Shown: positions 1 to 64,000 of the stretch, piece after piece
Numbering within the stretch: the stretch's first letter is position 1
Layout: each line of letters starts with the position of its first letter
IMG/VR virus record: IMGVR_UViG_3300017792_000001
Span: 104,697-168,696 of that record
Direction: 5' to 3' (one strand)
Length of the DNA stretch: 64,000 nucleotides
DNA from: a virus
Taxonomy: Duplodnaviria > Heunggongvirae > Uroviricota > Caudoviricetes
The notes under the pieces: model-generated
What the model was told of the DNA's origin: nothing
The model's database searches: none
The model's input: only the letters and a program-made list of their open reading frames with translations
Made by a program: the position numbers and the translations under genes

Positions 1-2331
1 AGACAGCGTGAAGGCTTCACTCAAGGTGTTGCTATTCCACGGGCTGCAACGCACGGTGAGCATTTCACAGTCGCGAGTCACGTTTACCCGAGTGAATGCA
101 CCGTTCCAGTTACCGCTGCCGCCAGTGTTGATCACACCGAGAACAGTGACTGGGGTATCGTTGCGCATCAAGGTGAGTGTGAAGTCACCAGCCCCATAAC
201 CGTCCATGCCGCGACGTTGACGTGTTGCAACGATTGCATAGTTGTCCGCACCAACGCGAGCGAAGGCAGCCAGCATACCAACCATGTCATCGTCGGCGTC
301 CACAGAACTCAACGTGGCTTCAAACACGTAGGCGTTGAATGCAGTAGGCGAGATAAACGAAATCAGGTGCGCAGAGTTGGTCGTTGCACTGATCTTGCCA
401 CCGGCTTGCTGCCATGCCAATGCTTCACTGCCTGCAGGAATCTGCGACGGGCTTGAGTAGAACTCAGCACCAGCAGCACGCATCCAGCTATCGAACACGA
501 CTTGGCCTGTAGGTGGTGCAGCAGGTGTCACAAAGTTCGTGTTGTAGAACTTTGGAAACCCACCATCGAACGCAGCACGTCCGAAGTTTGGACCGTCAAC
601 GACTGCAATGAACGGGTTGTTGAATTCATCGACTGCAAGGATGCGGCCTTTGGTCAACAACGGGTTAGCAGTACCACCGCCAGTGCTGTAGTCCACCGAC
701 ACAGGCAGAGAACTTGGTGGCTGATTCGTGATCGTCCAGCAGAGTTGTGGGCTTTCACCAGCAGCACCTTCTTGAACCATCGGGCTGTCGATGTTGATCA
801 CGGAATCTTCTTCGCCTGGGCAAGTGTGCAGGAATGACCACGAGGTCTTGCCTGAACCTGTCACACGAATGTGGCAGCTACGCCCACGAGCAGGGTCATA
901 CCCGAAGTACAGCCAGTGATCACCAGTAACAGGTCCGCCAGTCGTTGCGACTAAGGTACCGTTCTGGAACACGTCGAGCTTGTCCGGAATCTCGTACATC
1001 TGGTAGCGCACGCCAACCTTGCCGGCTTTCTCACCGAAGTCAACGTAGGTGTCAGTCACACCAGCACCGCCGGAGGTCACTGCGCTACCGTCAGCACATG
1101 GACGTGGATCGTCTTCTGAACCTTTCTCACCAGGGCAGGTGATCATGTATACCCAAGAGGTGCCTGGGTCACGCGCTGTCACGCGCACACGGATGTTGTT
1201 GTCGCCACCCGGTACGTGGTTGATCTTCAAGTGCCCTTCACCAGCGATGTACCCGCCGGTAGATTGCAGCAGCTTGCCTTGGTTGTTGTAGACATCCATC
1301 CGGTCAGGCTGATTCCACATCTGGTAGTGAATGTCAGCAATGCCAGCCTTCGCCCCCAAGTTGTGGAAGAACTCGTAAACGCCTTGACCGCCGTTCTTCG
1401 GTTCGTATGTGCCGTGACATGGACGTGGATCAGTCAGCGTACCGTCTGCATCGTCATCGCCAACGCACTTGAGCTGGAATGTCCAACGAGTGTTGGTAGC
1501 GGTCGAACGCACACGCACGAAAACGATGCTGTCATTGTCAACTGGCGCATAGACGAACTGCAACGTGCCTGTACCGCTGCGCTTACCGCTGGTTGTTGCA
1601 ACCAACTTGCCGCGATAGTACACGTCGAATGACGCAGCACCTGGATTAGCAGACCACGGCAGAGAAACCTTGCCGCTTACCTTACCCAAGTCGAGATAGA
1701 ATTCGCTGATGCCTGCACCCAGACCAATAACAGAGTCAGGGCAAACGAATGGGCAATTGAACGAGCCAGCACCGTAGGTACCGCAGTTCATATCGTCACG
1801 AACAATCAGCGGCGTCTTCGGTTCGCAGGTGTTCAGACCTGGGCGATAGTAGCAGCTACCATTCCAACCGGCGCCATCACCATCACTGTCTGGCAGATCG
1901 TAACCGTCAGGGTACGGACCGCCGGGAACCCAGCCAGTACCACCTTGACCAGAGCCGAGGTCTCCATTTCCGTAGAGCGGACTGTTGCTGTCGTTCGGTC
2001 CAGATCCTGAACCTCCAGAACCTCCACCGCTGCCGCCACCTGAACCATCGCCAGGTTGCGGATTGCCAGAGGTATCACCGTTCGGCTTGCCAGAACCGTT
2101 GGAGCCAGTGCCGTCCTTCGTGCCGCCGTACTCGTCTTCTTCGCAGTTGTCTGTCTCGGAGATACAGTCAATGCTCAACCAATAGTTCTCAGCACCATGC
2201 CGCGCATTAATTCCCTGTTTCGGAGTGAAGCGCTCCCAGCCCGTGTTCGAGGCGTTGCGCACGTACCACTCCGATTGGCAGATGTCGATCCATTTTGTGT
2301 TCGCTGTGTTTCTTACGCGTAGGCGACTCAT
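1..2331 (-). CDS. Large tail fibre/adhesin-like virion protein; C-terminus runs off the window
   Basis: Translated by hand because it is absent from the ORF track. ATG at 2331 (MSRLRVRNTANTKW) and 777 open codons to position 1. Contains a Gly/Ser linker, three ~100-aa Cys-bounded beta repeats, a Calx-beta-like start and a beta-rich lectin-like region. Confidence 0.8.
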   Translation of the reverse strand, partial: MSRLRVRNTANTKWIDICQSEWYVRNASNTGWERFTPKQGINARHGAENYWLSIDCISETDNCEEDEYGGTKDGTGSNGSGKPNGDTSGNPQPGDGSGGGSGGGSGGSGSGPNDSNSPLYGNGDLGSGQGGTGWVPGGPYPDGYDLPDSDGDGAGWNGSCYYRPGLNTCEPKTPLIVRDDMNCGTYGAGSFNCPFVCPDSVIGLGAGISEFYLDLGKVSGKVSLPWSANPGAASFDVYYRGKLVATTSGKRSGTGTLQFVYAPVDNDSIVFVRVRSTATNTRWTFQLKCVGDDDADGTLTDPRPCHGTYEPKNGGQGVYEFFHNLGAKAGIADIHYQMWNQPDRMDVYNNQGKLLQSTGGYIAGEGHLKINHVPGGDNNIRVRVTARDPGTSWVYMITCPGEKGSEDDPRPCADGSAVTSGGAGVTDTYVDFGEKAGKVGVRYQMYEIPDKLDVFQNGTLVATTGGPVTGDHWLYFGYDPARGRSCHIRVTGSGKTSWSFLHTCPGEEDSVINIDSPMVQEGAAGESPQLCWTITNQPPSSLPVSVDYSTGGGTANPLLTKGRILAVDEFNNPFIAVVDGPNFGRAAFDGGFPKFYNTNFVTPAAPPTGQVVFDSWMRAAGAEFYSSPSQIPAGSEALAWQQAGGKISATTNSAHLISFISPTAFNAYVFEATLSSVDADDDMVGMLAAFARVGADNYAIVATRQRRGMDGYGAGDFTLTLMRNDTPVTVLGVINTGGSGNWNGAFTRVNVTRDCEMLTVRCSPWNSNTLSEAFTLS

Positions 2332-2346
2332 GCGTGTGCCCCTTAG

Positions 2347-2868
2347 TTACGGCTTAATCCACAGGGCGCCGGCGATGATGTGGACAGGCGATGTGTTTAC
2401 TGGATCCTCAGTTTGAATCCAGATCTGCACTGTGCCGTCTTTACCATCGGGACCGGTAGGACCTGTTGCACCCTTCGGTCCGGTTGAACCCTGCAGCCCC
2501 TGTTCACCACGCGGACCTTGACGACCCGGCGGGCCAGCAGGACCTTGGCAACCAGTGGAGCCTTGATCACCGTCGATACCATTCAGGCCATCACGACCAT
2601 CACGACCGGCAGCACCTTGCGGACCAGCAGGACCAACACCGATTTCACCCTGGGTCATGAACCCTTGAAGCTCAAGCTGAGCGCCGTTACGCAGTGCAAG
2701 GGTCAACGTGCCAGAGGTAGCGTCAAACGTACCACCGGCAATGCCGTAGTCGTTTTCATCTTCTTGCTGTGGAGTTACCACAACGTTCAAACCGTTGAAG
2801 CGCACATCGCTATTGGGACGACCAACGGCAGCGAGCATCTGCAACGGTACTTTCGTCAAGCCTGTCAT
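2347..2868 (-). CDS. Collagen-like (Gly-X-Y) fibre protein
   Basis: Continuous GXY run ([16 protein letters not shown]...GCQGPAG); N-terminus paralogous to the next gene. Confidence 0.85.
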
Positions 2869-2898
2869 AGACTCATACCTTATTGAATGATCCCAGGG

Positions 2899-3591
2899 TT
2901 ACGGCCATGGTGTTCCGATTGGTGGATCTGTTGGTGTTGTACCGCCACCGCCACTCGAAGGTGGAGGAGTAACTGGCACTGTCGCTGCTGGGTTCACCCA
3001 CAACCAACCTGCACCTACGGCACCTGGGTCAGAAGTCGAGACTACGATGTTGACTTTGCCGTCTGGACCTGCTGCACCTGGAGCGCCTTTTGGACCTTGC
3101 TTACCGGTTGGACCTGTTGGCCCGATTGGACCGACGGGGCCGGTAGCACCTCGTTCCCCAGGAGGACCTTTAGGGCCAGGGCAACCACGAACACCCTGCT
3201 CACCCATGCGACCATCGCGACCATCAGGACCTGTAGCACCGGTTGCTCCTTGCGGACCTTGTGGCCCTTCACAACCTTGTTCACCCTTTGCACCGTCTTT
3301 ACCGTCACGTCCGTCAAGCCCATCTTTACCCGGCAATCCCTGAGGGCCGGTAGGGCCAACAGGAATGGAACCGGCAGCTGGGAAGCCGCTGATTTTCACA
3401 GCTTCCCCGTTATACAAGGTGAGCGTCAACTCACCTAGCTGGCGGTCGTAAAACCCACCAGCGATTTCACTCACATCTGATTCCAACGGATCAGTTACAA
3501 CCAGTCGCTCCCCTGTGACGACAATCTCCGTCTGAGAAGCACTACCGGGTGCGAAGATCATTTGGGATGGGATTCTCGTCAACCCTGTCAT
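2899..3591 (-). CDS. Collagen-like fibre protein
   Basis: Start moved to ATG 3591 (MTGLTRIPSQM, matching [11 protein letters not shown] of the paralog); GXY run with GCEG and GCPG. Confidence 0.85.
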   Translation of the reverse strand: MTGLTRIPSQMIFAPGSASQTEIVVTGERLVVTDPLESDVSEIAGGFYDRQLGELTLTLYNGEAVKISGFPAAGSIPVGPTGPQGLPGKDGLDGRDGKDGAKGEQGCEGPQGPQGATGATGPDGRDGRMGEQGVRGCPGPKGPPGERGATGPVGPIGPTGPTGKQGPKGAPGAAGPDGKVNIVVSTSDPGAVGAGWLWVNPAATVPVTPPPSSGGGGTTPTDPPIGTPWP

Positions 3592-3604
3592 ACGAAGCCC
3601 TTCA

Positions 3605-5017
3605 TTATTGGTAATGCTCGACGTTGGAGTTACCGCCCCAGTTTGGATCAATCCGAACTCTTGCGAACTCTGGCGCACCGATACCCGAGGCTTTCGCGTT
3701 CTTCCCTGTGTAGTACAACAACGCACCAGAAGTGGCGTCGTAGATTTTCAAACCACACCAAGTTGGAATGCGAGCAGTGTTATTCAGGAAACGGATACGC
3801 ACACTGGCGCGAGTCTCGGTAGTGAACGTGCCACGAGTTGTACCGCCTGGGTAGTCGGTCTGCGCAATGATGCGGCAGTCGATGAACAGAGACGATGCAA
3901 CGCCTGGAGGTGTGGTCAGTTCAAAGGTATAACTCGCACCTTTGTTCAACGTGCCGCACATCACGAAGCTGTGTGGGATTGCTTTGGTGTTCTGGCGAGC
4001 AAGTGGGAGCATCGACAGACCCAGAGGATTACCCGCTGCGTCATCAATCGTCCATGCAGAGTACCAGACCTTGGTCTGCGAACCACAACTACCGACAGCA
4101 CTACCTGTTGGCCCGTTACACGTACTCACACCAGCACTCGCAGACGGAGTTGGAGCAGGTACTTCAGGTGTCGAAGTTGGTGGAGCAGGCGTTGGAGGTG
4201 GAGCAGGTTGTGGGCAAGTGTTGCCGTCCCATCCGCAGATCGGTGCAGCAGCATCAACACCGTCATCATCAAGACCAACGATTGCTGCAAGCGGATCTTC
4301 CATCGAGCGCATACCAAACAGAACGCCCTTACCAAACGCTGCACCGGTAGCACCAGCATCGCCTTTGGTGTCTTCGTCGCAACTCGGACCAGTCATACCT
4401 CGACTGCCTTCGAAACCGTTGGGGCCTTCACGTCCGACTAGACCACGATCACCGGATGCACCTTCGCAACCATCAGGACCTGGAGGACCGACTTCACCAG
4501 GGTTGGCTTCATTGCCCATTTCCCCAGGAGTGCCGGGCTTACCTTCTGGTCCCTCACAACCTACATCACCGTCTTTACCGTCACGCCCATCACGACCGTC
4601 TTTCCCATCTTTACCGGGAAGACCGCGTGGACCCGTTGGACCCACACCGTAGTCAGACTGGCGAAAGAACCCGAAGATTCGCTCGACTTGCTTATTGCGG
4701 CGAACGAGAACCAACGAGCCAGTTTCAGCATCGAAGGCATACTCGGCAATCAGCTTGTCGTTGTTGTTGACGCGATCCCGATAGTCGAGGGCGTCTTTGT
4801 TGGTGTCACGAAACGCGGACTTGCCTTCTTCGGCGAAGACCTCGAACTGACTGATTAATGGTTCGGTAAGATCAGTACCGGTGATAAGCGCTTGAATGTC
4901 CTTGGAATTCTTGCTCTTAACGTTTGTAATCACCGGTGCGCCAATTGGCACGCGTGTCTGATCTCCTACAATTGCTCGCGCCAGAAGGGGCGAGGTGGAC
5001 ACACCGTTTACGCTCAT
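3605..5017 (-). CDS. Collagen-like fibre protein with Pro-rich linker and C-terminal beta domain
   Basis: GXY run with two GCEG motifs, a PAPPPTPAPP linker and a Cys-containing C-terminal domain. Confidence 0.85.
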   Translation of the reverse strand: MSVNGVSTSPLLARAIVGDQTRVPIGAPVITNVKSKNSKDIQALITGTDLTEPLISQFEVFAEEGKSAFRDTNKDALDYRDRVNNNDKLIAEYAFDAETGSLVLVRRNKQVERIFGFFRQSDYGVGPTGPRGLPGKDGKDGRDGRDGKDGDVGCEGPEGKPGTPGEMGNEANPGEVGPPGPDGCEGASGDRGLVGREGPNGFEGSRGMTGPSCDEDTKGDAGATGAAFGKGVLFGMRSMEDPLAAIVGLDDDGVDAAAPICGWDGNTCPQPAPPPTPAPPTSTPEVPAPTPSASAGVSTCNGPTGSAVGSCGSQTKVWYSAWTIDDAAGNPLGLSMLPLARQNTKAIPHSFVMCGTLNKGASYTFELTTPPGVASSLFIDCRIIAQTDYPGGTTRGTFTTETRASVRIRFLNNTARIPTWCGLKIYDATSGALLYYTGKNAKASGIGAPEFARVRIDPNWGGNSNVEHYQ

Positions 5018-5487
5018 ACGATACCTTGCAAAGTCCGTTCGAAGGCGTCCAGCACAACGTCAACTGCTACAACGTCGGCTGCCGCATTCACTTTGGAGAT
5101 ATACTTGGCTTGCATGTGCAGCAACTCGTTGTGGCGGCGATTCAACACACTCAGGTTCGCGCTGGTTTCAATAGCGGTCAGCATCAAACCTGAGGTGGAG
5201 TCAAAGCAGCCTTGTTCGCAGAGCACTGCACGGGCCAAGTGGTTGAGACGGGATTCGTCTGGTATGTGTTGCTGAATTTCACGACGCATGCTGGCAAGAG
5301 CGAGGTTCTTGTATGAAATAAGCGAAGGCCTGATATGGACGACGCTTCCTTCAACCACGATGTCGATCAGCCCAGGATTCTCTGCGATCAGATTGTACTG
5401 GGCTTCTGCAATCGGCAATGCGCCATCCGGGAGTTGCGAGGCAGTACCATGACTGCCATCGCGATTGACGTAATGGACGTTAGGCAT
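5014..5487 (-). CDS. Small protein, possibly a tail fibre assembly chaperone
   Basis: ATG 5487 overlaps the stop of the upstream fibre gene; position and size are typical of fibre chaperones. Confidence 0.5.
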   Translation of the reverse strand: MPNVHYVNRDGSHGTASQLPDGALPIAEAQYNLIAENPGLIDIVVEGSVVHIRPSLISYKNLALASMRREIQQHIPDESRLNHLARAVLCEQGCFDSTSGLMLTAIETSANLSVLNRRHNELLHMQAKYISKVNAAADVVAVDVVLDAFERTLQGIV

Positions 5488-7798
5488 TTTTCGCGATCTT
5501 CGGTGTGCCAAGAATGATGACGTTCAAGGTGAGCAGCGCACCATATAGAGACACGTTGGCGTTCTGCACTCGCATCTTCACCACCACGTCAATGTAACCG
5601 GCTTGGTGGTTCGCAACGATCACGTCGTAAACTCGCGACATGGAGGCGTTACTGAATGCGCGTTCTACCTTGTCCCCTGCGAGCGACGAGAACCCAGAAA
5701 CGTTGGTACCTGTGATCTGGCGTCCGTACTCTGGCTCTTTGGACTTCGCAGTCCGGAAACCAATGACGTACTCCATAACCTCAAGACCTTCGGTGGTCTG
5801 GAACCCAGGGCCGAGAATCGCAGAGAAGTCAGCGTGCACCGCGATCTGCACATCACTGGTCAAGTTGACCCGGTGCGTGAACAGAATCTCACTGGTGTCG
5901 TTCAAGGTCCGGTAGTCGTTGAACTGGAAGTTTGCACCCGGATCTTCCAGTTGCTCGCTCACAGTCGATTCGATGGTGTAGAACGGGTGCTGCCCAGTGA
6001 TGTTGATACCAGGACCCGCGTTCAAACTCACACCAGGAATCGGCAGCGTGATTGGCTTAGCACCATGACGCAGCAACTTCAACGAACGCCCAGTCAACAC
6101 TGCATCGACGACAACACCAGCCAGGTTCGTGTTCGGGCTACCGTGACTGATTTCGTTGTTGTAGATGATGACCTCAACTTCGAGGCCCTTACGGATCGGA
6201 CCCGAGAGCACGATCTTGTTGTCTACCAACGAGTACAAGTTGCCGTGAACGTGTGCACCAGACTGGCTCAGTTCGACGTACTCAACCGACTGCGGAGTGA
6301 ACGGCAGTTCGATGTAGTAGGTGTCGTCGTTCGTGGTATGCACAGTCGAGGAAATGGTCGTGCTGTAACCTTCCATTTCTTCCATGCGGAACGAACGGAA
6401 CTCAACGTCAACACCAGTAGGGATCGGCGCAACGAAGGTCAACTCACCAGTCGTGTTGTCGTAGGTGTACGTCGTCAACATCTGACGGGTACCGCGAATG
6501 TAAGCCTTGATGTAGTTCGCGTTCTCGACGATCTGGCTAAGCTTGAACTTGGTGGTAACACCGTCGCCAATTGCGAAGTCAACCTTGATGATCGTGCGAG
6601 CACCATTCGACGCTGCACGGGTAAAGGTGCGCAGTTCGATCGGGATGTTCGTGTCGATTGCTTCCACGAATTCCAGTTCGTTTGCACTCAGGTCGAATGC
6701 AGAACGATGCTGCTGGACACCACCGAGACTTGGATGAATGTAGTTGACGTTCTCCAGTTCGATGTCGCCAATCGGGAAGCGAGCGTCTGTGCCATTACCC
6801 GTGTAGTTGATGGTGTTCATCACCAACTTCGAAGGTGGACGATACAGCGATGCAGTAGCACCACTGCCAGACTTCTGCGGGCCCCATACAGGACACGCAC
6901 CGAAACCACGTTGCAGCACCCAGTCAGACGGCACGTTTGCCATCGAAGGTGGATAGCTGCACTGCCCACCGGCACCCCCTAATCCAGCAATACGACGCCA
7001 GATAGCGATGGTGGATTGAGCGTCCAGCCCGGTGATTGGCTTGCCATCTACTTCGGTCAGCTTGTTCGCTTTGAAGCGGAACCGGCGAGTTTTACCTTGC
7101 CCGTTACCCGCAACAACGTGACCGATAACCGACTCGTTCTCATCCAGATCAAGGCCTTCGACAGTGATCACGGACTCGGTAGCTGACTTGGGCTTACCCG
7201 AGAAGATGCGGTTGTGGTCAGCGAACGCCCACTGGAAGTCGCCAGCGCCGTAGCGCATAACGAGAATCGGAGTGGTTGAACCGTCACTGTTCTGCTGGCC
7301 GTCGAGCACAGTCACAGCGTTGAACTGTGACAGGCCTGGAGTCTGCAACTGCCAGAGGAACGGTGTCATCGGAATCGAGGAGTAGTCCCCGATGGTCACG
7401 TTGATCGTGCTCAGGTCGCAGCGACTGGTGATCAGCAAGCAATTGAAGCGGTGGTTCTCACCTGCCAGCAGCATCATTGGCTCAGCGAATACACAACGAC
7501 CCAGAAGGCTGCCGTTGCTCAGGTAGATCGTAATCTCCTTTGCTTCGGTGTCTTCTACGATCTGGTATGCCTGAACCTCAAACACGAACCGGCAAGTGTT
7601 CTTGTTCATTACTTCAACGTGGTGGATGTTGCCAGAGAACAGAGTGTTCCCCAGCAGATCCGTTACGTCTTCTTTCTTCGGAGAAGCAGCGCTGTCACCG
7701 ATCTTGAAGGCAGTAGCATCAACCAGTTGTCCACCGGCTGATGCGTTGTTGATTGCCTGCAAGCCTACATCGGAAAGGATAAGGACTTCGGCAGCCAT
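5480..7798 (-). CDS. Tail fibre/baseplate-attached protein with tail-collar-like N-terminus
   Basis: N-terminus LILSDVGLQAINNA...FKIGD resembles baseplate-binding fibre N-termini; internal G(N/D)G...F.L repeats. Confidence 0.65.
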   Translation of the reverse strand: MAAEVLILSDVGLQAINNASAGGQLVDATAFKIGDSAASPKKEDVTDLLGNTLFSGNIHHVEVMNKNTCRFVFEVQAYQIVEDTEAKEITIYLSNGSLLGRCVFAEPMMLLAGENHRFNCLLITSRCDLSTINVTIGDYSSIPMTPFLWQLQTPGLSQFNAVTVLDGQQNSDGSTTPILVMRYGAGDFQWAFADHNRIFSGKPKSATESVITVEGLDLDENESVIGHVVAGNGQGKTRRFRFKANKLTEVDGKPITGLDAQSTIAIWRRIAGLGGAGGQCSYPPSMANVPSDWVLQRGFGACPVWGPQKSGSGATASLYRPPSKLVMNTINYTGNGTDARFPIGDIELENVNYIHPSLGGVQQHRSAFDLSANELEFVEAIDTNIPIELRTFTRAASNGARTIIKVDFAIGDGVTTKFKLSQIVENANYIKAYIRGTRQMLTTYTYDNTTGELTFVAPIPTGVDVEFRSFRMEEMEGYSTTISSTVHTTNDDTYYIELPFTPQSVEYVELSQSGAHVHGNLYSLVDNKIVLSGPIRKGLEVEVIIYNNEISHGSPNTNLAGVVVDAVLTGRSLKLLRHGAKPITLPIPGVSLNAGPGINITGQHPFYTIESTVSEQLEDPGANFQFNDYRTLNDTSEILFTHRVNLTSDVQIAVHADFSAILGPGFQTTEGLEVMEYVIGFRTAKSKEPEYGRQITGTNVSGFSSLAGDKVERAFSNASMSRVYDVIVANHQAGYIDVVVKMRVQNANVSLYGALLTLNVIILGTPKIAKNA

Positions 7799-7799
7799 T

Positions 7800-8042
7800 T
7801 TAGCTCTCCATCATCGGCGTCGATACACGGCAGGTAGCGCAGTAGTAGACTTGGCCCTGAGGAATGATGCCGAACCCCATGCTACGCGAGCACTTGGGGC
7901 AGACACCTTCCTCGGAGTTGTTCACGGCTGCAGTGGCAAGTTCATGCCCTTTGTCAACGGCTGCCGTGCTTTCTACCTTTGCAGGCTCAGCAAAGATGTT
8001 GATCACTTCGCGGCCTGTGCTCATTTTTACTTTCATGTTCAT
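7800..8042 (-). CDS. Small zinc-ribbon protein
   Basis: AAGGA SD then ATG at 8042; CPKC...CATC motif. Confidence 0.65.
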   Translation of the reverse strand: MNMKVKMSTGREVINIFAEPAKVESTAAVDKGHELATAAVNNSEEGVCPKCSRSMGFGIIPQGQVYYCATCRVSTPMMES

Positions 8043-8046
8043 TTCC

Positions 8047-11000
8047 TTAGAAGCCGAAGGCCACTTCATATGTGAATGTGCCGATACCGTCGAAGTCGGT
8101 GCGATACAGGTACCAGTCCGACGCAGTACCACGACTGTCGATTCGGGTGATTTTGATTGGACCGTAGACTTCACCAACGTCTCCATCATCAGGCCAGCTT
8201 GCACCATCCCACCCACCAACGATGTCAGAGGCAGTGTCAGTGAACTGAGCAATACCAAGCGACGCTGGGTGGCAGAAGTACATATACTTGCCAGACGGAG
8301 CAGTCAACGTGAAGCGCTGGTTCGACGCAAGACTTGGAAGCTTACCAGTGAGATACTGGGCAACCTCTGGGTCGTTACGAATACCGATAGGACCAACACC
8401 ATAAATCGGCACAGCATTCTGCACGACGCTGATTTCTTTTGTTGCGGTCAGTGTCTCGAATCCTTCCGTGTACACCGCTTTCAAGATGAAGGTGAACGAC
8501 GTACCAGCATCAACGACAAGCACTTCGCCTGCACCATTGACTGTCACGCGACCATCGGGTGCCACGATCGACCATTCCTTAGGTTGAACAAGATGACCAG
8601 TACCTGGCGTCTCGCTTTCACCTGTACGGAACAACTCAGCTTGGTACAGCTGGGTTTTGTTCTCGATCATTGTGTCTGGGCCGATAATGTGCAGCGATTT
8701 CAGTTCGTCGCCGTCAACCCCGATGATATTCACCAGCAGAGTATCTGTCACGGTGTGCGTGCCGCATTCGTACACGGCTGTGACGATAACCACGGCGCTC
8801 TTGCCGTTAGTCGACCAGAGGAAACCACCTTGGTCAATCACTGCAACTTCAGGCCCTACGTCAATCGACCATGTCGAGGACACAGCGAGTTCAGCAGGGC
8901 AGTCGTTGAACAGGATCATCTGCGAGTAAGAACCGCGCTGGTTCGCAGCATAGAACGAACTTGGTCCAACAATGCGGTGAGTCTTCGGTACGTCTGGTGA
9001 AGGACGCACACGCGGCAGCACGGTCAATTCGAACTCGGCAATCTCTTTGAAGTAACGGGCAATCGCAATCACCTTCGTCGGCACTTCAACGCCACGACCT
9101 TGCAACACACCAGGACTCACGATGTCGGCCATGGCTTCTGGGTCGTTGAGCGGGTCCGCGCTAGTCACAGACCAGAGCGGGCTCACTGTTTCGATCTTGC
9201 CATCGCTGTACACGGCTGTGCCAGTCAGCACAATCCGTTCTTCTTCGTTCACCGTGTTCGGCCCAGAGATAAGCAGACCTTGGATGATCCGCGTCTTCGG
9301 AACGAGTACGAGTGTCTTGGTCTGGATGAACGTCTTACCAGAGAGCTTGTAGATCGCTTGAATCTCCACGATCCCTTGCTTCGGCTCTGCAAAGCGCAGC
9401 AGACCTTCCTCGTCAATCGTGCACCATTCTGGGTTACCTGTGATAGCCCAGGTCGGTGTGATTTCAACGTCACGCCCGTTCGAGTAGTGAGCGTACGCGG
9501 TGTACTTACCGACGCTGCCCTCTCTCAGGTTATCTGGCCCAAGAACCAACACGTTGTCCAGGGTTACTGGTGTGTTGATCGCAAGGATCTGCTTGATCGC
9601 GTCACGCCCATTCACGCGGGCACGAATCGTCAAGTTGACAGGCGTGATGCCCACCGAACCCACATTCAGGATGCCGTCTTCACTGATCGAGTAGCGGTCA
9701 GTCGTCCAGTCAGCATTCACGTAGCCACTACTACCGTCACTGAATCGCGCAGATACCACAAAGCGGTTCTCAGTCAACTCGGTGACAGTGTTTGGTCCAA
9801 GAATCTCGGTGTGAACGATGCTCAGCACGCGACGTTTGAACTGGACTTGCTTCTCAGCGACCAACATCACTTGCTTGTGCTGGTGCTGCACGGACAAAGT
9901 AAGCGACATCGGTGCTTCGGTCATGCCAGAGGTCAGCGTGCCGTCAGGTGTAATGTGAACGCTGCCGCAACCTGAGTTCCAGACACCGATAACACCGCGA
10001 GTTGTACCATCGCTGTAATGCGCGATAGCCGTGTACTCTTTCACCTCGTTCTCATAGAACTCATTCGGACCTGAGATTTCCAGATCGGTCAAATGCACGT
10101 CAGGATCGACGTAGATGGCAGTAACACGTTTGACAGCTTGCAGCGTGAGTCCGTTCGGCAGCTTGAGACTGGCGCACAATTCAACGGCCCCGTCTCCGTC
10201 AATCTGGTGGATGGTCAGGTTGTTGCCTGTCATCTGCCCGAGGATCGAAGTGCTGATTATTGGGATGTCGATGATTTCGGTGCCACGGGTCGTTGTCGCT
10301 TGAACCGTGTACGTTCCAGTCTCGTTGCTGCGCAGTTCATCCGGACCGAGAATCTCAATGATCCGAATGTAGCTGGTATCGTTCAGCACCTTTAAATTAT
10401 GGCTGGCTGACCGACCTTCGTATTCGGCGTACAGGATGACACTGGTATCGAGGCTGACACCGCTGAATGTAGCGACATCTTCCTTGAAGTTCACCAGGCC
10501 TGTCTTGTTGCTTGTCCATTCCCCACGCACTGGCACGTTCTGGGTGTACGTACCGTCTTCGTTCGCCAGTGTTGCCTGCAAGTCGAAGCTGTGCGTGCTG
10601 CTCTCATAGACCTCGGTAGGGCCAATGATGCTCAACGCGGTAACAGTCATCGGACCAATGCCGACATCATGGTAGTGCGTTGGTTGTTTGATGATGCGAC
10701 CCGAAATGAACAGCTCGGCACCAACGTCGATGTTGAAGTAGAAGCGCTCGACCACGATGTTCCATGGCGCAAACTCGTAGAACGCATCCAGGAATCGGTC
10801 CTTGATCGTCTTGCCACGAGGCAGCAGCAACGAGTAGTCGCTAGCCAGCATCTGCATACCGAGTTCGATGTGCGTGGTCTTGTACCAGTCACCGCCGTCA
10901 ACTTGCAACGTGCCGTATGCCTGTGGGTAGAAGTTCACGTAGTCGTTGGTATACAACCCTGTGCTGTCCACGGAACGACCGAAGATATACGACAGGGTGT

Positions 11001-11301
11001 GGGCGTAGTCGTTTGCACCAGAACGTTCTGCGTACAGCACCAACTGGCTGAGCGAGTTACCCAAGCGAGACAGGTTGTGCCGGATGAAGTCACTTGGCAA
11101 GTCGAACCCGTACTGCTTGAGCGTTTGCAGCACCACGTACGGATCAGTGTCGCTGTCGATCAGACGGATGTTTTCGAGCTGGGCAATCGGGTAACGAATG
11201 CGGTCGTTCAAGACTTCCGCGTATACTTCCGTGAAGTCCGAGAACCAAGGCTGCGCAAAGAAAATCTCTGCGTCTAGGCCTTCAAAGGTTAATTTTTCCA
11301 T
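8047..11301 (-). CDS. Baseplate wedge-like protein with about 8 Ig-like repeats and a shared C-terminal domain
   Basis: Follows the gp6/J-like gene; repeats start with an I/L-x-GP motif; C-terminal GGWDGASW...YRTDF domain. Confidence 0.75.
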   Translation of the reverse strand: MEKLTFEGLDAEIFFAQPWFSDFTEVYAEVLNDRIRYPIAQLENIRLIDSDTDPYVVLQTLKQYGFDLPSDFIRHNLSRLGNSLSQLVLYAERSGANDYAHTLSYIFGRSVDSTGLYTNDYVNFYPQAYGTLQVDGGDWYKTTHIELGMQMLASDYSLLLPRGKTIKDRFLDAFYEFAPWNIVVERFYFNIDVGAELFISGRIIKQPTHYHDVGIGPMTVTALSIIGPTEVYESSTHSFDLQATLANEDGTYTQNVPVRGEWTSNKTGLVNFKEDVATFSGVSLDTSVILYAEYEGRSASHNLKVLNDTSYIRIIEILGPDELRSNETGTYTVQATTTRGTEIIDIPIISTSILGQMTGNNLTIHQIDGDGAVELCASLKLPNGLTLQAVKRVTAIYVDPDVHLTDLEISGPNEFYENEVKEYTAIAHYSDGTTRGVIGVWNSGCGSVHITPDGTLTSGMTEAPMSLTLSVQHQHKQVMLVAEKQVQFKRRVLSIVHTEILGPNTVTELTENRFVVSARFSDGSSGYVNADWTTDRYSISEDGILNVGSVGITPVNLTIRARVNGRDAIKQILAINTPVTLDNVLVLGPDNLREGSVGKYTAYAHYSNGRDVEITPTWAITGNPEWCTIDEEGLLRFAEPKQGIVEIQAIYKLSGKTFIQTKTLVLVPKTRIIQGLLISGPNTVNEEERIVLTGTAVYSDGKIETVSPLWSVTSADPLNDPEAMADIVSPGVLQGRGVEVPTKVIAIARYFKEIAEFELTVLPRVRPSPDVPKTHRIVGPSSFYAANQRGSYSQMILFNDCPAELAVSSTWSIDVGPEVAVIDQGGFLWSTNGKSAVVIVTAVYECGTHTVTDTLLVNIIGVDGDELKSLHIIGPDTMIENKTQLYQAELFRTGESETPGTGHLVQPKEWSIVAPDGRVTVNGAGEVLVVDAGTSFTFILKAVYTEGFETLTATKEISVVQNAVPIYGVGPIGIRNDPEVAQYLTGKLPSLASNQRFTLTAPSGKYMYFCHPASLGIAQFTDTASDIVGGWDGASWPDDGDVGEVYGPIKITRIDSRGTASDWYLYRTDFDGIGTFTYEVAFGF
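8191..8211. repeat. 21-nt exact repeat AGGCCAGCTTGCACCATCCCA; second copy at 19440-19460
   Basis: Direct comparison of the two positions; encodes WDGASWP in both genes. Confidence 0.9.
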
Positions 11302-12764
11302 CAGTAGGCTCCGGAGATACCTGTTTTACGCTCGGAGTAAACGACGTTGATCAACGGGCTGCCCTCAAGCACCACGTACTGCGTCTTGTCAGCAGGAATG
11401 ATTTCCTCATTCGGAGACTTGACTTCAACGTAGTCAACACCAGCGACCTTGCAGGCAGTTTCGATGTCAGAGCGCGAGAGACGACGACCTAGCACACCGG
11501 GCTTGCGTTGGAACAACTTGAGAATCCGTTCCGTGACAACGATCCGCATTTCTTCGGGATCGACATCTGGATTCACGGCGAGCAGCACAGACACACCAAC
11601 GAACAGCTTGCTTGGGTTCCAGGTTTGAATCTGGGCCAGCGCTTGAATCTCGTTGAGAATCCATTTGGTGAATGCTTCCCAGGCTGCACTGCGTGGGTTC
11701 GGGTTTGCACCGCCCCAGTCATCAGTGTTCTCAGGCAGGATGCAGACACGCATCACGTTCTGCCAGCGCGGATCATTCGGCGCGATGTCGCGTTGAGCAA
11801 ACACAGCACAGTCCGCAACACCGGGGTAGTTCATGATGTGAGCACGAACTTCGGTAGGGCTGATCGCCTTGCGGTTCGAACGGAACATCGTTGGAGCAAA
11901 CAGCTTGTAGTACAGCGCAGACTTCTGGTCAGCACCGCCAGCAGCGTTTGTCTCGGTGAACCCGTTGATTTCCGGCTGTGACGCCATGCGCACACGCTGA
12001 CCAGCAATACCGATTGCAGTGCTACCCTTGGTGATGACGTACCGCACCTTGAGCAACGAGCCGGTAGGGATGCGCGCACCAAACTCACCAGTACCGAACA
12101 AGAATGCAACGTCACCGTTACCGTCTGTGAGTTCGTAGTAGTTCTGGTCGGTTGGGCCGAGTTCAAACAGCGCTTGGTCTGTCGTGTTCCAGACAGTCGC
12201 TTCCCCGCTCACCTTGTCTTCGACCCAGACCAGAATGTCGGTATCGGAAACAACGAACCCAGGCTTGTTCAGCTTGAACGATTGCAGTTCGGCAGGGCTC
12301 AGCGCGTCGATGTCATACTCGGCAACGAAGACCTCACCTTGGTACAGTGGGATGTCCTGAATCAAGGTACCCGGTGCAATGACGATCTGCTCACGGTTGA
12401 AATACTTCTCGCTATCCACCATGAACTCGGTGAACGCAGGAATGAACTTCACGGTGGTCAGGTTGTTCTGCAGCCAAGCAGTAGTGCCGGCGCACGACTT
12501 GCGAGCGATCTTGATACCGAGCGATCTGGTACCTTGGAAAATCGACGAATCCCGCACGGCAGTCGATAAGAATGCTTCGCGCAGGCTGACGTTGATATAA
12601 TGCTGGTTAACGGTGGTAGCGCCCGAGGTAAGCGACAGAATGGTTGCGCCAGTGTTCGTTGGCAGCAAATCCTTCCATGTGCCTTTCTCTGCGAGCTTAC
12701 GTGCCAACTCGTTGTAGATATCGGACTCGTCTACAACGACCTTACTGATAGCGAGTTTGGACAT
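11301..12764 (-). CDS. Baseplate wedge protein (T4 gp6 / baseplate J-like)
   Basis: REAFLSTA.RDSSI, FLFGTGEFG.IP, GGADQKS and ILN-type segments typical of gp6/J proteins; synteny with gp25 and PAAR. Confidence 0.85.
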   Translation of the reverse strand: MSKLAISKVVVDESDIYNELARKLAEKGTWKDLLPTNTGATILSLTSGATTVNQHYINVSLREAFLSTAVRDSSIFQGTRSLGIKIARKSCAGTTAWLQNNLTTVKFIPAFTEFMVDSEKYFNREQIVIAPGTLIQDIPLYQGEVFVAEYDIDALSPAELQSFKLNKPGFVVSDTDILVWVEDKVSGEATVWNTTDQALFELGPTDQNYYELTDGNGDVAFLFGTGEFGARIPTGSLLKVRYVITKGSTAIGIAGQRVRMASQPEINGFTETNAAGGADQKSALYYKLFAPTMFRSNRKAISPTEVRAHIMNYPGVADCAVFAQRDIAPNDPRWQNVMRVCILPENTDDWGGANPNPRSAAWEAFTKWILNEIQALAQIQTWNPSKLFVGVSVLLAVNPDVDPEEMRIVVTERILKLFQRKPGVLGRRLSRSDIETACKVAGVDYVEVKSPNEEIIPADKTQYVVLEGSPLINVVYSERKTGISGAY

Positions 12765-12772
12765 GACGAATC

Positions 12773-13171
12773 CTAGGCTGCTTGCTTGTTGAGGCCGAAT
12801 TGGAAGATGACAGGCTTGCCATCAAGGTTCGGTGCAGTGTAGATGATTTCCACGGCGTAGATTTGTACGCTGTAGTTCGGAACAACCTTGACCGATTCGA
12901 TTGTCACCCGCAGTTCGTCGTTGCGACTCAGCAGGGTTTTGATTTCCCGCTGAATACGGTTCGAGGTCATTTCATCCATGGGTTCAAACAGGTACGCTGG
13001 GATGTTTGACCCGTAGCGCACTCTGAACCACTTCGAACGAATCGGCGTGGTGATGATCAGAAAGAGGTTTTGGTTGATCGAGTCGGTGTCGTACACCAGC
13101 TCTTTGTTTGAGAACGTTCCGACATACAGGTTAATGTCGGAGTATAGCGGTGAATCGCGCATATCCGCCAT
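12773..13171 (-). CDS. gp25-like baseplate wedge/sheath initiator
   Basis: SINQNL..II.TP..S..FR..YGS.I..LFEP pattern of the GPW/gp25 family. Confidence 0.9.
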   Translation of the reverse strand: MADMRDSPLYSDINLYVGTFSNKELVYDTDSINQNLFLIITTPIRSKWFRVRYGSNIPAYLFEPMDEMTSNRIQREIKTLLSRNDELRVTIESVKVVPNYSVQIYAVEIIYTAPNLDGKPVIFQFGLNKQAA

Positions 13172-13174
13172 TGG

Positions 13175-13495
13175 TTAGCTATCCGAGAAAGTTGAGATTG
13201 AACCGTTACTGGCGGTATCGCCGCAGGACAGCTTGTCCGTTGAACGGTGTGTTGGCAGCTGTTCGGTGTACGTGATCCTCGCACCAACAACCACTGACGG
13301 AGTGTGACATCCTTTGCAGCAGTGCGGCACGTACTTGTCCGAGACTCGCACCTCGGCAATCTGATCAGTGAATACGGTGATGGCTGCTGTCGCGGGAACG
13401 GTGGGTGAAAAGCAACCATGACCCCGAGAAGCATCCACTCCCAATCTGATGTTGTTGCGACCTTTCAAGGCCAGCACAATTTCGAGATTGCTCAT
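13175..13495 (-). CDS. PAAR-like spike tip protein (T4 gp5.4-like)
   Basis: GHGCFSP, VRVSDKYVPHC, CH and HRSTDKLSCGD metal-binding pattern. Confidence 0.9.
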   Translation of the reverse strand: MSNLEIVLALKGRNNIRLGVDASRGHGCFSPTVPATAAITVFTDQIAEVRVSDKYVPHCCKGCHTPSVVVGARITYTEQLPTHRSTDKLSCGDTASNGSISTFSDS

Positions 13496-13522
13496 GGCAT
13501 TATCCTCAATTCTTAATGGCGA

Positions 13523-13529
13523 TAAATTA
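13523..13529 (-). promoter_or_regulatory. TAATTTA candidate late promoter upstream of the PAAR/baseplate/fibre operon
   Basis: Intergenic, 27 nt before ATG 13495; the motif recurs upstream of other structural genes. Confidence 0.55.
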
Positions 13530-13589
13530 TCGACTGGCCGTTTCCGAACTGTAAACAGTCATTAGGATATACGTGAAAAGGGCACCAAA

Positions 13590-13952
13590 ATGAACGAAGA
13601 AATCGAAGACGAAGTGGAGGTAATGAAGCCTTGGTTTGACATCAAGCTCCGCAAGCCTGCTATTCATGGGTGGTATGCAGTTCAAGACCACACTGTTAGT
13701 GGTGAGTCCTACATGGATGCGTTCTATGAGGCAGGTGCGTGGTGGGTGTTCGGGCGGTTGGCCAATGTGATGAACGTGCGCCGTGAAGTTACTGGTGTGC
13801 TGCGCTGGCGCTTCCAATCGAAAGAAGGTAAGGCTTCGATCCTGAAAGAAGCACCGAAGACATTCGTTCCATATGGAAAATGCACATGGCAGAGCAAAGG
13901 TGTGGTACCATTCGGGGATGCTATATACGATTCCTGTTCTGGGCGGGTTTAG
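13590..13952 (+). CDS. Hypothetical protein, first gene of the plus-strand island
   Basis: ATG after an AAGGG SD-like element; 120-aa ORF. Confidence 0.6.
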   Translation: MNEEIEDEVEVMKPWFDIKLRKPAIHGWYAVQDHTVSGESYMDAFYEAGAWWVFGRLANVMNVRREVTGVLRWRFQSKEGKASILKEAPKTFVPYGKCTWQSKGVVPFGDAIYDSCSGRV

Positions 13953-14092
13953 CCGGAGAGTACGGCAGCAAGAAGCGTATTGGGTATTGGCGAGAACTGG
14001 GTTACAACCCAATCGACAATACAGACCTCAATGAGTTGCTGGTGATGGCTAGCAAACAAGCAAAGGAGCAGAAGAATGAATCCACTACCTAG
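13880..14092 (+). CDS. Small hypothetical protein overlapping both neighbours
   Basis: Fills the gap before thyA and has a protein-like C-terminus; start is uncertain. Confidence 0.35.
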   Translation: MHMAEQRCGTIRGCYIRFLFWAGLAGEYGSKKRIGYWRELGYNPIDNTDLNELLVMASKQAKEQKNESTT

Positions 14093-15272
14093 CGGTCGCG
14101 TAATGCCGATCGCATTGCGTAACGAAGAAGGTTATCTGACGGCCGCCGAACATCTGCTGTACAACGGCGCGCTCAAGGCAGATCGTACTGGCACTGGCAC
14201 TCGTGGCAAGTTCGGTGAGATTCAGGTTGAGTACGACCTGATCAACGAAGACGGTGATCCAACCGTGTGTCTACCTTCGACCAAAGAAGTCTTCTGGGAT
14301 AAAGCAGTCGTTGAGTTGGTCTGGATGCTCAGTGGTTCGAATCGCCTGAAGTTCTTGATCGACCACGGCGTGACCTTCTGGAACAACTGGGTAATCCCAG
14401 GTACCGAGGTCTGGGAAACGCTTGACTGGCAGCAACGCCGCGACAGCATGACCAAGGTGCAGAAAGCCAAGTGGGCTACTTGGTTCGACGAATTCACTGG
14501 CGGTCAGACCGAAGACGGTTTCCCAGAGTTCACCCAAGAGCAGTTCGATACGATCACTGCGAAGCTCGACGAATGGGGCATCGGTGATACACGTCTGATC
14601 GACGGCGACCTTGGTCCTGTGTACGGCGTTCAGTGGCGTCACTGGCCAGATAATCGTTTGATCGACCCGTCGGTTATCTACGGCAGCGATGCGTGGGAGA
14701 AGTACGGCAGCAAAGGCTTCGTACATCTGGGTACCGCAGACAACGGGCAGTTGATGATTGGTCGTGTCATTGACCAGATCAAGAAGCTGTAGACTGCACT
14801 CGACACCCGCGACCAGAAGGCTGCACGCCGTGTTGTACTGACCGCATGGAACGCAGCGTTCATCGAAGAAATGGCTTTGCCTCCGTGTCACACGCTCGCT
14901 CAGTGGTGTATCGAACCAGACGAAGCTGGCGAAGATCGTCTGCACTGCAAACTCTACCAGCGTTCGGGTGATTGGTTCTTGGGCGTGCCGTACAACGTCG
15001 CGTTCTACTCCATTTTCACTCACCTGCTGTGCGCCATGTGCGATCTGAAAGCTGGGCGTCTGTATCACACAGTTGGTGACGCGCACATCTACACGAACCA
15101 CGTAGACCAGATCAAGCAACAACTGGCAACGCCGATCAACCCAGAAAGCAAGCCTGTGATTCAGTTGAAGCGCGCTGAATTCGGCATGTCTATTCTGGAA
15201 CACAAGGTCGAAGACATCGTGATCAAGGGCTACATTCCTGGTGCGTTCATCCCTGCTCCGGTGGCCGTATGA
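14076..15272 (+). CDS. thyA: Thymidylate synthase interrupted by a single in-frame TAG at 14790-14792
   Basis: DRTGTGT, ELVWMLSG, GDLGPVYGVQWR, IDQI, RRVVLTAWN, LPPCH, YQRSGD...GVPYN and GDAHIY motifs. ORFs 14076-14792 and 14871-15272 share a frame with 26 sense codons between them. Confidence 0.92.
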
Positions 15273-15625
15273 CTCCAGCCGAGGCGTATGCCAAGCTGGT
15301 TGTAATGCACGACGCGGACATCGACAACCAAATGTGCGGTAGAGAAATCTGCCGCTTCATCATCGACACCATTGAAGATGCCATTGATCGCAAGGACTTT
15401 GCATACGTCCAGGAGTTTCTGGGTCTGGTACGTGCGCAAGACATCGGTCCGCGTTACGCAATTGCAATCCTCCGTACCGCATTCAGCGAACGCAATAAAC
15501 TGCAGCCGTTCTGGATAGCGTTGCGCGACAACTGCTGGGACTACATGGTCGCACTAGACAAGCCAGGCCGTATTCGTTTGATGCGCGGTCTGCTGGGAGA
15601 TAAGGATGACGAACACCTCAGATAA
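15269..15625 (+). CDS. Hypothetical protein
   Basis: ATGA overlap with the thyA stop; 118 aa. Confidence 0.7.
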   Translation: MTPAEAYAKLVVMHDADIDNQMCGREICRFIIDTIEDAIDRKDFAYVQEFLGLVRAQDIGPRYAIAILRTAFSERNKLQPFWIALRDNCWDYMVALDKPGRIRLMRGLLGDKDDEHLR

Positions 15626-16325
15626 CCTTCGCAATACCCTGCCGAGCTATCAGCAGACCAAGATCATTCACGGTGCCAAGATCTTGGAGATTGTGGAAGA
15701 ACGTGATGGTTACCTGCTGACACTCGACACCAACGAGTTGCGTGGGATGATCACAAAGCGCGAAGACACAGCACATGACAAGGAATGGGCTGCTAGTTAT
15801 GAGCCTGGCGGTAAGTATTACAACGAGGCGTGCCATAAGATCAAGGTTGATTTCACTTGGCACAGCAAGCATGACCCGCGCGTTGGTGGTTACTTTGTCC
15901 TGTATCCGGACGGGTACCAGTCATACAGCCCAGCAGAACCATTTGAGGCTGGGAACAAGCTGGTACAAGTCCAATGGAATCACAGACCGACGGACGCTCA
16001 AGTCAATCATCTGTTCTTCCAGTTGCGTCACAACCTGAACACGATTCGTTGGGGCCACCAACCAATTGACAAGGTAATGGAACAACTGACATCGGAGCCT
16101 GTACGCTTTGCAGAGAACCAGCAGGTGTGGGTTGCAGGTAAGAGTCTAGTTGCCTTACTCGAAAAGCGAGGCATTGCTACTGGGCGAGTGCCGCGACGTG
16201 GTGGTAACCCGTTGTTCATTGATACAGAAGGGTTGTACGTCCCGCATGACATCCTGATTCGCGCAGAACTAGACGGTCAGATGCTTGTGCGTCACGTTGC
16301 ATCATGGGTAGTTATCGAGGAATAA
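15606..16325 (+). CDS. Hypothetical phage protein
   Basis: Contains the GGYFVLYPDGYQSYSPAEPFE motif that is common in small phage proteins. Confidence 0.7.
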   Translation: MTNTSDNLRNTLPSYQQTKIIHGAKILEIVEERDGYLLTLDTNELRGMITKREDTAHDKEWAASYEPGGKYYNEACHKIKVDFTWHSKHDPRVGGYFVLYPDGYQSYSPAEPFEAGNKLVQVQWNHRPTDAQVNHLFFQLRHNLNTIRWGHQPIDKVMEQLTSEPVRFAENQQVWVAGKSLVALLEKRGIATGRVPRRGGNPLFIDTEGLYVPHDILIRAELDGQMLVRHVASWVVIEE

Positions 16326-16616
16326 ATGCCAGACATCGTTGACATGGCAGCAACCTGTAGGAGCAGTAACATGAGCGGTGAGAAGATTTGTGCGATCAAC
16401 CACGATCGTAAGGAGTTCATGGCAGTTGGGCATTCGTCCTGGGGTGATGTTGATTTGACCGACATCCCTAAAACCATGATCATCATGGCACCGTGTGTAC
16501 AGAAAGCCATCGAACAATTCAACTATCATAGCGAACAGTTCGGCGTACAAGAACTGATGCTGTGGTCGCAAGCAGAGACACTTGGCTACGACCGCAAGAA
16601 AGGCTATTGGGAATAA
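16326..16616 (+). CDS. Hypothetical protein
   Basis: Abuts the upstream TAA; GAGG SD. Confidence 0.65.
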   Translation: MPDIVDMAATCRSSNMSGEKICAINHDRKEFMAVGHSSWGDVDLTDIPKTMIIMAPCVQKAIEQFNYHSEQFGVQELMLWSQAETLGYDRKKGYWE

Positions 16617-16626
16617 GGGAGTCGCA

Positions 16627-17838
16627 ATGAAAACTGAGCCGTATGTAGTGAGTCAGGACAATCCACCGCCACCGGAAACTGGCATGTTGTACTGGGAGCG
16701 TTTCGTTGAACTCCGAGTAGCAGTTGGTAAACGTGCGGTGCATGATGCGATTGAGCAGATTGCCAAGAACATTGCGAACAAGGAACCACTCGGCACCACT
16801 GGTGGTTGGAAGCTGCGTCTTGCAGGTAGTGATAACAGCTACCGGGTAATGGACGGTGAGCGCTACGCAGTTGCAGGTCCAATCGAATACGCCCGCCGGC
16901 AGTCAGCAGATGGTACGCTGATTGCTGTGCCAATGCCCAAGACATTCCGTCAAGCGCAAGCACGGGCTGATCATCTGGGCGATCTGGTACGCTGTGAGCC
17001 AACACTGGATGCGTTGCTCGACGTATGCCAGTCCGGTGATGCGTTGTACGTGCTGATGCCGTCGAAGCTCTGGCCTGACTTCCAGGAAAGCGCACTGGCT
17101 GCAGCCGTGTATGACGCGAACACCAACTTCTCGTCGCTGATCAAAGGCTACATGGGTGAAGTACACGGCACGCCTATGTGGTCTGAGTTGTACGAAGCAC
17201 CGTCTGCGCAAGTGCTCGATGGTGATCTGTGGATCATTCGCCGTGAAGAAAAGCAGAAGTCCAAGTACGTCACCGATGCACTGAACCCACCAGAGCCGAA
17301 TCAGATGGTTGTGTTCTGGGAGCAAAACGAAGAAGACGGCGTGCCTGGGTGGTTGAGCGTTGATGAACATGGTGAAGTGCTGATCTTCGTGGGTTACGGC
17401 GTTGAGCAGTTCTACGATGGCGAGCGTGCCGAGTACCAGATTTACGACGACTACGCCCGCATTGCAATCGCCAAACCACGCAGTGTGGAAGAAGCACATC
17501 GCTATGCAATCGTGCGCGGCAAGAAGATCCAACGTCCGTCGATGTTGAAGTTCTGCCATGCCTGCAATCGGGACGGTACGCATTACGTGATCATCGGTGC
17601 GGATCTGATGTCGAAGATCCTGACGAACAAGAAGATCATGGAAGATCCAGCGTTCCTGATCAGCACCGAATACGAGCGGACTCTCAATGGGTTCTTGGGA
17701 ATTTACCACGGCACAGAAGTCTGGACTGACGCATTCATGCCGTCGGCCGAGCGCTTCTGCAACAACAAACTGATCGTTTGTCGGGAGGGGAACAATGAAG
17801 TACACAGTGAGCAAGGAACAGCCGCCACCGTATCTTGA
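16627..17838 (+). CDS. Hypothetical protein with an internal duplication
   Basis: Start moved to ATG 16627 (AAGGGAG SD); two related halves (GYMGEVHGTPMWSE and GFLGIYHGTEVWTD). Confidence 0.7.
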   Translation: MKTEPYVVSQDNPPPPETGMLYWERFVELRVAVGKRAVHDAIEQIAKNIANKEPLGTTGGWKLRLAGSDNSYRVMDGERYAVAGPIEYARRQSADGTLIAVPMPKTFRQAQARADHLGDLVRCEPTLDALLDVCQSGDALYVLMPSKLWPDFQESALAAAVYDANTNFSSLIKGYMGEVHGTPMWSELYEAPSAQVLDGDLWIIRREEKQKSKYVTDALNPPEPNQMVVFWEQNEEDGVPGWLSVDEHGEVLIFVGYGVEQFYDGERAEYQIYDDYARIAIAKPRSVEEAHRYAIVRGKKIQRPSMLKFCHACNRDGTHYVIIGADLMSKILTNKKIMEDPAFLISTEYERTLNGFLGIYHGTEVWTDAFMPSAERFCNNKLIVCREGNNEVHSEQGTAATVS

Positions 17839-18451
17839 AGGTGTGCAGTATTGGGAACGCAGCGTTGACCCGTCTAATCCCGGGTTGATGGCTGCAGCCT
17901 TGAAAGCTGAGGGTATTCGCGCAGCACCATACGACGGCCCACCACCAGCGCAAGGTTGGATGGCAATCGAGTGGACTGAGAATCCAGTTGGGTTCTATCC
18001 AGACGGTGCTGAGTTTGAAACGGACGAGAAGCCAGAGTATCACTTCACCGAAGTTGGTCCTTCTGGGCATCTGATCGCAGAGCGTGCGCTGAACTGTCTG
18101 CGACATGCGCGTTGGTACCAAAGCCACGGTTACATCCTGGTGCGCACTGGTTACAACTCGCGTACTGTGATCGAGAAGACTGCGCTGATCGACTGCCATG
18201 CAATCATCATGAACGAGGCGGATGTCGAGAAGTTTGCTGCTGAGTTTGCGACCGTGCAGTACAAGCGCCACGAACTCTCGCCGCCACCGAACATCAATAG
18301 CAAACCACTGTTCATCGTGCCGTCTGCCAACAACTCTATCTGGGACGACAACGTGGCGATGAAGCTACGCGAACTCCAGGATGATGAATTCATCGTCGTG
18401 ATGAAGCGTCATGGGCTCAAGCCGAAAGGCACTGTCAGCGAGTTTGAGTGA
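17795..18451 (+). CDS. Hypothetical protein sharing an N-terminal module with the upstream gene
   Basis: GGAGGGG SD; KYTVSKEQPPP..GVQYWER compared with YVVSQDNPPPPETGMLYWER upstream. Confidence 0.7.
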   Translation: MKYTVSKEQPPPYLEGVQYWERSVDPSNPGLMAAALKAEGIRAAPYDGPPPAQGWMAIEWTENPVGFYPDGAEFETDEKPEYHFTEVGPSGHLIAERALNCLRHARWYQSHGYILVRTGYNSRTVIEKTALIDCHAIIMNEADVEKFAAEFATVQYKRHELSPPPNINSKPLFIVPSANNSIWDDNVAMKLRELQDDEFIVVMKRHGLKPKGTVSEFE

Positions 18452-18648
18452 TGGGCTTCCTGAAGTTCTGCGTCGTACAGTTCCTTAAGACAATTCTGAC
18501 GGTGTTCGTCATACTTCTGCTAGTCATTGGTTCGACGTACATAGCTGATTGGATGGGAGGTGTGCTGCTCGCATTAGTGTGCGCATACATCTTCCTGAGT
18601 TGCTGGTGGGAAGATTACCAGAAGCAAGAATTCAAGAAACGGAAGTAA
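18448..18648 (+). CDS. Small membrane protein with two predicted TM helices
   Basis: Two hydrophobic stretches followed by a basic C-terminal tail. Confidence 0.6.
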   Translation: MMGFLKFCVVQFLKTILTVFVILLLVIGSTYIADWMGGVLLALVCAYIFLSCWWEDYQKQEFKKRK

Positions 18649-18690
18649 AAAAAAGGCCACCGTCTCGAAAGAGCAGTGGCCTTTTTTTTT
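18647..18690. terminator. Bidirectional intrinsic terminator
   Basis: A8-GGCCAC...GTGGCC-T9 between convergent genes. Confidence 0.9.
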
Positions 18691-18694
18691 AGGT

Positions 18695-19069
18695 CTACGG
18701 ATGCAGCTTTTCCAGCTTGCGCACGTTGTTCAACCATTCAGGTGTGAGCAACACAAACCCATAACCTTGGGTGTCGATGTAGATACGACCTTCGGAACGG
18801 GCTTCGGCAATCTGATATGCAGTGCAGCTATTCGCGTTAACGATGGCGCCACCGCACTTCATCAGGATCGCAAACAGGTCTTCGACAGAGCGGATGTTTG
18901 ACGGACCCAGAGTAGGCAAAGGTTGACCACCCGCGAGGTTGCTGCACGGGGTTTTCGACGTACACATGATCAGCTTGCCGCACGCACACGGCAGAGGCGG
19001 CGCAGGAATGACAGGCTTACCGTGAGTACAGAGCAACGGGTTGATGCAGTTACAGAGGACTTCGCTCAT
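18695..19069 (-). CDS. Hypothetical protein with a Cys-rich N-terminus
   Basis: CNC...CTH and CAC...CT...C motifs. Confidence 0.6.
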   Translation of the reverse strand: MSEVLCNCINPLLCTHGKPVIPAPPLPCACGKLIMCTSKTPCSNLAGGQPLPTLGPSNIRSVEDLFAILMKCGGAIVNANSCTAYQIAEARSEGRIYIDTQGYGFVLLTPEWLNNVRKLEKLHP

Positions 19070-19078
19070 GGCGCACCT

Positions 19079-19318
19079 TTAATAGGGATCGCCGCGTTCA
19101 CGACGTCCTTTCCAATTCACCTTGGACACATGCACTTCACCGGCGAGTTTATCGACGTTGGCATCTACCATGTCCTGGCTCTCTTTACGCTTGCGCTTGT
19201 CACGCAGACGCGACTTGGTCTTGCCCGGAGTATCGTTGACGTGAGGTTCTTCGATGATCCTGATGCGAGGTCCGTCGTTGTCACGTCGCGGGTCCAGGTA
19301 CATGGAGATTCTAGCCAT
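19079..19318 (-). CDS. Small basic hypothetical protein
   Basis: ATG 19318 overlaps the upstream stop; N-terminus MARISMYLD resembles the MARIRIYLD leader. Confidence 0.55.
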   Translation of the reverse strand: MARISMYLDPRRDNDGPRIRIIEEPHVNDTPGKTKSRLRDKRKRKESQDMVDANVDKLAGEVHVSKVNWKGRRERGDPY

Positions 19319-19730
19319 TGGCAAACGTCGTGGTAGTCACGCCGCCTCTGTTACCTGGGAAGTCAGTGCGATACATATTCCAGTCGCGACCCTTGTAGTG
19401 AATCAACACGGGACCGTAGACTGCGCCGACATCATCGAGAGGCCAGCTTGCACCATCCCAACCGCCGATCTGACCCGTACTGTCCTTGAACGTCACTGCA
19501 CCGAACTCAGTCGGGCACAGGTAGTAATAGAACGTGGTGTCGTCAACGGCAGGGAAGTACAGAGACGGATCGTTCACCGGATCACTCTGGACTGTCTGAA
19601 ACACTGCGTCGAGTTGCTGATCAGTTGGATTTTGTGGCAACGAACCCAGACCGTACAGCGGCAGCGTGTCAACTTCGAGCGGTGGTTTTGGAATCTTCTT
19701 GCGATACGGTGTGGCTACTGTCATGCTCAT
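19311..19730 (-). CDS. Stand-alone copy of the GGWDGASW/YRTDF structural domain
   Basis: Aligns by eye with the C-termini of 8047-11301 and 32101-36678. Confidence 0.75.
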   Translation of the reverse strand: MSMTVATPYRKKIPKPPLEVDTLPLYGLGSLPQNPTDQQLDAVFQTVQSDPVNDPSLYFPAVDDTTFYYYLCPTEFGAVTFKDSTGQIGGWDGASWPLDDVGAVYGPVLIHYKGRDWNMYRTDFPGNRGGVTTTTFANG

Positions 19731-19861
19731 AGCGGACGGCTCTCAGTCTGGATCAGGAACATTTCTGTCTCTGCCGCATCACCTACCTGTGGGAGCAAAG
19801 GCCGAATACGGATCTTACGTTTGACAGAGCGGACAGGTTTCTTCTTGCGACGAACGCCCAT
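19727..19861 (-). CDS. 44-aa basic peptide, absent from the ORF track
   Basis: MGVRRKKKPVRSVKRKIRIRPLLPQVGDAAETEMFLIQTESRPL; GGAG SD; TAATG and ATGA overlaps with both neighbours. Confidence 0.65.
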   Translation of the reverse strand: MGVRRKKKPVRSVKRKIRIRPLLPQVGDAAETEMFLIQTESRPL

Positions 19862-20394
19862 TACGGCTCCAGATCGCCGATGATCATACCAGCGAACGTT
19901 ACCTCCAGTGGACGGTAGGCGAAGCGCTTGTTGATCTTTTCAATCTTCTCCTGGAGTTCTGGAGTGACTGCCACTTCATCGCTCAAGGTGATATGCGGGG
20001 AGAACGGCACGAACGTGTGCTCAGCACCCATGCGCTGGAAGGAGGAGTTCTGGCTGACGATGCCTTCACTAACGACTTTCAAGACGATGTAGGTCTTGCC
20101 GTTTGCACCAACCCAGGACTCGACAGCATTGATGATGCCGCTGATAGCGCGATCTGGGTTGAAGTTGGAGACTTCTGGTGTGCCCGCTGGCTTCTTGCTG
20201 TAGATCACAGTGGCATGCAGGTCGGCTTCGTTGGTATTCAAGCCGAGTTCTTCACTGATAGCCATGATGCGATCAACGTACCCTGGAAGTGGAACGACCG
20301 CAGAGTACAGGCCGTTGGTACCAGTGTATTTGATGTGTTCGAGTTTGTTGGCTGCCGTTGCTTCTTCTTTCTTCATAGAGAGCTTGATCATCAT
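19861..20394 (-). CDS. acb1: 2H phosphoesterase, T4 gp57B / anti-CBASS nuclease Acb1-like
   Basis: GLY.A.., LHATVIYS (HxT), VESW..G....VL and G..HTF..FSPHITLS (HxT) match the T4 57B pattern; start moved to ATG 20394. Confidence 0.8.
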   Translation of the reverse strand: MMIKLSMKKEEATAANKLEHIKYTGTNGLYSAVVPLPGYVDRIMAISEELGLNTNEADLHATVIYSKKPAGTPEVSNFNPDRAISGIINAVESWVGANGKTYIVLKVVSEGIVSQNSSFQRMGAEHTFVPFSPHITLSDEVAVTPELQEKIEKINKRFAYRPLEVTFAGMIIGDLEP

Positions 20395-20463
20395 GGTTGT
20401 GGGTTCCGTGTAAATTCTGGCGGGGATCAACAGGGACAAACAACCATCCTGTTCGATTCTGCA

Positions 20464-20470
20464 TAAATTA
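20464..20470 (-). promoter_or_regulatory. TAATTTA candidate late promoter upstream of the Acb1-like gene
   Basis: Intergenic copy of the recurrent motif. Confidence 0.5.
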
Positions 20471-20500
20471 GAAGCGTGCCGTTTCCAGCACGCCGTTGCG

Positions 20501-21481
20501 TCACAGAGTAGCTTTGATTTCCTTAATCTTGGCATACAAAGGCGCACGCAACTTGTCGTTGGGGACTTTCGCCACTTCCTTCGACAGTGCGTTCAGTTCC
20601 GTACCAGCTTGCACAGCAGTGAGCTTGGTATTGCGATAGTCCAGACCCACTTGGTCGATGCGATCCTGAAGCTGCTCATGCAAAGGCTGAGGTTCTTCTG
20701 GCTCTGGCACCTGAATCTCACCCGGAAGTGGAGGTACTGGAGTAGGAGTCGCTGGTGGGGTGGTCGTATCCGGAACAGCAGGGGTTTGTTCTGCTACTGC
20801 ATCACCGTGGTACAGGTCGAGGTGATACAGATAGACGACAGCCGTAGACTTGGCCGAGTTCACTTTGGTCTGCACGTAAGCGCCGACTTTGAAGTAGAAC
20901 AGGTCCTTGGCCTTGGTGTAACTGGCTTTGCTCAACTGCGCACGGGCAATCTCTTTGCCGTCATCATGGATGAGCAGCAGGAAGGTGTCAGTGAGCGTGA
21001 TGCGCAGCTTGAGGATTTGACCGAACTTGATACCGCGTTTGATGGTGATCTTGGTTTCATCACCCTCATATTCCTTGCGGTATTGCAGGATCAGATCCGC
21101 GTCGCCTTTGTTGTCTTCGTCGTTCAACTGAACTTTGCACAGCGGAGAATTGCTCTTGCCGTGAATCTGCCCAATGATCAGCTTGCGGGCTTTACCTGGA
21201 TCTTCAACTGCAATCCAGTAGTCCATTTTGTGAACCTGGGCCTTGGTAGCATCCCAGTTATTGAGAGTTCCGTCTTCATGTGTTTCGCGATATTCGCAGC
21301 GCGGAAAAGTAGAGTTCTTGGTCGACTCGATCTTCTCACCAGATGTTGGTACAGTGAAGGCGATCCTTTCTTCACTAGCCGCGTAAAACTCGGATGCGTA
21401 CTTGGGAAGATCCTTCGTCTTGATCGTTACCTTCTCAGGGGTGGTCAAGTTGAAGAATTTCAACGCGGGAAAATTGCTCAT
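20501..21481 (-). CDS. Polysaccharide lyase family 7 (alginate lyase-like) with a Pro-rich linker and C-terminal helical domain
   Basis: The three PL7 motifs: PRCEYRE, IIGQIHG and YFKVGAY. Confidence 0.88.
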   Translation of the reverse strand: MSNFPALKFFNLTTPEKVTIKTKDLPKYASEFYAASEERIAFTVPTSGEKIESTKNSTFPRCEYRETHEDGTLNNWDATKAQVHKMDYWIAVEDPGKARKLIIGQIHGKSNSPLCKVQLNDEDNKGDADLILQYRKEYEGDETKITIKRGIKFGQILKLRITLTDTFLLLIHDDGKEIARAQLSKASYTKAKDLFYFKVGAYVQTKVNSAKSTAVVYLYHLDLYHGDAVAEQTPAVPDTTTPPATPTPVPPLPGEIQVPEPEEPQPLHEQLQDRIDQVGLDYRNTKLTAVQAGTELNALSKEVAKVPNDKLRAPLYAKIKEIKATL

Positions 21482-21595
21482 GTAACGTCCTCTGGACTGA
21501 TTGCTAAAGGTTGCTTAGGTGCATCATCGGCAGAGTGTGCAGTTGCACACCCTACGGATACTGGACCGCACTCTTTGGCGTAGAGGACAGATCGC

Positions 21596-22336
21596 TTACA
21601 GCGTGGACAAGTCCCAGATGATATTCGACTGCGCGACAATGTAAGCAGGGTCGAGAACGACACTGGTTTCAAAGCCGACCAAACCTTCGCACATACGATA
21701 TGCGAGACGGCCATCTGGTTGTTGATACGTTGGGCGACCAGGGCGCGTGTGAATACACGGTGCGCCGATCCCTTTGCCAACGCGAGCGCCACAGATAGGG
21801 CAAGTGTAGGACGAGTAGTACATACCCATCGAATACGTGCTCACCTGGTTGCTCAGGATGTTGGCTACCAACTGTGCGTCTTTGGTACGGTCGAACGCCA
21901 GCAATTTTACCAGCTTGGCGAACTTGGGGAATCGCGGAAGCGGACGCAGATAGGTATCGAGAATCACCCCACGCGCTTTCGTGATGTCCTTGTTGTCATG
22001 CTCAACAAACGTCGGCTTACCGCGCCAGGTTTGATACGTCAGGTTGCCGAACTCAGGGTTGAACTCGGTCAGTTGCGCCAACGATGCGCTGTCGCCGTTG
22101 GTGTTCGGGATCGAGGTGATGATCGACGGCACCGGAACGATCACAAAGTCGCGGATGTCAGCACTGATGTGGTAGTGCTTTGCAGCCTTGGGCAACCAGA
22201 TGTTGGCATCCAGTACACGGGCTTCACCACCGGCCTGATTTTCATTCAGTTCAATGCGGGAGCTTTTCGGGCGAACAATCTTGTGCAGTTCAACGGGAGC
22301 TTGACCCAGAGAAAAGCTGGTAGACAGATGCTTCAT
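21596..22336 (-). CDS. Putative prohead (capsid maturation) protease with a zinc-ribbon insert
   Basis: PNTNGD, GKPTFVEHDN..ARGVILD and YSMG...CPICG...CIH: His and Ser positions as in HK97/assemblin-fold proteases of large phages. Start is ATG 22336, an ATGA overlap. Confidence 0.6.
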   Translation of the reverse strand: MKHLSTSFSLGQAPVELHKIVRPKSSRIELNENQAGGEARVLDANIWLPKAAKHYHISADIRDFVIVPVPSIITSIPNTNGDSASLAQLTEFNPEFGNLTYQTWRGKPTFVEHDNKDITKARGVILDTYLRPLPRFPKFAKLVKLLAFDRTKDAQLVANILSNQVSTYSMGMYYSSYTCPICGARVGKGIGAPCIHTRPGRPTYQQPDGRLAYRMCEGLVGFETSVVLDPAYIVAQSNIIWDLSTL

Positions 22337-22683
22337 TGGGAACCCCTTTGAACAACGTGTTTGATCCACGACCGCGCTTCTCGCATAGTCATGGGCTGTG
22401 GATTAACCAGCATCGGCTTGCTCTCGTACAGAGTAACATGCGGCTTGGTCTTTTCTTCTTCCTCGTGATCATCAGGGTGATGCGGGAAGTCGAACGGGTC
22501 GAAGGCATTGTCGTACATCTTGGCCTTCCAGATACGCAACGAGTGACTGTGATCCGAAGATGGTTCCTCAGTCGCTGTGATCGTCGCAATCTGGTTACTG
22601 CCAAGATACACGTGCCATTTCTTGCGCTTGGCAAGGGGAAGCTTGGCCTCCCCTTTATCGCACTTGTAGGTTATACGCTCCAT
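22333..22683 (-). CDS. Hypothetical protein
   Basis: 116-aa ORF tightly coupled to its neighbours. Confidence 0.65.
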   Translation of the reverse strand: MERITYKCDKGEAKLPLAKRKKWHVYLGSNQIATITATEEPSSDHSHSLRIWKAKMYDNAFDPFDFPHHPDDHEEEEKTKPHVTLYESKPMLVNPQPMTMREARSWIKHVVQRGSQ

Positions 22684-22687
22684 GTCA

Positions 22688-24193
22688 TCACCAGTTCAGG
22701 AATGCAACGTGGTAGAGACCGTGCTCGTTGGTCGCTCCGAGTGCAACAAGGGTTCTGGCCTTGTCATTGCAGAAGAACATAAAGCACTCGTCATGCTCGT
22801 CATCCACGTGGTCGAAGTTCTTCAGGAGCTTCAACTCGGTAAGACGACGTTTGAGCGCATCCGCCATCGTATCCACATTTGCGTTGGAACTGCCGAAGAA
22901 GTTCTTTCCTGGGCGACCTTTTGGGCGCTCACGCACAAGTGGCAGCAGGGTGCTGAAACACTCGTTGTAGATGTCGATGTTCGGCTCATGGGCTGCGATT
23001 GCTTTGAACAGGTGTTGGCTGCTCTCATGCAGATCGTTCAGGTCCATGTTCTTCATGTACGACGTGGTTTGCGTCAGGATTTCGTCCACGGTATCATGGT
23101 CGATTTCTTCCTGAGTCTTACCTTCGCTGTTGGCAGCAGTCGATTCAATACTCGACCACATATCCATCAGACCACGGCCGATCACCATGCCGAGAGGACC
23201 AGCACCGATAGCGAGCAGTGCAACGCCGGCGCCCAGAAGTGCGAACTTGGCGATAGCACCCAATACTGCTTGGCCGTCGCGTTTCTTCTTCTCGTCCTTC
23301 TTTTTCTTCTTTTTCTTTTTCTTCTTGCGCTTCTGACGGTCCTCGTCCGATTCTTCCGACAACTCACGCTTCTTTTTCTTCGAGCGGACATCGTCGTCTT
23401 CATCTTCTTCTGGATCGAGAGACGGATCTGGTCCAGCCTCGTCCTCAGCTTTGCGCTTCTGTTTCTTGCTGATTGGTTTGCCGTCTTCGTCGTGAAGTGG
23501 CTGACCATCCGCATCTACTGCTTGGGTTTCGTCCTCGACTTCCTCAAACTCACCGTCGATAACGTCATCATCAAGCAGGCCGCCTTGCATCATATCCCGC
23601 ACAGAGGCTAAGCCACGGCCGAACAGGTTGGGGCGACGTTGAATCTCTTGATCAACCAGACCGTGAATCTCGTCCCGGTTGTTGTTGATGTTGGCAGCGC
23701 CCTGTTTCAGTTGCTCAGGGCGAATCTGGGAAAGCGCTTGCACGGACTGACGGTTGATCGTACCAGCACCTTCATCGTGCATGGTATTGCGTTGCTTATC
23801 GACCTTGACCAGTTCGTCTGCACGACGACGCCCAGCTTCCTTCCGGCTTTCTTTGCCATCAAGACGCTTCTTGCTCAGGTCCTTGCGACCCTTGCGGAAT
23901 CGTGGGACGTGACCAGACTTGGGGAATCGTTCGTTGTAGCGCTTCTTGCCCTTGTCGTCCAGCGCCTCGTACTCGGTACGTGACAGCTTGCGCAGCTTGG
24001 CAGGCTCAGCTTTCGGGAGACGCGCATTCTTCGGTTGACCGATGATCTTGGCCTTCTTGCCATTGATCAGAAAGCGGTGCTTCGACTTCGGGTACGTTTC
24101 AAGATACCGAAACTGAGCCTGTTTAGCCAGCTTTAGGAACGCCTCTTTATTGAGTCTTTTCTGCGGTGTCGCTAGGGAGAGACTGACTAACAT
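22688..24193 (-). CDS. Large charged protein with a poly-Lys tract and a hydrophobic segment
   Basis: Start moved to ATG 24193; acidic/basic low-complexity middle; AVLGAIAKFALLGAGVALLAIGAGPLG segment. Confidence 0.7.
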   Translation of the reverse strand: MLVSLSLATPQKRLNKEAFLKLAKQAQFRYLETYPKSKHRFLINGKKAKIIGQPKNARLPKAEPAKLRKLSRTEYEALDDKGKKRYNERFPKSGHVPRFRKGRKDLSKKRLDGKESRKEAGRRRADELVKVDKQRNTMHDEGAGTINRQSVQALSQIRPEQLKQGAANINNNRDEIHGLVDQEIQRRPNLFGRGLASVRDMMQGGLLDDDVIDGEFEEVEDETQAVDADGQPLHDEDGKPISKKQKRKAEDEAGPDPSLDPEEDEDDDVRSKKKKRELSEESDEDRQKRKKKKKKKKKKDEKKKRDGQAVLGAIAKFALLGAGVALLAIGAGPLGMVIGRGLMDMWSSIESTAANSEGKTQEEIDHDTVDEILTQTTSYMKNMDLNDLHESSQHLFKAIAAHEPNIDIYNECFSTLLPLVRERPKGRPGKNFFGSSNANVDTMADALKRRLTELKLLKNFDHVDDEHDECFMFFCNDKARTLVALGATNEHGLYHVAFLNW

Positions 24194-25298
24194 GGCTGAG
24201 TCCCAGGATTCTTGCAAGATCGTTTGCCAGAGCACCGTCAATTTTCGGTGATAGCGCCATTGCGTGTTGAATGTTCTTCCGTGCTTCGACGTTGTTCCCA
24301 ATCTCTTGGTAGCAGACGGCGAGCAGGTGGTACGGCCACGCACCGTAGTACTTGGCATCGTGAATCATGGCTGCAGTCGGTGCACTGTCGATACGCAATG
24401 CACTGCGCAGCATACCGATGGCCGACTCCCACGCACCGCAAGAGAAGTACAGATAGGCGAGTTCACAGTGCGGTTCGCGAGCACGACCGAATTCAGCACA
24501 AGCACGGAGAGCCCAAGACTCGGCTTCGTCCATTGCTTCTTCCAACGTACCGTCCATTGCCTGATAGCAGCGACTGATGTACGTCGCAGACTCAGAGCGG
24601 AACGGACCGTGGGTCTCCATGTCGATGTGCTTGCGCAACCACATGATCGCGTCAAGGTAATCGCCACGGTACATATATTCGCGGCCCAGATACTGCACTT
24701 GACGCGCATCGTCTGGGTTTTCTTCGACCGCTAACTGGAGCAGTTCCAGATACGACGAACGACTCTTGGTAGAATCAGGTTCGTGGTACACGTTGAACGG
24801 CAGTTCCAGGTAGAAGTATTCACCATCGTAAGGCGCAAGCATTTCATGCACAGGATACTTCCAGAAGAAGGCCTGGCGCTTGTGAATGCACTCACGCGGG
24901 TAAGTGATCAGCGGGAGCTTCTTGTTGCCAACCGTATCGAACGTGAACACCAGGTTCAGCATGAAGCTATTGAACGAGCCATTCAACTCTGCTGCGGTGA
25001 TTGCTTCCTTGATTTTGGTGATCGTGCCAGGCTCCATCGTCTCGTCCAAGTCGATGAACATGCACCAGTCAACGTCGAGTCCCACTTGGTTCAACGACAT
25101 ATTGCGGGCAGTGTCGAAACGGAACGGCTCCATTGAGACGTTGTTCACCTTCACACCCAGGTCAGACAGGATCTTCTGGGTGCCGTCACTTGAACCAGTG
25201 TCGAGCACGTAGATTTCGTCTGCGTCCTTGACCCCTTCAAACCAACGGGCTGCGTGCTTGGCTTCGTTCTTGGCAATTGCGTATACGGCGAATTTCAT
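24147..25298 (-). CDS. Glycosyltransferase family 2 with C-terminal TPR repeats
   Basis: VYAIAKNE, VLDTGSSDGT, FDTARN, DLDE (DxD) and VHE-type motifs, followed by helical TPR-like repeats. Confidence 0.9.
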   Translation of the reverse strand: MKFAVYAIAKNEAKHAARWFEGVKDADEIYVLDTGSSDGTQKILSDLGVKVNNVSMEPFRFDTARNMSLNQVGLDVDWCMFIDLDETMEPGTITKIKEAITAAELNGSFNSFMLNLVFTFDTVGNKKLPLITYPRECIHKRQAFFWKYPVHEMLAPYDGEYFYLELPFNVYHEPDSTKSRSSYLELLQLAVEENPDDARQVQYLGREYMYRGDYLDAIMWLRKHIDMETHGPFRSESATYISRCYQAMDGTLEEAMDEAESWALRACAEFGRAREPHCELAYLYFSCGAWESAIGMLRSALRIDSAPTAAMIHDAKYYGAWPYHLLAVCYQEIGNNVEARKNIQHAMALSPKIDGALANDLARILGLSHVSQSLPSDTAEKTQ

Positions 25299-25351
25299 TG
25301 TCGGTTTCCTTAGTTAGTCTTCCATGTTTGAGAAGGTGGTTCGTCCTGAAC

Positions 25352-25642
25352 CTAGTCACGGTCTTGTAGAATGCTATCGCTCAATCCGTTGACTTGACTC
25401 TGGGTCAAGCCGTGCTTCTTGAGACGGTTCAGGTGGTCTTCAACCGCTTCTGCGGCTTGAGCGCGCTTGCCGTAGTCGCGTTCTTCCTCAGTCCTGGGAC
25501 GTGGTGCATTCTCCCAGGCCTTGATAGCGGTGTTCAGCGCCTTACTTTCATCATGCAGCCCTGACTTCTCCATAGCATCCATCAAGTCGTTCGATGGGAA
25601 ACGGCCACGAGGTTTGCTGGCGAAGTCATGCAGGTGCGTCAA
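25352..25642 (-). CDS. ORF without a clear RBS; candidate -1 frameshift extension of 25681-26388
   Basis: The frame stays open upstream through the stop of the preceding gene; only TTG or weak ATG starts are available. Confidence 0.55.
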   Translation of the reverse strand: MTHLHDFASKPRGRFPSNDLMDAMEKSGLHDESKALNTAIKAWENAPRPRTEEERDYGKRAQAAEAVEDHLNRLKKHGLTQSQVNGLSDSILQDRD

Positions 25643-25693
25643 GGGCGAAGTCTGGCGGGCAACAGGCTTGCTATCACCCTTTACTTCTTTGGG
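25641..25693 (-). promoter_or_regulatory. Candidate -1 programmed frameshift signal
   Basis: Slippery C_CCA_AAG (25693-25687), a 5-nt spacer, then an 8-bp stem AAGGGTGA/TCGCCCTT. Confidence 0.5.
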
Positions 25694-26388
25694 GCTCTCT
25701 TTGCCCCTTTGGCAATCACATCCTTGATCTTGTCCTTGAACTCCCTGATGTCTGCCTTGCGTGCAGCGTAGTGTTCATCACTAGGCTTGGTGCGCGATTG
25801 CGTGTATTCAAGGGACTTCAAACCTGCTCGCAGACTCTTGAGAATCTTCTGGTCTTTGAGCGTCAGGTTGGCTTCATTCTCCGCTGCATCTTTCGCGTCG
25901 ATTTCGGCGAAGGCTTTCTTCAACGCGGGCGCCTGCTTAGCAACCTGCTTACGCAGTGCAGCTTTGCCTGCTGGGCTGGTAGATGGAGCTTTGCCTGGCT
26001 TCTTAGACCCTGGCTTGATGCCTGCTTCTTTAGCAATCTGACCAATGGTCTTGCCGCCAACGACGGTGTCCAAGGTCTGGCGAATCATGCCGCCAATGAT
26101 CTTGCTGCTACTGTGGCGAGGAGAAGTCAGTTTAGCCTTCAACTCTTTGATCTTGCCCAAGAACTCTTTGTCCTTAGCGCGGGCTTTCTCTTTCTGAGGA
26201 CCTTTCAGTGTAGCAATGGTCTTCTTGTTGCGCTCACGGTCGACACGGAGTTTCTCGACCTTGTCCATGATCTTCAGGTCGCCTTGCAACACCTTGACAC
26301 GATCACGACGTTCTTTATCTGTGGCGAAACTGTACTTTCCGGCAGTCGCTTCAAACGTGCCGTCGAGGTAAATGCGAATACGCGCCAT
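25681..26388 (-). CDS. Lys-rich basic protein with the conserved leader MARIRIYLDGTFEATAG
   Basis: AAGGAG SD; Lys/Ala-rich composition; leader shared with two neighbours. Confidence 0.8.
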   Translation of the reverse strand: MARIRIYLDGTFEATAGKYSFATDKERRDRVKVLQGDLKIMDKVEKLRVDRERNKKTIATLKGPQKEKARAKDKEFLGKIKELKAKLTSPRHSSSKIIGGMIRQTLDTVVGGKTIGQIAKEAGIKPGSKKPGKAPSTSPAGKAALRKQVAKQAPALKKAFAEIDAKDAAENEANLTLKDQKILKSLRAGLKSLEYTQSRTKPSDEHYAARKADIREFKDKIKDVIAKGAKRAPKK

Positions 26389-26457
26389 GAGGCACTCCTT
26401 GAATTATACTCTATGACGCACAACGGCCCAGTTATTAGCTAGGCCGTTGGGTATCGC

Positions 26458-27504
26458 TTAACGTTTCTTGAGCGCAGCCAGTTGACCTTTGATGATCTTG
26501 ATCTGCGAGAGCAGTTGAGCGCTCTTGGTTTTGTTGCCAGCCGTTTGAGCAGCAGTACGCTGGTCGCGCAGAGCAGTCAGGCGTTTCGTCAGAGTAGCAA
26601 CGGTCTTGCCTTTCGCGGCTGCATCACCCATGCCGCTTGGCTTGCCGACGATCTTCTTGGCGCCGCCCATGTGCTTGGCAGCACCAGGCTTGACGATGGC
26701 GCGCTGATTCGCAGGAGACTTGCCAGCACGCAGACCGCGCAGAGCTTCACGTTGCTTTTCCAGTTCTTCGCGAGCGCGAATCAGCTTGGCGCCTTTGAGT
26801 TCGCCAGTAGCGATGCGAGCTTTCACCGCTTTGATTTCGGCCAGGGTGTTACCGATTGCACCACGCGACGGCTTGGTAGCGTGCTTGGTAGCAGTATCAG
26901 CAGCTTTGCCCGACGGCTTGGCTACTGGAGCCTTGGCACCTGGCTTATTGCTGACTGGAACGAGTGCAGTCTTGCCGTGATCGCGCAGTTCGCTACGGAT
27001 ACCGCGAGTCACAGTACCTGCGATCTTCTTGGCACCACGATCGAATGCAGCGCCGTGATCTTTCGGAGCGCGTACGGTCTTCAATCGCTGAGGGTTGCGA
27101 CGCGGATCGCCCGTCTTGTTACCGCGAGTCAACTTTGGAGCTTTGGCTGCCGCGCGTGCTTTCTCGTAGCGCTCAGTCGCGGTGTTGATGCGTGTACGGA
27201 TCAGTTCGGGCTTGATGAACTTGCCACCGGAAATCGTACCGGTCAAGGTTTTGATCGCGTCGTTGATCTTCGCTACACGCTTGGTGTGAGCGATAGCAGC
27301 CGCTGGACCCGACTTGTGGCTATTGCGCAGGCGTTCTTGCTGGATGCGTTCGCGGGTTGCGCGCAGCTTGACGATCTTGTCGATGATCGACAAATCTTTC
27401 TTGAGCGCGGTGATGTTCGCTTTCAGTTCAACACTGGTAGCGGCAGTGGCTTCAACGTGAGCGGTCTCGAAAGTACCGTCGGCGTGGATTCGGATAAGGG
27501 CCAT
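26458..27504 (-). CDS. Lys/Arg/Ala-rich basic protein with leader MALIRIHADGTFETAHVEATAA
   Basis: GAGG SD; histone-H1-like composition. Confidence 0.8.
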   Translation of the reverse strand: MALIRIHADGTFETAHVEATAATSVELKANITALKKDLSIIDKIVKLRATRERIQQERLRNSHKSGPAAAIAHTKRVAKINDAIKTLTGTISGGKFIKPELIRTRINTATERYEKARAAAKAPKLTRGNKTGDPRRNPQRLKTVRAPKDHGAAFDRGAKKIAGTVTRGIRSELRDHGKTALVPVSNKPGAKAPVAKPSGKAADTATKHATKPSRGAIGNTLAEIKAVKARIATGELKGAKLIRAREELEKQREALRGLRAGKSPANQRAIVKPGAAKHMGGAKKIVGKPSGMGDAAAKGKTVATLTKRLTALRDQRTAAQTAGNKTKSAQLLSQIKIIKGQLAALKKR

Positions 27505-27512
27505 ATATACCT

Positions 27513-27923
27513 CTATTTGGTTTGGCGTTTCTGTAGGCGACGGATGCTCATTTCGAGACCCTTGAGCTTTTGTTCCTCGTAACCCAGTTGCTTAACTAGG
27601 CCATCGAGTTTCTCTTGGCTGACAGGCCCGAGCAGCGGCTTGCCTTCCAGTTTCTTGATGTCCAGCTTGAGCATACGAATAACGGACATCTGGTCAGTGC
27701 GTTGCTTTTGGAGCTTCGCAACGTCCACAGTTACCGGTGGTTGACCTGGGCGTTTCTTTGGCGCGGATTGCATCAGTTTCTCCATGAGCGCTTGCCCACG
27801 GGGAGAATGCGGTGAAAGCCCTTGAGCGCGTACAGCGGCACGAACATCAGCAAGTCCATCATCGACGGTCTTGGCTGCTGTGGCTTCAAACGTACCGTCG
27901 AGATAGATGCGAATGGCAGTCAT
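27513..27923 (-). CDS. Basic protein with leader MTAIRIYLDGTFEATAA
   Basis: TGATG overlap with the ligase stop; shared leader. Confidence 0.8.
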   Translation of the reverse strand: MTAIRIYLDGTFEATAAKTVDDGLADVRAAVRAQGLSPHSPRGQALMEKLMQSAPKKRPGQPPVTVDVAKLQKQRTDQMSVIRMLKLDIKKLEGKPLLGPVSQEKLDGLVKQLGYEEQKLKGLEMSIRRLQKRQTK

Positions 27924-29860
27924 CAGGACACCTTGTATTTGGCACGGAATTTATCGACTGTCATCACGGGGATTTTATTCGCCCGTGCAAAGTCCACCTT
28001 GTTATTGCTGGCGTACTCGTCTTTAACAATCAATAAATTAGCAGATTTGGCTGAGGACGCCAGTTTTCCACCTTGTGCAACGATCCACTCGGCCAGTTGT
28101 TTATCACGGACAGAGGTGAATAGGATCGACATACCAACCATTGGGCCTGTTGTGGAGACCTTGCGCTTCTTCGGAGTGATGGGCTTGATGCCAACCTCCT
28201 TCAGGAACTTCTTGAACTTCGGCATCCCGATAGCTACATCACGCGCCAGTTCCTTGAAGCCCTTCACTTGCTGTACCGCACTGATCAACGCAGGACCTTT
28301 CATATCAATGACGCCTGGGATATTGTCGAACACCTCAACAAGGCGTCCCTCACCCAGCTTATCACCGAAGACGCTACTACCCTTGGCGAGCTTCGCCCAG
28401 GTCGCGTTCTTGGCAACTGCAGCCTTGATATTGCGCTCAAGTGTCACGGCCTTGGTGTGCCCGAATCGTGGAATATCTTCGAAGTCATCCTTGGTCGCAT
28501 CCAGAATCGACTTGATGTCGTCGAACCCGTACTCGATCAGCATATCAATGGTACCGCGCTTGATACCGTCCACTTCCAGCGTAGTGAAGAAGTTCATCAG
28601 GGACTTGGCCTTGCGGTCATCCCCGTGCTCACCAGCTTTGTGATAGCGTACACCGTCAGACGTGAATGGAATTGCAGGCTGGGATGGCTTGCGACTCGCA
28701 CGCACTACTTCCACGATGTACGGGATCACGTCACCAGAACGCACACAGCGAATCTCTGCACCGATGTTGATCGGCCGCGGAGCATACGGTGGTTTCTTCT
28801 TCATCTTCAGGCTGTAGCCGTGCTCGATAAAGAAGGCGTTGTGTCCAGTGAAGTGGCGAACAGTCACACCGCCGATACGAGTAGGTGCGATGATGATACG
28901 CGGTACAAGACGGCCGTGGCGCGACTCATTCCACTCGATGTCGATCACCTTACAGACGACAGATGCTTCCAGATCATTGACCTTGAAAGCAAAGGCGTGC
29001 GTTGGGTTCATGCCTTGAACACTGTATGCTGTGTCCCGGGCAACGATCAGTCCATCAATCTCCCGCTTGCTGCGAGCCTTGCGGATCTTCAACAGGTTGG
29101 AGAGAATGGTCTCATTCAACTGGGTGTAGTTCTTGTTCGGAACCACGTCGAAGCCCAGAGACTTGAGATACGCGAACTGCTTACTCGGTGCAACCCGTGC
29201 GTTCTTGCCTGCCATGATTTCGTGCGCGACACAACGCACCTTGGCGACAGCAGGTGTGGCAAGGTTACGGTTGAGCAGACCGCCAGCACCGTTACGGGCA
29301 TTCTCAAACTCACCACCACCAGCTTTGTCGAAGTGCTTCTCGAACGTCTGCTTGGTCATCGTGAACTCGACACGGACGATGAACTCGCCTTTGACTGGAA
29401 CACGCTGCGGGACTTTGAGGGAAGGGATCACACCAGACGAATCAGTACCGATAGTACCGTCACCCCGTTGCAGGGCGCGAGTCAGCACACCGTTTTCATA
29501 CAGCAACTGGAGGCTGATACCGTCTTCTTTATCACTGACGTTGAACGGACCCTTGGACAGGAACTGGTCGAAGCCAGTAGAGCCTGTCTTGATCTTGTTC
29601 ATCGAACCCATCTTCACCGGCAACTTGACACGGCGAGCCGCCTGAGTGGGTTTGCTCCCGACACGGGCGTATGGCTTCTTACTGCGTTCGTCGTAAACGT
29701 CGCGCAGGATGTTGTACACGTCATCAGCGATCTGTGCCGCGTTCTGATCGTGGTACTGGTAATCGAATTCTTGCAGGACTTTCCGAAGTGCGGTGAGGGT
29801 CATCCCCTCAACCGCCTTTCTTGGATTCCTTTTGATTGCCTTAAGGAGAGTAGTGTCCAT
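27923..29860 (-). CDS. ligA: NAD-dependent DNA ligase
   Basis: MGSMNKIK, KEDG (KxDG), TRALQRGDG, NARNGAGG, IDGLIV, AFAFK, OB fold, HhH and C-terminal BRCT. Confidence 0.95.
   Translation of the reverse strand: MDTTLLKAIKRNPRKAVEGMTLTALRKVLQEFDYQYHDQNAAQIADDVYNILRDVYDERSKKPYARVGSKPTQAARRVKLPVKMGSMNKIKTGSTGFDQFLSKGPFNVSDKEDGISLQLLYENGVLTRALQRGDGTIGTDSSGVIPSLKVPQRVPVKGEFIVRVEFTMTKQTFEKHFDKAGGGEFENARNGAGGLLNRNLATPAVAKVRCVAHEIMAGKNARVAPSKQFAYLKSLGFDVVPNKNYTQLNETILSNLLKIRKARSKREIDGLIVARDTAYSVQGMNPTHAFAFKVNDLEASVVCKVIDIEWNESRHGRLVPRIIIAPTRIGGVTVRHFTGHNAFFIEHGYSLKMKKKPPYAPRPINIGAEIRCVRSGDVIPYIVEVVRASRKPSQPAIPFTSDGVRYHKAGEHGDDRKAKSLMNFFTTLEVDGIKRGTIDMLIEYGFDDIKSILDATKDDFEDIPRFGHTKAVTLERNIKAAVAKNATWAKLAKGSSVFGDKLGEGRLVEVFDNIPGVIDMKGPALISAVQQVKGFKELARDVAIGMPKFKKFLKEVGIKPITPKKRKVSTTGPMVGMSILFTSVRDKQLAEWIVAQGGKLASSAKSANLLIVKDEYASNNKVDFARANKIPVMTVDKFRAKYKVS
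28034..28040 (-). promoter_or_regulatory. TAATTTA motif embedded in the ligase 3' end, upstream of the basic-protein cluster
   Basis: Lies in an AT-rich codon run (GCT AAT TTA TTG ATT GTT AAA) atypical for this gene. Confidence 0.45.
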
Positions 29861-29868
29861 AGTTCTCA

Positions 29869-31095
29869 CTAGTCGTGAATGGAGCCAACGGTAAACGTCT
29901 TATTCTTTACAGCTCCATTCAAAGCCCGTTTGCCAGCAGCCAAGTCCGACTTACTCGCTTCACCCTTGGAAATCACAGACTTGTACTTCGCCATGTCTTG
30001 ATCATTCGGGATGCGGAGAATGCGGACGTCCTTCTTCTTGATGTTAAACAGAGCGAACTCCGTGTAACCTTCGCGTGCAGTCGAATCAACAACCACAAAC
30101 TCGTTTTCTGGACGTTTGGAACTTTGAATCAGAGAGCCTACCTTCAGGACCTGTACTGGCTGGTGCGCAGTTGGCACAACAGATGGAGTTGAAGCTGCCG
30201 GTTCTTCCGACACATCCTCTTCATCGTCATTCCAGTCATCAGCTTCGTCAGGGAGTTCATCGTGCGGACTTGCACCCTGGGTCTTGGCAACATCATGACC
30301 GAGACGACGGCGCAGACGCTCCGCTGCCGACTCAGGCTTGGGTTTGTCGCGTACATCTGGTTCTGGTTCTTTTGGCTTACGCACCCGAGTCTGTTTCGGC
30401 AGATTGGCTTTGATGTCCGCGAGGATCACGATGCCTTTCTGCTGCTTGCTCGACGGCAAGATACGGGTGTGGCCCAGCAATTGCTTGTACGTGTCGTCGT
30501 GGATGTTCACACGCTGCCCATCAGGGAGAATGATGAACCCGCCACGGGCTTTGGTCATGTAGCGAACGCCAATCACATCGTCCTGTTGCAGAGTGTACTT
30601 GGTACGCCCTTGCTTCATGGTCTGGATCTTGGTGCCTGCATGAACGACCTTGCGCCACTGGTAGTTCTCACGATTGTACTGGGTTGTCTCACGCACAGGG
30701 CCGGTCGGCTTATACAAGTCGTCGCTCTGTTTGTCAGACTCCGCACGCTCACGAATACGAACCTTGCTGGTGCGCTTCTTGTTCTCAGGCAACACATCAT
30801 GCGTGGGCACTTTGCCCTTGTACGGCTTGAGGTTCGGCATGATCTTGTCGATCATCTTCTGCGGCACACTGCGGAACAGCACATGAACTGCATGCCCGAG
30901 AACTACACGGTACTTACCAACACTTGGACCGCGAGCTGGCATCGCGAGTGCTACCAGCTCTCCTGGGTTGATGACAAGCGGGTGTTTCTGGTTGAACTGC
31001 TTGTCAACGCCCAGCTTTACAATCTTTGGTCCATTGTAGGTATACCAGTCCATAGCCTCAAGGTCTTTAACCTTAGCTTCGGCATACCATAGCAT
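29869..31095 (-). CDS. Hypothetical protein
   Basis: 408-aa ORF; beta-rich basic domains separated by an acidic linker. Confidence 0.7.
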   Translation of the reverse strand: MLWYAEAKVKDLEAMDWYTYNGPKIVKLGVDKQFNQKHPLVINPGELVALAMPARGPSVGKYRVVLGHAVHVLFRSVPQKMIDKIMPNLKPYKGKVPTHDVLPENKKRTSKVRIRERAESDKQSDDLYKPTGPVRETTQYNRENYQWRKVVHAGTKIQTMKQGRTKYTLQQDDVIGVRYMTKARGGFIILPDGQRVNIHDDTYKQLLGHTRILPSSKQQKGIVILADIKANLPKQTRVRKPKEPEPDVRDKPKPESAAERLRRRLGHDVAKTQGASPHDELPDEADDWNDDEEDVSEEPAASTPSVVPTAHQPVQVLKVGSLIQSSKRPENEFVVVDSTAREGYTEFALFNIKKKDVRILRIPNDQDMAKYKSVISKGEASKSDLAAGKRALNGAVKNKTFTVGSIHD

Positions 31096-31098
31096 GAC

Positions 31099-32049
31099 TT
31101 ACTCCAATGGCAGTACGGTGAACGACAAGTGAATGTCGGTTGTTGCAGCGCCTTCGTTCGTCGCCGTGATGTACATCTTCGGATCAGCAACATCCGAAGC
31201 GGCAAACAAAGCGTAGCGACGCTGACGACTGACATCACCGTTCTCAGCTACCGAAGTGCCGTCATCATGCAACATGGCAGGCGCAGAACGGAAGGCATAC
31301 GGGTTGGTGTCGTTGTACGCGCTCGTGGTGTGAATCGTGATCAGTACGTCTGGTACATCGACGCCCAGCTCTACGACCATTACCGATGCGCTTGGGATGT
31401 CAACGACTTGAGTTGCGGTACCGTCAGCAGGCACACCAGCAAACAACGCGCCGAGCATGGTACGCATCTTGTTGCCGCCGGAGACTTGACCCCACTCGGG
31501 ACCGTCTGGACCGAGAACGACAGCAGAACCTTCGCTAACGCCATCAGTCGGAGGCAGACCAGTAACAGGTCCCCAGATCAGGTCTTTGTTGGCATCGAGA
31601 ATCAACGCCCAACCTTTCTGCGCATTCGCACGGGAAGGGAGTGGCTCAAACTCTTGCCAGATCGGACCGTTCGGACCAGCCAGCAGCACGAACCCTTCTT
31701 CCTCGTCCACGATGATTGGGACGATGCGCTTCTCGTCGATAGAAACTTCGGACTTGCCGTCCTTAATCTCCATCTTGAGTGGATCTTTCCACACGAAGTT
31801 GACGTACTTGGTGACGTCGAACGGCTTCCATGCGGCAGCGCCAGCAACTACTGCATCAGGCAGCCAGTAGATGTTCTGGTCTTCGCGCACATAGCAGAGC
31901 ATGCCCTGTTTCCGTGCAGCGGTTTTGATGGCGTCACGCTCAGCGATAGTCGCTACCGAGCGGTAACCACCCTTCTGGTAAACGTCTTCGAGGATATACG
32001 GAATACTCGCCGACGTCGGAATGAAAAACGCGGAAGCGTAGATGGGCAT
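31099..32049 (-). CDS. Fibre/whisker-like structural protein
   Basis: GGYRSVATIAERDAI...GMLCYVRE motif typical of phage fibre N-termini; three short G.VL..G..W repeats. Confidence 0.6.
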   Translation of the reverse strand: MPIYASAFFIPTSASIPYILEDVYQKGGYRSVATIAERDAIKTAARKQGMLCYVREDQNIYWLPDAVVAGAAAWKPFDVTKYVNFVWKDPLKMEIKDGKSEVSIDEKRIVPIIVDEEEGFVLLAGPNGPIWQEFEPLPSRANAQKGWALILDANKDLIWGPVTGLPPTDGVSEGSAVVLGPDGPEWGQVSGGNKMRTMLGALFAGVPADGTATQVVDIPSASVMVVELGVDVPDVLITIHTTSAYNDTNPYAFRSAPAMLHDDGTSVAENGDVSRQRRYALFAASDVADPKMYITATNEGAATTDIHLSFTVLPLE

Positions 32050-32060
32050 AACAGAACTCC

Positions 32061-32090
32061 AAAGAAGGGAGAGTCCGAAGACCCTCCCCT
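32061..32090 (-). terminator. Intrinsic terminator
   Basis: GGGAGGGTC-TTCG-GACTCTCCC-TTCTTT. Confidence 0.8.
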
Positions 32091-32100
32091 ATGATGAACC

Positions 32101-35100
32101 TTACAAGTAACGAACCTTGAAGGTGACGCTGCCCAGGCTTTCATAGTCCGTACGATAGATCGTCCAGGTCTGAACACCATTGCCATCATGGCAGTCGTAC
32201 TGAACATCAATACCGTCGAAGTTGTCTCCTTGTTCACCCTCTGGAGTCCAAGTGATACCGCCGAAACCGCCGTCGATATTGATCGCTTGGTCAGTGAACG
32301 TGGCTTTACCCAGCGACTTCAACGCCATGAAGTAACCGTATTGCGCTTCACCCAGGTCAATGGTAAATGCTTCACCACTGTTGTTGGATGGGAGCAAGTG
32401 GGTCATCACTTTGTCAGCGAAGTCCTGAATGCCAGTCCAGTGGGTGTACGGCTTGTCGTAGTTCGGGTCGGTCGCAACCTTGCCGCCAGTGAAGTCCGTA
32501 TCGGAGAACATCGCAGCACCCCAACGAGCATTGTTGCTGCCCGCGACAACTGGTGCAGTGACCTTCAGGTTGATGGTCTTCGTCTTGGTCACACCCTTGA
32601 GCGTGTAAGAGAAGGTCAACACGGTGTCGGTATTCGCCGTGACAGAAGCAGCATCGAAGCGGCCTTTCGTCACAGTGGAGAACGTACCAGCAGCCGGAAC
32701 GCTCGACGCGAATGTTGCATCGGCGGTGACAGTAGCGTCAGTGCCGTCGTCGAAGTTCGCTTTCACCACGTAGATGCCGTTACCACCAGAGACAATCGAC
32801 ACTGGACCAGTTACGGTGATGTCGGTCATAGCTACTGCCTTGAGAGCGGTAACAGTCTTGTCTTTGGTCACTGTGATGCCTGCCGCGGTGTAGCTTGCGG
32901 TGATCTTCACAGCGGTTTCAGCGTTCAAGTTGGCAGCAACGGTCAGCACGCCAGCGGTAGTCAGTGTTGCCACGGACGAGGAGGCATCAGTGCTGTACTC
33001 AGCGGTGACATCAATAACCGACGAATCGGTCATGGTGACTTTCGCGGTGTACGTTGCAGACACACCAGCTTTCACGGTGTCAGCACCAGCAATTGCGATG
33101 CTCACTGGAACAGGTACAACGGTCAGGGCGACAGACTTCGTGCCGTTGACAGTCTTACCGAATTCCGTGTAGCTGTACTTCACGGTGATGTTGCGGTTTG
33201 AACCACCAGGCTTCTGGTTCGCAGTGAACAGACCGGCAGCGTTGATAGTACCAACGTTGTCAGACTGGCTCACTCCATCAACGCCCCATGTGCCGGCTGG
33301 CGAGGAGTTTTTGGTGCCATCGAGGTACGTGACTTCGACAGTGTACTGCGCAGTGCCAGGACCAGCACCAACCGACGACGACACAGTGTTCGGACCAGAG
33401 ATGGTTACCGATGCTGGGTAGTTCGTGGTGTCATGAACAGCAATGACTTTGGTTGCCGATACTTTGCGACCGTCCAGCGTGTACTCACCGGTCAGCGTGG
33501 TGTTGATGTTTGCACCCGACTTGTTCTCTACAGCAGTGAACAGGCCTTCGGAGTTGATCGAACCGCCAGTCGTGGTGTTGCTCGACGACCAGACAGCAGG
33601 CATGACGACAGTGGTGTCATCGTCGAACGTCACGCGCAACTCGTACTGCGAGGTTTGCAGCGAATCAACCACAGCAGCACCGGTGATCACGGCAGATTTC
33701 GGATACACAGTGGCATCCAGAACCTTGACGGTCTTATCAGCACTTACGCGGATACCTTCGCTCTCATACGAGGCGCTGACGATAGTGGTGCCATCGGCAG
33801 TCAGGTTCGCGGCAGCAACGAAGTCACCAGTCGACTGGTTGATAACGCCAACCAGCGGAGCAGACGACGACCAGTCCAACACACCCACGAGAGCATCGCT
33901 GCCATCGGTGAACGTCACACGCAGGTTGTAGGCAGCAGTTTCGCCTTCTTCAACCGTTGCAGGACCTTCGATGATCGCGCTCACTGGGTAGTTCGTGGCG
34001 TCGGTCACGGTGATGTTGAGTTCTGCACCAACGGTACGCCCAACAGCGGTGTACGATGCAGTGATCTTGGTCAGCGCGTTGCCAGTAACGTCGAGTGCAG
34101 AGAACGCACCGGTGTTCGCGTCGATGGTACCAGTGCTCACCACAGTCGATGCCCAGTTGGTAACAGGCACGATTGCTTTCGAGGCATTGGTGAAGGTAAC
34201 TTCCAGCTGATACGTCTGGCTGGTGTTCTCCATGACCGAGTTCGGACCGATGATGCGAGCGCTCGCAGGATACACGGTGGTATCTTTGATTGCCACGGTC
34301 TTCGCAGTTGCGGTAACAGTCTTGCCGTCCAGCGTGTACGACGCAGTGATCGAGGCGTTGGTGTTCGCGTCAACGTTCGCAGGTGCAGTTACGCGGCCGC
34401 TGGTGTTGATTGCTGCACCGTTACCACCAGTGATGCCCCAGACAGCGGTGCGGTTGGCGGTAGTACCGTCGGTGAAGGTAACTGCCAGAGTGTAGTCAGC
34501 AGTGGTGCCCTCGTCGATGGTTGCAGGCCCGTTGATCACAGCAGACACTGGGTAGTTCGTGGTGTCACGAACAGTAACCGCCAGGTCAGCAGACATGGTG
34601 CGACCGAACTTGGTGAACGAGGCGCTGATCGTGGTCGTACCGTTGGCCAGCAGGTTCGTTGCAGCGGTGATAACACCGTTGACGGCACCGATGGTTGCAG
34701 CAGCAGTGTTCGACGACGCCCAGTTGGTAACAGGCTCCATGACCTTGGTGCCGTCGAGATACGTGACCTCGAAGGTTGCGGTCTGGGTACCAGCTTCGTT
34801 CATCTGCGCAGCAGCGACAACACGTGCCGATACTGGGTAGTTGGTCACGTCCTTGATGGTGACGTTGAAGTCTGCGTTTACGGTTACGCCGTATGCGGTG
34901 TAGCTCGCAGACAGCTTACCAGTAGTATCAGCAGGAACATCAGCAGCCGCAACCAGTTGCCCGGTGGTGGAGTTGATGGTGCCGACAGCAGCATTGTCCA
35001 ACGTCCAGTTCGATACGCTCACGACAGCGACAGTATCATCGGTGAAGGTAACGCGGAACTGATACTGCGACGCGGTGTTCTCGTTGATCGCAGCCGAACC

Positions 35101-36678
35101 CAAGATGACGGCACTGCGAGGATACACGGTGGTGTCCTTGACAGTGATCTGCTTGGTGCCGGAGACAGTACGGCCTTCGAGCGTGTAGCTGGCGCTCAGA
35201 GTCGTGGACTTGTCTTCGAACAGGTTGGTGGTTGCAGTGAACTCACCAGTCGTTGCGTTGATCGAACCAGCTTCTGCGTCCGAGGTTGCCCAGTCGGTAA
35301 CAGGAACATCGACTTGGGTACCGTTGGTGTACGTCACGCGCAGCACGAAGCCGATCGTGGTGTTTTCGTCAACGGTGTTCGGACCGACGATCACGGCGTT
35401 CGCTGGGTACACGGTCAGGTCGTGCGCTTTAACCGTCAGACTTGCGTCCTTGGTAACGCCGTTGAACAGGTACGTTGCAGCAATCACAGTGGTCTGGTCA
35501 GTGGTCAACTCACCAACTTCGAGCACGCCAGAGGCAGGATCGAATTCACCAGCGCCAGGGTTCGACGAGGTGAAGGTGGTTGGGGTCACACCGCTGTTGG
35601 TGTCGTTGTCGAAGTAGGCAGTCACGCTGTACGTGGCTACGCTGTTTTCTTCAACTTCGGTCACGCCCACGATTTCGATGCGCAGCAGGTTGACCTTCAC
35701 GGTGACATCTTTGACCAGCACGTCAACGTAGGCAACTTGCAGCACGCCGCTATCTGGATGAGTCCAGCGGGCTTCAACACGGACAGTTTCGTCCTGGTCG
35801 ATGTCGAGCGACTGGAAGATACCAGTGCTTGCACCGATGCTCGCGTACTGACCGTTACCGATCACTGCCCAGGTTACAGGCACGTTGACCAGCTTGTTGC
35901 CGTCGTCGAATTCAGCGTCCGCCTTGAAGGTGAACGACATGGTCTCGTCGATGGTCAGGTCAGTTGGACCTTTGATGGTCAAGCCAGTGAAGACTGGACC
36001 GTCATACGCGATGTCAGCAGCAACAGGGTAACGCCATACAGCGTTCCAGGTTCCTTCGAGAGCACCAGGGCCAGTCACTGCGAGGATTTGCCCCGGCAGC
36101 GGACTGTTCGATGCGCTGAACTTGCTGATCCACGCGTTGATACCAGCAGCACCGCGCATCATGGTGATCGGCGCTTTCGGGTGGGTATGCGGCAGCGGAG
36201 TACGCGCGTTGCTCATGCGTGCGTCGTTGTCACCAACTACCACAGGCGCACTTGCATCAGGCGTGTATTCACGGTTGAGTCGCACAAGACCACGCACTTC
36301 GGTGGTAGCAGCGCCGACTTGCGGTACTTCTACTTCACCGAGATTGAAGCCAGCAGACACGTCCCAGTACTGGGCTTCTGCGAGCAGCAATTCATACGTG
36401 GTCACTTCTTGCCAAGTGTTGCGGTACGCAAGCGATGGATCGAGCGTGGTACGGCGCAGCACTTTCTTGTAATCAGCGCTGTTTGGATCAGCAACGATCC
36501 AGCTGACGTTGAAGGGCAGAGTGACGTTGTTTGGTTCCAAGACGGCAACGACAACGATCAGGTTCTCCCCGTTCAACAACGGAATGCGCACAGGAATTGG
36601 GTTTTCCTTTGCCAGGTTCCGATAATCAGCAAGCGCCATTGCCCGGGTTACGAACTCGGACAGAGTTGGCGTAGGCAT
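32101..36678 (-). CDS. 1525-aa virion protein with 12 Ig-like repeats and the shared C-terminal domain
   Basis: Twelve ~95-aa repeats (YPxSAxIxGP...SASYT..G); N-terminus paralogous to 36693-37340. Confidence 0.85.
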   Translation of the reverse strand: MPTPTLSEFVTRAMALADYRNLAKENPIPVRIPLLNGENLIVVVAVLEPNNVTLPFNVSWIVADPNSADYKKVLRRTTLDPSLAYRNTWQEVTTYELLLAEAQYWDVSAGFNLGEVEVPQVGAATTEVRGLVRLNREYTPDASAPVVVGDNDARMSNARTPLPHTHPKAPITMMRGAAGINAWISKFSASNSPLPGQILAVTGPGALEGTWNAVWRYPVAADIAYDGPVFTGLTIKGPTDLTIDETMSFTFKADAEFDDGNKLVNVPVTWAVIGNGQYASIGASTGIFQSLDIDQDETVRVEARWTHPDSGVLQVAYVDVLVKDVTVKVNLLRIEIVGVTEVEENSVATYSVTAYFDNDTNSGVTPTTFTSSNPGAGEFDPASGVLEVGELTTDQTTVIAATYLFNGVTKDASLTVKAHDLTVYPANAVIVGPNTVDENTTIGFVLRVTYTNGTQVDVPVTDWATSDAEAGSINATTGEFTATTNLFEDKSTTLSASYTLEGRTVSGTKQITVKDTTVYPRSAVILGSAAINENTASQYQFRVTFTDDTVAVVSVSNWTLDNAAVGTINSTTGQLVAAADVPADTTGKLSASYTAYGVTVNADFNVTIKDVTNYPVSARVVAAAQMNEAGTQTATFEVTYLDGTKVMEPVTNWASSNTAAATIGAVNGVITAATNLLANGTTTISASFTKFGRTMSADLAVTVRDTTNYPVSAVINGPATIDEGTTADYTLAVTFTDGTTANRTAVWGITGGNGAAINTSGRVTAPANVDANTNASITASYTLDGKTVTATAKTVAIKDTTVYPASARIIGPNSVMENTSQTYQLEVTFTNASKAIVPVTNWASTVVSTGTIDANTGAFSALDVTGNALTKITASYTAVGRTVGAELNITVTDATNYPVSAIIEGPATVEEGETAAYNLRVTFTDGSDALVGVLDWSSSAPLVGVINQSTGDFVAAANLTADGTTIVSASYESEGIRVSADKTVKVLDATVYPKSAVITGAAVVDSLQTSQYELRVTFDDDTTVVMPAVWSSSNTTTGGSINSEGLFTAVENKSGANINTTLTGEYTLDGRKVSATKVIAVHDTTNYPASVTISGPNTVSSSVGAGPGTAQYTVEVTYLDGTKNSSPAGTWGVDGVSQSDNVGTINAAGLFTANQKPGGSNRNITVKYSYTEFGKTVNGTKSVALTVVPVPVSIAIAGADTVKAGVSATYTAKVTMTDSSVIDVTAEYSTDASSSVATLTTAGVLTVAANLNAETAVKITASYTAAGITVTKDKTVTALKAVAMTDITVTGPVSIVSGGNGIYVVKANFDDGTDATVTADATFASSVPAAGTFSTVTKGRFDAASVTANTDTVLTFSYTLKGVTKTKTINLKVTAPVVAGSNNARWGAAMFSDTDFTGGKVATDPNYDKPYTHWTGIQDFADKVMTHLLPSNNSGEAFTIDLGEAQYGYFMALKSLGKATFTDQAINIDGGFGGITWTPEGEQGDNFDGIDVQYDCHDGNGVQTWTIYRTDYESLGSVTFKVRYL

Positions 36679-36692
36679 AGGTCAATCTCCAA

Positions 36693-37340
36693 TCAGTTCT
36701 GTTGGATATCCGAGGTGGTCAGCTTACGCCAGATAGCCGTGGTCGCGGACGTTGCAACGATAGTCGCACCAGCAACCGGAGCTTCGCTACCGCCGATGGT
36801 AACAACACCAGTGGCAGTCTTGAGCTGGGTAGCAGGAATCTCGTCGTGGGTGTGAGCAGTCGGCGGACGCGCATCGCTGAGACGCGGATCACCTTCGGCC
36901 ACCGCAATCGGGTTGCTCGATACTTCGGGTTTAACCGAGAGACGGGCAACACCCATGACGCTGATCGACGCAGCAGGCACCGGCGCTTGAGTAGACAGCA
37001 GCGCGGTATCGGCATCATCGTAGACCTGGACGACAAACACCTCGTCGTACTTCTCGATGATTTCCCAGGTGTGGTCGCGACCAGTAACTGGGTCCGGAGT
37101 CTTCGACACGCGGCGCAGGGCTTTGCGATAGTTCAGCGACAGTGGATCGAAGTCGACCCAAGTCACGTTGAGCGGCAGGATCAGGGTGCTCGGCTCTTTC
37201 TGAGCACAAGCAATGGCTGCCACGGTTTTGTTGGTCGGGTGCGAGATACGAACCACCAGAGGGTTCAGCGCATCCATGTTCTGGAGGTTAGTCAGACCTT
37301 CCAGATCGTCGATCAATTGGTCAAGGCGAAGTTCGGACAT
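36693..37340 (-). CDS. Short paralog of the N-terminal domain of the Ig-repeat protein
   Basis: Shared NP..VRI, EP..L.LP.NV.W, Y.K.LRR and D.R.S.AR.P..HTH motifs. Confidence 0.8.
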   Translation of the reverse strand: MSELRLDQLIDDLEGLTNLQNMDALNPLVVRISHPTNKTVAAIACAQKEPSTLILPLNVTWVDFDPLSLNYRKALRRVSKTPDPVTGRDHTWEIIEKYDEVFVVQVYDDADTALLSTQAPVPAASISVMGVARLSVKPEVSSNPIAVAEGDPRLSDARPPTAHTHDEIPATQLKTATGVVTIGGSEAPVAGATIVATSATTAIWRKLTTSDIQQN

Positions 37341-37351
37341 TTCAGAGCCTC

Positions 37352-38992
37352 TTAGTTCTCGTCGAAATACGTGCCGGTCGGCATGATGTGGGAAGTAACG
37401 TGGATGCGCTTCGCCGGGATTACCGGGTCAACGTAAACGTCGAGCACCAAGTCACCGTTGGCAATGTCATCCGCCTTGTTGTTACGGGTATCGCAAACTG
37501 CTTCGAAGGCGTACAGCCCACGACCAGCTTTGATCGGCCGCAGGAAGTCACCGCAGATGTTGACCAGAGTCAGCTGGGTGTAGCGGTCGTTCGGGTTGAA
37601 GTTCTCGACAGCACACGCACTGGCCAGGGACTTCTTGATGAAGTTGACCAGACGACGAACGTTGATGTTGCTGAACGCCGACGCTTGGGCTTGCAGAGTT
37701 TCCTGACCCATGATCGCATAACCACGGCCCGGCATGTAGCGGATCGGGTTGATGTGGCCGAGGTCGAGAGCGTCACGCGCACCTTGGTTGTACTTCTTGC
37801 GAACGTCCAGGACTTTAACCTGACCACGCGACAGACCGGCAGGGGCGAACCACACAGCGCGGTTGTAGTCGGTGTATGCCATTGCAGCGCACACATGACC
37901 AGACGGCGGAATGAAGATGTCCTTGTCGTTGTACGTGTCACGGATCTTCAGGAACGGAGTGTAGATCGCGCCGTAGCTGGAGTTCACGTTCAACGTGTTC
38001 GTGGCGTAGTTGACGGCCAGCGCTGCTTCGGCATTGGCATCTGGCATATCGAGGACAGCCAGTGCGTCTGCACGGTTTTCGCAGATGCTGATCATCTTGC
38101 GTTGCAGGATCGGAGTCGTGTAACCCGAGTTCATCAGGATGTTCACGTCAACGATTTCAGGGTCGGAGTATTCTTCCCACGCTGCGATCAGTTGCGCTTC
38201 GTTCGGGCGAGTGCCGTCAGTGCCGCCTTTCAGGAACTCGAAGGCTTCTTTCTTCACCTTCACCAGAGGGCACAGCGAGTTGTTCTTCACTCGGATGTAC
38301 TTGGAGAAGTTGTTGATGGCATCTTCGATGAACATCTGGCCGCCGTCACCATTCAGCTCGTATTTACGGCTGACGAAAAAGGTTTCGATCGGGCGAGAGT
38401 TGGCGTTCTTGAAGTCGAGGTACACATCGACATAGAACTGGTACGGGTCGTAGTGACGTTCATCACTGATGTCCACGCCAGCAGGGCACGAAGGCCGCAC
38501 TTTGATGGAGATACGGTCGTTCCAGACGCCGGGGTTTTGTGCGCAGAAATATGCGAGGGCTTGCTCGACGCCGGGCTCAGTAGCCACGAAACCCAAAGTG
38601 TTGAGTGGGTCGTAAACGCCGCGAGGTACGTTGGTGCCGTCATCGAACACGGTCAAACGCACTTCAGGAATGAGAGCGGAGGGATCGTCTACCGTGAAGT
38701 AGGCGCCGGCAGTCAGTGCATCTTTGCTGACCACGCGAACGAACTTCAGGCGTTTGGTTTGGGCGAGTGCTTGCTCGGCGCAATACAGCGAGAAGCCGTA
38801 CTTCTGCGCATTCGGAGTACCGAACTTCTCACGCAGGTCTTCGCGGTCGAACAGGTCGGTAACAACACCGACTGGCCCCATTGGTGCTTCGCCTACGGTA
38901 CCGACAATCGAGGTAGACGCCGCAGTTGCCCGCGTCGACATGTCGATTTCGTTCGTATATACCCCAGCGCTAGGGTGAACTTTACTGACCAT
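37352..38992 (-). CDS. Contractile tail sheath protein
   Basis: HPSAGVYTNEID, NPGVWN, PPSGHV, VWFAPAGLSRG and INVRRL motifs. Confidence 0.97.
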   Translation of the reverse strand: MVSKVHPSAGVYTNEIDMSTRATAASTSIVGTVGEAPMGPVGVVTDLFDREDLREKFGTPNAQKYGFSLYCAEQALAQTKRLKFVRVVSKDALTAGAYFTVDDPSALIPEVRLTVFDDGTNVPRGVYDPLNTLGFVATEPGVEQALAYFCAQNPGVWNDRISIKVRPSCPAGVDISDERHYDPYQFYVDVYLDFKNANSRPIETFFVSRKYELNGDGGQMFIEDAINNFSKYIRVKNNSLCPLVKVKKEAFEFLKGGTDGTRPNEAQLIAAWEEYSDPEIVDVNILMNSGYTTPILQRKMISICENRADALAVLDMPDANAEAALAVNYATNTLNVNSSYGAIYTPFLKIRDTYNDKDIFIPPSGHVCAAMAYTDYNRAVWFAPAGLSRGQVKVLDVRKKYNQGARDALDLGHINPIRYMPGRGYAIMGQETLQAQASAFSNINVRRLVNFIKKSLASACAVENFNPNDRYTQLTLVNICGDFLRPIKAGRGLYAFEAVCDTRNNKADDIANGDLVLDVYVDPVIPAKRIHVTSHIMPTGTYFDEN

Positions 38993-39082
38993 GTGTGGTC
39001 TCCGTCAACAGTTTCAATATGTAGTTGGTATGGAAACATTGGACAATCGTCCAGGCGAAAACCTTGACTGACATTGTTCAAG

Positions 39083-39089
39083 TAAATTA
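39083..39089 (-). promoter_or_regulatory. TAATTTA candidate late promoter upstream of the sheath gene
   Basis: Intergenic, between a terminator and the sheath start. Confidence 0.55.
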
Positions 39090-39118
39090 GCACACCAAAC
39101 ACCATTGTACGGTTGCGG

Positions 39119-39150
39119 AAACGAAAACAGGGCCTCTAGAGGGCCCCGTT
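39119..39150 (-). terminator. Intrinsic terminator ending the replication operon
   Basis: ACGGGGCC-CTCTAGA-GGCCCTGT-TTTCGTTT. Confidence 0.75.
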
Positions 39151-39151
39151 C

Positions 39152-40021
39152 CTATTCATCATCTTTGTCATTACCAACGGAGCGATACTCCGCTAATTCT
39201 GGATCGTCATCGTCGGCTACCCACCGATCATAGTCCTGAGCGATTTCCTCGTCTTCCTCTGCACGACTGCGCGCTTCTTCAACGGCCGTATTCAGGTCAT
39301 GCAGGGTATCGTCAACATCCGTGAGTTGGTCGATCATTGCCTGCAGTTTATCCACATGCTCCTGCAAGAAGATGCCGAAGTGTTGCGTGGCGAGACTGTA
39401 TTGCTGCTGGTTGTGGGAGTAGAGCACCGTGTAAAGCCGATGCATCCGCAAACCCTTGATGTCGAGTTGCAGGTTCGCATACTGGTTCTGGATGCGCGCT
39501 ACGTCTGCCTGATCGAGTTTATCCAGTTCATCACGGTAGTAACAAACCCGGATATGCGTGAGCTCCAGAGTGTCGTAATCCCGTTGCTCGTAGGCTTTCT
39601 GGGCGTCGTCGAAACATTCCCGCAGCTTGAGCACCGTGATACGATTGAACTTCTTGCACTTGTCAGGGTGACACAGCTGGTTGATCTTGCGGAACAGTTG
39701 CCGGATTGTGTACTGCAACCGATCACTGGATTCAACCGGCGCAAACCCATCAGGCTTGGTCTGTTGGCTTTCACGGAACCGACGAATATCGTCCGCAATG
39801 GACAGCATATCCTTTTGGTTCATCAACTCCTTGCCAGGCTCTTTGTCATGGCGCGGTGCCGACTCGAAGCCGCCTTGCAGTGTGTTGAGTTGCTGGTTCA
39901 AGCCATCAATGAGTCCGCCCTGAATTGGAAAGTATGGCAGGTACTTCGCATACATAGTCTCCATTTCAGCGTAGGTTTCTTTGATGTACTCGACCATTTC
40001 GTCGATTTCGTCTAGGAGCAT
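39152..40021 (-). CDS. J-domain (DnaJ-like) protein
   Basis: LFRKINQLCHPDK: HPD motif in helical context; acidic tail. Confidence 0.7.
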   Translation of the reverse strand: MLLDEIDEMVEYIKETYAEMETMYAKYLPYFPIQGGLIDGLNQQLNTLQGGFESAPRHDKEPGKELMNQKDMLSIADDIRRFRESQQTKPDGFAPVESSDRLQYTIRQLFRKINQLCHPDKCKKFNRITVLKLRECFDDAQKAYEQRDYDTLELTHIRVCYYRDELDKLDQADVARIQNQYANLQLDIKGLRMHRLYTVLYSHNQQQYSLATQHFGIFLQEHVDKLQAMIDQLTDVDDTLHDLNTAVEEARSRAEEDEEIAQDYDRWVADDDDPELAEYRSVGNDKDDE

Positions 40022-40022
40022 A

Positions 40023-40808
40023 TCAGATGTCCATGATTGAGGCTTTCTGCTCCGCCGTCAGATAGAAGGCGTACTTGAGCGGAAGGCGAACGTGCTCGGC
40101 AAAGAAGGTCACTGGGTCAATGCCATTGACGATCACGATCTTGGGAATGTGGTTGAATTTCACCAGCAAGTCACGGAGCTTTTCGAGCTTCACGCGGCTA
40201 CTGTCTACCCCGACGTTATCAATGATCAACATCGAGAATGGTTCTGGTTCTCGGCTGTCGCGCACTGGATCCCAGCTACTGCCCATGAGCGAGTGCCAGA
40301 ATGGATATGCACGACCACGACCTGCTTGACCTGCAATCTGCTGATCAATGGCAGCGTTCATGAAGTTGGCGGCAAGGAGTTGCGCACGAACATCAGACGG
40401 GTAACTGCCAATAGCCATGGTGTAACTACCAGTGAGCGGATGACTCATGGCTTTCTCGATGTTGTTGAGTTGCTTCTTGATCGAGATACTGCGGAGTACG
40501 AAACCTTCGGGCAACCAAGTGATGGAAGACTTGGCTAACTCGACTTGGTTGTTCTTCACCAGAGCGTCCATGTTGCGCACTACTGGTTTGATACGGACCA
40601 AGGCGTCTTCCAACTTGAAGGGGTTACGTGCAAGACTAAACACGTAACCAGAAACACCGCGGCTTTTCATCAGCTTGACGCGGTTGGAATCCCATTTGAA
40701 GTCCAGCGGAATGTCTTCATCGGTCATCGCGGTACGTGATCGTTTGGCACGCGGATCCACGTGTTGCAACTCGCTGTCCAACTTCTTCAAAAAATCTTTT
40801 CTGGGCAT
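40023..40808 (-). CDS. Hypothetical protein, possibly a degenerate DnaC-like P-loop fold
   Basis: Walker-B-like LIIDN; no intact Walker A. Confidence 0.4.
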   Translation of the reverse strand: MPRKDFLKKLDSELQHVDPRAKRSRTAMTDEDIPLDFKWDSNRVKLMKSRGVSGYVFSLARNPFKLEDALVRIKPVVRNMDALVKNNQVELAKSSITWLPEGFVLRSISIKKQLNNIEKAMSHPLTGSYTMAIGSYPSDVRAQLLAANFMNAAIDQQIAGQAGRGRAYPFWHSLMGSSWDPVRDSREPEPFSMLIIDNVGVDSSRVKLEKLRDLLVKFNHIPKIVIVNGIDPVTFFAEHVRLPLKYAFYLTAEQKASIMDI

Positions 40809-41145
40809 AGTCGTGGGATCTTATGATGTGCAGTTCATCGGCATCCAACATCGGCTCAAGATAACGCAGATGGGCTGGACGAACAGGGCAGAATACTATC
40901 TGTGGTCTGTTTACACTCTTGGCATACTCGGCAGGTGTCATCACATTCAAATACCTGCCCCGCAAGTAGTCGAACAGTGCTTCCCTTGAAGCTCTGGTTT
41001 CAGTCACCCAGACTGCCTGCTTCTCGACTGCCATTTCTACCAGACGTCGCCAGACAGGCCAACGACAGCAATGCGCATGGAGAAACTTGTTGATGATTGC
41101 GAACTGCTGTCTTTCCGTAGAAGCTGGATAGACCTGATTGCCCAT
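40717..41145 (-). CDS. Hypothetical protein
   Basis: Fills the gap between genes but overlaps the next by 92 nt; start uncertain. Confidence 0.4.
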   Translation of the reverse strand: MGNQVYPASTERQQFAIINKFLHAHCCRWPVWRRLVEMAVEKQAVWVTETRASREALFDYLRGRYLNVMTPAEYAKSVNRPQIVFCPVRPAHLRYLEPMLDADELHIIRSHDYAQKRFFEEVGQRVATRGSACQTITYRDDR

Positions 41146-41173
41146 GGTCTGATTGAACTCATGGACGTGGAGT

Positions 41174-42775
41174 TTAAGAGCCGAACGGGCGTCCAAGGTT
41201 CTTGACTCGGGTTGCTTTGCTGTCGTCCATAAAGGCGTCAGTTTCGGCTCCGCGTCCACCGCCTCGTCGGCTGTTGTGTTTATCCATGAGTGCGAGTGCT
41301 CTTTCATGGGCGACATCCGTTGGTTTGTGTTTGAACTTCATGGACTGCTTGTAGGTAGCGACGAAGCAACCGAGAGGCATGCCAAGATTCTCGTCAACGA
41401 AGAACCGAATACCCGGTGGACGCTTACCTTCAAACGGTGTGAGGATACGAGACGACTCCTGCTTCCAGTTTGGTTCGTTGTTGATCGGCATGACGCAGTA
41501 GATCATCGACCAGCGAGGCACGTTCAAGCCGCGTTGCATCAGGGATCGAATACCAATCACCACACGAATCTTACCAGACTTGGCATCGTCGAGTACGGCT
41601 TTACGACGGGCGATGTCTGCCTTGTTGGCTGCACCACCTGTGAACCCGTCTGCTACCTTGCGGCCGAACTGGTCGTTGATCATCTTCACCAGATCCCAGA
41701 CGTGCTCTTTGCGATACACAGGGATAACGATGTTGTGACCTTTCTCCAGATCTTTCAGGATCCAGTCAACGATGAACTGGTTGCGCTTCTTGTGCTTCGT
41801 CAGGAACGAGACACAGTTGGTGAAGCCTGCACGACCCATGTACTTGGCACGCGACTTGGTGAAGTCAAGCGGATGCACATAGATGTTGGCAACAAGCTGG
41901 GGAATGTCGATCAGTGCGGTGACTGGCCCCATGACCTGTTCAACGATCTTGTACTTGCCGTCTTTCCGGTCGTCAGTACCAGTTGCACCAATACGGATGC
42001 GACTGCGCAGGTTGTTCAGGATCTTCGAATACTCAAGCGCACCAGACGAATGCACTTCGTCCACGAACATGGTGCCGAAGTTCTTGTTGAGCAGTTTCAG
42101 GAGTTTCTTGCCGTTGTCAGACAGGAAGGTCTGGTACGTGCAGACGATGATTTCGAAGTTCTCGAAGTCTTCTGGCTTCTTACCGAAACCAAACAGCTTC
42201 TTCTTGTGCTTCTCTTGCAGGTCAGGTAGGTTCGTGAACTGTTCGACGTGATCGAGGAACTGCTCCAAGAACTCCTTCTGGTCTGCGATGATCGCGATGC
42301 GGTATTTCCACTGAGTCAGCCCAGTGTACAGCATGGTCGGAGTTTTACCACTTCGCGGTGGTGCTTTCAGGATGCCGAAGCCCCGCTTACCCAGCTTCTT
42401 GACTGCTGGTTCTTGATAGTCGTACGGATTGAAGTCGACCATCTTGACTGGATAACGTCGTTTGGCACGTGTGCGCAAATCGACAACGCCAAGCTCACTC
42501 GGCACAATGTCGAATGTCTTGGCGATTTCTTTACGGTCCCCAAGCGGGAAGCCGAAATATTCGATGTCGTCTACGATCAGGCGAGACACTGTGGCGTTCT
42601 GGCCAAGGAAGAACTCGCACTTATTGCAGACGTAGTTGTGGCGGTCGCGGAGATTAGGGCACTTACGGCACATTGCTTCGTCATAGAAACGGTGACGATA
42701 GCGCTTCATCACCTTCTTTTCGTCCACTAAGTGAACAGGAACGAACATGCGTTCCCGGACAATAATCTCACCCAT
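41174..42775 (-). CDS. Superfamily II DNA/RNA helicase (UvsW-like) with an N-terminal Cys cluster
   Basis: PPRSGKT, VDEVH, GATGT, QRGLNVP and QESSRILT motifs; CRKC..CNKC. Confidence 0.92.
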   Translation of the reverse strand: MGEIIVRERMFVPVHLVDEKKVMKRYRHRFYDEAMCRKCPNLRDRHNYVCNKCEFFLGQNATVSRLIVDDIEYFGFPLGDRKEIAKTFDIVPSELGVVDLRTRAKRRYPVKMVDFNPYDYQEPAVKKLGKRGFGILKAPPRSGKTPTMLYTGLTQWKYRIAIIADQKEFLEQFLDHVEQFTNLPDLQEKHKKKLFGFGKKPEDFENFEIIVCTYQTFLSDNGKKLLKLLNKNFGTMFVDEVHSSGALEYSKILNNLRSRIRIGATGTDDRKDGKYKIVEQVMGPVTALIDIPQLVANIYVHPLDFTKSRAKYMGRAGFTNCVSFLTKHKKRNQFIVDWILKDLEKGHNIVIPVYRKEHVWDLVKMINDQFGRKVADGFTGGAANKADIARRKAVLDDAKSGKIRVVIGIRSLMQRGLNVPRWSMIYCVMPINNEPNWKQESSRILTPFEGKRPPGIRFFVDENLGMPLGCFVATYKQSMKFKHKPTDVAHERALALMDKHNSRRGGGRGAETDAFMDDSKATRVKNLGRPFGS

Positions 42776-42776
42776 G

Positions 42777-43304
42777 TTAGAGGGACTCTGGTTTGCCGAG
42801 CAGCTTGATGAACTCGATCAGGTTATTAAAGGTGTAGCCAGCTTTGTCGATGTCGTCAATGATGAATTTACAGTGTTCCTTCAACTGTTCAACTTTGTGG
42901 ATGTGACGGAAGAATGGGCGCAACACATTCTCCATGAATTGCTGCCGCTCATGCTTGGTGCCGCCAATGCGCTTGCTGTACTCAAGCAACAGGTAGTCAC
43001 GGAGGTTTGTGAGCGTCTCGGTGAACGTACCAGTGATTGGCACAGTAGCAGCCATAATCTCCGCACAGCGCGAACGATACTGCTGGTCTTGCAGCTTGGC
43101 GTCCATCGCAGCTTCGGTGAAGCGCTTGTCGCGGCGACTGAGACTACGCACCGAACGAGTCTTCTGCATACGAGTCAGTTCCTCGTGCAAGTCCTCGAAC
43201 GGGAGTTTCAGGTTCGGATTCTTGTCCACGGACCGCTTGAACGCCTTGTACTTGTCGTCAGCTTTCACAAGGCGTCGGATATGATCGAGCTTTTCCCTAT
43301 CCAT
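42777..43304 (-). CDS. Hypothetical helical protein
   Basis: Translationally coupled ORF in the replication operon. Confidence 0.65.
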   Translation of the reverse strand: MDREKLDHIRRLVKADDKYKAFKRSVDKNPNLKLPFEDLHEELTRMQKTRSVRSLSRRDKRFTEAAMDAKLQDQQYRSRCAEIMAATVPITGTFTETLTNLRDYLLLEYSKRIGGTKHERQQFMENVLRPFFRHIHKVEQLKEHCKFIIDDIDKAGYTFNNLIEFIKLLGKPESL

Positions 43305-43741
43305 TATGTTTCCCGGACAATGTAGTCACTTTTCTCGTTACCTGCACTAACCACCAGCAAGGTACCAGACGTGCTCTTATAGAAAAGCAGCTTGGTCTTC
43401 TCGCTACTGATTGTCAGGGCCTCGAAGTTGTATGCCTCGCGGACATTGCAGCGCACGATCATCCGGTTGTCCACAATCTCCAGCTTCGACTCATCCAGCA
43501 CGAACAGGTAGCCATAGACAGTGCCTCGTCGATTGACGAAGTTGTACATGGTGCAGAACCTGTTCAGCACATTCGGTTTCGTATGGTCGATACGCAGGAG
43601 CGTTTGGACAACAGGACGAAAGTAGACGGCCACATGGTAGCCGTCATGCGCGTGACCCAGTCTTTCGAATGAGTTCACGCTCTTACTCGTTACTTCGACT
43701 TCATCTGCGAGGCTAAAGATCAGGCTCACATCATTCGTCAT
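43304..43741 (-). CDS. Hypothetical protein
   Basis: Coupled ORF, 145 aa. Confidence 0.65.
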   Translation of the reverse strand: MTNDVSLIFSLADEVEVTSKSVNSFERLGHAHDGYHVAVYFRPVVQTLLRIDHTKPNVLNRFCTMYNFVNRRGTVYGYLFVLDESKLEIVDNRMIVRCNVREAYNFEALTISSEKTKLLFYKSTSGTLLVVSAGNEKSDYIVRET

Positions 43742-44876
43742 AGAAGGTACCGATCTGCGTCAGGCGCGCCGACTTGGATTGAGTCGAGACGATACGGAAG
43801 CAGGAGCTTGCACCCTTGGCGCCGCCGAAGAATTCCATCGGCACTTCCTTACCGCTCACCTTCTTGAACAAGTCGTTGAAGATGCGTGGGTCGATATGCA
43901 CGGAGCGCACTTCGCCTTTCACTTCGGCTTTGAATGCGTCGCTCACCGAACCAGACTTGGTGCTCATGTTCACCTTGACGCCCTTGCTGGTCACGTCGAA
44001 GGTCATGCGCGTATCTTCGGTGGTGATCGCAAACATATTCTCGACGGTCTTCATCGCTTCTGGGTTGAACTTGATGATCGTCTTCGGGTTTTTCAGGCTG
44101 CCGAGATACTGGCCCACCACGTCAAACATTTCGTCTTCGACCTGAGTTTCTGGTAGCGATACGACGTAACCATCGCCACGAACGCAGAGCTGGGTACCGT
44201 CGAGTGAGAACTGGGCGTCAGTGTCACCGATGAAACGGTCGATCAGGGAGAAGGTGCGAGTAGGGATTGCGAAGCGCAGTGCCACCTTCGATGCAGTCTT
44301 GTCCTGATAACGGCTGACGTGGTGGTTGTCAGCACACTCAACCACAACACCTTTCTCGCTGATCTTCACGTAGGCGAGGATCACCTCGTCGCTGTAGAAG
44401 TTGGTCAGCTCGGCAGCTTTGATGCCGGTACGGATTGCGCTGATCACATCCGACTTGAGCTTCTTGGCTTTGGTGGTTTCGAAAGCACGCTCGATGCGCA
44501 TGGTGTCTGCCTTTTCCAGCAGCACGATGTCGATGGTGGCGCTGTACTTGCCTTTGACCGCAGACAGGATCAGGTTCGACTTGTCGCCGCTGATGTTCAG
44601 TTCGTCACGACCTTTAATCAGGCCTTGAACGATCACTGGGTCAAACATCAACGCGCCATCTTTGTTGGCCGACTCGGTGGTGATCTGCACACAGGCGAAT
44701 GCGTCTGGTGTGATACCCGCGATGTAAGCCTTACCGTCGCTGACGATCATGGCGATCTGACGTTCGGTATCGAGGCAGTCCACGAATGAGGTGATCGACA
44801 GCACCTTGGCAATAGCGGCTTGCAGGTCCTTCACCTTGGCAACGAAAGACAGTTGTGGTTTGATCGAAATTTTCAT
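43731..44876 (-). CDS. Probable sliding clamp (DNA polymerase III beta-like)
   Basis: 381 aa with three repeated beta-alpha-beta units, near the polymerase; start moved to ATG 44876. Confidence 0.5.
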   Translation of the reverse strand: MKISIKPQLSFVAKVKDLQAAIAKVLSITSFVDCLDTERQIAMIVSDGKAYIAGITPDAFACVQITTESANKDGALMFDPVIVQGLIKGRDELNISGDKSNLILSAVKGKYSATIDIVLLEKADTMRIERAFETTKAKKLKSDVISAIRTGIKAAELTNFYSDEVILAYVKISEKGVVVECADNHHVSRYQDKTASKVALRFAIPTRTFSLIDRFIGDTDAQFSLDGTQLCVRGDGYVVSLPETQVEDEMFDVVGQYLGSLKNPKTIIKFNPEAMKTVENMFAITTEDTRMTFDVTSKGVKVNMSTKSGSVSDAFKAEVKGEVRSVHIDPRIFNDLFKKVSGKEVPMEFFGGAKGASSCFRIVSTQSKSARLTQIGTFYDE

Positions 44877-44884
44877 GGTAGCCC

Positions 44885-45277
44885 TTAATGCAAGAAGACG
44901 CTGGCTATGCTCGCCAAGCACCGTTTATGTTTTGGAGTTATATCAACATGCAGTTCGAATGGCTCTGCGAGCATACACGCGCAACTGATGTCGTAGTCAA
45001 GTTCGTGAGGTGAATACTGCCGCTCTAAGTAATACTTTACGCTTATTGCGGCTTGCTTCAGGAGTTCGAAGTGCTGGTCCAGGATGTCACACCCATAGAC
45101 CAGTTGCACGTAGTAGCTGTTCCAGATCTGCACCAGGTCTGCTTCAATCTGATGCTGGTGATCTGTTATCTCACGATGCTTCCGAAGGAACCGAAGAAAG
45201 CTCGGCGTCGTCTTCACCACGAGTTTGTGGGGCGTTGGAGGTTCTGGCGAATACGCGACGTACATGACCACCGACAT
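44885..45277 (-). CDS. Hypothetical protein
   Basis: Stop abuts the RBS of the next gene; 5' end overlaps the upstream ORF. Confidence 0.4.
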   Translation of the reverse strand: MSVVMYVAYSPEPPTPHKLVVKTTPSFLRFLRKHREITDHQHQIEADLVQIWNSYYVQLVYGCDILDQHFELLKQAAISVKYYLERQYSPHELDYDISCACMLAEPFELHVDITPKHKRCLASIASVFLH

Positions 45278-45518
45278 TCTCCGTGATGATGCTGATACGA
45301 CAATCGGAATCACTCAGCACACCGTTGAGTATGCCGAGCGTACCGACCATGGAGATTGCAGGGTTAACGCCCATCAATTCGATAGGCGTTGCGTGCCCCA
45401 CAATATTTGCACACGGCACCATCACATCGAACAACGCCATGAGTCGTGGGTCGAGGGATACTGCTTCATTCAGCAGAGCGACAGTGTGGTCGATCAACTG
45501 AGCACCTAGTTCACTCAT
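45171..45518 (-). CDS. Hypothetical phage protein
   Basis: ATGA overlap with the polymerase stop. Confidence 0.55.
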   Translation of the reverse strand: MSELGAQLIDHTVALLNEAVSLDPRLMALFDVMVPCANIVGHATPIELMGVNPAISMVGTLGILNGVLSDSDCRISIITENVGGHVRRVFARTSNAPQTRGEDDAELSSVPSEAS

Positions 45519-48500
45519 GCTGCCTGCTTCCTTTTGACTTTGGATTCTTTGACCTTGGTCTTCTTGCCCGCCGACACGTTGTTGGAAGCAAGGAACATCT
45601 TGGCCTTCTTCGCATCAACACAGTCTTCTGGACGACGTGGGTCTTCCTTCATGCCTTTCATTTTGTAGCCGATGTTCCAGGCTTGCTTCTGTGCCCAGCT
45701 TGGCATTTCAGCATACTGGTTCTTCATGATGTCTTTGAACACGGCATCAACATCGAGGTCATGACCAAATTCTTCTTTCTGCTGCTTGAGCGCCATGTAG
45801 ACGATGTTCTCAAGGCTGCTGTCGCCAGGTTTCTTCTCACCGTTCGGCAGCTTGTTCTTCTTACCAGCACAGTTCTCTTTGAACGTCGGGTCTTCGGAAC
45901 GCAAGCTGTAATCCCACGCTGCGCAGTCACGGATGTTTGCGCCAACTTCGAAGTCGATTTCGAGGGGAACAGTGAATGCCATACCGTGGCGTTTGGTCAT
46001 CACATCCATCACACCGTAGGTCAGACCTTGTTCGATCAGACGAATGGCGAGCATCACGTCTTCATACGCAACCGAGAACTCCAAGCTATCGTGTACGGAG
46101 TTGGTCATGTAGAAGTCCGGGTAATGCTTGGTCTTCTTGTAGTGCGCGTACCGCAGTTGCTCGATCAGACGTGCACCAGAAACGAGGAAGTCAGAACCCA
46201 TACCTTGAATCGGGCTGTTTACCGCACGACGACCAGTTGCTGCATACACACCGTCATAGCCACGAGCTTCTTTCGGAATCAGGAAGCCCCACAGGTTACG
46301 ACGACGACCGAGCGGCGATTCAACAAACAGTTGCTTCGCGGCTTTCTTCTTGATCTTGTCGAACCAGCCAGCACCAACCGGGAAGCGTTTGAAGAACTTC
46401 GCGATCAGCTCTTTCAGGACTTCGACGGACTGGCCCGTAGACTTGGCAGAACCTTCGATACCCTGCTGGTAGATCAAACCGAACACAACCTGCTTAACGC
46501 TGTTACGTTTCGGCTTATCAACGTCCTTGATGTCCATACCGAAGAAGTATGCGGCGTTGATCTTGTGAACGTCCGCCTCGATGTCGATCTTCTCGGCAAG
46601 CTCGGCAGTCGGATACAGCTTGTACTGATTGCGCAGACGCAGACCGTGCCAGAACAGGTCAGCAACCTCGGTGTCACCAGTGATAATGGACCAACCACGA
46701 ACTTCGTGAGCCGCATAGTCGATCTTGAGAATCAGGCGTCCAGGCGCGGCAACGAACAGGCGTTTGATGATCTTGCCAAGGTCAGCACGTTCAGGGAACA
46801 GCGCCTTGATGTAATCACTGATGTCGTTACGCGACGGGATCTGGTGAAGCGACGGCTTGGTTGCAGATGTACGACCAGTCACAACTCGGAGGAACTGGAA
46901 GAACGGACGAATGCACATATCAAGCCGCATGTCCGTGTCAGAACCCCATTGCTTGATGAACGCTTTCACGTAGCTGGAGTAAATCTTCTTGACCTTCTGG
47001 AGCTCGTTATACAGCGCGACCTCCGGGACATCCGCATACTTCTTCTGGAAGTCCTTGTCGAGCTTGCCCTTGCCTTCTTTCTCGCCAGCCTTCGCTTTAC
47101 CGTGAGACATTGGTTTCAGCTTGAGCACGTCGAAGAACAGGAAGTTGAGGTGCTCCTTCTTCGCAATCTTGAACAGGTTCATCTTGGTACGACCCATCAG
47201 GCCGATCGCGGGAACCTTGGCATTCTTCATCATCTTGGCGTTAGCTTTCTGCACGCCAGGACTATCTTCAAACAGCTTGACGACTTCATCACGGTGCTTG
47301 AGGATCGGAGAGTCTTTCGACTTCAGGAAGAACAGCCAGTCGATGTCCGTTTTGCACCCGTTGATTTCAAGGCAACTGAACATGTGGATCATGTCACTGA
47401 TCTGCTCAGTCACCATCGACGTGTGCTTGGTGTAATTGAAGTCTTTGGCACGGCGCATCTGCAACTTGCGCACATGGTGCAGCGTGATCACGTCGAGAGC
47501 CATATACGTCAGCACTGGACCTTTCAGGTCTTCCTGCTCAATCGTCACGCGCTTCTCTTTACCGAAGTCGGACTCGTAATAGGCTTTGCAGCCGTACTGC
47601 ATGACGATGTTGTTCAGGCTGTAGTAGGTACCGCCAACGATACCTTCCAGAACCTTCATGTTCTCGTCAAGACAGAACTCACCAGCGAAAATATCCCATG
47701 TGCTGTTCTTGAAGTGACGCACGCCCAGATCAACACGAATACGGTTCAGGTCGAACACGGCGTTCGCGTAGATGTGGAGCTTGTTCTTGTTCTTGTACTC
47801 GAAGTACAGGCGCAGGCGCTTCTTTATGTACTTGAGTTCTTCGGCAAGCCACGGACTATCTTTGTGGGCTACCGGCAGGATGTACGCGACCTTCTCGTCG
47901 CACGCAAACTGGATGGTGAGCATCTTGTTGGTGATGCGCATCAGGTTCTTTGTTTCGGTGTCGATAGCCACGTTCTTCGCGTTCGTGATGTCTTCCATCA
48001 TCGCGTCAAACTTTTCGAGGTTATCGACCACACGGATCTTGTACTTCAAATCCGGGATCTTGTACCGCATGCAGCCAGGGTAATAGGCGTTCATCAAGTT
48101 GCGAGCCACATACCCGATCAGATACATCGGATCGCCTTTACCGACTGCACCGACCAGCGTGTTCAAACTGATGGTCGATACGTGGTTGAAGCTGTGGCTT
48201 TTCTTCTTGCTGGTCACGGTCGTTTCAATCGGCACGCCGTAGAAGTGCTCATAATGCACACCACGTTTACCGCGATACTTGGACTGGATCATTTCACCGT
48301 TGAGCGCTCGCATCGGATCAGGACCAAAGGTGATCACTGTATCTGGTTTGTACTCGGTGATGACGTGTTTCAGGCGCTGTGCAAACTCAGCCTTGGCATC
48401 TGCACGATCTTGCTCTGGCAGGCCGACGGTCTTGAAAGCATGGAACGAGATAGCAAGCCACGAATAGTCGGTGACATTGTGCTCGCTACCGTAGTAATCC

Positions 48501-48724
48501 TTGACAAGCATGTTGGCGCTATCGAACAAAGCACCGGTTGCACCAGAGAGCATCTTGCCGTTGCGCAGATCCTCTGTGGGCATGTAGTCGAACACGAACA
48601 GGATCTTTCCCTTCGCATTCTTGGCGACAGACTTGGCTAGCTGGACATACGCATAGTCGTTAGGCTGTCGCTTGAATTTCGCTGAAAACTTGTATGCAAA
48701 ATCAACGTGATCGCACTTAGGCAT
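45515..48724 (-). CDS. polA: Family A DNA polymerase with an N-terminal UDG-like domain and 3'-5' exonuclease
   Basis: Exonuclease IDTET, NAVFDL and YMALD; motif A DYAAHEVR, motif B RNSVKQVVFGLIY, motif C VHDS. N-terminal LSGATG...ITEYKPDTVITFG resembles family-4 UDG. Confidence 0.93.
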   Translation of the reverse strand: MPKCDHVDFAYKFSAKFKRQPNDYAYVQLAKSVAKNAKGKILFVFDYMPTEDLRNGKMLSGATGALFDSANMLVKDYYGSEHNVTDYSWLAISFHAFKTVGLPEQDRADAKAEFAQRLKHVITEYKPDTVITFGPDPMRALNGEMIQSKYRGKRGVHYEHFYGVPIETTVTSKKKSHSFNHVSTISLNTLVGAVGKGDPMYLIGYVARNLMNAYYPGCMRYKIPDLKYKIRVVDNLEKFDAMMEDITNAKNVAIDTETKNLMRITNKMLTIQFACDEKVAYILPVAHKDSPWLAEELKYIKKRLRLYFEYKNKNKLHIYANAVFDLNRIRVDLGVRHFKNSTWDIFAGEFCLDENMKVLEGIVGGTYYSLNNIVMQYGCKAYYESDFGKEKRVTIEQEDLKGPVLTYMALDVITLHHVRKLQMRRAKDFNYTKHTSMVTEQISDMIHMFSCLEINGCKTDIDWLFFLKSKDSPILKHRDEVVKLFEDSPGVQKANAKMMKNAKVPAIGLMGRTKMNLFKIAKKEHLNFLFFDVLKLKPMSHGKAKAGEKEGKGKLDKDFQKKYADVPEVALYNELQKVKKIYSSYVKAFIKQWGSDTDMRLDMCIRPFFQFLRVVTGRTSATKPSLHQIPSRNDISDYIKALFPERADLGKIIKRLFVAAPGRLILKIDYAAHEVRGWSIITGDTEVADLFWHGLRLRNQYKLYPTAELAEKIDIEADVHKINAAYFFGMDIKDVDKPKRNSVKQVVFGLIYQQGIEGSAKSTGQSVEVLKELIAKFFKRFPVGAGWFDKIKKKAAKQLFVESPLGRRRNLWGFLIPKEARGYDGVYAATGRRAVNSPIQGMGSDFLVSGARLIEQLRYAHYKKTKHYPDFYMTNSVHDSLEFSVAYEDVMLAIRLIEQGLTYGVMDVMTKRHGMAFTVPLEIDFEVGANIRDCAAWDYSLRSEDPTFKENCAGKKNKLPNGEKKPGDSSLENIVYMALKQQKEEFGHDLDVDAVFKDIMKNQYAEMPSWAQKQAWNIGYKMKGMKEDPRRPEDCVDAKKAKMFLASNNVSAGKKTKVKESKVKRKQAA

Positions 48725-48770
48725 GTCACGAACCTCTTTCTGGGACTACTGGCAGTTTACAGTTTCAGGC

Positions 48771-48801
48771 AAACGAAAACGGACCCCGAAGGGCCCGTCG
48801 T
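48771..48801 (-). terminator. Intrinsic terminator
   Basis: ACGGGCCC-TTCG-GGGTCCGT-TTTCGTTT. Confidence 0.85.
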
Positions 48802-49314
48802 TCAGATCGCTGCAGCCAGCAAAACGTATTTCTGGAGGATGTTAGTCTGCTCCTCATACGTCTCGAACAGGAAGTGCCGACGATTCAGCGCGCTCATGTG
48901 AGACACAGCCGAATCACGGGTACCGCCGATGTTCGTGTAGTAATGCCAGTTGAGTGCTTTCAGGTGAGTCAGTGGCACACCATCAGGATCTTCCTTCATG
49001 ATGTGAAACGTTTCGCCGTCAGTCGTGTAGAACCCGAGGAAGCCGTCAGTCAACTGGCTCATGTACTTCGACAGATAGGCTTTCGCCACACCATCTTCAC
49101 TCGATACCTTGATGACGGAAGTCTTCACCCGAATCTTATCGAACTCAGGAGGATGCTCGCCGTTGAACTCGCCACTACCAAACCCGAAGTAGCCCATGAA
49201 GTCGAATGACGGATCACCGAATCGTGGCTTTTCATCAGTGCGGCAGAACAGGTAACGCCGACTTGCACCCCTGAGACGAATCACCGCGTAGGTCAATTCG
49301 GCAGGGTACTTCAT
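48802..49314 (-). CDS. Hypothetical protein
   Basis: TAATG overlap with the upstream gene. Confidence 0.65.
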   Translation of the reverse strand: MKYPAELTYAVIRLRGASRRYLFCRTDEKPRFGDPSFDFMGYFGFGSGEFNGEHPPEFDKIRVKTSVIKVSSEDGVAKAYLSKYMSQLTDGFLGFYTTDGETFHIMKEDPDGVPLTHLKALNWHYYTNIGGTRDSAVSHMSALNRRHFLFETYEEQTNILQKYVLLAAAI

Positions 49315-49925
49315 TAGCGATTGCCCTTGTTCTTTGTGTGCGGCTCGTTACCGCGGAACTGACCGTTGTTGCCCGGCAGTTCAGACTTGCCAGCGCCAGC
49401 TTCACGCGCAGCGATACCCGGCACTTCGGTCGGGATCAGCGTGTCTTGCGGATCGTTGGTCGAACCTGGACCTGGACTCACGCGCTCAGGGGTGCCATCA
49501 GTCTGCATCGACGTTTTCGGCGTATCAGCAGCGCCGGTGGACGTTTCAGTGACTACACCTGGGCCGTCAGTACCAGCTGGCTGTGGCTGCACGGGGGCTT
49601 CCCCTGCCTTGATAGCGGCACGCTGGGCGGCTGCATTAATGCGAGCCTCGTGCTCTTTCATGATTTCAGCAGCACGCTCAGGAGACAGGTCTGCATGACC
49701 AATCACACCCTTGTGCCCATAACGCCAGCCCTTGGGCAGCTTGTCACGATCACCGAATGGCAGGCCGTGGTTCGGGTACGCAGGCAAGAACGAGGGATCA
49801 GCCTCGAACTGACGCTTTGCAGCGATGGTCGCAGCGCTCCAGATACCGTCGATGTTGCCCTTGTAGAAACCAAGGTGGAACAGTACCAGTTGCTGTGCCG
49901 CCATTTTTTCTTTGGTAACTTGCAT
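49314..49925 (-). CDS. Peptidoglycan-binding-domain protein with a disordered C-terminus
   Basis: AQQLVLFHLGFYKGNIDGIWSAATIAAKRQFE matches PG_binding_1. Confidence 0.75.
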   Translation of the reverse strand: MQVTKEKMAAQQLVLFHLGFYKGNIDGIWSAATIAAKRQFEADPSFLPAYPNHGLPFGDRDKLPKGWRYGHKGVIGHADLSPERAAEIMKEHEARINAAAQRAAIKAGEAPVQPQPAGTDGPGVVTETSTGAADTPKTSMQTDGTPERVSPGPGSTNDPQDTLIPTEVPGIAAREAGAGKSELPGNNGQFRGNEPHTKNKGNR

Positions 49926-49972
49926 GGTATATCCTCGCAGTTAAGCGGGGAGTGTTACCTCCCCACCGTGAC

Positions 49973-52900
49973 TTACTTTTTCTTCGGAGCCCGGAAAGCG
50001 ATTTCAGCAACCTCTTTCTTGAGCACTTCAGGGCTGGCGATAGTGATACCAGCAGCCTTGATTTCCTTGATCTTCGCGTTCAGATCAGCCTTGTTCTGTG
50101 CGAAGTACATCAGAGCACCTTGCGACAACTGCCACTTGGTGCCTGCATCAGGGATAGCCTTGCCAATATGCTTCTTGATGATCGGGCAGGTCGCAACGTC
50201 GCAGACCAACATCAGCTTGTCGTTCATGAAGAACGGGAAGATGCGGGCCTCTTTGCGGTCTTCAACCATCTTCTTCCGGGTAGCGAAGAAGTGAGGCATT
50301 GTATTGGCAGGTGCCAGCTCCATGCTGTACAATCCACGCTTGCCTTTGGCGAACGCAGAGAACACCGCACCGAGACGATCAGCAGTCTGGTCACTGAGGT
50401 GGAACTTGTCCTCAATGTAGTCCATGACAGCGTTAGCCTGGTTACGGCGATTGACAACAACGAAAGCGTACTCACCGATCTCCTTGAATTTCAGTTTCTT
50501 CAAGGCTTTGGCATAGTCCAAGTTGTCCGTTTCAAGCGTCAGATACCCGTGGTAGAACGCAGGCGAGAACAGCACTGGTGCAGACTCGACTTCCTCAGCG
50601 CGCTTGACAGAGGTTGGGACTGTCAGGTCCTTCTCGTACTTCACGCCCTGATTAACAGGCTTACCTTCCTTGATATTGCGCAGACGCTTCTCGCCTGCAT
50701 CTTTCGCTTTCAGACGCACAGCCGCATCACGACTACCGCGAGCGTTTGCTTTCGCGGCCTTCTCAGCTTCGATTGCGTCCAGACGCTCTTGGTCTTTCTG
50801 CAGGCGTTCCAGTTTCCGGATGTCAGCTTTGCGGTATGCAACATCAACCGCGAACTGTTCCTTGATGTCCTTCGCGCTGATCTTGGACGGCACGTATGCC
50901 AGACCGAGGTCATTGAACGAAGTCATGGTGCCATCTTTCAACTTCACCATGATCGAAGACACTGGGCGCGACGGATCGAGAACACCATCCTTCGCACGAC
51001 CTACATAACGGTTCTTCACGCCAGCGATCATGCCATAACCCAAGTCAGTGATGACTGGCTGGCCGATCAAGCGCTGTGGATCTTCACGGAACGACTTGCC
51101 CAAATCACTGCGCAGATACTGCTTGAGCGAGATTGGCTTCCAACCATTCGGGTCTGGAATGTCTTGCGACGACACGAACGGAGTGAGAATGCGACCTGCA
51201 CCTTCGACGTTTGGAGTCTGAGGTACTTCGATCATGGACGCTGGCATATTCGTCCGCATTTCGTGGAATTCTTGACGCAGAAGACCATTCAATGCAGCAT
51301 AGCCGTTGACGTACTCGGCATACTCTTTGAAAGACGGACGCTGCTGCAACGTACCTGCAATCGACATCGAGACTTCAGGCAGGTTGTAGCTGGACAACAC
51401 CGACTCGTACCGTGGGTTTTCAGCTTCGTCGAAGCGCGCCTTGTTGAAAATCTTGGCGATCAAACGACCTTGCTTGGCAACTTCCATGGTGTGGTCAGCG
51501 ATCACCCAATCCAGATACACGGCCTCGCGGTAAATCTCACCGGCCTTCGCACCTTTAGGGTCCGGACGGAAGATACGCGATGCAGACTGGTCGAGTTCAC
51601 CTGGACCCCACGGGCTTTCCACACGAATCATGCGGGATGCCATCTGGAGGTTGTGACCTTCGCTCAGACCCATTTCGTTTGCGATCAGGATCTTCACTTT
51701 CGGGTCAGACTTGAATGCGTCCAAGTTCGACCACTTGTCAACTTCGATACCAGTGAAGCGCACAGCCATTGCCTGATACTTCGCAGGCAGCGCTTTGAAC
51801 ACGGCGTCGACGGAGTTCGTGTAACGGCAGAAGATGATCACCTTACCTTCAGGCTCTTTCTTCCACAGCTTCGGGTTCTCCGATGGACGCAGCCCAATGG
51901 TAGAGCGCGGCAGCATTTCACGACGCGGTGTTGTCAGATCCGACTTACGTGCCAGATACAGGTCTTCACCGTCCTGCACCAAGTCAAACTCGGTGTAGTT
52001 CTCGCCTTTGTTCCAGACCGGCGGGTTGAAGTGCTCGTCTACCAAGTTGGCGATAACCTTGGCTTTCTGACTCACATACTTCTTGCTGCCGTATGCACCG
52101 AAGACACGCTCAAACAACGGGTCGTGTTCTGGTGCGATGATCAGGCGTTCGATACGCTGGAGGTACGCTTCAACGTCAAGCGCGCTCAGCAAACCGAATT
52201 CGTCGTCTTCACCGAGTTCTAAGTCGGCTTGACGCAGTTCGCCTTCTTTTTCTTCCGGATCATCATCGTCATCATCGTCATCATCTTCGGACGAGGACGA
52301 GGAACGCGCCTTGCTCTTGGCCTTTTCGAGCAGCTTCTCCAGATCCTCGATGGACTCTTGCACCACCAGATCGTAGAGTTCACGGTGCAACTCACCCAGA
52401 CGAATATCGTCAGCAGAGCCATCGGTTGGCACGAAGTCAACACGGTGGAACGACTCGATAGGGTTAGGCAGCATGAATGCCCACTCTTTCTTCTTCTTGG
52501 TGATCACCGCAGCATAACGCGAGAGACGCTGGCGGGCACGCTGTGGGGTGTTCACTTTCCAAAGCTGCACGGTGTCGTCACCCAGCTCCAGATCATCTTC
52601 GACCTTGGTGTTCTGCGACAACTCACCGCGACGGAAGATGTGCGGGCTGTACAGAGCGGTCTGGCCTTCGATGTCCTTCACGCGGTCAGCGATCAGGGTA
52701 CCGGTAGCGATACGCAGGTAATCAACGAACGAAGCGGTGGTCAGTTGACGCACGATCTTCGATTTGGCAGTCAGCGGGTTTTTCAGCTTGTGGCTTTCGT
52801 CGATGATGATGTAGTTGAACTTGAAGGCCTTGATGAACTCCAGGTTCGTACCGACGTTGATCACCGCGTTACCGATAACGATGGACATCTTGTTGTTACG

Positions 52901-55900
52901 CAAGAAATTCAGACCGGCTACAACGATGGTGTTTGGCGGCGCGCTGTCGATAAGCTGCTGCAACTTCTCCGCACCCCAACGCTTGAACACCGCGTTGTCG
53001 ATAGGGATCATGTTCCAGTTGCCACCAGCGAACGTCTTCATGTCGTCACACCAGTTGCGCACCAGACCATCCGGGCACAGAACCAGTGGGCGCACTTTGG
53101 TACCGAGCGCCTGCATATCCTTGACGATAGACGCCATGTCGCCCAGACCGATGGAGGTCTTACCACCACCAGGGCTGATGTCGAGCACCGCAAACTTCGG
53201 CGGCTTTGGCTTACGCAGATAACGGTGAGTGTCGAGCTGGTGCGGGAACACCGAGAACTCTTTGTTCGATCCAGCGAAGTGGATGTCTTCCACGTCGATG
53301 CTGTCGTCACGCTCAATCGACTTGATCGCTTCCTCGGCTTCGGCCTGGAACTCCTCGTAGTTCTGCGCGTACTTACCGAACAGGATGGAGATCGGCTTGA
53401 CGATGTTCAGGATAACCGAACTGTCAGGACGAGTCACTGTTTGGTTCACCATACGTACCGGCATATCTTTCAGACGGTAGTTGGCGTTGTACTCAGACTT
53501 GAACTCACGGTCGCCGTTGGTCAATTGCTCAACCGACAGGCTGTTGATGCCGTCCAGGATCTGCTTGAACATATTGCCGCCGACGAACTGGTACAGGCGG
53601 GCAAAGTGGTTTGCAGGTGACTGGTTAGGAACGAAGTAGTCTTCGTGCTCCTTGACCGCTTCCTGGAACGCATCCATCCCAGCGCTAGAGCCGAGTTCTT
53701 CTTGCACGGATGCAGCGACCCAGCTACCGGATTTACCGGAGCAGGCCATCGCAGTGCGAGACAGGATGTTCTCCAGAATCTCGATGTCTTTCGCTTGAGT
53801 GACATCGACACCGGTGATCTTGCCGTCTTCCTTGATGATGCCGGAGTAAACACGCGAACCTTGTTGACGCGGTGCTTCTGCGTCCAGCTTGTCGATGTTC
53901 AGTTCGGACATCGCACGGTCGACCAGCTCTTGAATCGACGGTAGTTCCTTCTTGTACGCGTGGTACAGGTAGGTCTCGATGATCGACTTGAAGTGCGGTG
54001 CGCGTACCCATTCGTCAGCAGAGAACGGACCACCATACAACTCGGCAGGATCCTTGTCGTTGACAACCGGGTCTTCGTCGGTCATCAGCATCACGGAGTC
54101 AGCGAAGGTCTTTTGCAGTGGAGCTTCACCTTCACGCGCCATGTTGTAGCCGAGGTAGTCGGCAATGGTCAACGTATCAGGCTTCACAGCACCGATCTGG
54201 ACGTCGCAACGCACGATACCAGGACGAGCCGACGCATACACGCGCAGACCATAATCCCAGTCGTAGCTCAGCACCGAACCTTCGAACGCAACCAGTTTCT
54301 TCAGGTCTTCGACAGCTTCCTGATAGACTTGGTACGGAACACCGAACTGCACCAGAACGTCATACGACTCCGACAGCTGGCTCATGTTGATGCTGTAGTC
54401 GGCGCAGGTCTTGGCGATCTTCGCAGACAGACGCTCGAACTCCACAACGGAGGTCAGATGCTGGCGATCTTCCTGAGTCGGCAGGTATGCAAGCGTACCC
54501 TTCGGCGTGACGTACAGACCGTCTTCGTTCGCACGGGTTGCTTCAACACTCATGCCCATACGCTGACGGGCTTTGGTGATGTCTTCCAGTTTCGACACCG
54601 GCAGCACATACCGCGGAATGTTGGACAGCTTTACGCGACCTTGGCCGATCGTGTTCTTCACACGGGTGTTCGGCTTACGGAGGAACTGCGACGACCAGAT
54701 GGAGAACCAGTTGTCGAAGCTGCTGTAGTTGATCTGCTCGCCATCACTGGTTTGCGTGATGAAGTTGGCAGTCGCCTTGTCGAAGGTGAACGACACGGTG
54801 GAACCAACAGCACGGTTCATCAGAGCCGCTTCGGTCGTGGTGTCCTGGCTGATACGATGCTTGATCACAGTCTCGTGGTTCAGCAAGTTCTCAGGAGCGG
54901 TGTCGCTCTTATCCAGTTCGGTCTTGTAGCTTTTCTGCAAGGCTGCAGCCGCATTCTTCTCAGCGTGCAACACCAGACCAATACGCACGAAGCGATCAGC
55001 GTAGCTGTTTGGCTCGCTGCCGAAGGTGATGTTGGTGAAGAATTCTTCTGGTAGCTTGACGCCAACCACTTTCTCGAAGATCCGTTGAATCTCGGTGAAG
55101 TCAGTGGTCAGTGGAATGCTGCGCAGTTGCGGCTCGTATGCGGCGTGCTCAGTACCTTCACCGAAGACGTATGCCAGGATCTGCTTAGCCGCTTCTTTCA
55201 CGCGGAGGCAGGTCTCGGTCATGTACGAGTTCAGACGGTTCTGCTCATAGCCCCATTCAGTCAGCGTGGATTCCAGATAGCCGCCGTAGCTGATATCGGA
55301 ACACATCAACGATTGGTCGCGGGCCGAACGAGCCAGCACCACGTCGATACCACCGGCGTAGACTTGCGACGGACGCAGGCTGTGCTTGTCGCCTTGCATC
55401 ATTGCACCGATGACGCTGTACATCGACTGCGTTACCGAGTTCTCGGCACCAGTCTTCAAGGTATTGCGGTACTTCACGGCCTGGATGAAGATCGACTGAA
55501 TCTCTTGGGAGAGTCGAGCCGGATCGTCTTCTGCTTCAAACAGACGGCGGCCTTGGTGCATCAGGTCGCGCATGAAATACATGAACACGTTGAACGAGTT
55601 GGTCGCATCTGCGATCTGGTCGAACAGTTCGATCAGGAATGCACGGCTGCGTTTCACAGGTGCAAACTGCAACCCTGGACCGTCGTTGTCCGCATCGTCG
55701 TCTTCGTCGTCATCCGCTTTCTTCACCAGCGCACGCTTCTTGGGCTTACGCGAGTAGAAGAAGGCTTCCAGTGCGGTGAGTTCGTCGTCAGCCAAAGACA
55801 CAGGCTGGAGAGACTTCACCAGATCAGTGGTGCCAGTGGCGGACAAGGACATGAACGACTTGTCTTGATAGCCGTCACCGCCGAGAGCGTTGCGCATACG

Positions 55901-55987
55901 CCGAGTTTCTTCTTCAAACTCAGACGGCTGGTGCTTCGCTTGGTCGATTGCGCGAGACAGCTTGTTTAGATCGAAAATGGAGCCCAT
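49973..55987 (-). CDS. 2004-aa SNF2/SWI2-family ATPase
   Basis: SPGGGKT, VLCP..L..NW, IIDESHKLKN, ATGT, IIFCRY, SEGHNL and QSASRIFR motifs. Confidence 0.93.
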   Translation of the reverse strand: MGSIFDLNKLSRAIDQAKHQPSEFEEETRRMRNALGGDGYQDKSFMSLSATGTTDLVKSLQPVSLADDELTALEAFFYSRKPKKRALVKKADDDEDDDADNDGPGLQFAPVKRSRAFLIELFDQIADATNSFNVFMYFMRDLMHQGRRLFEAEDDPARLSQEIQSIFIQAVKYRNTLKTGAENSVTQSMYSVIGAMMQGDKHSLRPSQVYAGGIDVVLARSARDQSLMCSDISYGGYLESTLTEWGYEQNRLNSYMTETCLRVKEAAKQILAYVFGEGTEHAAYEPQLRSIPLTTDFTEIQRIFEKVVGVKLPEEFFTNITFGSEPNSYADRFVRIGLVLHAEKNAAAALQKSYKTELDKSDTAPENLLNHETVIKHRISQDTTTEAALMNRAVGSTVSFTFDKATANFITQTSDGEQINYSSFDNWFSIWSSQFLRKPNTRVKNTIGQGRVKLSNIPRYVLPVSKLEDITKARQRMGMSVEATRANEDGLYVTPKGTLAYLPTQEDRQHLTSVVEFERLSAKIAKTCADYSINMSQLSESYDVLVQFGVPYQVYQEAVEDLKKLVAFEGSVLSYDWDYGLRVYASARPGIVRCDVQIGAVKPDTLTIADYLGYNMAREGEAPLQKTFADSVMLMTDEDPVVNDKDPAELYGGPFSADEWVRAPHFKSIIETYLYHAYKKELPSIQELVDRAMSELNIDKLDAEAPRQQGSRVYSGIIKEDGKITGVDVTQAKDIEILENILSRTAMACSGKSGSWVAASVQEELGSSAGMDAFQEAVKEHEDYFVPNQSPANHFARLYQFVGGNMFKQILDGINSLSVEQLTNGDREFKSEYNANYRLKDMPVRMVNQTVTRPDSSVILNIVKPISILFGKYAQNYEEFQAEAEEAIKSIERDDSIDVEDIHFAGSNKEFSVFPHQLDTHRYLRKPKPPKFAVLDISPGGGKTSIGLGDMASIVKDMQALGTKVRPLVLCPDGLVRNWCDDMKTFAGGNWNMIPIDNAVFKRWGAEKLQQLIDSAPPNTIVVAGLNFLRNNKMSIVIGNAVINVGTNLEFIKAFKFNYIIIDESHKLKNPLTAKSKIVRQLTTASFVDYLRIATGTLIADRVKDIEGQTALYSPHIFRRGELSQNTKVEDDLELGDDTVQLWKVNTPQRARQRLSRYAAVITKKKKEWAFMLPNPIESFHRVDFVPTDGSADDIRLGELHRELYDLVVQESIEDLEKLLEKAKSKARSSSSSEDDDDDDDDDPEEKEGELRQADLELGEDDEFGLLSALDVEAYLQRIERLIIAPEHDPLFERVFGAYGSKKYVSQKAKVIANLVDEHFNPPVWNKGENYTEFDLVQDGEDLYLARKSDLTTPRREMLPRSTIGLRPSENPKLWKKEPEGKVIIFCRYTNSVDAVFKALPAKYQAMAVRFTGIEVDKWSNLDAFKSDPKVKILIANEMGLSEGHNLQMASRMIRVESPWGPGELDQSASRIFRPDPKGAKAGEIYREAVYLDWVIADHTMEVAKQGRLIAKIFNKARFDEAENPRYESVLSSYNLPEVSMSIAGTLQQRPSFKEYAEYVNGYAALNGLLRQEFHEMRTNMPASMIEVPQTPNVEGAGRILTPFVSSQDIPDPNGWKPISLKQYLRSDLGKSFREDPQRLIGQPVITDLGYGMIAGVKNRYVGRAKDGVLDPSRPVSSIMVKLKDGTMTSFNDLGLAYVPSKISAKDIKEQFAVDVAYRKADIRKLERLQKDQERLDAIEAEKAAKANARGSRDAAVRLKAKDAGEKRLRNIKEGKPVNQGVKYEKDLTVPTSVKRAEEVESAPVLFSPAFYHGYLTLETDNLDYAKALKKLKFKEIGEYAFVVVNRRNQANAVMDYIEDKFHLSDQTADRLGAVFSAFAKGKRGLYSMELAPANTMPHFFATRKKMVEDRKEARIFPFFMNDKLMLVCDVATCPIIKKHIGKAIPDAGTKWQLSQGALMYFAQNKADLNAKIKEIKAAGITIASPEVLKKEVAEIAFRAPKKK

Positions 55988-55996
55988 GACTGATCC

Positions 55997-56377
55997 TCAG
56001 AAGTGGCCGCGAGAGTCAAGCAGCTTAGTCCACAGTTCGGGAACTGCGACCTTCTGCTCGTTGGCGATGGTTACGAGAGCCCGCACCATACTCAGGCGAG
56101 TGATAGGCTTCATCCCTTCAAAGTAGAGGCGGTTGTACCCGATCACCAAGTCGGTTGCCCGCTGGGTTTTCAGTTCATCGTACACCCGTTGTTTGAAGTC
56201 GTTCACCTGATGTTCAGGCAAAGACTCCGGTGCTGGGAGTCGCTCAAACAGCAACTCATTACGCAGTTCTTCCATCGCCTTGGTCAACGTGTCGATAATG
56301 CGCAGGGCATCAGGACTCGTTTCATCCTTGGCAATGTCGCGCAGGACTTTTTGGACTTTGTCCAGTTCGCCGCTCAT
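55997..56377 (-). CDS. Hypothetical protein
   Basis: AGGAG SD, ATG 56377. Confidence 0.65.
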   Translation of the reverse strand: MSGELDKVQKVLRDIAKDETSPDALRIIDTLTKAMEELRNELLFERLPAPESLPEHQVNDFKQRVYDELKTQRATDLVIGYNRLYFEGMKPITRLSMVRALVTIANEQKVAVPELWTKLLDSRGHF

Positions 56378-57057
56378 GCAAACACTCCTGTAATTGATTG
56401 TCGCCAAAGGCTTTTGAGCGTGGTGTCGATCTTGGCGTACATCGGGACAAGCCCGCGTGCTTTGACTTCGTACTTCACCACAAGTTCTTTATCCGTCCGC
56501 ACCATCGAGATAGTGACGTCAGGAGTTGCAGAGGCAATCCAGAAGTCCTTGTCTTGAATGGCAGGCAGCTTGCGCTGTTTCTTCGGATCACCGTTGGGCA
56601 TTTTGTCACTTAGTTGGTACGGAAGATCCTTGTAGACAAGACCTTGCATCCGACCGATCAGGTATTTCAAGTCAAACCGCTGAGGCCGTAAAACGACAAT
56701 ACCCACAAACGTGGGGTTGAGGATGGCACATACAGGGTCTGCACTGGTGTACTGAATTGATTGCGAGTGTCGTGTGACGCGCATGTGGTCCAGCAGCCCA
56801 CCCTTGGCAACGTAGCGCTTCAGGGTTCGCACGATCGGCGATAGCTGTACAAACTCATTTACAGTATGTTGAAGTGGCACTTTCGCGCCAGCTTGGTTGA
56901 TCAAAATGCGAAAGCATTCCGGCACCGCCACGTCCGCGTTATCGTACACACGGAGCTGGCTAACGGCGCGCATTTTCAGGAAAGCTTCCCACATCGGCAT
57001 GTAGTCTGAACTAACGTCCTTTGGGAACTCTACTTTTTTCACGATTGTTAGCTTCAT
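56374..57057 (-). CDS. Hypothetical protein
   Basis: Start moved to ATG 57057. Confidence 0.6.
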   Translation of the reverse strand: MKLTIVKKVEFPKDVSSDYMPMWEAFLKMRAVSQLRVYDNADVAVPECFRILINQAGAKVPLQHTVNEFVQLSPIVRTLKRYVAKGGLLDHMRVTRHSQSIQYTSADPVCAILNPTFVGIVVLRPQRFDLKYLIGRMQGLVYKDLPYQLSDKMPNGDPKKQRKLPAIQDKDFWIASATPDVTISMVRTDKELVVKYEVKARGLVPMYAKIDTTLKSLWRQSITGVFA

Positions 57058-57382
57058 GTAGGATAAGTTTCTTGGCGGACTTATGGCTTGGTCGAGCAGC
57101 GTGGCAGTACGGGCACAAGGCACGCAAGTTGTAGAAGGCGGTTTGACCACCGCGACTGACCTCAACGATATGGTCAACCTGGAGCCCATATTCAGTCTCT
57201 GGGCGACTGCACTTCTGACACTTGTGGTTTGCTCTGCGCTTTACCTCGGCGCAGATAGCTGCCCACGTCCAACGATCACCATAAGACTGAACTGAGGTCC
57301 TGCGAATCTTGGAGACTGTCTTGGCCTTTGAAGGACCTGTGACGATTCGCGCCTTTGACTTGTGTACCTTGGGTCGCTTCAT
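57011..57382 (-). CDS. HNH endonuclease
   Basis: CQKC, QVDHIVEVSRGG and NLRALCPYCH. Confidence 0.92.
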   Translation of the reverse strand: MKRPKVHKSKARIVTGPSKAKTVSKIRRTSVQSYGDRWTWAAICAEVKRRANHKCQKCSRPETEYGLQVDHIVEVSRGGQTAFYNLRALCPYCHAARPSHKSAKKLILHEANNREKSRVPKGR

Positions 57383-58173
57383 GTAAGCACCGTTCGCACT
57401 CGTTCCAGCATGAGCTGGTAGTTACCAGTGATCTTGTCGGATTCATCCTTGATGATCCCGTCGAGTTCCCCGAGCAGTTGGTGCCGAGCCTCTTTGTCTT
57501 TCACAAAGGTGCGGATGTCCTTGGACAGCTTGTAGTAAATAGCCACAAAGTTCTGACCAACAGACTGCAAGAAGGCACCGTAGGCTTTCGCCTCCAGTTC
57601 GGCGATCTGAGCGCTCACGTCTTTGGCGCTGCGCATATCCGCAATGACTTCACGCATCTGCGAGTACATCGTGGACAGAGCGTACACGTCACCCTTGTTT
57701 GGAGTACCCGAGAGCATACTGTCCTCGAATATCTCGATGATCTGTTGAAGCTTGACGAACATGGCGCGATACTGCCGATCGAATTCGTCATTGCCGCCCT
57801 CAGCAGGTAGATACATCATGGCTGCTTCGGTCTTTTCTTTGCGGCGTTGCAGCTTGCCCATCAGCTTTTCACTGGCAGGCTTGGAGTTGCCTTTTGGATC
57901 TGCATCTATCAGAGCGAGTTGCGTGCTCCGCGTTTTCTTCTTTTTCTTCTTGACTGGGAATTCTTCTTCAACCGCTTTGCGCTTCTTGCGCTTTTTAGCT
58001 GGCGGTGAATCGTCGATTACTATCTCAGCCTTTGCCTTCCTTGGATCAACTCGCTTTTTCTTCTTGAGTCCAGAACGACGTGCATCGTCTGGAATGTCCT
58101 TGTTAATAACCCGACCACGTTCGTCAACATCACCCGAAACGTCGATCCGGCTAGAGCTACGAGTTTTAGCCAT
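57379..58173 (-). CDS. Hypothetical protein with a basic N-terminus and helical C-terminus
   Basis: 264-aa ORF with Lys tracts. Confidence 0.65.
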   Translation of the reverse strand: MAKTRSSSRIDVSGDVDERGRVINKDIPDDARRSGLKKKKRVDPRKAKAEIVIDDSPPAKKRKKRKAVEEEFPVKKKKKKTRSTQLALIDADPKGNSKPASEKLMGKLQRRKEKTEAAMMYLPAEGGNDEFDRQYRAMFVKLQQIIEIFEDSMLSGTPNKGDVYALSTMYSQMREVIADMRSAKDVSAQIAELEAKAYGAFLQSVGQNFVAIYYKLSKDIRTFVKDKEARHQLLGELDGIIKDESDKITGNYQLMLERVRTVLT

Positions 58174-58184
58174 ATCGTGGACCT

Positions 58185-58211
58185 AAAAAAGGGGCGCCCT
58201 TGAGCACCCCT
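58185..58211 (-). terminator. Intrinsic terminator
   Basis: GGGGTGC-TCAAGG-GCGCCCC-TTTTTT. Confidence 0.85.
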
Positions 58212-58235
58212 CCTTGAGTTGCGAGAGAATGCCGC

Positions 58236-59090
58236 TTACACCACAGCGCGGCTCAGGAGACGCTTGCGGAATTCCTCGAAGTATTCCGGACGACGAACGA
58301 ACATCTTGCGGTAGTATTCGATCATCATTTCCAGGCTGATGTTGCCAGCAGCTACAGCGACCAGTGCTTCGGTTTCGTCGTACTCGACTTCGGACGATGC
58401 GATGGCAGCAGTAACCAGCTCACGCTCCAGCGGGCCGTGATTGCCGTGTGCATCGACAACGTACAGACCGCGGTCGGAACCGTCTTCGCCTTTCAGGTCA
58501 GACACAACGAAGCCCATGGTCACGCGACCGCTGGATTCGCTGACGTAGTTGATCAGGTCACCGCCTTCGATCTTGCTGCGCTCGTTACGCAGGCTGCGCG
58601 ATACTGGCTCGGCTTCCTGTTGTGCAACGTGCGAAGAGGCTACGCAAGCCATCAGCTGGTTCATCACTTCCATGTCGTCGCCGGCATGAGACTTGATCAG
58701 CACGGTGCCGGCGTCGGTCTTGTTGGCCGACCACAGACGTTCTTCGCTGTCCATGTACATGTTGGTGCTGGCGATGGCGTTGAACTTGTCGGCGTTCGAC
58801 TCGTCCAGGACGATGCGTTCCTCGATCACACCGACGATACCTTCGATGCACTGGGTAACGCCGTTGCTCGACAGAGCGGCGAACGAATGTGGAACTGGCA
58901 TCAACTTGCCGCCGAGGTTACGGACAGCTTTGCTGATCTGCTCGGGGGTCGCACCGGCAACGATGGTACCGAGAACGCGAGCGAACTTGCTACCCACAGG
59001 AGTAACGCTGTGAGCATTGAACACTGGACCAGCAGAAGCGAGGCCAGCAAGAGCGCTGTTCACATTGCTGTGAGTTTTGGACTTAGCCAT
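58236..59090 (-). CDS. Hypothetical protein, probably a virion component
   Basis: GGAG SD, strong codon bias, followed by a terminator. Confidence 0.65.
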   Translation of the reverse strand: MAKSKTHSNVNSALAGLASAGPVFNAHSVTPVGSKFARVLGTIVAGATPEQISKAVRNLGGKLMPVPHSFAALSSNGVTQCIEGIVGVIEERIVLDESNADKFNAIASTNMYMDSEERLWSANKTDAGTVLIKSHAGDDMEVMNQLMACVASSHVAQQEAEPVSRSLRNERSKIEGGDLINYVSESSGRVTMGFVVSDLKGEDGSDRGLYVVDAHGNHGPLERELVTAAIASSEVEYDETEALVAVAAGNISLEMMIEYYRKMFVRRPEYFEEFRKRLLSRAVV

Positions 59091-59103
59091 TGTTTTGTCT
59101 CCG

Positions 59104-59565
59104 TTAGACGATGGTGTAGACAGTCTTGTTTGCCGAGTTTTTGGTAGCGCGCAGTTTCTGCTTGCGCGGTTTGCCAGTCGAAAGCCCTACGTGGACCCAA
59201 CGTCCGAACTCTTGAATGACTTGGTCGAACTCCAGGCCGCTATCACAAACGGCTTGAAACAGTTCTTCCGTTGTCATACCAGGAACGCTGATGTCTGCTG
59301 CCAGTGCTTGACTGTGACTGGAAGTAGTAACACCACCGACCATCTTGTTCAGCGCTTCGCCACGATAGCCGGAGCTGATGTCGATACGCTTGAAGTTCTG
59401 GCGGTCGCGGAGCTCTTGAAGGAACTCGGCGAGCTTCTTGATGTTCGGCAGCAGCGCGGTTGGAACGCTGTTGTCGATCTTGTGTTGTGCGGCAGTATCA
59501 CTGCGTTCAAACTCGGAGAGCCTGAAGTTGGCAGTAAGCTGCTTTGGATCTTTGGCTTCTTTCAT
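59104..59565 (-). CDS. Peptidase M15A zinc peptidase (endolysin-like)
   Basis: NFRLSEF, ISSGYR, SSHSQALAADI and WVHVG motifs. Confidence 0.9.
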   Translation of the reverse strand: MKEAKDPKQLTANFRLSEFERSDTAAQHKIDNSVPTALLPNIKKLAEFLQELRDRQNFKRIDISSGYRGEALNKMVGGVTTSSHSQALAADISVPGMTTEELFQAVCDSGLEFDQVIQEFGRWVHVGLSTGKPRKQKLRATKNSANKTVYTIV

Positions 59566-59579
59566 GTGTTTACACTCCG

Positions 59580-59586
59580 TAAATTA
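59580..59586 (-). promoter_or_regulatory. TAATTTA candidate late promoter upstream of the M15 gene
   Basis: Lies in a 23-nt intergenic gap. Confidence 0.5.
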
Positions 59587-59588
59587 GA

Positions 59589-60803
59589 TCAGAGTCCGCG
59601 CATCCATGCACCAGCGCGTGGATTTGCAAAACGAGTCGTGGGCGCGTTGATAAGCGACAGAGCACCGAGATGCCCACTACCGTCCATGAACTTACCGCCC
59701 TGGCTGCCGTCACCGGAGATAACCCCGTAACGCGCAAGCAGTTTCTTGGTAGGTTTCACATGGTCGTTGATTGCGCTTTCTACGCGACCTAGCGCAGCTT
59801 CGATAGACGGAGTGCGGTCGACGTTCAGCGATACGCTTTGACCGGAGAAGTCGAAAGCCATTGCACCTTCTGCCTGGAGCTGGGCACCGAGCGCGTAGTA
59901 CGCAGAGCACTGGAGCCAGCCGTCAAGAATCGGGCCTTGCATGTTTGTTCCGGTGAACGCTGTGATCTGCGGCGGGAACGAGTTGAACAGGTTCAAGCCA
60001 CGGGCCAGGTATGCGATCAGGTCCGCCTGCGTGTAGTCCAGTTCTGGAATAACGTTCGACAGCCGCGCCTTGTTGATGTACTGCTCAAGCATCGAGGCGG
60101 CAACCAGTACCTGGGGTGTGATCACCCACGTGTTGAACATATACTGGGTCGGAGTAAACGCATCACGCTTGGTGTGCTCAACGATCAGCATCAACGGTTC
60201 GATCTTCGCTAGCCCAGCCGCATTCGGCAGACGGCACACGGTCTTGTTGCTGTACTTCTCGATCTGAATACTGCCATCATTCCACGGCAAGTTTTCAAAC
60301 AGCCCGACGTTGTTCCGATACAGACTGAACGACAGCATATCGCCCAGTTCTGCGGGGATTGCAGGAAGTCCTTTGGCGGTATTCGCAGGAACCTTCGGCT
60401 TGCCTTCATCGAATGCGAATGGCAGTACAACCGTCAGGTACAGGTCACGCGGGACGATTGCAACGATGTCACCGGTACGTTCTTCCGACTGTGGGCTGAC
60501 CTGGATGATGTGGGTGGACTTGTACGTCTCCCCATCAATCGAACGCATACGCCAGACGCAGCGCAGTTCAACTGTATCAGCCAGCCCCATCTTTGGGATA
60601 GGGATGTCAGCACGCCATGCGCCCGGCTCTTGCGGGTCAACGGTAGCAGTGAGCTCCGCAATCACCGACTTGTCCGTGTCGTACAGCTTGACCTTAGGCC
60701 CGGCGCTGTTCTTCGCAGGGATTACCGGCTGATCGAACTCGTCCAGCATTACGTCGATGACAGGCAGCGTGACACCTTCGACGCACTTGTGTAGGCTGCT
60801 CAT
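59589..60803 (-). CDS. Virion structural protein, possibly a neck/head-tail adaptor
   Basis: Ig-like N-half and helical C-half ending FDFSGQSVSLNVDR; late-operon context. Confidence 0.5.
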   Translation of the reverse strand: MSSLHKCVEGVTLPVIDVMLDEFDQPVIPAKNSAGPKVKLYDTDKSVIAELTATVDPQEPGAWRADIPIPKMGLADTVELRCVWRMRSIDGETYKSTHIIQVSPQSEERTGDIVAIVPRDLYLTVVLPFAFDEGKPKVPANTAKGLPAIPAELGDMLSFSLYRNNVGLFENLPWNDGSIQIEKYSNKTVCRLPNAAGLAKIEPLMLIVEHTKRDAFTPTQYMFNTWVITPQVLVAASMLEQYINKARLSNVIPELDYTQADLIAYLARGLNLFNSFPPQITAFTGTNMQGPILDGWLQCSAYYALGAQLQAEGAMAFDFSGQSVSLNVDRTPSIEAALGRVESAINDHVKPTKKLLARYGVISGDGSQGGKFMDGSGHLGALSLINAPTTRFANPRAGAWMRGL

Positions 60804-61738
60804 TTGCCATTACCTTTGCAGATGGTTTGCACGATGGCGTTGATGTCGAACTGATCACCAGAGCCAAGTTGCTTCACCAAGTCTTCGCTGATTACCTTCA
60901 CCAGAACTTCCGATTCATCGGTCAGCATACCTTGCACGAAACCCAGGACACCACGGCGGACGTAGGCTTCAATGTCATCGAAGGCTTTGATCACGCTCTG
61001 GTTGATGTTCTGGTTACCGATATTCCGGTAGTACCGTGTGAGGTATGTCAGAAAGTATTCAGCGAAGAAGTCGTTCACCTCGACGTTGAGGATGTCTGGT
61101 GCACGATCCCAGAATTCGCGAGCATACACCCAGTCATTCCATGGGTAGCGCCACATCATCTGCGGGATTGTCTTGTAGTACACCTGATCACGCACCAGCT
61201 TGACTTCCTTGGTGCGGTTGGTGATCGAAGCGCGATCCATTGCAATCGACTTGCTCCAGCCACCGACGATCTTGTACAGCCATTCCATTTGCGGGCGCAG
61301 AGTGTTGTTCATCCGGCAGCGCGCAGCAATGTCAATCGGAACGCTGATCGTCAGGTAGTCATGCCCGTATTGCAGAGTCGGTCCCCACAGAGCGGTGTGC
61401 CCTGTGTTCCAGATGATGTGTCGTGGCAGTGCACCATTAATCTCGCGGCGAGACATGGCGAACGTGAACACTAACGGCCCGCGACGTACCTTTGGATGAG
61501 GTGCATCAAACGGGCCGTAAGACATATCAGTGAACCCGCTGTAGACGTTGACCAGAGTGAACGTGGTGTAACGTACTTTCAACGTAGGGCTTTTATCCAA
61601 CTCTTGCTTGAGATAATCAAGGACTGGCTTGAAGATCACATTGTGGGCACGCCAGTTGAACGTCCTCAGGTAAGACGAACCGCCCCAAGGCCATGTCGAA
61701 AGCCTGAAGCGCAGGGGTTCACTGAAATGCTGGTACAT
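60800..61738 (-). CDS. Hypothetical protein, probably structural
   Basis: ATGA-coupled in a late operon. Confidence 0.55.
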   Translation of the reverse strand: MYQHFSEPLRFRLSTWPWGGSSYLRTFNWRAHNVIFKPVLDYLKQELDKSPTLKVRYTTFTLVNVYSGFTDMSYGPFDAPHPKVRRGPLVFTFAMSRREINGALPRHIIWNTGHTALWGPTLQYGHDYLTISVPIDIAARCRMNNTLRPQMEWLYKIVGGWSKSIAMDRASITNRTKEVKLVRDQVYYKTIPQMMWRYPWNDWVYAREFWDRAPDILNVEVNDFFAEYFLTYLTRYYRNIGNQNINQSVIKAFDDIEAYVRRGVLGFVQGMLTDESEVLVKVISEDLVKQLGSGDQFDINAIVQTICKGNGK

Positions 61739-61741
61739 AGG

Positions 61742-62794
61742 TTAGCTCCGGGAACTGACCGTGTACACCCAGTGATCGGTATCCCAGGTGTAGTGCAGAC
61801 GCTTGGTACGACCGAGCAGACGGCGAATGTCGGTATCAGTAGTCAGCGTGGCGAAGATTTCAACCTGCTGGGCTGCAACCTGTTTGTTGTTCTTCACGTA
61901 CACTCGGATTTCATCATCCTCTACTTCGGCAGACTTGAAGAACGACAGGCGTTTGAGCGCGTTGTTGATGCGTGTCGAGTCCACTTTCAGCTTGACCCGA
62001 GAGAGCTGGGCCAAGACGCCTTCTTCGGCGAGTGCGTGCAGCAACGACTTCTCGATGTCTGTGGTGGCAACACCGAAGTCATAGTGCATTGGCGCCTGGA
62101 AGCGATCTTGCACAGTGACATGGCGAGACATCAGGTATTCATCACCGACCTTGGACAGCGCACAGGTAACGATGATCCACATCTTGCGGTCAACGAACTC
62201 GGTAGCGTCCATGTAGTAGCAGAAGTCGATACGGTCGTCCTCAGCACCAACTTGCAGCAGAGCCGAGAGCTTGATTGGCTTCTTCGGCTCGGCGTAGCTG
62301 TTGATCACGCGGTTGGCGACAGTCATTGCGCTCTCGAAGATTTCGGCAATCTCTTTCGGAACGTGCGCGTCGGCAACTTCTTCCAGACCTTCTTGCGCTG
62401 CGTTGAACTCACGCTGCATACTGGCAAGCATGGTGATCATGGACTTGGCTTGTGTCTGGATCGCCGGATTCTTGCTAGCGGTCAGACGATCAATGATCGC
62501 TTCCAGCTCGTCGATGGTGTCGCTCTCTTGCAGAGCAGCAATGTGCTTTTTCAGCTTGGAGAACGGCGGCGCTTTGAAGTTGGTCAGACTGATCTTGCCA
62601 GCAGTCTTGACACCATCACCCAGGGAGTTGATGTCGATCTTTTCGTAGCTGCCAGATGCGGCAGTGGCAGAGTTGCGGCCGAACAAACCCATCACGAAAC
62701 TGCGCATCCGCGACAGCACCAGGCGATAGCGTGGCATTTGCTTCTGTGCGTAGGCTAGGACTTCCTCGTCGCTCATGGAGTCGAGATTGATCAT
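61742..62794 (-). CDS. Hypothetical protein
   Basis: GGAG SD; has SATAAS near the N-terminus. Confidence 0.65.
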   Translation of the reverse strand: MINLDSMSDEEVLAYAQKQMPRYRLVLSRMRSFVMGLFGRNSATAASGSYEKIDINSLGDGVKTAGKISLTNFKAPPFSKLKKHIAALQESDTIDELEAIIDRLTASKNPAIQTQAKSMITMLASMQREFNAAQEGLEEVADAHVPKEIAEIFESAMTVANRVINSYAEPKKPIKLSALLQVGAEDDRIDFCYYMDATEFVDRKMWIIVTCALSKVGDEYLMSRHVTVQDRFQAPMHYDFGVATTDIEKSLLHALAEEGVLAQLSRVKLKVDSTRINNALKRLSFFKSAEVEDDEIRVYVKNNKQVAAQQVEIFATLTTDTDIRRLLGRTKRLHYTWDTDHWVYTVSSRS

Positions 62795-63792
62795 GGTGTC
62801 TCCAAAAGATCGTTCATCTGGTTGATTTGTAGTTTCGTCATGCCGAGCAAACGAGTCAGGCGAGACAGAGCACGCGGGTCAGCAACTTGGCGTTTGCCAA
62901 TGCACAGCTGGAGGCTGCGGTTACCGGGCGTATTGTTGAAACGGTGCAGCACTTCAAACTGCCCACGTGCGAATGAACGAGTGAGCAGCGGGACCACAAC
63001 CTTGAGAATGCCATTGATATCGGCAGGTCGCACAGCTTGGTCCAGATTCAGGTTGAGCGTGTCGCTGACGTCAATGGAGGTAACGCCTTCGATACGCAGC
63101 AACTTGTCCTCTTTCACCTTCGGAGCAGCACTGCGCTTGTAGTTCAGCGATGCTTTCAGGAAGTAGTCCAGATCCTTGAGGTTAGCCAGAGGAATCTGAT
63201 CAGCGTCCACGAAGGGATTGTAGGGCAACGATGCAGACAGGTTACCCAGTTCTTCGGTGAGCTTGACGCACACTTCGGGACTGGTGAAGCCATCTTGAGT
63301 CTGCACTTGGCGAGCGACGAAAGCCACACAACCAACGTTGTTGTCGTACATGTGGATGGCGTACAGCTTCTCACACATAGGGCGCAGGAAGTCATGCACG
63401 GCATTTGCGTAGCTGTTCAGCTTGGCGCTCATGAGCGGTTTGGATGCCGCATTGATCCGAGTGATCAGAGTCTTCTTGAGTGCCAGAACGTCATTGTTCA
63501 GACCGACTACCGCCGCGACACAGCGTTCCCGCTTGATGTCATTGAGGTGTTGAGCCTGAGTAGCTGCACACTGCAACTCCGCCTGTGATTGCAGGACAAA
63601 GGAGAGGGCATCGTACAGCTTAGGAAGTGGGCCGAATTTGACCTTCGTTTGCTCAGTGGCGAACTGGGTCTGCTTCTGGCGCAGGGTGGTATTAATACGA
63701 CCAATGACAGTAATCAACTCATTGGCGTTACGTGCCTTACGAATGTCGAGGACATTCTGGCTATTGTCGATTGACTTTGGCTGTACTTGCAT
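62791..63792 (-). CDS. Hypothetical protein
   Basis: ATG 63792, or TTG 63804. Confidence 0.65.
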   Translation of the reverse strand: MQVQPKSIDNSQNVLDIRKARNANELITVIGRINTTLRQKQTQFATEQTKVKFGPLPKLYDALSFVLQSQAELQCAATQAQHLNDIKRERCVAAVVGLNNDVLALKKTLITRINAASKPLMSAKLNSYANAVHDFLRPMCEKLYAIHMYDNNVGCVAFVARQVQTQDGFTSPEVCVKLTEELGNLSASLPYNPFVDADQIPLANLKDLDYFLKASLNYKRSAAPKVKEDKLLRIEGVTSIDVSDTLNLNLDQAVRPADINGILKVVVPLLTRSFARGQFEVLHRFNNTPGNRSLQLCIGKRQVADPRALSRLTRLLGMTKLQINQMNDLLETP

Positions 63793-63824
63793 CGTAGGTA
63801 TCAACCTAGATTGTGTTGTAGCGA

Positions 63825-63831
63825 TAAATTA
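63825..63831 (-). promoter_or_regulatory. TAATTTA candidate late promoter
   Basis: Intergenic, just after a terminator; flank TAATTTATCGC is identical to the 13523 copy. Confidence 0.55.
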
Positions 63832-63850
63832 GCGATTTATTGGTCAGGGA

Positions 63851-63896
63851 AACAAAAACACCCGAGCAGCACGAAGCTAACTCGGGTGTTTTCTTT
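63851..63896 (-). terminator. Intrinsic terminator
   Basis: 12-bp stem AAAACACCCGAG/CTCGGGTGTTTT followed by TGTTT. Confidence 0.85.
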
Positions 63897-63915
63897 CAAC
63901 TATCAGGCGCGGGGA

Positions 63916-63999
63916 TTAACCGCGTTTGACGGTCTTTTTGCCGGTCGAGCGAGCGCGGGTAGCGGCTGGCTTGGCTGCGGCTTTCTTCACAGCAGGTTT
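63916..63999 (-). CDS. 3' end of a histone-H1-like (PAKK/AAAK-rich) protein, truncated by the window edge
   Basis: KPAVKKAAAKPAATRARSTGKKTVKRG followed by a stop. Confidence 0.6.
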   Translation of the reverse strand, partial: KPAVKKAAAKPAATRARSTGKKTVKRG

Positions 64000-64000
64000 A

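Follow-up and report, generated by a model that had tools for sequence, protein, structure and literature searches.

A candidate programmed -1 frameshift at the end of a leader-bearing basic protein gene in a PaBG-like jumbo phage

Outside the genes of tail assembly chaperones, frameshifting is rare a priori. In phage lambda the slip that joins G to T takes place on the heptamer G_GGA_AAG and the extent of G-T shifting is a few percent. In T7 gene 10A/10B and in the Listeria phages PSA and A118, frameshifting near the 3' end yields a minor virion protein with a C-terminal extension. In dnaX and IS911 a Shine-Dalgarno-like (SD-like) element placed upstream of the slip site, at a spacing of the 10-nt type, stimulates -1 shifting, and the slippage itself is driven by the weak pairing of tRNA-Lys(UUU) with AAG. 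Among the systems of T4 internal proteins and of giant-phage propeptide proteins, we know of none that adds cargo by frameshifting, and no literature was found that links frameshifting to the internal proteins of jumbo phages. As for the heptamers, C_CC.A_AA.G, G_GG.A_AA.G and A_AA.A_AA.G are the three most efficient ones in E. coli; they give about 0.3% shifting without a stimulator, and C_CC.A_AA.G combined with the IS3 pseudoknot reaches 54%, the highest value measured (PMC4066793).

Here we analyse a stretch of 64,000 nucleotides (the window), which represents bases 104697-168696 of a complete 277.6-kb virus genome with direct terminal repeats. The nearest cultured relative of this virus is the Pseudomonas jumbo phage PaBG, with 67% identity at the level of the NAD-dependent DNA ligase. 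In the window, a C_CCA_AAG heptamer lies at the very end of a gene coding for a basic protein of 235 aa, and a slip on it would give rise to a fusion of 345 aa.

Locus and leader-bearing genes

The window and PaBG have a gene order in common, in which the ligase is followed by several proteins with a shared leader, then by a glycosyltransferase and, three genes on, by the head maturation protease. This is not the position of a tail assembly chaperone, which is the interval between tail tube and tape-measure genes; the neighbours found are the NAD-dependent DNA ligase, the leader proteins, the glycosyltransferase and the head maturation protease.

Three genes carrying the leader stand in tandem on the minus strand, at 27513-27923 (136 aa), 26458-27504 (348 aa) and 25681-26388 (235 aa). 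Their leaders, at 27885-27923, 27466-27504 and 26350-26388 respectively, follow the pattern M-x-x-IRI[YH]xDGTFE, and no further ORF of the genome displays it. The three proteins are otherwise dissimilar and very basic (pI about 10-11.4), the 235-aa protein, hereafter P0001, having a pI of 10.2 and 26% K+R. A similar leader is observed in PaBG gp266 (MALIHINADGSFEAVAA) and in four tandem genes of the IMG/VR relative L006 (MGKIIIRADDSFEAVAA). Furthermore, the distant relatives retrieved through the glycosyltransferase (L005-L011, 64% identity) and PaBG have three to four leader proteins each. A short Glu-ended leader, basic proteins and a nearby prohead protease make up, at the level of pattern only, what is seen for capsid-targeted internal head proteins, and by this analogy the shared leader looks like a capsid-targeting or cleavage leader. 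Pfam and PHROGs contain no family for P0001-P0004, and the PaBG virion proteomics paper gave no match for the terms gp265, gp266 and gp267 (PMC7412058).

The 69-nt spacer in front of the 235-aa gene (26389-26457, minus) contains an 8-bp hairpin CAACGGCC...GGCCGTTG (~26421-26449), a TATAAT at 26403-26408 and the SD AAGGAG, and the gene may have a promoter of its own there. In the junction region, no promoter or terminator is predicted on this strand.

Four tRNAs are encoded by the phage outside the window (genome 187459-187862), namely two tRNA-Lys(UUU) (genome 187459-187779), a tRNA-Asp(GUC) and a tRNA-Ala(CGC), and the main Lys codon of the phage is AAG (3123 AAG vs 1368 AAA). At another place in the window, the thymidylate synthase frame (14046-15272, plus) is broken by a single in-frame TAG, beyond which the same frame resumes through RRVVLTAWN; the interruption corresponds to a substitution and not to an indel. 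No suppressor tRNA for this codon was detected by ARAGORN, and TAG is the rarest stop of the genome, at 23 of 223 long ORFs.

Table 1. Features at and around the junction, in coordinates of the window
Feature	Position	Strand	Remarks
Zero-frame gene P0001, 235 aa	25681..26388	minus	own SD AAGGAG at 26395-26400
N-terminal leader, 13 codons, MARIRIYLDGTFE	26350..26388	minus	also on the tandem genes 26458-27504 and 27513-27923 upstream
SD-like AAGGGG	25704..25709	minus	10 nt 5' of the heptamer; -7.0 kcal/mol with anti-SD
Slippery heptamer C_CCA_AAG	25687..25693	minus	X_XXY_YYZ phase of ORF 25681-26388
Spacer AAGTA, 5 nt	25682-25686	minus	
Zero-frame stop TAA	25681..25683	minus	one codon past the heptamer
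Stem-loop 5 nt past the heptamer	25641..25681	minus	~-13.9 kcal/mol in a 50-nt fold; not significant vs background
-1 frame reading, 111 codons + TAG	25352..25687	minus	codons 1-15 (25687-25643) linker-like; helical domain from 25642
TTG, first start-like codon (ATG/GTG/TTG) of the -1 ORF	25640..25642	minus	aligns with the ATG of P0013; 96-aa call of JGI and ENA
Head maturation protease	21596-22369		matches phrog_18299 at 1.8e-103

The slip site and its surroundings

The 235-aa ORF ends with GCC CCA AAG AAG TAA. A sequence-only reading of this DNA had proposed an in-frame C_CCA_AAG just before the stop, followed by a 5-nt spacer and an 8-bp stem with one G-U pair, in the canonical geometry of -1 frameshifting. 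The heptamer, the spacer and the stem were all found as described, the stem being formed by the arms AAGGGTGA (25681-25674) and TCGCCCTT (25648-25641) around a 25-nt loop. As regards the geometry, the positions, the phase and the open frame are correct, but the stem is statistically like background. Indeed, the 101-nt fold of the site displays a z of +0.78 relative to shuffled sequences, and among random coding positions the minimum free energy of the 40, 50 and 60 nt past the heptamer takes the 7th, 16th and 38th percentile; the downstream stem does not stand out from chance. A competing hairpin GGGTGATAG/CTGTTGCCC is found at 25679-25657 with -9.8 kcal/mol, and the 3' arm of the stem overlaps the TTG at 25642 in its first two bases. 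A pseudoknot between the CAAGC loop and a downstream CUUG was considered and rejected as sterically implausible.

Upstream of the heptamer, the AAGGGG at a dnaX-like spacing is an element that the sequence-only reading had not mentioned. Against random coding positions, its pairing with the 16S 3' end ranks in the top 5%, the real SDs of this genome being in the range of -6 to -8 kcal/mol. Since AAGGGG is encoded by conserved A-K-G codons, we give it light weight.

Over the whole genome, in-frame X_XXY_YYZ heptamers amount to 101 in 72,900 codons, with only 10 of the X_XXA_AAG type, among them 6 CCCAAAG. The genome was further scanned for the same geometry, defined as a heptamer no more than 30 codons from a stop with at least 40 -1 codons past that stop. 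Eight hits were obtained, and besides the present site two with efficient heptamers were inspected. In one case, a small membrane protein has G_GGA_AAA at genome 30843-30855, four codons ahead of its stop, and this leads into a 113-codon -1 ORF; this ORF has its own SD and ATG with an ATGA overlap, which makes it an ordinary gene pair and a chance look-alike. In the other case the upstream ORF is spurious. About one chance look-alike per genome is therefore to be expected, and in neither of these two hits is a real upstream gene combined with a start-less downstream ORF.

Three other routes into the downstream sequence were rejected: transcriptional slippage, because the runs are too short; readthrough of the TAA, because the zero frame meets a TGA 13 codons on; and non-canonical in-frame starts behind the GGTGAT just past the stop, because none exist.

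The -1 reading frame and its relatives

The -1 frame is open from 28 codons upstream of the heptamer onward and, from the GAA at 25687, reads EVKGDSKPVARQTSPLTHLHDF... until the TAG at 25354-25352. Hexamer coding scores are positive in this frame only, with +65 for the core, +11 from the TTG to the first ATG and +6 from the slip site to the TTG, while the other two frames score from -11 to -129. Taken as a whole, the 108 nt from the slip site to the first ATG score +13 to +16, which corresponds to the 13th percentile of coding windows and to the top 2% of intergenic-like windows; for the 15 codons from the slip site to the TTG, a very short segment, the coding likelihood ratio is ~1.6. When 1.84 billion representatives were searched with HMMER, two relatives were recovered, P0012 (73 aa, 82% identity) and P0013 (96 aa, 62%), and beyond these a 90%-cluster database returned only this genome's own calls. 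The AlphaFold model of the ORF is a helical bundle (pLDDT 80, pTM 0.70) with helices from residue 20 onward, hence a structured part that begins just past the TTG; residues 1-19 have a low score, and the alignment there consists of the query alone. The -1 ORF is genuine coding sequence for a conserved protein. Its product is near neutral (pI ~6.2-6.6), unlike the basic carrier, and among its tryptic peptides GDSKPVAR is encoded upstream of the TTG and QTSPLTHLHDFASK spans it.

The model gave no match at E<=0.001 with Foldseek against PDB and BFVD and no usable match in the ESM Atlas, and no paralog of the ORF is present within the genome. In a Rosetta-stone test, the ORF showed no homology to the modules that P0006, P0007 and P0011 carry in frame at their C-termini. 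Moreover, an in-frame fusion of both parts is absent from every database searched (1.8 billion representatives and a search for longer proteins).

At the protein level, the homologs of the 235-aa protein are mosaics made of the leader, a basic coiled-coil part and an exchangeable C-terminal module. P0006-P0011 carry in-frame C-terminal helical modules behind the basic part, which provides a precedent for an architecture of leader, basic part and helical domain, and in P0011 a further helical domain is joined in frame after the same module. The [AP]KK-stop ending is found in P0001 and in 6 of the 7 retrieved homologs (P0005-P0010), whose last modules differ. As it is also seen in family members that apparently lack the -1 ORF, this ending alone is no evidence of a frameshift signal. 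P0005 (223 aa, 67% identity) ends at the same place as P0001 with ...KK-stop, and so does P0009, the closest C-terminal homolog, whose C-terminal half is 89% identical. P0009 finishes with AKGAKK compared to AKGAKRAPKK here, the four codons RAPK that hold the heptamer being absent, and if P0009 precedes P0012 the slip site would not be conserved.

The end module of P0001 occurs in exactly three proteins (P0001, P0005 and P0009) and the -1 ORF in exactly three lineages (this genome, P0013 and P0012). The identity ranks of module carriers and ORF carriers match, and P0005 and P0013 both come with a longest contig of 15,087 bp. Given these matching counts, ranks and contig figure, the module and the ORF are probably paired and would travel together, as judged from the proteins. 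No such gene pair was recovered in the DNA of relatives when P0001, P0002 and the alignments A2 and A3 were searched against viral, metagenome and genome contigs and a phage collection, and no homolog of the -1 ORF is present in the records of L005-L011 and PaBG.

At the syntenic spot of PaBG (L004:7451-7951, NC_022096.1 178080-178580), gp265 ends with a TAG and the frame is open for 64 codons up to the ATG of gp264. This ATG, as annotated, has no SD, and a TTG at L004:7463, located 9 nt past the TAG behind AGGGA, would open a 162-aa protein; the start of gp264 is probably mis-annotated. The gp264 region has no homology to the -1 ORF.

How the downstream frame may be expressed

In the frameshift reading, a fraction of the ribosomes on the 235-aa gene would slip back one base on C_CCA_AAG (25693-25687), tRNA-Pro re-pairing from CCA to CCC and tRNA-Lys from AAG to AAA. 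The shifted ribosomes would bypass the TAA and continue through a short linker (EVKGDSKPVARQTSP) into the conserved helical domain of ~95 residues, resulting in a 345-aa fusion while the major product would still be the 235-aa protein. The sizes of 235 and 345 aa (234+111) and of 348 aa for the adjoining leader protein, which the sequence-only reading had put forward, hold. Since the heptamer is efficient in E. coli, some fusion protein is expected physically, whatever its biological status. We infer that shifting would reach a useful level; in E. coli the heptamer yields from ~0.3% alone up to 54% with a strong pseudoknot. An open -1 frame, the best heptamer in the right phase, the SD-like element and the stem at canonical spacings, and the start-less conserved ORF support this reading. 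Doubt comes from the low prior outside tail chaperones, the non-significant stem, the ATG of P0013 and the lineage-specific four-codon segment. A rough likelihood calculation gave 17-80% for the frameshift depending on the assumptions, and we consider the chances of a fusion made at C_CCA_AAG beside the 235-aa protein to be evenly balanced. Of the original interpretation, the geometry stands, and the conserved start-less ORF and the best heptamer support it, but the stem is statistically indistinguishable from background and a separate 96-aa gene, to which the P0013 ATG points, is a nearly equal rival.

According to this rival, the 235-aa protein ends at the TAA and a separate helical protein of 96 aa starts at TTG 25642, which we regard as a serious possibility falling somewhat short of even. 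The TTG start would perhaps be coupled, the ribosomes terminating at the TAA melting the stem over the TTG, and the heptamer would be a by-product of the A-P-K-K ending of the family with at most a trace of fusion. The ATG of P0013 stands opposite the TTG without gaps and both proteins are then 96 aa long, the TTG is the start chosen by the JGI and ENA callers, and the folded part of the model, from residue 20, begins just past it. In the same direction point the non-significant stem, the [AP]KK endings as a family trait and the efficient heptamer found by chance near a stop at genome 30843 (G_GGA_AAA). However, no SD is found before TTG 25642, nor before ATG 25582 and ATG 25573, in agreement with the initial description of a 111-codon frame without a good RBS or ATG of its own. 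The 13 nt upstream of the TTG pair with the anti-SD at -0.3 kcal/mol compared to -6 to -8 for neighbouring genes, and the 25 nt upstream form a GC-rich, paired context. A missing SD is in itself compatible with a gene here, as 66-80% of the long ORFs of the genome have an SD of at least 4 nt and ~20-34% have no detectable one, but TTG is rare as a start, with 4 of 81 among SD-backed starts. The alignment with P0013 hardly discriminates and is nearly neutral, because a TTG start codon and a Leu TTG facing a relative's Met have roughly the same probability. The callers also disagree on the very same sequence: Logan takes the ATG at MEKSG (73 aa, P0017) where JGI and ENA take the TTG (96 aa).

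The Logan calls for this genome (P0017) and for the relative (P0012), which both begin at MEKSG, favour a separate gene of 73-76 aa starting from ATG 25582 or 25573 (MDAMEKSG/MEKSG) after a non-coding spacer of ~100 nt. We consider this very improbable: neither ATG has an SD, both Met are replaced by Leu in P0013 and hence unconserved there, with homology reaching 22 residues further upstream, the coding score 5' of the ATGs is positive in this frame only, and such a start would cut the predicted helix 35-44. The case that the sequence-only reading had named as a refutation, one continuous 345-aa ORF split by an indel that arose in the CCCC/AAA runs during sequencing or assembly, has in our view hardly any chance of being true. 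The break does fall at short homopolymers, and the genome has one other interrupted gene, that of thymidylate synthase (TAG 14790-14792). Yet the runs are short, with 4 C and 3 A, thyA is interrupted by a substitution, and the 235-aa protein is identical in three assemblies (JGI, ENA and Logan). Moreover, the ...KK-stop has the same position in P0005 and P0009, so that relatives also stop at [AP]KK, and the relatives of the ORF are always separate short ORFs, with no fused protein in any database searched.

If the frameshift is real, the range of phage frameshifting would no longer end with tail chaperones and shell proteins but take in an internal protein, leader-tagged and histone-like, of a PaBG-like jumbo phage. 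The expression of a conserved start-less ORF and the entry of a leaderless domain into the capsid would both be accounted for: the leader would send the protein into the prohead, and through the fusion a few copies of the helical domain would get into the capsid. A more elaborate reading, which we hold to be unlikely, is one of cargo loading, where the cleavable leader brings the abundant 235-aa protein into the prohead, a few percent of the copies acquire the leaderless, acidic helical domain through the slip, possibly tuned by tRNA-Lys(UUU), and a fixed small number of this domain is packaged and injected with the DNA. If true, this jumbo phage would be the first in which recoding sets the stoichiometry of an internal or ejected head protein. 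A link between the pair of phage tRNA-Lys(UUU) and the slip site is speculation. If there are two genes, the downstream ORF should be annotated with the TTG start, and the locus is a caution that chance can align a stem and an SD-like element with the best heptamer at a gene end. Under either reading, the ORF of 96-111 codons is a real conserved gene which is shortened by some gene callers.

Among described systems, E. coli dnaX (tau/gamma) has, like this locus, an SD-like element ~10 nt upstream, a heptamer of the X_XXA_AAG type that tRNA-Lys(UUU) decodes and, within a few nt downstream, a stem-loop. In dnaX, however, the shift shortens the product through an immediate -1 stop, whereas here it would add 111 residues, and the dnaX signal is conserved and proven, with a strong hairpin and an efficiency of ~50%, while the present one is a candidate with a weak stem (~-14 kcal/mol, not above background). 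Lambda G/GT and the tail assembly chaperones share with it a -1 slip at an X_XXA_AAG that precedes the stop by a few codons, a scarce, C-terminally extended morphogenetic protein and a downstream ORF without a start. Unlike these genes, which are sited between the tail tube and tape-measure genes, the present one lies between DNA ligase and glycosyltransferase, with the head maturation protease three genes away, and its carrier is a basic leader-bearing protein. The extended proteins of T7 10A/10B and PSA/A118 are shell or tail-tube proteins, in contrast to a putative internal, DNA-associated head protein here.

The T4 internal proteins and the giant-phage propeptide proteins are similar in having a short Glu-ended leader (…DGTFE|A) on dissimilar basic proteins near the head maturation protease, but there is no sequence homology to T4, and the likeness is one of pattern, known here from the genes. 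In phage SPN3US, gp245 cleaves after A-X-E (PMC10052503). IS3/IS911 orfAB has the same heptamer class, stimulated by an SD on the upstream side and a structure on the downstream side (PMC4066793); it differs in giving a transposase fusion of a mobile element, and the present locus has no homology to it and no transposon context. By analogy, the signal architecture at this gene end would be like that of dnaX and IS3/IS911, and its outcome like that of lambda G/GT or T7 10A/10B.
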